From the NCBI GenBank assembly GCA_038893835.1, contig JAWAQR010000019.1, positions 1 to 26,653 of the forward strand: a stretch of DNA of 26,653 nt, in the 5' to 3' direction. Under the pieces are notes generated by a model. It saw only the letters and a list, made by a program, of their open reading frames with translations, did no database searches and was not told where the DNA came from. The position numbers were made by a program, and so were the translations under genes. Within the stretch, counting starts at the first letter, position 1; each line of letters starts with the position of its first letter. This document shows positions 1-26,653 of this stretch, piece by piece. The stretch comes from Archaeoglobaceae archaeon. GTDB lineage: Archaea; Halobacteriota; Archaeoglobi; Archaeoglobales; Archaeoglobaceae.

Positions 1-1
1 T

Positions 2-673
2 GCTTTGACGAACAAGCAGCTCAGATCTCTTGCGGATTTGGAGTTCAGACATTACATTTTATTCATTTTCCTATCCACTCTTGCTCTCTCAATAATAAAC
101 CTGAAAAGCTATGATTTTGGCAATTCTATACGCTTCTCAGCTTTTCAAGTTGTATCAATAATGACAACAACGGGCTTTACAACTGCTGATTTCAGCAGAT
201 GGGAAAGTTCTGCAAAAATGATCCTTTTAATTTTAATGCTGATCGGTGGCTGTAGCGGTTCTACAGCTGGAGGATTGAAAGTTATAAGAATCGTGATCTT
301 GATGAAATACATTGTTTATCAGATGTATAAATTCATCGAGCCTAGGACTATTAGGACGATAAAATATGGCAATTTTGTGCTAGAAAGGGATATGGTGGAA
401 GGAATTCTTGTCATATTTATTCTTTACATATTCCTTTTCTTCACCTCTTCCCTGATACTTTCCTTACTTGGATACGATCTGGAAAGTTCTTTCTCCCTCT
501 CAGCCTCAAGCCTTGGAAACGTAGGACCAGCTTTCGGAATTGCTGCAAGAAGCATCGCTGAATTAAGTGAAATTGCAAAAATTGTTTTGATAATAAACAT
601 GTGGACTGGAAGGCTAGAAATAGTCCCTGTTCTTATGCTCTTTCTTTCACTAACTCAGAGAGAAAAGTGGTAA
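2..673 (+). CDS. trkH: Trk-type potassium uptake membrane protein, C-terminal part (5'-truncated by the window)
   Basis: Pore and selectivity motifs FQVVSIMTTTGF, GGCSGSTAGGLKVIR, SLGNVGPAFG and MWTGRLEI. The frame is open back to the window edge. Confidence 0.93.
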   Translation, partial: ALTNKQLRSLADLEFRHYILFIFLSTLALSIINLKSYDFGNSIRFSAFQVVSIMTTTGFTTADFSRWESSAKMILLILMLIGGCSGSTAGGLKVIRIVILMKYIVYQMYKFIEPRTIRTIKYGNFVLERDMVEGILVIFILYIFLFFTSSLILSLLGYDLESSFSLSASSLGNVGPAFGIAARSIAELSEIAKIVLIINMWTGRLEIVPVLMLFLSLTQREKW

Positions 674-1880
674 TTTCTTCTGCCTTGACATCTAGTTGTT
701 CTCCAGTTTTCAAGTTTTTAACTCTAAAAACTCCTTTCTTTACTTCCTCTTCCCCAATTATAATAGCATAATTTGCTCCAACGTCATTTGCATAACTCAG
801 CTGCTTTTTCAGATTCCTTTCCATAACATCTACGAGCACTTTTAGTCCGTTTTTCCTCAGCTTCAAAGCCAGCTCGAAAGCTAACTTCTCAAAACCGGGA
901 AAGTTTGCAATGACGATCACAGGATCTTTTTTAACATCTCCTTTGAAAAGTTCGCAGACTCTATCAAAACCTATGGCAAATCCAGTTGCTGGAGTCTTTT
1001 CCCCTCCAAAGAGATGGGCAAGCTCATAGCTACCCCCTCCGCATATCTGCTTCTGTGCTCCCAAGTCCTTAGCGTAGCATTCAAAAACTATTCCGGTATA
1101 GTAATCAAGCCCTCTAGCAATTCCAAGATTGAGCTTGTAATCGATACCTAGATTCTCTATTAAATTCAGGAGCTTTTCAATTTTTTCAAAATCGAAGTCG
1201 ATCAAATTCTTTGCCTCCTCAACAACTTCTCTCCCACCAACCAGATCCATGAATCTGAAAACCTTTTCTTCAAGCTCTCGATTTATTCCGCGTTCTCTGA
1301 AAAATTTTGCCAATCCTTCCTCATCCCTTTTATCTATTAGTCTCATGGCTTTTGAAGAATCATCTCCTAAGGGCTTGAGAATAGTTCTAAGAATACCAAC
1401 GTGGCCTATGTGCAGTTCAAAGTCTATGTTGAGACTTTCAAGCATTTTGTATGCGAGCAGAATTACCTCAGCATCGGCGAGATAGGAATCAGAACCTATT
1501 AATTCAACTCCAAACTGCCAGAACTCTCTATACCTTGCTTTTTGTGGTCTTTCATAGCGGAAACAGTTGGCAAAGTAGTAAAACCTTATAGGCTTTGGAA
1601 GTCTGCTACACTCGTTTACAAACATTCTGATAACAGGTGCAGTTAATTCTGGACGAAGGGCTAGTTCTCTTTTGGATTTATCTTCAAAAACGTACATCTC
1701 TTCTACAATACCTTCCCCAGATTTTCTTTTAAAAAGCTCTGAATGTTCAAAGGTTGGAGTTGCAACTTCTCTATATCCAAAGCTCTCTGCAATCATTCTA
1801 AGCCTTCTCTCCACTTCCCTTCTTTTTTCCATTTCCTCCGGTAAAAAGTCCCTAGTTCCTCTGGGTCTTTCAATCTTCAC
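633..1880 (-). CDS. hisS: Histidine--tRNA ligase
   Basis: N-terminal RPRGTRDFLP, LRPELTAPV, motif 2 FRYERPQKARYREFWQFGVE, RGLDYYTG, GGGSY and GFAIGFDR, plus a C-terminal anticodon-binding domain. GTG start. Confidence 0.97.
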   Translation of the reverse strand: MKIERPRGTRDFLPEEMEKRREVERRLRMIAESFGYREVATPTFEHSELFKRKSGEGIVEEMYVFEDKSKRELALRPELTAPVIRMFVNECSRLPKPIRFYYFANCFRYERPQKARYREFWQFGVELIGSDSYLADAEVILLAYKMLESLNIDFELHIGHVGILRTILKPLGDDSSKAMRLIDKRDEEGLAKFFRERGINRELEEKVFRFMDLVGGREVVEEAKNLIDFDFEKIEKLLNLIENLGIDYKLNLGIARGLDYYTGIVFECYAKDLGAQKQICGGGSYELAHLFGGEKTPATGFAIGFDRVCELFKGDVKKDPVIVIANFPGFEKLAFELALKLRKNGLKVLVDVMERNLKKQLSYANDVGANYAIIIGEEEVKKGVFRVKNLKTGEQLDVKAEEITTFLSELVKERA

Positions 1881-1921
1881 GGCAAAAGTATGTGAAAGGA
1901 TAAAAAGTTTTTACTAAAAAT

Positions 1922-2878
1922 TTAGGAAAAAGCCTTTTCAAGCGGTGGAACGACCTGTTTCTTTCTACTCATAACTTTGTCTAACCAGATGCTTCTGCCC
2001 TCCAATTTCTTTCCAAAGGCTTTTTCAACGATCTTCGGATCATCTGTCACAACTAAAAGCTCTGTCCCCTCTTTCATTATGTCTGTGAGCATCAGGAAAA
2101 CGCTGTGATACCCTTCAGCCTTCTTCTTCACAAGTTCGTTGTATATTTCATCTTTCCTGTTCTCGATCAAGGATAGATCTAGCAGTTCAATTTGTCCTAT
2201 TCCAACTTTCTTCCCAGCCATGATGAAATCTTTAAAGTCTCTCATCACTATATCTTTAGCGCTCATCCCATGGACTTCAGAGAGCTTTCCTTTTACTTCA
2301 ACTCCGAATTTTACCAAATCGGTGATCTCCGCTATTTTTGCCAGCTCTTCAGCAACTTTTTTATCAAGCTCCGTAGTCGTTGCAGACTTGAAAATTACAG
2401 TATCGCTCAATATCGATGCAAGCATTATTCCGGCCAAGTCCTTTGGTATGCTTATGCCAGTTTTGTCGAATAGAATCTTTAAAACAGTTGCGGTCGAGCC
2501 TGCTGGAAGGTTGAGGAAGAGAATTGGATTTGGAGTCGTTATATCTCCGATTTTGTGATGGTCTACGATTGCAACTATTTCAGCTTTATCTATGTTTTCT
2601 AAGCTTTGCGCTTTCTCAGAATGATCTACAAGAGCGATTTTCTTACCAGAAGCATCTGTTAATTTTTGTGGAGGTGCAATTTTGAATTTTTCAAGCACAA
2701 ATTTTGTTTCAGCATTCAATTCACCCTGAACTGCTGGAATCGCTTCGTCCTCTATTTTCATGACTTTACTCATCGCCCCAGTTTCCTTCCATTTATTCCA
2801 AAGGTATGCAAAAGCTATTGCTGAACATACCGTGTCCGTATCGGGATTTTTGTGCCCAACAACATATATCTGTGCCAT
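1922..2878 (-). CDS. ppaC: Manganese-dependent (family II, DHH) inorganic pyrophosphatase
   Basis: GHKNPDTD, LVDH, VDHH, ILSDT and C-terminal SRKKQ. The start is probably the ATG at 2878 (MAQIYVVGH); the ORF track extends it to 2899. Confidence 0.95.
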   Translation of the reverse strand: MAQIYVVGHKNPDTDTVCSAIAFAYLWNKWKETGAMSKVMKIEDEAIPAVQGELNAETKFVLEKFKIAPPQKLTDASGKKIALVDHSEKAQSLENIDKAEIVAIVDHHKIGDITTPNPILFLNLPAGSTATVLKILFDKTGISIPKDLAGIMLASILSDTVIFKSATTTELDKKVAEELAKIAEITDLVKFGVEVKGKLSEVHGMSAKDIVMRDFKDFIMAGKKVGIGQIELLDLSLIENRKDEIYNELVKKKAEGYHSVFLMLTDIMKEGTELLVVTDDPKIVEKAFGKKLEGRSIWLDKVMSRKKQVVPPLEKAFS

Positions 2879-3030
2879 AATACAATTTGGATGAGACATA
2901 GATAATGTTTTCGAAATTTTTTCGGTTCTTTGTTTCTGATTAAAATTGAAGAATTAAATTTAAAAATAACAGCATTTTCGCATGGTTAATAGCTTTTTAC
3001 TAAAATCTTCATTTGATAGCTTTAATAAAA

Positions 3031-3101
3031 AGCCAGGGCCCGGATTCGAACCGGGGTCAGCGGATCTGCAGTCCGCCGCATTGCCCCTCTGCCACCCTGG
3101 C
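3031..3101 (-). tRNA. tRNA-Cys (GCA), intronless, CCA not encoded
   Basis: The reverse complement reads GCCAGGGTGGCAGAGGGGCAATGCGGCGGACTGCAGATCCGCTGACCCCGGTTCGAATCCGGGCCCTGGCT. It has acceptor stem GCCAGGG/CCCTGGC, anticodon arm GCGGA-CT GCA GA-TCCGC, T-arm CCGG-TTCGAAT-CCGG and a U73 discriminator. A short T-tract follows. Confidence 0.97.
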
Positions 3102-3122
3102 TATAAGATGTTAGTAGTAAAA

Positions 3123-3138
3123 ATTTAAAAAACTTTTG
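3123..3138 (-). promoter_or_regulatory. Probable BRE/TATA promoter of tRNA-Cys
   Basis: The minus strand reads CAAAAGTTTTTTAAAT about 20-35 nt upstream of the mature tRNA 5' end. Confidence 0.5.
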
Positions 3139-3189
3139 GTTTAGCTTGTGAGTGGAAAAGAATATTTAATTCCACGCTAAATATGAGCG

Positions 3190-3768
3190 ATGTTTAAATG
3201 CCACGTCTATGATTGGAAAGATATCGAGAGTCTATGTAGGAAGTTAGCAAGAAAGATAAAGTCTAGCGGTTTTAGAGTTGATGCAATCGTTGCCATTGCA
3301 AGAGGCGGTTGGGTTCCAGCGAGAATTCTTGCAGATTTTCTGGATGTAAAAGAACTCTACAGCATAAAAACGGAGCATTGGGGAATTGTTGCAACTATAA
3401 CTGGAAAAGCGACAATAACCCAGCCTTTGACAGTAAATCTCGAAGGGAAAAATGTTCTTATAGTTGACGACGTTGCGGATACGGGAGAGACGATGAAGAT
3501 AGTAAAGGAACACATAATTTCTTTAAAGGCGAAAGAAGTTAAGACTGCTGTTATTGATTACAAGAAAACTTCAGCTTTTGTTCCGGATTACTTCGCCGCG
3601 GAAATGGAAAGCTGGAAATGGATCGTTTATCCCTGGAGTATAAGGGAAGATATAAAAGGGTTGATTGCTAAAAAGGGGGCTAGAAATTTGGAGGAGGCTG
3701 TAATGGCTTTGAAGGAGTTTGGAGTTGAAATTGAAAATGATCTCCTCAGAGAAATTATCGAAGAGTGA
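3190..3768 (+). CDS. Type I phosphoribosyltransferase, probable purine (hypoxanthine/xanthine/guanine) salvage PRT
   Basis: AIARGGWVPA and PRPP-binding VLIVDDVADTGET, with C-terminal WIVYPW. It overlaps the adenine deaminase gene. Confidence 0.88.
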   Translation: MFKCHVYDWKDIESLCRKLARKIKSSGFRVDAIVAIARGGWVPARILADFLDVKELYSIKTEHWGIVATITGKATITQPLTVNLEGKNVLIVDDVADTGETMKIVKEHIISLKAKEVKTAVIDYKKTSAFVPDYFAAEMESWKWIVYPWSIREDIKGLIAKKGARNLEEAVMALKEFGVEIENDLLREIIEE

Positions 3769-5407
3769 TTTGAAGAGATTAATATTAGTTGCAGGAGGAA
3801 AAGAAAGAGCAGATTTGGTGATAAAGGGAGCGCAGGTTGTCAACGTGCTAACTGAGGAAATATATACTGCAGACATAGCAATTTGTGGAGATAGAATCGC
3901 AGGAATTGGGAAATACAGTGGTTTGAAGGAGATAGATGCAAGAAATCTTTACGCAGTTCCTGGTTTAATAGATGCACATACGCATGTTGAAATGAGCATG
4001 CTAACCTTGTCCGAATTTTCAAGAATCGTGGTGCCCAGGGGGAACACTTGCATCATAGCCGATCCACATGAAATTGCCAATGTTCTTGGTAAAAAGGGAA
4101 TTCTTTACATTTTGGAAGAGGCAAAAATTGCTCCTATAAGATTTTATTGCCTAATCCCATCCTGTGTCCCATCTTCCCCATTTGAAACAACTGGTGCAGA
4201 AATAGGTTTGGAAGACATAGAGGACCTCATGAAAATGGATGGAGTAATCGGTTTGGCTGAATTTATGAACTATCCAGCAGTGATAAACGCTGAGGATTTG
4301 GCTCTTGAAAAGATTTTAAGAGCTAAGCTAGTCGATGGGCATTGTCCAAAGGTTACGGGTAAGGATTTAAATGCCTACGTTGCAGCAGGCATTTCTTCGG
4401 ATCACGAGAGCACTGAAATAAATGAAGCTGAGGAAAAGCTGAGATTGGGTATGAGGATAATGATTAGAGAAGGCTCAGCTGGAAGAAATTTAAGAAACTT
4501 GAAGAAAATTGCAGGAAAAAAATACACGATGCTGGTTACAGATGGTGATAGAAGTGTGAAGGATTTAATTCGCGAAGGCTATTTGGATAGTGTTTTAAGA
4601 AAAGCAATTGCGGAGGGAATTGATGAAATTAAGGCTCTGCAGATGGTCACAATAAATCCGGCAGAGTATTTTAGAATTAATGCAGGACTACTCGCTCCAG
4701 GTAGATTTGCTGATTTGGTCTTGGTTAGAGATTTGAGGAGTTTTGATGTTAAAAAAGTTTTTGTTGGTGGAAAAGAGCCTGAATTTAAGTTTTATCACTA
4801 TCCCAACGATGCCAAAAGTACGGTTAATGCTAAGATTTTAAAAGAGGAGGATCTGTACATCGAAAAGGGTAGAGCTAGGATTATAGAGATATTCGATGGC
4901 GAAATCGTTACTGGCGAAACAATTGAATTCGTGGAAGGAATCGATGTTAAAAGGGACATATTGAAAGCTGTGGTTGTGGAAAGACATCGTAAAACTGGAA
5001 GATTTGGAAAGGCATACGTTAGAGGGTTTGGATTGAAAAAAGGAGCAATTGCGCAAACAATAGCACATGATGCGCACAACATCGTTGCAATTGGAACAAG
5101 TGATGAGGGAATTTGTAGGGCTGTAAACAGATTGATCGAAATAGGTGGAGGAATAGTTGTTTACGATGGAGAATTTTTTGAATTACCTTTAAGAATTGCT
5201 GGATTGATGAGCGATGAAAGTGCTGAAGAAGTTGCTGAGAAGCTGGAAATAATAGAGGAGAAATTGAAAGAGCTTGGATGTAAGTTGAAATCACCCATAA
5301 TTACTCTGTCCTTTATAGCGCTACCAGTGATTCCAAAGTTGAAGCTTACAGATCTTGGATTGATCGACGTCGAAAGGTTTTCAGTTGTGGAACCTGTTTT
5401 GGTTTGA
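3737..5407 (+). CDS. ade: Adenine deaminase
   Basis: PGLIDAHTH, ADPHEIANVLG, PSCVP, LAEFMNYP, DGH, SDHE, IREGS and AHDAHNI. The ATG at 3737 is preferred over the TTG at 3719. Confidence 0.93.
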   Translation: MISSEKLSKSDLKRLILVAGGKERADLVIKGAQVVNVLTEEIYTADIAICGDRIAGIGKYSGLKEIDARNLYAVPGLIDAHTHVEMSMLTLSEFSRIVVPRGNTCIIADPHEIANVLGKKGILYILEEAKIAPIRFYCLIPSCVPSSPFETTGAEIGLEDIEDLMKMDGVIGLAEFMNYPAVINAEDLALEKILRAKLVDGHCPKVTGKDLNAYVAAGISSDHESTEINEAEEKLRLGMRIMIREGSAGRNLRNLKKIAGKKYTMLVTDGDRSVKDLIREGYLDSVLRKAIAEGIDEIKALQMVTINPAEYFRINAGLLAPGRFADLVLVRDLRSFDVKKVFVGGKEPEFKFYHYPNDAKSTVNAKILKEEDLYIEKGRARIIEIFDGEIVTGETIEFVEGIDVKRDILKAVVVERHRKTGRFGKAYVRGFGLKKGAIAQTIAHDAHNIVAIGTSDEGICRAVNRLIEIGGGIVVYDGEFFELPLRIAGLMSDESAEEVAEKLEIIEEKLKELGCKLKSPIITLSFIALPVIPKLKLTDLGLIDVERFSVVEPVLV

Positions 5408-5455
5408 GTTTGATTTAACGAAAAAACTTATTACCACTACTCTCAAATTTTCTCA

Positions 5456-6418
5456 ATGATCGAAGAAGAAATACTAGATATACTTGCTGAATTTGGTCCA
5501 TTGAGCTCTCAGGAGATTGAAAAAGAGCTCCAAAGTCGAGGTTTTAACATAACATCAAGAACTGTTAGATATCATTTGAGAAAACTCGAAAAAAAAGGTT
5601 TTGTAGCCAAGGGGAATTATGGAAAGACTCAGATAACTGTTGAGGGTATAGAATTTCTTAGAGGATCCAAAGCTTCTGAAAGACTTGGAGAGTTCAGTGA
5701 AAGAATTGAAATAAATGTTTATACGTGTGATTTTGATGTTTACAAAATGAGGGGAAAGGTTCCGACGAATTTGGCGATTATAGGTAAGGAGGATTTCGAA
5801 ACCTGTCATCGTGTTTTGGCTGAAATGGAGGAATTTCCATTCATCATTCATCGGGGTGTTTTCTTCGCAGACGAGGGTGAGGATTTGAATGACAGAGAAG
5901 TGCCGAAAGGTCATTTCGCTTTAGCAACAATTTCAAATACTATATACGATGTTTTGCTTAGATCTAAAGGTGTGAACACCCATCCAGAATTTGCAGCACT
6001 AATTGGTGTTGAAAAAATGACTCCAAATAGAATTCTTGAACTCATAAGTTACTCCGGAACAACTATGAGCCCCGGATGGCTTTTATTACGTTCTGGATTA
6101 ACTTCCATAAACTCTGTTTTAAAGACTGGAAATGGGGTGATAATATCGGCTGTTAGAAGTTTTAGCAGATATGCAATCGACATAGTGCTCCGCACAATCG
6201 AGATTGCAAACTCCAAGGGTTTTAGAGGTGTACTTGCAATTCTTCATCCATCCGACAAACGCTTTAGCCTTCCAGTTGGCAGAAGGGCGAGATTGATAGT
6301 CAGCGCCGGATTGAACCATTTGGCTCCCCTGCATGAGATGGGGATAAAGATGGATATAAAGGTCAATGAGATATTTGTTGAATTCTCCAAGTTCAAACCA
6401 GTTAGCAACATAAAATAA
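5456..6418 (+). CDS. NrpR-family transcriptional regulator (N-terminal winged HTH plus a single NrpR/DUF128 regulatory domain)
   Basis: wHTH segment LSSQEIEKEL..RGFNITSRTVRYHLRKLEKKGF. NRD-like segments FDVYKMRGKVPTN, ATISNTIYDVLL, ELISYSGTTMSP and AGLNHLAPLHEMGI. Confidence 0.8.
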   Translation: MIEEEILDILAEFGPLSSQEIEKELQSRGFNITSRTVRYHLRKLEKKGFVAKGNYGKTQITVEGIEFLRGSKASERLGEFSERIEINVYTCDFDVYKMRGKVPTNLAIIGKEDFETCHRVLAEMEEFPFIIHRGVFFADEGEDLNDREVPKGHFALATISNTIYDVLLRSKGVNTHPEFAALIGVEKMTPNRILELISYSGTTMSPGWLLLRSGLTSINSVLKTGNGVIISAVRSFSRYAIDIVLRTIEIANSKGFRGVLAILHPSDKRFSLPVGRRARLIVSAGLNHLAPLHEMGIKMDIKVNEIFVEFSKFKPVSNIK

Positions 6419-6427
6419 TTATCTTAA

Positions 6428-6457
6428 TTGGCAAAACACTTCCAAAAAATTTAAATA
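6428..6457 (+). promoter_or_regulatory. Imperfect palindrome (candidate operator) abutting the BRE/TATA promoter of the TAXI-TRAP operon
   Basis: TTGGCA-AAACAC-TTCCAA (6428-6445), then AAAA and TATA box TTTAAATA (6450-6457). The ATG at 6478 fits a leaderless transcript. Confidence 0.6.
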
Positions 6458-6477
6458 TCACAAAAACAATAAGAATT

Positions 6478-7506
6478 ATGGTGAGGAAAAAAGTGCTCAT
6501 ATTATTGACGCTGCTAGCAATTGTAGCCCTTTCAGCGTGCCAGCAACCAACTCCAACGCCAACTCCAACTCCCACACCAACACCAACTCCGACAAGTCCA
6601 ACCTCCTTAACAATAGCTTCCGGGACTGTTGGTGGAGTTTATATTTACTACTGCTCTGGGCTCGCATCGATTTATTCTAAGTATTTGAACATCTCAGCAA
6701 ATGCTGTGCAGACAAAGGCTAGTGTCGATAATCTACTTTACGTTTACAAATCACCAAAGGACACGATAGGAATTTCACTGATAAAATCCGTTCACGATGC
6801 TTGGCACGGAAATCTGGAGGCATTTGAAAAAAAGCCACAGAATTGGATAAGGGTTCTCTGGGTAACTTATGTAACGCCGATACACATCGTTACGACCTCA
6901 GATAGTGGAATAAAGAGTGTTTACGATCTCAAAGGCAAAAGAGTATCTACTGGAGCACCAGGTAGTGGAACTGAGATTGATGCGCTGGCCATTTTGAAAG
7001 CTGCAGGAATAGATCCGTCGAAAGATTTTTCAGTCTGGCAAAAGCTTGGTGCAAAGGAATCTGCTGACGCTTTGTTAGATGGAAAACTCGACGCTTATTT
7101 CTGGAGTGGAACTATTCCTACAGCTTCAGTTTCCGAGCTTGCAACGAATTTGAAGCAGAGAGGAAAGCAAATATCGTTCATAGCGGTTCCAAATGAAGTT
7201 GTAGAAAAGCTTAACGAACTATATCCGGGGCTTTATGTGGCGGATGTGATGAAGAAGGAGTACTACGGTTCACCAGAAGATGTTCAAACAGTCTCAACGC
7301 TCAACGTGATGTTCTGTCACAAGGATTTGCCTGAAGATTTTGTATACAGACTTGTAAAGACTACTTTTGAGCATCTCGACGAGCTCTATGCAGTGCATCC
7401 GGCTGCCAAACAGACGACTTTGGAAAACGCCATGATGTATAAGGGTGATGTTCCATATCATCCGGGGGCGCTGAAGTACTTTAAAGAGAGGGGAGTGTTG
7501 AAGTGA
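6478..7506 (+). CDS. TAXI-family TRAP transporter solute-binding lipoprotein
   Basis: Signal peptide with lipobox LSAC and a Pro/Thr linker. TAXI motifs TIASGTVGGVY, ASVDNL, DLKGKRVSTGAPGSGTE, DGKLDAYF and VPYHPGALKYFKERG. Confidence 0.92.
   Translation: MVRKKVLILLTLLAIVALSACQQPTPTPTPTPTPTPTPTSPTSLTIASGTVGGVYIYYCSGLASIYSKYLNISANAVQTKASVDNLLYVYKSPKDTIGISLIKSVHDAWHGNLEAFEKKPQNWIRVLWVTYVTPIHIVTTSDSGIKSVYDLKGKRVSTGAPGSGTEIDALAILKAAGIDPSKDFSVWQKLGAKESADALLDGKLDAYFWSGTIPTASVSELATNLKQRGKQISFIAVPNEVVEKLNELYPGLYVADVMKKEYYGSPEDVQTVSTLNVMFCHKDLPEDFVYRLVKTTFEHLDELYAVHPAAKQTTLENAMMYKGDVPYHPGALKYFKERGVLK
6547..6594 (+). repeat. Coding hexamer repeat (CCN-ACN) x8 encoding a (Pro-Thr)8 linker
   Basis: ccaactccaacgccaactccaactcccacaccaacaccaactccgaca directly follows the lipidated Cys-Gln-Gln. 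Confidence 0.9.
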
Positions 7507-7877
7507 ATAAACTAGTTTTCACCCTTATTTTTTTAACCCTTCTACTTTCTGATTTGGAAAGCTCGATCATATGTGTTGAGGGCAAAAGGATCAACTCTCA
7601 GAGTTTCGAGCTGGAATTTAGACACTCTATCCATGGAGGTAAAATTGCCCTATATGCAAGTGTTAGGGATGGAAAAATCCTCATTGAGAAAATGATCAGC
7701 GATGATGAAGCATCGATCTCCTATTACACATCCCAATATTCCCGCGAGGATGGAAAATTCGTGGCAATTCTGAATGAAGAAGTCGGGGAAATGCTGGTAA
7801 ACGAGGGTTGGAAGTTGAAAGCAAAAGGATATGAATTTGAAACGAATAGATTGACGAGAATTTTAGTATGCAGGTGA
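7503..7877 (+). CDS. DUF1850-like small protein associated with TAXI-TRAP systems
   Basis: N-terminal hydrophobic stretch and FELEFRHSIH, resembling the DUF1850 F-x-L-x-(Y/F)-x-H-S motif. It lies between the binding protein and permease genes with a GTGA overlap. Confidence 0.65.
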   Translation: MNKLVFTLIFLTLLLSDLESSIICVEGKRINSQSFELEFRHSIHGGKIALYASVRDGKILIEKMISDDEASISYYTSQYSREDGKFVAILNEEVGEMLVNEGWKLKAKGYEFETNRLTRILVCR

Positions 7878-7881
7878 TTTC

Positions 7882-9912
7882 ATGAGTTTTGCAAAATACT
7901 TTGGTGGTTTTTTAGCATTTTATAGTATATTTATAATATTTTATCCATATTTTATTCCTTACCTCCTCTGGCTTCCTCCTGTGGTTAGATACTGTTTTGA
8001 CCAAATTCACCTCATAAGGAGCTTGCACCTGATGTTTTGCATGGGAGCACTAGCTTTCATGGCTTATGGGAAGAGAACGAGTTTAATCAGTAATTTGATC
8101 CTTTCTACACTATCTTTACCCTGTGCAATGGTATTGGCAATCGTAGCTATGGATGTATTCATTTCTCTCTTGATAATCCTTCTCTGGTTTGTAACCTTCC
8201 CATTGGACGCCTTGCTTGGATATTTAAAAAGACAAGTCAGCTGGAAGTCTGTTCTTTTAATTCTTTACATTCCCGCAACAATTTATTTAATAATTGATTA
8301 TGAAAAAATTATTTACAGAGTTGTTTTTCCAAATACTCTCGACATTTTAGTCGGCTGGCTCATGGTTCTCCTTCTCCTTTACGCAACCAATATCAAGATC
8401 GGCTGGCCGTTGCCTGCGATCGTTCTAATCTTTCTCAACTACACATTTTTGGGTCATCAAATTTCTCCTCCTATCGGGCATACGTTCAGAGATGTAGCGT
8501 TGGCAATTGGTAAAGCTTGGATGGAAACTGAAGCTGGAATTTTTGGTCTTCCTCTTGGCGTTTCGGCGAAATACATAGTTTACTTCACGATTCTGGCTGG
8601 TGTATTGCAAGCTATAGGAATAACGAAGTTCATTTCCGATTTTGCTTCTGTATTCCTTGGAAGATCCCCACAGGATGTTGGTAGAGCTACTACGGCTTAT
8701 TCAGCTGTGATGGGAATGGTTTCTGGCTCAGGAGTAGCTGTAACGACAACGGTTGCCACAACGATGTTACCTTCTTTCAGAAAAGCTGGATATGATGAAA
8801 AGTTCTCTTCAGCCTTTATAGCTGGAACAGGAACTGCAGCTCTGATAACTCCACCAATTCTTGGAGCTGCAGCGTTCATAATGATGGAAGTTATGGGTAT
8901 AGATTATAAGACTCTTATAATAATGACAATTTTACCAGCTCTATTGTATTATATTTCACTTCAAATATATCTGGAGCTTTATACGAGGAAGATTGGATTG
9001 ACTAGACAAATAGAGGGAGAAAAGAAGAGCAAAAAAGAGGTTTTGAAAGAAATCTACATGTTTCTACCAATAGTAATTCTAATCTTCATGATCTTTCAGG
9101 GTTATACGATAGCGATATCGGTAATCACCGCAATCTTTGTGGCCTTTGCAATCGGGTTGTTAAGGAAGGTTAAAGTCGTGGAAATAATCAAAGGTTTCTC
9201 CAATGGTGCACTGGACGTAATTCCCGTCGCTCTTGCATGTGCTTGTGCGGGGATAATACTTCATTCCCTCCTCGTCACTGGACTTGGGATGAAGATAGAA
9301 GAAATTGTTAGATTTTTGAGCGCCGGGAATTACTATATAACCTTAGTTCTTCTTGCAATCTTCACTTTAATCCTTGGAATGGGAGTTCCACCAACTGCGA
9401 GTTACGTGATAGTTTCAGCCCTCGTCGTTCCTACAACGATAAAACTCGCCATAGCGAATGGCTTTCCTGAAATGATAGCACATTACAGCGTTCATGTGTT
9501 CGCTTTTTACTATGCAATCCTCGCAGATGTAACCCCTCCAGTAGCTCTGGCAGCTTACGCTGCTGCAGCGGTTGCAGGGCAAAATCCGTTAAGAGTAGCT
9601 ATAGTTGCGGCGAAGATAGCAATAATAAAATACCTTATGGCCTTTACCTTTGTCCTTTCTCCTGCTGGCTCGGCTTTGCTCATAATAACCCATTTAGATA
9701 ATCCTTTAGAAATAATCTTTAGGACTTTACTAGTTGTAATCTCTGCATTAGCCATAAACAGCGCTAGTGTTGGATACTTTAGAAAGGAGTTGAATCTGGG
9801 TAAAAGGATTCTTTTATTCATAGCAGGATTGGCTTTGATATTTCCATTTCCGATTGGCAATATTTTGGGACTGATTTTAGTCTTTGTAATCCTTTTACTT
9901 GAATTTCGTTAA
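7882..9912 (+). CDS. TRAP transporter fused permease (4TM/12TM, DctQM-like)
   Basis: Highly hydrophobic 676 aa protein with GIFGLPLGVSA, GMVSGS, PPILGAAAFIM, LILGMGVPPTASY and ADVTPPVALAAYAAA. A Shine-Dalgarno-like AGGTGA precedes the ATG. Confidence 0.93.
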   Translation: MSFAKYFGGFLAFYSIFIIFYPYFIPYLLWLPPVVRYCFDQIHLIRSLHLMFCMGALAFMAYGKRTSLISNLILSTLSLPCAMVLAIVAMDVFISLLIILLWFVTFPLDALLGYLKRQVSWKSVLLILYIPATIYLIIDYEKIIYRVVFPNTLDILVGWLMVLLLLYATNIKIGWPLPAIVLIFLNYTFLGHQISPPIGHTFRDVALAIGKAWMETEAGIFGLPLGVSAKYIVYFTILAGVLQAIGITKFISDFASVFLGRSPQDVGRATTAYSAVMGMVSGSGVAVTTTVATTMLPSFRKAGYDEKFSSAFIAGTGTAALITPPILGAAAFIMMEVMGIDYKTLIIMTILPALLYYISLQIYLELYTRKIGLTRQIEGEKKSKKEVLKEIYMFLPIVILIFMIFQGYTIAISVITAIFVAFAIGLLRKVKVVEIIKGFSNGALDVIPVALACACAGIILHSLLVTGLGMKIEEIVRFLSAGNYYITLVLLAIFTLILGMGVPPTASYVIVSALVVPTTIKLAIANGFPEMIAHYSVHVFAFYYAILADVTPPVALAAYAAAAVAGQNPLRVAIVAAKIAIIKYLMAFTFVLSPAGSALLIITHLDNPLEIIFRTLLVVISALAINSASVGYFRKELNLGKRILLFIAGLALIFPFPIGNILGLILVFVILLLEFR

Positions 9913-9920
9913 TCTATTTT

Positions 9921-9950
9921 TTGGTCATTTATTGCCGAAAAATTTATTAA
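9921..9950 (+). promoter_or_regulatory. Second candidate operator plus BRE/TATA promoter, upstream of glutaryl-CoA dehydrogenase
   Basis: TTGGTC-ATTTAT-TGCCGA (9921-9938), then AAAA and TATA box TTTATTAA (9943-9950). The 22-bp offset to the TATA is the same as at 6428. Confidence 0.55.
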
Positions 9951-9980
9951 TTAAATTGGAAAGTTAAATTGGTGATTTAG

Positions 9981-11180
9981 ATGTTTAAGGGGGTTGACTT
10001 CTACAACATCGATGAACTCCTGACAGAAGAAGAGAGGTTGGTTAGAAATTCTGTTCGAGAGTTTATGGAAAAGGAAATAGCACCTCTTGTAGCAGAAGCT
10101 TGGCATAAGGAAGAACCACTAGATTTCAGAGAGATTGGAAAGAAGTTTGGAAAACTCGGCATGCTTGGATCGTTCATTCCTGAAGAATATGGCTGCCCAG
10201 GGATGAATTATACTTCCTTTGGCCTGATATGTCAGGAGGTGGAAAGAGTAGACAGTGCTCTGCGAAGTTTTGTTGCCGTAACTTCTGGGCTTGTCATGTT
10301 CCCAATTTGGAAGTATGGAAGTGAGGAACAGAAGAAGAAATATCTTCCAAAGCTTGCAAAAGGAGAAATAATAGGCTGCTTTGGAATGACCGAACCAAAT
10401 GTTGGAAGCGATCCGGCAAGCATGGAAACGAATGCTAGGAGAGATGGAGATGAGTGGATTTTAAATGGAACGAAGACTTGGATAAGTGAAGCTGAAATTG
10501 CTGACATTGCAATAGTTTGGGCTAGAGATGTGAGCGATGGGAAGATAAAAGGATTTATAGTCGAGAGAGGAATGAAAGGATTTAAGCAGTCTGCCATAAA
10601 GAAAAAAGGCTCGATGAGGGCTGGAGACGTTGGAGAGCTATATCTAACAGATTGCAGGGTTCCTGAAGAGAACAGACTGCCGAATGCAGTTGGATTGAGA
10701 CCTGCTTTGAGCTGTCTGGATCAAGCAAGGTTTGGAATTGCTTGGGGAGCAATAGGGGCTGCTATGGATTGTTATGAGACTGCTTTGAATTATGCAAAGA
10801 ATAGAAAGCAGTTTGGTGCACCGATTGCAGCCTATCAGCTTGTGCAAGCGAAGCTTGTGGACATGTTCACCGAAATAACGAAGGGACAATTGATAGCTTG
10901 GCGTTTAGGAAGACTGATGGATGAGGGGAAAGCAACTCCTGAGCAAATCTCACTTGCAAAGAGAAACAACGTTAGAGTTGCAAGATTCTGTGCAAGAACA
11001 GCAAGAGAGATACTTGGAGCTAATGGAATTAGCCTAGATTATTCTCCAATCAGGCACATGGCGAACATAGAGAGCGTTTACACTTATGAAGGGACGGATG
11101 ATATACACACGCTTATACTTGGAAGATACATAACAGGAATTCAAGCTTTCAGGAGGGAGTTGAGATTTGAAACCATTTGA
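9981..11180 (+). CDS. gcdH: Glutaryl-CoA dehydrogenase (acyl-CoA dehydrogenase family)
   Basis: GCDH-type motifs EVERVDSALRS, GCFGMTEPNVGSDPASM, ARFGIAWGAIGAA, ISLAKRNN, AREILGANGI and RHMANIESVYTYEGTDDIHTLILGR. Confidence 0.88.
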   Translation: MFKGVDFYNIDELLTEEERLVRNSVREFMEKEIAPLVAEAWHKEEPLDFREIGKKFGKLGMLGSFIPEEYGCPGMNYTSFGLICQEVERVDSALRSFVAVTSGLVMFPIWKYGSEEQKKKYLPKLAKGEIIGCFGMTEPNVGSDPASMETNARRDGDEWILNGTKTWISEAEIADIAIVWARDVSDGKIKGFIVERGMKGFKQSAIKKKGSMRAGDVGELYLTDCRVPEENRLPNAVGLRPALSCLDQARFGIAWGAIGAAMDCYETALNYAKNRKQFGAPIAAYQLVQAKLVDMFTEITKGQLIAWRLGRLMDEGKATPEQISLAKRNNVRVARFCARTAREILGANGISLDYSPIRHMANIESVYTYEGTDDIHTLILGRYITGIQAFRRELRFETI

Positions 11181-12351
11181 GGATTTGTTGGTCATCGAGC
11201 TGGCACAAGCTGTTGCTGGACCTTATATAGGCACTTTACTCGCAGATCTTGGGGCGGAAGTCATTCATGTAGAGCGTCCAAAGATTGGTGACTTAGCTAG
11301 ACACTGGATACCAATAAGAAAAGATCTAAGCTTTTACTTTGCAGTTGTGAACAGAAACAAGAAGTCAATGACCTTGGATTTGAAGAGTGAGGAGGGGAGG
11401 AGAATATTCTTGAAGCTTGCAGAGAAAGCGGATGTAATAATAGAGAACTTCGTTCCAGGTGTCGTTGATTCACTTGGCGTTGGTTATGAGCATGTTAAAA
11501 AGGTAAATCCAAGAGTTATTTACTGCCACGTTTCTGGTTTCGGACAAAATGGCCCCTATCGTGATCGACCCGCATTTGATCAACTTATACAGGGAGAAGC
11601 AGGAATAATAAGTTACACTGGGACGAAAGAAACTCCGTGCAAAATAAATGTTCCAATCACAGATATTCTGGCTGCGATGTATGGAGTTTATGCAATTCTC
11701 GCCGCTCTGCTTAGGAGAGAGAAAACTGGTGAGGGGGCGGAGATAGATATATCCTTATTCGACTGTGCGGTCACGATGATGATGAATCTCATGAACATGG
11801 CAATTGTGGAGGGTATGAAGGATGAAGATCTAAGAATGGGGACTAAGTACTTCCTAGCAACACCCTATGAGCCTTATCCAGCAGGAGATGGGAAGTTGGT
11901 GAACATAGTAGTTGCAACCGAGTGGCATTGGGAAGCTTTTTGCAAGGCGATAGGTCTTGAGGAATTGACAAGAGATGAGAGATTTAAGACGAATCAGCAA
12001 AGATTGAAGCATAGAGAGGAGTTGGAGAAAATAATAATTGAGAAATTAAAGGAGAAGGGAAGGGATGAGTGGATAGAAATCCTTCTAAAAGCAGGTGTGC
12101 CTTGCGGGGCTGTTAATGAGATAATGGAAGTCATAGAGCATCCACAAACGAAGTTCAGGAAAGTTGTGGTTGAGGTGGAGTATCCAGAGCTTGGAAAAAT
12201 AAAGATGTTTAACAACCCGGTGAAGATATCTGGAGTTGAATTTGAAGTTAAAAGACCTCCGAAGCTTGGAGAGCATACGGAGGAGATATTGAGGAAGTTA
12301 GGTTATTCTGATGAAGAAATCGCTAGGTTAAGGGAAAGAGGGGTAATTTAA
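11167..12351 (+). CDS. Family III (CaiB/BaiF) CoA-transferase, candidate succinyl-CoA:glutarate CoA-transferase
   Basis: AGPY..LADLGAEVIHVERP, NRNKKSMTLDLK, ENFVPG, SGFGQNGPY, the catalytic Asp region VPITDI and PPKLGEHT. It overlaps gcdH by 14 bp. The substrate is inferred from context. Confidence 0.88.
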   Translation: MKPFEDLLVIELAQAVAGPYIGTLLADLGAEVIHVERPKIGDLARHWIPIRKDLSFYFAVVNRNKKSMTLDLKSEEGRRIFLKLAEKADVIIENFVPGVVDSLGVGYEHVKKVNPRVIYCHVSGFGQNGPYRDRPAFDQLIQGEAGIISYTGTKETPCKINVPITDILAAMYGVYAILAALLRREKTGEGAEIDISLFDCAVTMMMNLMNMAIVEGMKDEDLRMGTKYFLATPYEPYPAGDGKLVNIVVATEWHWEAFCKAIGLEELTRDERFKTNQQRLKHREELEKIIIEKLKEKGRDEWIEILLKAGVPCGAVNEIMEVIEHPQTKFRKVVVEVEYPELGKIKMFNNPVKISGVEFEVKRPPKLGEHTEEILRKLGYSDEEIARLRERGVI

Positions 12352-12376
12352 TAAATAATAATTAAATTTATCAAAT

Positions 12377-12720
12377 TTGTTTGCGAAATATGTTGCAAGT
12401 GACACGGAAATGTTAAAGTTCAGCATTAAAAACGTTTTCTTCATCGACGTCTTCACTCAGTATTATTTAAACGAATATGGTCAGTTCGTGGTTGGGGATA
12501 GGTATAGAGATAAGGAAATTTTTGATTTTTTTAGCAGCTATATATGCTGATATGAACGACTTTAATAATCTCGGACAACATTTCCCTTTTCCTTAACCTC
12601 AGAGTTGAGTGAGCTAAAAGAACATCGTTTATCGGGTTCTGGATTTGGCAAATGTCGTTATAAACGTAGAGGGCCGATAAGCGACTCCTCAGGTTTACGA
12701 TAGATGAGGATACGCGTAGA
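12377..12720 (+). pseudogene. Possible decayed remnant of a KaiC/RAD55-like ATPase-domain gene
   Basis: Consecutive fragments in three frames: YVASDTEMLKFSIKNVFFIDVFTQYY... (12377-12550), TTLIISDNISLFLNL (12556-12612), KNIVYRVLDLANVVINVEG (12618-12680) and LLRFTIDED (from 12685). They are colinear with KaiC-like motifs. Recognised by eye only. Confidence 0.4.
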
Positions 12721-12738
12721 CACTTCAAGAGACGTAGC

Positions 12739-13485
12739 TTAGCATTCGTATTTAAAGTTGAAGTCGACTACGAAGTTTCTCAGAACTCCTATCTTTTCTA
12801 TTTCCACTTCAACAACATCCCCCTTTCTTAGCATTCCAACTCCGGCAGGAGTTCCTGTGGCTATTATATCCATTGGTTCCAGGGTCATTATGGAAGAAAT
12901 GAACTCGATCAAGTTTGGAACATCGAAGATCATGTTTGAAGTATTAGACTTTTGTCTAATTTCTCCATTCACCCTTGTGACTATTTTAAGCTTTGAAACA
13001 TCCTCAAGCTCGGCTATGTATGGGCCGATTGGGGCGAATGTATCAAAGCTCTTCGCTCTTGTCCATTGACCATCTCTTGCCTGAATGTCTCTTGCAGTGA
13101 CATCGTTGAAGCAGGTGAACCCAAGAATGAATTCCATCGCATCCTCTTTTGATACATTCTTGCACCTCTTTTTAATAACCACCGCAAGCTCCCCCTCGTA
13201 ATCGACTCTCTTTGTTATATTTGGAATTATTATTGGATCTCCATCGCCTATAACAGCACTTGGAGGCTTCAAAAATATTATTGGCTCTTCTGGAATCGGC
13301 ATTCCGAGCTCGTTTGCATGATCGACGTAGTTTAAACCAACGGCAACTATCTTACTAGGCTTTGCTGGAGGTAAAAACTTTACCGCACTCAGAGGAAATT
13401 CGAGAGAATCGAAGATAAGTCTATCTTTATAGATTTCAAATTTCCCTTCATAAAGGTTTCCATAAGCTAGAAATCTGCCAATCAT
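12739..13485 (-). CDS. Fumarylacetoacetate hydrolase family protein
   Basis: KIVAVGLNYVDHA, PIIFLKP, DYEGELAVVI, NDVTARD, WTRAKSFDTFAPIGP and IATGTPAGVG. Confidence 0.92.
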   Translation of the reverse strand: MIGRFLAYGNLYEGKFEIYKDRLIFDSLEFPLSAVKFLPPAKPSKIVAVGLNYVDHANELGMPIPEEPIIFLKPPSAVIGDGDPIIIPNITKRVDYEGELAVVIKKRCKNVSKEDAMEFILGFTCFNDVTARDIQARDGQWTRAKSFDTFAPIGPYIAELEDVSKLKIVTRVNGEIRQKSNTSNMIFDVPNLIEFISSIMTLEPMDIIATGTPAGVGMLRKGDVVEVEIEKIGVLRNFVVDFNFKYEC

Positions 13486-13988
13486 TTTAACTTTTCAACC
13501 TCCTTTTTAAAAAACTCTACTTGGTCCTTATTTATATCGATGAATATGATTTTTTTAAGCTTTGTTCCATGTTCGACATGTTTTTTGAGCTCCTCAACCA
13601 TGATCTTCGCAACTAAATCCTTAGGCAAACCACCTACTCCAGTTCCTAATGCTGGAAAGGCTATGCTCTCTATTCCCAACTCTTCAGCCTTTTTCAACGC
13701 AGCCCTCATCGCGAGTCTAACTTTATTTTCATCTGTTTTAAAATCCAGTTCCATCGTAGGGGAATGGATAACAAACTTAGCCTTTAACTTTCCGGCAGAT
13801 GTTACAATTGCCTCTCCAATTTTAATTGGCCCTTTTTTAACAGCTTCCCTCTCTATTTCCTCACCTCCAGCCCTTTTTATTGCCCCTGCCACACCCCCTC
13901 CCATGTAAAGATGCGTGTTTGCCGCATTTACTATGGCATCGACTTCTATCTTTGTTATATCTCCATGAACCACTTCCACTTCAACCAT
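13482..13988 (-). CDS. Macro-domain (ADP-ribose-binding) protein
   Basis: GDITKIEVDAIVNAAN, MGGGVAGAI, GEAIVTSAG and SIAFPALGTGVGG. It has a 4-bp overlap with the FAH gene and its own TATA-like element (GAAAAGTTTTTAGT on the minus strand, about 14009-14021). Confidence 0.92.
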   Translation of the reverse strand: MVEVEVVHGDITKIEVDAIVNAANTHLYMGGGVAGAIKRAGGEEIEREAVKKGPIKIGEAIVTSAGKLKAKFVIHSPTMELDFKTDENKVRLAMRAALKKAEELGIESIAFPALGTGVGGLPKDLVAKIMVEELKKHVEHGTKLKKIIFIDINKDQVEFFKKEVEKLK

Positions 13989-14090
13989 GTCAGAAGTTTA
14001 ACTCCAAACTAAAAACTTTTCTAAGAATCCACGTAGCGTTCATGCCTTTGCAAACCTAGGCAACTGAGTTTGCTATTTTTCCAAAAGCTT

Positions 14091-15113
14091 TCATACAAGA
14101 TTCTTTAGCTTTTCACTAGCCAAAGCATATGCACGCTTCATTTCTTCAGTCGTGAGTCTCCTGGCTATCTCCGGATATTCATAAGCCTTGAAAGTTGGGT
14201 AGTATTGGAACATCAGATTGAACCTAACATCCTCGCCCAAATTGTTTGCAACCCAGTCAACTATGTATCTCGTGCAGCACTCTATGTGCCCGGGCATCAC
14301 GAGATGTCTGATCAAAAGTTCTCCATTATCTTTCGCCCTCAAGAAGTTTCTCTGCACGACTTCGAGATATCTTGGGGCCTTTGAATATTTCAGCGCACAT
14401 TTATCATTCCCGTATTTAAAATCACCAAGCCAAACGTCAACGATATCCTCGATTATCTCAGCCAGCTCGATGCTGTGATACATGTTGGAATTCCAGACGA
14501 CAGGAATGTTCGACTCAACGTTTAAAAGTATTTCAACTATTGTATGAGCATGCTGATCTGGATTTCCTCCTACGAAATTGACGTTTCTACTTCCCATCCT
14601 GTATCTGCGATCGATGATGTAGGCGAGATCCTTTGGATCTGCTATATAATCATCGCTGTAAACGATTTCGTAATTTTGACAAAAGACACAAGCAAACGTG
14701 CATCGGTTGAAAAAGATTGTATGGGAAGGGATTAATTCCGGCTCCTCACCCATGTGTAGAAATTCGCTGCTGAAATAGCTGACAATTCCACACTTACAGA
14801 AACCCCTCTTCTCGTATCTATTGACTTCACACCTCCTTTCACAGAACTTACACTCCTTGAGCATTTCGAAGAGTATGTCCCTTTTTAAGTTCAAAAAAGA
14901 ATACTCTGGAGGTTTTTCCTTCAAAAAATCGACGTCCTCATCCAGATATTTTTTAAATTCTTTTTTCAGTTCTGAATGTATTCGGAACATTTCATCTAAA
15001 CTCCCAGCTCTTTCAGCTGGGATCCTCTTTGCTATCTGAAACTTCGCAATGGCCTCGCCAGAATTAATTGCTGAATACCTTTCGAGCCCTTTAACCACAA
15101 AAAATTTTTCCAT
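14091..15113 (-). CDS. Radical SAM protein, PflX-like (PFL-activating-enzyme-related, function unknown)
   Basis: CxxxCxxC motif CTFACVFCQN, an upstream Cys cluster CKFCERRC...GFCKC, HMGEEPELIPSHTIFF, VNFVGGNP, DFKYGND and IRHLVMPGH. Confidence 0.85.
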   Translation of the reverse strand: MEKFFVVKGLERYSAINSGEAIAKFQIAKRIPAERAGSLDEMFRIHSELKKEFKKYLDEDVDFLKEKPPEYSFLNLKRDILFEMLKECKFCERRCEVNRYEKRGFCKCGIVSYFSSEFLHMGEEPELIPSHTIFFNRCTFACVFCQNYEIVYSDDYIADPKDLAYIIDRRYRMGSRNVNFVGGNPDQHAHTIVEILLNVESNIPVVWNSNMYHSIELAEIIEDIVDVWLGDFKYGNDKCALKYSKAPRYLEVVQRNFLRAKDNGELLIRHLVMPGHIECCTRYIVDWVANNLGEDVRFNLMFQYYPTFKAYEYPEIARRLTTEEMKRAYALASEKLKNLV

Positions 15114-15141
15114 AAGGGTTAAAATTGTTTGCGGATTGGAA

Positions 15142-16023
15142 TCAGTAACCGATTTCTCTTAGTTTTTCCTTTAGTAATTCTGCAGACTTTCTCAGCTTTT
15201 TAAGATCCTCTTCGCTTAAATCAACTTCCAGAACTTCTGCTCCTTCTTTACTCAATCTTGCTGGAACTCCGATTGCAACATCTCTTATTCCATACTCTCC
15301 CTGAAGCACTATGCTTACTGGCATAACTTCTTTTGTATCCATAACTATGGCTTTGATCATTCTATAAATGGAAACAGCTGGACCAAAAATCGTTGCCCCC
15401 TTTCTTTTTATAACTTCTGCAGCTACTTCTCTTGTTGTTTTTTCAGCCAAATCCCAGTCTACAGTTCCTTCAAATTTTGAGAGACTTTTGGCTATAAACA
15501 TGCTATCTCCATGCTCCCCAATTATCCATGCTTTCTCAACCTTACTCCTCATTTCATGCAAAACCCTTGCAAGTCTTGCTGAATCCAAAACACTTCCCAT
15601 TCCAAAAACTTCTCTTCTATTCTTTCCACTCTCTTTCCAGGCAACATATGTCATCAGATCCATGGGATTCGTCACCATCAGGATCTTACTTTCTGGAGAA
15701 GCTTCTACGATCTTTTTTGAAACTTCTTTGATTATACCTGCGTTTTTAACAGCTAGATCCAATCTACTCATTCCCGGCTTTCTTGCAAAGCCCGCACTGA
15801 CAACGATTACATCACTACCTTTGAGGAGAGAATAATCGCTCCCTCCAACTATTTTTGGAAACTTACCGATCGCGGAGGCAGCATGGGTTAAATCCATAGC
15901 TTCTCCAATCGCTAAATCTTCTGCTATATCAACTAATGCAATTTCGTCCAAATCTAGTTTTAGTAGGCAAGTGAAAGCTGTTACACTTCCAACTCTTCCA
16001 CTTCCAACGAATCCTAGCTTCAT
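15142..16023 (-). CDS. mdh: Malate dehydrogenase (LDH-like)
   Basis: GSGRVG nucleotide-binding motif, RKPGMSRLDL with the MDH specificity Arg, TNPMD, LDSAR and GEHGDS. It closely resembles the A. fulgidus MDH as I recall it. Confidence 0.93.
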   Translation of the reverse strand: MKLGFVGSGRVGSVTAFTCLLKLDLDEIALVDIAEDLAIGEAMDLTHAASAIGKFPKIVGGSDYSLLKGSDVIVVSAGFARKPGMSRLDLAVKNAGIIKEVSKKIVEASPESKILMVTNPMDLMTYVAWKESGKNRREVFGMGSVLDSARLARVLHEMRSKVEKAWIIGEHGDSMFIAKSLSKFEGTVDWDLAEKTTREVAAEVIKRKGATIFGPAVSIYRMIKAIVMDTKEVMPVSIVLQGEYGIRDVAIGVPARLSKEGAEVLEVDLSEEDLKKLRKSAELLKEKLREIGY

Positions 16024-16157
16024 ATAGGGTATCGTCTCCTTAATGTTTAAGCTTTACTGAATTGATCTTCCATTGTTGTAGAAAGTTACAATTCTCAAAC
16101 CTGCACAAGTTTTAAAAATCTCACAGATATGCGCAAGTTGAGCTTGAGGCGACTGAT

Positions 16158-16631
16158 ATGAAGGCGGTAATATTGATGGGATCAAAGGCGGATTTGGAGT
16201 TTTGCAAGCAAATAGCTGAAAAATTGAAGATTTTTGGAATAGATAATGAGCTGAGGGTAGCATCGGCTCATAAAACACCAGAACATGTTTTAAAGATATT
16301 AAAAGATTATGAAAATGAAGACGTTGTGTTTGTAACAGTTGCTGGAAAAAGTAACGCACTGAGTGGATTTGTTGATGCGAATACGACAAAACCTGTAATT
16401 GCAGCACCACCGATTGGAGATAAGTGGATAGATTTGTTCTCAAGCATAAGAATGCCAACAGGAGTTGCACCGATGCTTGTTTTGGAAGCTGAAAACGTTG
16501 CAGTTGCGGTAGCGAAAATATTTGCAATCAAGTATGAAAAGGTTAGGAATGCAATTATGGATTATCAGAGGAAGAAGAGAGAAGAAGTTATTGAGGCTGA
16601 TGAGGAGGTGAAGGGAAATGGGGAGCGTTAA
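16158..16631 (+). CDS. purE: AIR carboxylase PurE, class II-type signature
   Basis: ILMGSKAD, ASAHKTP, VAGKSNALSGFVD and SSIRMPTGV. Confidence 0.9.
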   Translation: MKAVILMGSKADLEFCKQIAEKLKIFGIDNELRVASAHKTPEHVLKILKDYENEDVVFVTVAGKSNALSGFVDANTTKPVIAAPPIGDKWIDLFSSIRMPTGVAPMLVLEAENVAVAVAKIFAIKYEKVRNAIMDYQRKKREEVIEADEEVKGNGER

Positions 16632-17622
16632 GGATTTAATCGTAATTAAGGAACCCTCGGATGGTTTGGGAGAGGGGATTTTCGTCTTCTCGGATCGATA
16701 CTCTGTTTTTGATTATGGTGAAATGCCCGATAAAATAGATGGAAAAGGATCATCTCTTTGCCTAATTTCTGCCTTCTTCTTTGAAAAAATCGAAGAAAGC
16801 GGCATAAGGACACATTACATTGGGCTACTTGAGGATGGAAAGTTGAAGAGATTCGATGAAGTTGAAAAAGCCACGAATATGATGAAGATAAGATTGGTCA
16901 GAACTATAAGACCTGAGAAGAAAGGAGATGGATATGATTACTCGATTTTTAAAAAGGAGCGTGGAAACTTCCTGTTGCCACTTGAGATAATATACCGTAA
17001 CAAGATCGTGGAAGGTTCATCCATTCTTAGAAGATTTGAGAGAGGGGAAATTTCACCAAAAGATTTTGGTTTGAGCGAAATAAAGCCGGGAATTAGGCTT
17101 GAAAAACCTATAGTCGATTTCAGTACAAAGCTGGAAGACGTTGATAGATATCTAAATTACAGGGAGGCGATGGAGATAGCTGGTTTAACTGAAAATGAAT
17201 TTGAAGGATTAAAAAACCTTGTTTTGAAAATCGATGAACTGATAACTAAAGAAGTTGCGAAAGCAAGACTTGAGAATGAGGATGGAAAAATTGAGGTCGC
17301 TTTTGATGATAAAAGGGAATTCATGGTCGTAGATGCAGTTGGAACACCTGATGAGTGCAGGTTCAGCCTCGATGGATTTGAAGTCAGTAAGGAGTTCCTC
17401 AGAAATTATTACAGAAAGACGGAGTGGTATGAGAAGGTTAAGAAGTATAAAGGAATGAAGGATTGGAGGGAAATCGTAGGAAAACCACCAAAATTGCCTC
17501 AGAAGATAAAGGAGCTTGTATCGATCATTTACATGTCTCTATGTAACGAAATAACAGGGAGAAAATTTTTTGATGTTCCAAAGCTGAGGGATGCGATCAG
17601 GGAGTTTAGGGAAGTGATATGA
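16618..17622 (+). CDS. purC: SAICAR synthetase (long archaeal form)
   Basis: MGSVKDL, FSDRYSVFD, STKLE..D, DGKIE and DAVGTPDECRF. Strong Shine-Dalgarno GGAGGTGA at 16604-16611. Confidence 0.92.
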   Translation: MGSVKDLIVIKEPSDGLGEGIFVFSDRYSVFDYGEMPDKIDGKGSSLCLISAFFFEKIEESGIRTHYIGLLEDGKLKRFDEVEKATNMMKIRLVRTIRPEKKGDGYDYSIFKKERGNFLLPLEIIYRNKIVEGSSILRRFERGEISPKDFGLSEIKPGIRLEKPIVDFSTKLEDVDRYLNYREAMEIAGLTENEFEGLKNLVLKIDELITKEVAKARLENEDGKIEVAFDDKREFMVVDAVGTPDECRFSLDGFEVSKEFLRNYYRKTEWYEKVKKYKGMKDWREIVGKPPKLPQKIKELVSIIYMSLCNEITGRKFFDVPKLRDAIREFREVI

Positions 17623-18689
17623 AAGCTGCGATTGCGCTGGAGGATGGAACTTATCTTGAAGGAAAGGCTTTTGGTGCAGAAAAGATTGCAGTTGGAGAGC
17701 TTGTTTTTTGCACTTCAATGACAGGCTACGTTGAAGCTCTGACAGATCCGAGTTATAAGGGACAAATTCTAATGATGACTTATCCCCTGATCGGCAATTA
17801 TGGTGTCTGCAGAGAGGACTTTGAGAGCGATGGAGTTAAGGTAGAAGGATTTGTTGTTAGGGAGCTTTGCAAAAAGCCAAGCAATTACAGAAGCGAGATG
17901 ACAGTTGATGAGCTTTTGAAAAGTTACGAAGTTGTTGGAATCGAAGGTGTGGATACGAGAATGCTGACGAGGAAGATAAGGATTTATGGTTCCATGAAAG
18001 CAGCTATTGGTGTTGGAGTTGAAAGGGAGAAGTTGATAAAAATTGCCAGAGATCAGCCTTTCATTTCCGAGATAGATCTTGTTGACAAAGTATGCGTTAG
18101 AGAGCCAAAGAGGATCGATGTCGGTGGAAAATTCGAGGTTGTATTGATCGATTGTGGTGTTAAGAGGAGTATAATCAGGCAATTGCTGAAGAAGGGAATA
18201 AATCTTACAGTTGTTCCCTACAATTTCCCTGCTGAAGCCATTTTGGAAATGGATCCGGATGGTTTGTTCATTTCAAATGGTCCTGGAGATCCTGCAAGAG
18301 TTAAGGAAACGATTGAAACTATCCGAAAACTTGCAAATAAATTGCCAATAGCTGGGATCTGTTTAGGTCATCAGCTCACAGCACTGGCTTTTAAAGCAAA
18401 AACTTTCAAGCTGAAGTTTGGACATCACGGAAGCAATCAGCCAACGAAAGACTTGGAAACTGGAAGGGTTTTCATTTCAAGCCAAAACCACAATTTCGCA
18501 GTAGATGAAAAAACCTTACCAAAGGAATTTGAGGTTACTCAAATAAATCTGAACGATGGAACTGTTGAGGGGTTGAAACATAAAGAGTTACCAATAATTA
18601 CGGTCCAATATCATCCAGAAGCCGGACCTGGGCCGCATGATACTTATTTCTTCTTCGAAAACTTCGTAAAGCTGCTTAAAGAGTGGTAA
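17619..18689 (+). CDS. carA: Carbamoyl-phosphate synthase small subunit
   Basis: [32 protein letters not shown] (catalytic Cys), SQNHNF and [10 protein letters not shown]. Confidence 0.97.
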
Positions 18690-18690
18690 A

Positions 18691-21600
18691 ATGCCGAAGA
18701 GGGAAGATTTAAGGAAAATAATGGTAATAGGTAGTGGCCCAATAGTGATTGGACAGGCGGCTGAATTTGATTATTCTGGAAGCCAAGCATGCAAGGCGCT
18801 AAGAGAAGAGGGGATAAAAGTCGTGCTCGTAAATTCAAATCCAGCGACTATAATGACAGATCCAGAAATGGCAGACAGGGTTTACATAGAACCACTTACC
18901 GCTGATATAGTGGCTAAGATAGTTGAAAAAGAAGTTCCAGATGCAATTCTTCCAACACTTGGAGGTCAGACTGCGCTTAATTTAGCAATTCAGCTGGATG
19001 AAATGGGAGTACTTGAGGAATATGGAGTTGAACTCATCGGTGCTAAGGCGGAAGCGATTAGAAAGGCTGAGGATAGAGAACTCTTTAAGCAATGCATGCT
19101 GAAAATAGGACTTGAAGTTCCGAGAAGTAAGAGTGTTTACGATGTAGAATCGGCTTTGGAATTTGCAGAAGAAGTAGGTTATCCAGTAATCATAAGACCC
19201 GCATTCACCCTTGGCGGAACTGGAGGGGGAATTGCTTACAACAAAGAAGAGCTGAAAGAAATAGTTAGCAGAGGTTTGAGACTTTCGATGATAGGACAGG
19301 TTTTGGTTGAGGAGAGTGTAATAGGATGGAAAGAGTTCGAATTGGAAGTCATGCGCGATCTCGCGGACAATGTGGTGATAATATGCTCAATAGAGAACTT
19401 TGATCCAATGGGTATCCATACAGGAGACAGCATAACAGTTGCTCCGGCGCAAACCTTAACAGATTACGAGTATCAGAGAATGAGAGATGCTGCAATTGCA
19501 ATTATAAGAGAAATTGGTGTTGAAACAGGTGGTAGCAATATACAATTTGCCATAAATCCGAAGAATGGAAAAATGGTGGCCATAGAAATGAATCCCAGAG
19601 TCTCTAGAAGCTCTGCTCTAGCGTCGAAGGCTACTGGATTTCCAATAGCTAAAATAGCTGCAAAGCTGGCAATAGGTTATACGCTGGATGAAATTCCAAA
19701 CGATATAACAAAGGAGACACCTGCAAGTTTTGAACCTTCGATTGATTACGTGGTTGTAAAGGTTCCACGTTTTGCCTTTGACAAATTCCCCACTGCAGAT
19801 CAGACACTTGGAACGCAGATGAAAAGCGTTGGAGAAGTAATGGCAATAGGCAGAACGTTTGAAGAAGCATTGCAAAAAGCATTGAGGAGTTTGGAAATTG
19901 GAAGAAGTGGACTTGGATGTGATGGAAAAGACAAAGAAGTTACTAGGGATGAGATAATAAGGAAGTTAAGGTTTTCGAGTTATGACAGGATTTTTTACAT
20001 TCGCTATGCCTTCCAGCATGGATTTACGGTTGAAGAAGTTTACAAGTTGACGTGCATAGATCCCTGGTTCTTGGAAAAGATAAAGAATATAGTGGATTTT
20101 GAGGAAAAAATCAAGGAACTCGCTAAAAAGTATAGGATTGAGGAATTGCCTCCCGAAATATTGAGAGAGGCGAAGAGGTTGGGATTTTCAGATAGGCAGC
20201 TAGCTCACATTTTTAAGGTTAGCGAATTTGAAGTCAGGAAAATCAGGAAGGCCAAGGGTATAATACCTGTCTACAAAATGGTCGATACGTGTGCAGCTGA
20301 GTTTGAGGCAAAGACACCATATTTCTACTCCACCTATGAAGAAGAAAACGAGGCAATTCCAACGAACAGAAAGAAGGTAATTATTCTCGGATCTGGACCA
20401 AATAGAATTGGACAAGGAATAGAATTTGATTATTGCTGTGTCCATGCTGTTTTTAGTGCAAAGGAAGAAGGATATGAGACAATAATGGTGAACTGCAATC
20501 CAGAAACGGTTTCAACCGATTACGACACATCTGATCGGCTTTACTTTGAGCCAATAACTTGCGAGGATGTTATGAACATATATGAAAACGAGAGGCCTGA
20601 GGGAATCTTTGTTCAATTTGGAGGTCAGACACCGTTGAATATATCAAAAGACTTGGAAACTTGTGGCGCAAAAATCTTGGGAACTTCTGTTGACTCCATA
20701 GACATAGCAGAGGATAGAAAGAGGTTTGATGAATTACTTGGAAAGCTAGGAATTCCAAGACCGAAAGGAGGAATTGCTTTCAGTGTTGAAGAAGCGAAGA
20801 AAGTTGCCAGGGAGATAGGCTATCCAGTTTTAGTCAGACCAAGCTATGTGCTTGGCGGAAGAGCGATGAGAATAGTTTATGATGAGAAGATGCTTGAAGA
20901 AATTGCAAATGAGGCAATTGAAGTCAGTGAAAACAAACCAATATTGATAGACAAGTTTTTGGAGGACGCGATAGAAGTTGAAGTCGATGCTATCTGTGAT
21001 GGAGAAGAAGTTTTTATACCAGCAATCATGGAACACATTGAAGAAGCAGGTGTTCACAGTGGAGATGCTGCTTGTGTAATTCCGCCAATTTCTCTATCAA
21101 AGGAAATAATGGATACAATTGAAGAATATACGAAAAAGATAGCGCTTGCTTTGAAAGTTGTCGGTCTGATAAACGTTCAGTATGCTGTGAAGGATGGAGT
21201 TGTTTACGTTCTAGAAGCAAATCCTAGAGCGAGTAGAACAGTACCATTCGTGAGCAAGGCGACAGGAATTCCACTTGCAAAAATTGCGACCAAAGTAATC
21301 TTGGGCAAGAAGCTAAGGGAATTTAATCTAAGGAAACCTGTATTGAAGCATATTGCTGTCAAAGAAGCTGTTTTTCCATTTGCAAAGCTTCCAGGGGTAG
21401 ATGTAGTCCTTGGTCCAGAGATGAAGTCGACAGGAGAAGTAATGGGAATTGACTACGACTTTGGAATCGCCTACTTCAAAGCTGAGCTAGCTGCTGGAAT
21501 GAGATTGCCGACAAGTGGTAACGTTTTGATAAGCGTTAAAGATGCAGATAAGCCGAAAATTGTTAAGATAGCGAAGAAATTCTTGGAACTTGGCTTTAAG

Positions 21601-21927
21601 ATATATGCAACTGAGGGAACTGCGAGGTATTTGAGGGAAAATGGAATAGATGTTCAACTAGCCTTGAAAGTGAGCCAGGGAAGGCCAAATGTTGTAGATA
21701 TGATAATAAATGGGCAGATCGACTTAATAATAAACACCCCAACTGGAAAAAGAGGAAAGACTGAGGGATATGAAATCAGAAGAGCTGCAGTAGAATATGG
21801 GGTTCCATATATAACCACGATTCCCGGTGCAATAGCAGCTGTTAAGGCTATAGAGGCAGTTAAGAAAGGTAATATTACCGTGAAGTCGATTCAAGAATAC
21901 CATGAAGAGGTTCGAAGATTATCTTGA
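18691..21927 (+). CDS. carB: Carbamoyl-phosphate synthase large subunit (unsplit)
   Basis: [17 protein letters not shown], two ATP-grasp halves ([10 protein letters not shown] and EANPRASRT) and a C-terminal MGS domain. 1078 aa. Confidence 0.98.
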
Positions 21928-22588
21928 AAACCTTGTAAAGCTCGATTTTGATAGAGAAGAAAGAGCTGGAAAACCGGAAGCGATATTTGGTGAAGGAAAA
22001 TCTGTTGATATAATAATTAAAATTGCAGAGGAGTATAAAAGAAGAGGGAAGCCTGTTTTGTTCACAAGGCTAAATAAAGAACAAATGTTGGCGCTAAAAG
22101 AAATTGGGGCTGAAGTGAACGAGATTTCCAGAACTGCTACAATTGGAAAGGCAAAAGAAGTGATAGGAAAGGTAGCAATTCTAACTGCCGGTACAGCAGA
22201 CATTCCTGTTGCTGAAGAGGCAAAGATTACGGCTGAATTTTTGGGTTTGGAAGTTTTGAGATTTTACGATGTTGGCGTCGCGGGTTTGCACAGACTTTTG
22301 GAGCCTGTTAAAGTGATAAGGGAAGAGGATGTTGATAGCATTATTGTTGTTGCGGGAATGGAGGGGGCTTTACCATCGATAGTTGCAGGACTGGTCGATC
22401 TTCCTGTGATAGCAGTTCCAACTTCCGTTGGATATGGAGTTAATTTGGGTGGAATTACGACTCTATTTTCAATGCTTCAAAGCTGTCCATCCGGTGTAGC
22501 TGTTGTGAACATCGACAACGGCTTTGGTGCAGCTGTCTTTGCATACATGATCTCCAGAGTTAAATGGAGAAATCGGAAAAATTTATAA
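21902..22588 (+). CDS. larB: LarB-family (PurE-like) nickel-pincer cofactor biosynthesis carboxylase
   Basis: [56 protein letters not shown] and [11 protein letters not shown]. Confidence 0.88.
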
Positions 22589-22610
22589 TTTTTTAGCTTA
22601 ACTGAGAATT

Positions 22611-23093
22611 ATGAAGTTTGAGATCGTTAAAATAGATGTTCCCAAGGATTGCAACGTAATCCTTGGAATGGCCCACTTCATAAAGACAGTCGAAGACTTA
22701 TATGAAGCGCTTGTGAACTCTGTTCCGGGAATAAAGTTTGGTCTGGCCTTCTGCGAAGCTTCTGGTAAATGCCTCGTCAGACACGAAGGAAACGATCCGG
22801 AGTTAAGAGAGCTCGCAGCAAAGAAGGCGTTGGAGTTGGCCTGTGGACATAGCTTCATCATATTCATAAAGAACGCATATCCGATAAATGTTCTGGGAAA
22901 GATTAAAGAGGTCCCGGAAGTCTGTGGAATTTTCGCAGCAACTGCGAATCCATTGCAGGTCATAGTTGCAGAGACTGAGCAGGGAAGAGGGATAGTGGGG
23001 GTAATAGATGGATTTAAGAGCAAGGGAATTGAAGGGGAGGATGAGAGGAAAGAGAGAAAGGAATTTCTTAGAAAGATTGGGTATAAACTCTAG
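22611..23093 (+). CDS. DUF355 / adenosine-specific kinase family protein
   Basis: [54 protein letters not shown] and FLRKIGYK. Confidence 0.85.
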
Positions 23094-23135
23094 GGTGGGT
23101 AAAGCAAAATCTATAATCCAGTCGAGAATTTATTC

Positions 23136-24416
23136 ATGAAAGCACTCCTATTACTCCTCGCAATCTTACCAATTGCTGGTGCGAGCGAGATTGTGGTTGT
23201 AAAGATCAAGGGGGAGATCACGGAAGGTACGTTTATAGAAGTTCAAAACGCATATGAAGTGGCTAAGAAAGAAGGAGCAGAAATTTTCTTAATTGAGCTA
23301 GATACACCCGGCGGACTCTTTTCTTCCACTCAAAAAATAATTGAAATTCTCTTAAGAAGCGAGATACCAGTAGTTGCATACGTTGAAAGGGGTTCGATCT
23401 GCGCCTCTGCTGGAACTTTAATCCTCCTTTCTGCTCATGTGACTGCTTTGGCAAATGGGACTGCCATAGGTGCCGCAACTCCAGTCGGAATGGCTCCTGG
23501 GGCTGAAAACAAAACGATAAATTACATAGCTACTTACGTCAAGGACATTGCAAATACCAGAGGGAGAGATGCAAAGATCGCTGAGAAATTCGTAACAGAA
23601 GCGCTTAGTTTGACAGCCAAAGAAGCTTACGAGCTTGGAATCGTTGATATACTTGCTGACAGCAGAGAGGAGTTGATAAAGAAGCTGGATGGAAGGAAAG
23701 TGGTTGTTGATGGTAGAGAACTCGTTCTTGAAACTAGCAGCTATCGTATCATAGAGGTTAAAAGACCGATACAGGCTGACATTTACAGCTTCATTTCAAA
23801 TCCTGCCATTGCTACCATCTTACTCATGGCCGGAATTTACCTTTTGATCTTCGGTTTAACTTCTCCAGGAATGTTAGCTGAAGTCGTTGGAGCAATACTT
23901 CTCCTTTTAGCATTGGCTGGTTTTGGATTTATAAGCGTGGACTATCTTGGAATACTCCTGATAATTCTTGGAGTTCTATTTCTGATCGCTGAACTGTTTA
24001 CTCCAACCTACGGCCTTCTAAGTGTGGCCTCGATAATATCAGTCATTTTAGGGCTGACAATTTTAGTTAAAGAACCTCTTATGCCTCCAAATTTTTATGA
24101 CTTCTTTCTAAAATTCGCTATAGGCATAGGAGTCGGCATAGCGATACTGATGACTTTCATGATATCAAAGATTCTAAAAATAAGGAGAAAAAAGAGTTCA
24201 ATGGGGGAGGTAGTTGGGCTAAAAGGAGAAGTTTTGGAGTTCAGGGATGGAAAAGGGTTTGCAAGAATTCGTGGAGAGATTTGGAGCATAGAATCTGAAG
24301 ATGATCTCTCCAAAGGAGATGAAATAATTGTTTTGGAAAGAGATGGATTGAAGTTGAAGGTGAGAAAGGTTGAGACTAGAAGAGGAGCTGAGAGAAGAGA
24401 CGAAAAAATGGCTTAA
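23136..24416 (+). CDS. nfeD: NfeD (long form) membrane-bound ClpP-like serine protease
   Basis: Signal peptide, LDTPGG, ASAGT (catalytic Ser), IGAATP, a multi-TM region and a C-terminal OB-like domain (ARIRGEIW). Confidence 0.88.
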   Translation: MKALLLLLAILPIAGASEIVVVKIKGEITEGTFIEVQNAYEVAKKEGAEIFLIELDTPGGLFSSTQKIIEILLRSEIPVVAYVERGSICASAGTLILLSAHVTALANGTAIGAATPVGMAPGAENKTINYIATYVKDIANTRGRDAKIAEKFVTEALSLTAKEAYELGIVDILADSREELIKKLDGRKVVVDGRELVLETSSYRIIEVKRPIQADIYSFISNPAIATILLMAGIYLLIFGLTSPGMLAEVVGAILLLLALAGFGFISVDYLGILLIILGVLFLIAELFTPTYGLLSVASIISVILGLTILVKEPLMPPNFYDFFLKFAIGIGVGIAILMTFMISKILKIRRKKSSMGEVVGLKGEVLEFRDGKGFARIRGEIWSIESEDDLSKGDEIIVLERDGLKLKVRKVETRRGAERRDEKMA

Positions 24417-24633
24417 AAGAATAAGAGAAAGAATTGAGGAAATCGGTGGAGAAAAGAACTTTCTGGAAAACATAAAGGCGTATGTGAAGGATTGCGAATA
24501 CTTTTTGGAAAAGGGTGATCTCATAAAGGCTTTTGAATGTGTTGTCTGGGCTTGGGCATGGCTTGAGATTGGCTTAGAGGTGGGAAAGATTGCGCCTCGG
24601 ACAGCACATGCTGGTGAACAGAAAGATAGCTGA
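24370..24633 (+). CDS. DUF357-family small archaeal protein
   Basis: [33 protein letters not shown] matches the DUF357 pattern. TTG start. Confidence 0.8.
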
Positions 24634-25321
24634 AAGGATTGCGAGATATGCTGAATTAAAGGGGAGCGATGTAGTTCTAGAAGTTGGCTGTGGAACAGGA
24701 AATTTGACGGCAGAGCTTCTTAAATTCTGTAAAGTTGTTGGAATTGAAAAGGATTCGAGAATGATTGAAAAGTTGAGAAAGAGGTTTAGAAATGAAATTG
24801 AAAGCGGAAGATTTGTTTTAATCCATGGTGATGCTCTGAAAGTAGACTTCCCATCTTTTAACAAATTCGTTTCGAACATTCCTTACGAGATCTCATCTCC
24901 CTTGATCTTCAAGCTTTTAAAGTACAAATTCGAAGTTGCGATAGTGATGCTGCAGAAAGAATTTGCACAGAGACTTTGCAATGAAGATAGTAGATTGGGT
25001 GTGATCTCAAAAGCTTACTGCAGCCCAAAAATTCTTGAAATAGTTGGTAAGGAAAACTTCAGACCAATTCCCAAAGTTGAATCAGCAGTAGTTTTGATAG
25101 AGCCTAGGCCAGAAGTGAAGGTTAAGAACATTCAACTCTTTGAGAAGTTCGTCACATTTGCCTTTTCAATGAGAAGAAAAAAACTTGAAAACATCGTTGA
25201 GGAATTCAGGGAGAGGTTTGGAATAAATTTAAAGCTCGATCCAGATCTTGCAATTAAAAGACCAGAAGAGATAGGGGCGAAAAACTTTGTGAGGATTGTT
25301 GATGATCTACGAACCAGCTGA
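24590..25321 (+). CDS. rsmA: 16S rRNA adenine dimethyltransferase KsgA/Dim1
   Basis: [53 protein letters not shown] and RRKKL. Confidence 0.95.
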
Positions 25322-25835
25322 AGATAGTGAGCTCCTGCTTAAAGTTGCTCTTAAAGAAGTGAAAAAAGATGATACGGTAATCGAAGTAGGGGCTGGTAGT
25401 GGATATGTTGCAGAGAAATTGCTAGGAAAATGCAGTTTTTTACTCACAACAGATATCTCCCCATTTGCGGTCAGAGAATTAAGGAAAAAGGGTTTGAACG
25501 TTGTAAGGACTGATATAGCGATGGGAGTGAAAAAGAAGTTCTCTCTAGTCCTATTCAATCCCCCCTATCTCGAATTGGAGGAGGAATTAAAAAGGGATTT
25601 CTGGCAGGACTGCGCAATTCATGGCGGAAAAGGGGGGATGGAAGTTATGTGCAAGTTCCTTGATTTGCTGAGAGATTTCATGACAGATGATGGTAGGGCG
25701 ATATTGATAGCATCTTCACAGAATCATGGCATCTTTGATGAAATCAGAAAAAGGGGTTTTGTATTCGAAATAGTTGGAGAGGAAAAGCTTTTCTTTGAAA
25801 AAATTTACGCTATCAAAATTTCATTACCAAAATAA
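25302..25835 (+). CDS. HemK2/MTQ2-family protein-glutamine methyltransferase
   Basis: [24 protein letters not shown] and GGKGG. The ATG at 25302 is preferred over the TTG at 25296. Confidence 0.88.
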
Positions 25836-26346
25836 GATCCTTTTTCTCTATTTTTTCTCCACTGGCAGTCATCGCAATTCCTTCCTTTACAAGTATTTTC
25901 TCCCCACACCTCGGATTTCCGGGACTTGAGACAACTACATAGACTCCATCGCTAACACAGCTGAGCCTTTTAACTTCCTTTTTACAATCGCTACAGGCAT
26001 GGATGATCAGATTAAGCTTTTCAGCGACTTCATCGCTCATATGATGCTCCAACTCACATGCAAGTTTTGATGCCAGTTTTTCGTCAACTCCAATATGTTT
26101 GAAGAAACTAAAGGCTATAGCATATCTTCTTTTAATCTTTTCGGCGATTTCTTCACCATTTCTCGTAAGAACAACTCCCTTGTATGGACTGTAATCAACA
26201 TAACCTTTTTCTCTTAGTTTTAATAGCATTTCCGTTACACTTGCAGGTTTCACGTTTAGAATCTTGGCTATATCTCCAGTCTTTGCAACTTTTCCTTTTT
26301 TCTGCAAGTCATAAATAGCTTCTAGATATTCTTCAACTCTTTCCAC
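25813..26346 (-). CDS. DtxR/MntR-family metal-dependent transcriptional regulator
   Basis: [37 protein letters not shown] and ACELEHH. The start is probably the GTG at 26346, which has a TATA-like CTATTAAT upstream; the ORF track uses the ATG at 26388. Confidence 0.9.
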
Positions 26347-26384
26347 AATAAAAGGTTGAATTCGAAAATTAATAGATTTCGCAT

Positions 26385-26653
26385 TCATCTAACCTTTGTC
26401 CCAGCAACAACTTCAGCTTCTGGAACGAGCAATACGGCCTTTCCATCCACATCCGCTGCCAGAATCATACCCCTACTTTCCACACCCATGATCTTTGCGG
26501 GTTTTAGGTTCGTTAAAACCACTACTAGTTTGCCGATGATATCTTCAGGTTTATGGTTTTCCGCTATTCCAGCAACAATTTGCCTTCTTTCTCCACCTAT
26601 GTCGACGATTAGTTTTAGTAGTTTTTTGCTCTTTTCAATTTTCTCAGCACTCA
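26385..26653 (-). CDS. metG: C-terminal tRNA-binding (OB-fold) domain, most likely the 3' end of methionine--tRNA ligase (truncated by the window, absent from the ORF track)
   Basis: Manual translation gives [66 protein letters not shown]...VAGTKVR*. A standalone Trbp111/CsaA protein cannot be excluded. Confidence 0.8.

Follow-up and report, generated by a model that had tools for sequence, protein, structure and literature searches.

A predicted two-promoter regulon for the use of a C5 dicarboxylate, probably glutarate, associated with a single-domain NrpR-family protein in an Archaeoglobaceae archaeon

The window analysed here, a stretch of 26,653 nt from contig JAWAQR010000019.1 (assembly GCA_038893835.1), belongs to an Archaeoglobaceae genome of 1.17 Mb that is 97% complete; the host is a hot-spring archaeon. 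Between positions 5456 and 12351 lie six co-oriented forward-strand genes, and an ORF check of the window recovered every one of them where the initial annotation had placed it. Their spacing is operon-like. The TAXI gene and a small ORF overlap by 4 nt, the adjacent glutaryl-CoA dehydrogenase (gcdH) and CoA-transferase genes overlap by 14 nt and are probably co-translated, and the two intergenic gaps in the cluster measure 59 and 68 nt.

The first gene (5456–6418, forward strand) encodes a 320 aa regulator that combines an HTH_12 winged helix-turn-helix (69.6 bits) with a single NRD1_2 domain (PF01995; 195.8 bits), and the profile of the regulator family matched the NRD of MJ0159 (PDB 3nek) with 122 bits. 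An N-terminal winged helix of this type joined to an NrpR regulatory domain is also found in NrpR of Methanococcus maripaludis and in the NrpRI/NrpRII pair of Methanosarcina, and the stretch corresponding to the recognition helix is conserved in alignment with the methanogen-type NrpR rows. A genome-wide profile search with PF01995 showed, however, that there is no separate canonical NrpR, the regulator being the sole gene with this domain, and that the genome also differs from the NrpR systems in having no NRD-only partner protein. In a phylogenetic tree the regulator fell within a clade of 31 rows comprising Archaeoglobales only (SH-aLRT 98), which is split from the methanogen-type and bacterial NrpR rows by a branch with 99% SH-aLRT support. 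Because of this separate clade, and because it carries one NRD instead of the two of canonical NrpR, we regard the regulator as something other than a canonical NrpR, as had been supposed. Its layout of one NRD with an HTH domain presumably resembles that of Methanosarcina NrpRI.

Downstream of the regulator gene lies a gene for a TAXI-type TRAP solute-binding lipoprotein (6478–7506, forward strand; TIGR02122, 275.3 bits, cut-off 84) and, beyond the small ORF, one for a fused DctQM-type TRAP permease (7882–9912, forward strand; TIGR02123, 413 bits, cut-off 321; DctM, 207 bits), so that both transport assignments of the initial annotation were borne out by scores above cut-off. A TAXI binding protein with a single fused membrane component is likewise the arrangement of the characterised TAXI-TRAP systems, namely VcGluP and TtGluBP for glutamate and a Proteus mirabilis TAXI system for alpha-ketoglutarate (PMC11574862); our literature search found no TAXI protein for glutarate. 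The protein described here differs from those systems in being lipid-anchored, its sequence showing a lipoprotein-type signal and a linker rich in Thr and Pro, and it matched all solved TAXI proteins at about 115 bits each. In a phmmer alignment at that score of only about 115 bits, it keeps the residues aligned to the carboxylate contacts of VcGluP, whereas the two VcGluP side chains in contact with the amino group, Gln93 and Glu125, give way to Leu and Thr. A paralogous, aminotransferase-linked TAXI protein keeps Gln and Glu at these alpha-amino-group positions. We therefore propose, from this alignment, that the TAXI protein may be a dicarboxylate receptor, with glutarate as its putative ligand. 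The small ORF (7503–7877, forward strand; 124 aa) is a further difference from the characterised systems. It is conserved in 7/7 genomes of the genus with 33 invariant columns, yet it matches no Pfam family even at E values up to 10. The label of DUF1850-like given to it earlier holds by position, the ORF in the same place of a relative's TAXI-TRAP cluster matching DUF1850 with 33.7 bits (cut-off 27), but not by family, and a profile of the small ORF and six orthologues gave a weak match to that DUF1850-positive counterpart (hhalign E 0.053, 12 columns).

The fifth gene (9981–11180, forward strand) encodes an acyl-CoA dehydrogenase with three Pfam domains, assigned as a glutaryl-CoA dehydrogenase of the decarboxylating type. 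In a PDB search it scored 397–464 bits against ten glutaryl-CoA dehydrogenase (GCDH) sequences, as compared with 309 bits for ACX4, the highest of the other solved acyl-CoA dehydrogenases, 231 bits for the non-decarboxylating enzyme 3mpi and 226 bits for SCAD; the assignment is thus supported by this score gap and not by any NCBIfam equivalog cut-off. In the alignment the counterparts of human Arg94, Tyr369 and Glu370 are an Arg residue and a Tyr-Glu-Gly motif; in GCDH this Arg binds the terminal carboxylate, and Tyr-Glu-Gly forms the catalytic motif (PMC3169403, PMC8360864). The last gene (11167–12351, forward strand) encodes a family III CoA-transferase, as predicted (CoA_transf_3, 416 bits). 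The best NCBIfam model for this protein, succinate--glutarate CoA-transferase, gave 312.9 bits against a cut-off of 750, the formyl-CoA and oxalate transferase models scored nearly as well, and no equivalog cut-off was reached. Human SUGCT matched with 262.6 bits, about the same score as that of the top PDB match, and an Asp residue aligns with the catalytic Asp of SUGCT. We propose that the enzyme may act as a succinyl-CoA (or other acyl-CoA):glutarate CoA-transferase.

The published NrpR operator consensus is the palindrome GGAA-N6-TTCC (PMC2723118), and one intergenic site in the window lies within one mismatch of it. This predicted operator, O(TAXI) (6430–6443; 14 bp, one mismatch), directly abuts the elements of the TAXI promoter (6444–6457, forward strand), an A-rich BRE-like hexamer followed by a TATA-like octamer; these and all other BRE, TATA and start sites were assigned by eye from the archaeal consensus. 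The TAXI start codon is located 20 nt downstream of the TATA-like element, and the mRNA is therefore probably leaderless or nearly so. A site with no or one mismatch, ending 34–38 nt before the TAXI start, is present in 7/7 genomes of the genus, which are close kin and represent roughly one lineage; independent support comes from the other genera. A second, variant operator is predicted at the internal gcdH promoter (BRE-like and TATA-like elements at 9937–9950, forward strand). This O(gcdH) (9923–9936) has a GG-N10-CC frame with three mismatches to the consensus and abuts the BRE/TATA-like stretch just as O(TAXI) does; among the same close kin it is conserved in place in 7/7 genomes, in all of which it exceeds one mismatch, and it is on position and frame that its assignment is based. 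The composite pattern of operator and promoter occurs at five places genome-wide, three of them 22–32 nt before an ORF, and two of these three are O(gcdH) and O(TAXI). Outside the genus a site with at most one mismatch was found at 11/11 visible gcdH promoters, four of them exact, and gcdH of genome G034 has one further exact site. At the TAXI and gcdH promoters each site with at most one mismatch is directly followed by an A-rich BRE-like and TATA-like stretch. Operator-type sites mark these promoters only where such a regulator exists; none of the eight gcdH promoters of congeneric genomes that lack any NrpR-family gene (0/8) has a site with at most one mismatch.

Conservation of the gene neighbourhood, a check that had been proposed with the initial annotation, was also borne out. 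Among 19 congeneric genomes, orthologues of the regulator, the CoA-transferase and the TAXI protein are present in the same six, their presence and absence coinciding in 19/19, and all six have full six-gene synteny. In other genera the orthologous regulator lies alongside gcdH with the transporter and the activating enzyme exchanged, so that regulator, operator and gcdH form the constant core. The transporter is either TAXI-TRAP (seven genomes, one genus) or a LivK-type ABC system, for which the full LivKHMGF set was scanned in loci L043 and L082 and LivK and LivH queries were matched in L086, L087 and L090. For activation the loci have the CoA-transferase or, in L087, a SucC/SucD-like ligase pair, a layout also read from ORF sizes in L088 and L061. 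Within the clade, as sampled by species-representative genomes, gcdH lies inside 14/19 loci; three of the remaining five have gcdH and the CoA-transferase gene elsewhere in the genome, but with the operator. One clade genome (G062) has no gcdH at E ≤ 1e-100, and in G063 both gcdH copies are cut by contig ends. GCDH orthologues occur in 17/19 congeneric genomes, 11 of which are without the module. In congeneric genomes without the regulator GCDH is found alone and without an operator, and GCDH therefore also serves another, unregulated route.

Every in silico check proposed earlier thus came out in favour of the original interpretation, and we consider it probable that the cluster, with its two promoters, forms a regulon for using a C5 dicarboxylate taken up from outside, glutarate being the likeliest candidate, and that its expression is set by the single-domain NrpR-family protein. 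The substrate would be external because two unrelated types of binding-protein transporter are attached in different genera, it would be a free diacid needing activation because the transferase is replaced non-orthologously by a SucCD-like ligase, and glutaryl-CoA is favoured as the dehydrogenase substrate by the GCDH-clade score gap together with the conserved Arg and Tyr-Glu-Gly motif. The acid would be imported by the TAXI lipoprotein and the fused TRAP permease, converted to glutaryl-CoA by the family III CoA-transferase and then to crotonyl-CoA and CO2 by the GCDH-clade dehydrogenase, with electrons passing to ETF; beta-oxidation enzymes encoded elsewhere would complete the path to acetyl-CoA. 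The description of the module as self-contained is correct as far as crotonyl-CoA and no further, ETF alpha/beta, seven enoyl-CoA hydratase matches, 3-hydroxyacyl-CoA dehydrogenases and thiolases being encoded elsewhere in the genome. Mammalian SUGCT and GCDH follow the same two steps, and so, we assume, do Pseudomonas-type gcdH-gcoT glutarate operons with the LysR-type regulator GcdR. The adjacent, overlapping gcdH and CoA-transferase genes are a further point of resemblance. The present cluster differs from those bacterial operons in the unrelated family of its regulator, in its archaeal host and in the attached TAXI-TRAP or ABC importer. If this reading is true, the NrpR regulator family may extend beyond nitrogen control.

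As for the regulatory step, the regulator, probably as a dimer, would bind the GGAA-N6-TTCC-type palindrome immediately bordering the TAXI BRE/TATA stretch on its upstream side, and the weaker variant site at the internal gcdH promoter may also be its target. This position differs from that of canonical NrpR operators, which are found on the downstream side of the TATA box, immediately past the transcription start (PMC5512572), and instead resembles that of EarA and the Sulfolobus ara-box factor, whose sites lie directly upstream of BRE (PMC5512572). Those proteins, however, belong to unrelated families and activate weak promoters, whereas the BRE/TATA-like elements here look strong and the relatives of the regulator are repressors, so that either sign of regulation is possible. 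We have a slight preference for repression through blocked access of TFB/TBP, lifted by binding of glutarate or glutaryl-CoA to the NRD, over ligand-dependent activation from the same position. This would mean that the NRD, whose fold responds to 2-oxoglutarate in nitrogen control, may have shifted to a carbon substrate.

A different account is that 2-oxoglutarate has remained the ligand of the regulator, reporting nitrogen status, and that the module is part of a nitrogen-scavenging programme, in which a lysine-derived omega-amino acid, for example 5-aminovalerate, would be imported and transaminated onto 2-oxoglutarate, leaving the CoA-transferase and GCDH to dispose of the glutarate skeleton. 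The operator and recognition helix are indeed those of the canonical nitrogen repressor, NrpR of M. maripaludis also controls uptake of organic nitrogen through an alanine symporter (PMC2723118), and glutamate is bound by characterised TAXI proteins. A class III aminotransferase gene is, moreover, divergently adjacent to the regulator gene in four congeneric genomes and two genes away, across an Exo_endo_phos gene, in G029, and such a gene lies alongside all members (3/3) of a separate NrpR-like clade, once together with TAXI-TRAP. Yet the orthologue of this aminotransferase in the window's genome (81% identical) is encoded on a different contig, with no site of at most one mismatch in the 200 nt upstream of it, none of the modules examined contains an aldehyde dehydrogenase, what constantly accompanies the regulator is gcdH and an acid-activating enzyme, neither of them with a role in nitrogen handling, and the TAXI protein lacks both amino-group ligands that its aminotransferase-linked paralogue keeps. 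Linkage to glnA/amt control was not seen either: the 300 nt in front of each of the two glnA genes contain no NrpR operator with at most one mismatch, and no Amt or PII genes were found in the 97% of it that is covered. We thus consider this account unlikely; judged by its genes and promoters, the cluster in this genome is not a nitrogen regulon, its predicted targets being organic-acid transport and catabolism and not, as for NrpR, nif, glnA or amtB.

It is quite unlikely, in our view, that the regulon is real but serves another acid (adipate, 3-hydroxy- or 3-methylglutarate, glutaconate or, as the transported compound, 2-oxoglutarate) or an internal route, in which the breakdown of pimelate, benzoate or lysine would supply the glutaryl-CoA and the transferase would recycle CoA. 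SUGCT-type enzymes take several dicarboxylates (PMC10871334), alpha-ketoglutarate is the specific substrate of one of the characterised TAXI systems (PMC11574862), and both the CoA-transferase scores below every equivalog cut-off and the 11 congeneric genomes with GCDH but no module (17 having GCDH, six the module) would fit such a reading. The dehydrogenase scores and motifs nevertheless favour glutaryl-CoA itself, the two transporter types an external substrate and the SucCD-like ligase a free diacid. Finally, although sites within one mismatch of the consensus are frequent, numbering 824 genome-wide (background 0.73 per kb, against 0.8 per kb in the loci), the window count of 23 against 16.4 expected is not significant alone and the genomes of the genus are close kin, it is very improbable that the gene order reflects chance or inherited synteny and the operator-like sites A/T-rich promoter noise, a reading that fits the data poorly because the site keeps its position against the BRE/TATA-like stretch in several genera with otherwise differing intergenic sequence and in the three genomes in which regulator and gcdH are unlinked, and is missing from 8/8 gcdH promoters where there is no regulator, and because regulator, transferase and TAXI protein agree in presence or absence in 19/19 congeneric genomes.

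The initial annotation had proposed that genes for glutarate import, CoA activation and oxidation form a regulon under a member of the NrpR family, and our analysis supports this interpretation of a regulon of known catabolic logic with an NrpR-family regulator at its head. The six co-oriented genes described there are indeed present as six plus-strand ORFs between 5456 and 12351. The regulator (5456-6418, 320 aa) comprises an HTH_12 winged helix (PF08461, 69.6 bits, residues 4-68) and one copy of the NrpR regulatory domain or NRD (PF01995, 195.8 bits, residues 78-314). It is followed by a TAXI solute-binding protein, which bears a signal of the lipoprotein type and a linker rich in Thr and Pro, a 124-aa ORF without a family, a fused TRAP permease, an acyl-CoA dehydrogenase recognized by its Pfam domains (gcdH) and a family III CoA-transferase (PF02515, 416 bits, residues 5-371). 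The TAXI gene shares 4 nt with the small ORF, and gcdH shares 14 nt with the CoA-transferase gene, so that the only sizeable intergenic gaps in the cluster are those before the TAXI gene (59 nt) and before gcdH (68 nt). Identification of a TAXI-TRAP transporter, with a TAXI binding protein and a single fused membrane subunit, is secure in that both proteins exceed their NCBIfam cut-offs (TIGR02122, 275.3 bits against 84.35; TIGR02123, 413 bits against 320.65). The description of the small ORF as DUF1850-like holds for its position only: neither the window ORF nor an ortholog matches PF08905 at E values up to 10, but its positional counterpart in genome G032 matches DUF1850 at 33.7 bits, and alignment of the two by hhalign gives an E value of 0.053. 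The genome (1.17 Mb, 35 contigs, 97% complete), of which the window is contig 19, has closest database relatives labelled Archaeoglobaceae or Archaeoglobales, and DNA near-identical to the window is present in hot-spring metagenomes. Within the regulator, TAXI, permease, gcdH and transferase genes, some stretches are covered by contigs of metatranscriptome run X7 that are 90-99% alike, although, as assemblies from an RNA library, these show neither transcription, levels nor transcript ends; run X10 yielded nothing, and stretches left uncovered carry no meaning.

The catabolic logic attached to the regulator is a known one. When the dehydrogenase was compared with all PDB sequences, it scored 397-464 bits against ten glutaryl-CoA dehydrogenase (GCDH) sequences (from Thermus, Burkholderia, human and others), the next-best scores being 309 for peroxisomal ACX4, 231 for the non-decarboxylating Desulfococcus GDH and 226 for a short-chain acyl-CoA dehydrogenase (ACAD). 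In alignment, the catalytic Glu, the Tyr preceding it in the Tyr-Glu-Gly motif and an Arg near residue 90 are identical to those of the human and Burkholderia enzymes. In published accounts of these residues, the Glu abstracts and returns a proton, and the Tyr forms a pair with the Arg and is in contact with the terminal carboxylate, the group lost as CO2 (PMC3169403, PMC8360864). No NCBIfam equivalog cut-off was reached by the dehydrogenase, the best models being Staphylococcus FadE (297.6 bits, cut-off 600) and the Desulfococcus-type GDH (273.1 bits, cut-off 470), with no model for decarboxylating GCDH among the matches, and the assignment therefore rests on clade and residues; the gap in PDB scores and the retained Arg, Tyr and Glu nevertheless argue that the glutaryl-CoA dehydrogenase call in the initial annotation is probably correct. 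The CoA-transferase is a full-length CoA_transf_3 protein in which, once the construct offset is counted, an Asp aligns to the Asp of human succinate/glutarate CoA-transferase (SUGCT) matching catalytic Asp212. Its PDB scores for human SUGCT (262.6 bits) and for an entry named 'formyl-CoA transferase' (263.4 bits) are level, with no solved enzyme closer; among NCBIfam models it scores highest with succinate--glutarate transferase NF052585 (312.9 bits, cut-off 750), formyl-CoA transferase models being slightly behind at 276-284 bits. Since ETF alpha and beta, several enoyl-CoA hydratases, 3-hydroxyacyl-CoA dehydrogenases and thiolases are encoded elsewhere in the genome, crotonyl-CoA has an onward route.

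The regulator is a variant of a known family. It matched nothing in a single-sequence search of the PDB, a family profile matched entry 3nek at 122 bits by sequence, with no liganded structure among the matches, and its recognition-helix stretch is conserved in alignment with methanogen-type sequences. Whether the genome also holds a separate canonical NrpR had been raised as a question, and it does not, the regulator being its sole PF01995 gene. In a quick maximum-likelihood tree of 68 NrpR-like sequences, the regulator lies inside a clade of 31 (SH-aLRT 98), the named members of which are nearly all Archaeoglobales, and which is itself nested in a radiation of 37 sequences from Archaeoglobales only (SH-aLRT 99). 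Beyond the latter branch lie HTH-plus-NRD proteins from families elsewhere in the phylum, a group of bacterial sequences and two Methanobrevibacter loci, in which NrpR has two consecutive NRD matches as against one in the window regulator. The regulator is thus set apart from canonical NrpR, that side of the tree being represented by methanogen-type sequences and the two Methanobrevibacter loci, with the characterised methanogen NrpR unplaced by name. Database names within the clade are generic ('NrpR regulatory domain-containing', 'DUF128'), and a 2007 table lists NrpR (COG1693) among proteins common to methanogens and A. fulgidus without giving a function. The one clade member with a divergent label is L088, from a record titled Thermoplasmatales archaeon JdFR-43, which carries gcdH, two SucC/SucD-sized ORFs and a clade regulator whose sequence is that of database protein P0032; given its Archaeoglobales relatives, a binning or labelling issue or a transfer is possible.

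Comparative evidence suggests that the regulator binds an operator of the GGAA-N6-TTCC type, which is the published NrpR consensus (PMC2723118). The predicted operator at 6430-6443 has one mismatch and is the sole intergenic site in the window with at most one; an A-rich hexamer and a TATA-like octamer follow it directly, 20 nt before the TAXI start, and a site with no or one mismatch occupies the same place in the TAXI promoter of all seven genus genomes. At the gcdH promoter, a site with this frame and abutment is conserved across the genus (9923-9936 in the window), here with three mismatches. Outside the genus, all 11 gcdH promoters visible in genomes with a clade regulator (an ortholog of the window protein) have a site with no mismatch (four cases) or one, its end 45-60 nt from the start and BRE/TATA-like sequence immediately after it; in three of them the regulator is unlinked to gcdH and the CoA-transferase gene, and the operator was forecast before the promoter was inspected. 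By the same threshold, eight gcdH promoters from congeneric genomes that lack NrpR-family genes altogether are all without a site, the background of such sites being 0.7-0.8 per kb. Less was learned from counts: the window holds 23 sites with at most one mismatch against 16.4 expected, a figure reached in 8 of 100 shuffles and not significant alone, and a loose whole-genome pattern was uninformative (36 matches, 22 in the reversed control). A tighter operator-plus-promoter pattern gave five matches in the genome, one of which, before a sugar-nucleotidyltransferase-like gene on contig 7, was taken as chance because it is not palindromic; seven genomic sites with at most one mismatch are followed by promoter-like sequence. 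An exact site precedes gcdH in genome G034, where the only NrpR-like genes are paralogs. On contig 8 of G034 (L061), an 18-kb stretch with an NrpR-like paralog, a DctM permease, an AtuA-family gene, gcdH and SucC/SucD-sized ORFs contains seven intergenic operator-like sites (3300-4560 and 9900-10090), three of them exact, and looks like a multi-promoter NrpR-family regulon.

The position of the predicted operator bears on the mode of control. One source places the operators of canonical NrpR downstream of the TATA box, directly behind the transcription start, and gives the position immediately upstream of the BRE as the typical binding site of archaeal activators (PMC5512572). The window operator, in contrast to the canonical arrangement, ends where a BRE-like hexamer begins, upstream of a TATA-like box, and a dimer bound at this edge could either hinder or recruit TFB. 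As the BRE/TATA-like elements look strong and the known family members are repressors, we lean, by a modest degree, to repression that would be relieved by ligand rather than to activation. The presumed targets also differ, in that canonical NrpR, which 2-oxoglutarate releases from DNA, acts on nif, glnA and glnK-amtB, whereas here no site with at most one mismatch was found within 300 nt upstream of either of the two glnA genes, and the 97% complete genome gave no match for Amt or PII.

What the module imports can be approached through the TAXI protein. The solved TAXI proteins all score alike against it, at about 115 bits, and the ligand contacts of VcGluP, the glutamate-binding TAXI protein of Vibrio, were mapped through a low-scoring alignment to 8s4j. 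In VcGluP, Tyr45, Ser75 and Gly156 contact the carboxylates, and the side chains of Gln93 and Glu125 contact the alpha-amino group (PMC11574862). The former are kept in the window protein (Tyr55, Ser82 and Gly164) and the latter are replaced (by Leu101 and Thr133), a pattern that, as far as such an alignment allows, suits a ligand that bears carboxylates but lacks an amino group. At the two replaced positions Gln and Glu are retained by a paralogous TAXI protein in G032, whose gene lies with those of a DUF1850 protein, a fused permease and a class III aminotransferase. This bears on the main rival explanation, in which 2-oxoglutarate is still the signal and the module is the tail of a nitrogen-scavenging route from 5-aminovalerate. 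Aminotransferases do occur near some of the regulators, as such a route would have it; however, the ortholog in the window genome is on another contig and has no operator, the window TAXI protein lacks the amino-group ligands of VcGluP, and the constant partners of the module are nitrogen-free.

Control of a dicarboxylic acid module, the reading we prefer, is also consistent with what is conserved and what is exchanged around the regulator. Within the genus, the regulator and orthologs of the transferase (87-88% identical) and TAXI protein (82-87%) occur in the same six of 19 other genomes, with the six-gene order the same in all six, while a dehydrogenase ortholog is present in 17; at nine gcdH loci from genomes without the regulator, gcdH stands alone, the 7-8 kb retrieved on either side containing none of its five partners. 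The orthologous regulator outside the genus (52-59% identical) is again beside gcdH, and of 19 clade loci from species-representative genomes 14 have gcdH, four do not and one ends at a contig edge, so that the neighbourhood conservation looked for across Archaeoglobi was found. The transporter is TAXI-TRAP in the window's genus; in locus L082, gcdH and the CoA-transferase gene are accompanied by a full LivKHMGF-type ABC system, and L086 and L090 have the same order with LivK and LivH matches. In L087, gcdH is followed by SucC-like and SucD-like subunits and then LivK, and ORFs of the same sizes follow gcdH in L088 and L061, where the likeness is read from size. Because transporter and acid-activating enzyme are swapped for non-homologous equivalents while regulator and gcdH stay, the predicted substrate that fits is a free external dicarboxylic acid needing import and thioesterification. 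A diacid other than glutarate is a possible substrate, and it is very unlikely that the synteny arose by chance. In four congeneric genomes (L073-L076, 7650-8871, minus strand), a class III aminotransferase gene divergently adjoins the regulator where the window has adenine deaminase; its ortholog in the window genome (81% identical) is on contig 10 at 5130-6356.

Other NrpR-like proteins of the Archaeoglobales are found in a range of contexts, among them DctM-type permeases, SatP-type channels with an MFS transporter, and a LivK-type binding protein. A separate clade (SH-aLRT 100) lies beside a class III aminotransferase gene in all three of its members (L050:1881-8157 in G032, L041:562-2862 in G029 and L071:5951-8285 in G036), that in G032 also adjoining a TAXI protein, a DUF1850 protein and a fused TRAP permease. 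Intergenic regions of this clade have no GGAA-N6-TTCC site with at most one mismatch, nor do those of the SatP-linked and mutase-cluster-linked lineages; the aminotransferase-linked clade could represent an omega-amino-acid module with a different operator. The mutase cluster is a conserved co-oriented set containing an NrpR-like gene (L067:1132-12994 in G037, L068 in G038 and L070 in G032). By Pfam, L067 includes hydantoinase B/oxoprolinase, a V4R/XylR_N protein, an ACAD, a B12-binding subunit with acyl-CoA mutase, a family III CoA-transferase, ferredoxin with aldehyde:ferredoxin oxidoreductase (AFOR) and an ADP-forming CoA ligase; the order in L068 and L070 is equated with it from ORF sizes together with matches to ACAD, CoA-transferase and NrpR alone. 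In the loci examined, where immediate neighbours were scanned, no nitrogen-assimilation gene adjoins the regulator. A tentative and rather doubtful extension of these observations is that the Archaeoglobales NrpR family would not regulate nitrogen at all, having radiated instead into one-component sensors of organic acids and related compounds, in at least six lineages (beside gcdH modules, TRAP permeases, SatP-type channels, LivK-type binding proteins or class III aminotransferases, or inside the mutase/ACAD/CoA-transferase/AFOR cluster), with the NRD retuned from 2-oxoglutarate to ligands such as glutarate and the gcdH-linked members acting as ligand-dependent activators from the upstream edge of the BRE. 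If true, the NrpR family would gain its first role in activation and its first in carbon catabolism.

In the literature searched, NrpR is described solely as a euryarchaeal nitrogen repressor sensing 2-oxoglutarate, and we found no paper tying it to TRAP/TAXI transport, glutarate or carbon catabolism in a search whose coverage excluded most subscription journals. The window therefore offers a concrete case in which the same fold and the same operator as NrpR are predicted to control a carbon-catabolic regulon, with defined promoters, candidate ligands (glutarate, glutaryl-CoA and 2-oxoglutarate) and natural controls in the congeneric genomes that have neither regulator nor operator. The position of the operator poses a mechanistic question, that of TFB occlusion versus recruitment. 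A candidate archaeal glutarate pathway with an uptake system, and a candidate glutarate-binding TAXI protein, would be further gains, neither of which we found in the literature searched, and the case also points to a group of thermostable sensors for acids whose operator is known.

The surroundings of the module yielded some minor observations. Upstream lie genes for adenine deaminase and a phosphoribosyltransferase and downstream, in convergent orientation, a fumarylacetoacetate-hydrolase (FAH)-family gene and a macro-domain gene, all housekeeping and outside the module. An Rfam scan of the window found a tRNA gene (RF00005, 63.3 bits; 3031-3101, minus strand), upstream of the phosphoribosyltransferase gene, and nothing else, so the 387-nt non-coding gap between the convergent CoA-transferase and FAH-family genes (12352-12738) is without a match; a scan for bacterial promoters and terminators, models that are not applicable to archaeal promoters, gave results at shuffle level. 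A 157-aa ORF without a Pfam family (16054-16527, minus strand) adjoins a malate/lactate dehydrogenase gene. No operator was seen at the FAH-family and macro-domain genes (12739-13988, minus strand), which are syntenic in all six congeneric loci. An FAH-family ortholog, 70% identical, lies about 1.1 kb from an unlinked regulator in two other genomes (L083:4054-4806 and L089:11047-11799), and the linkage may reflect shared ancestry of gene order or function.
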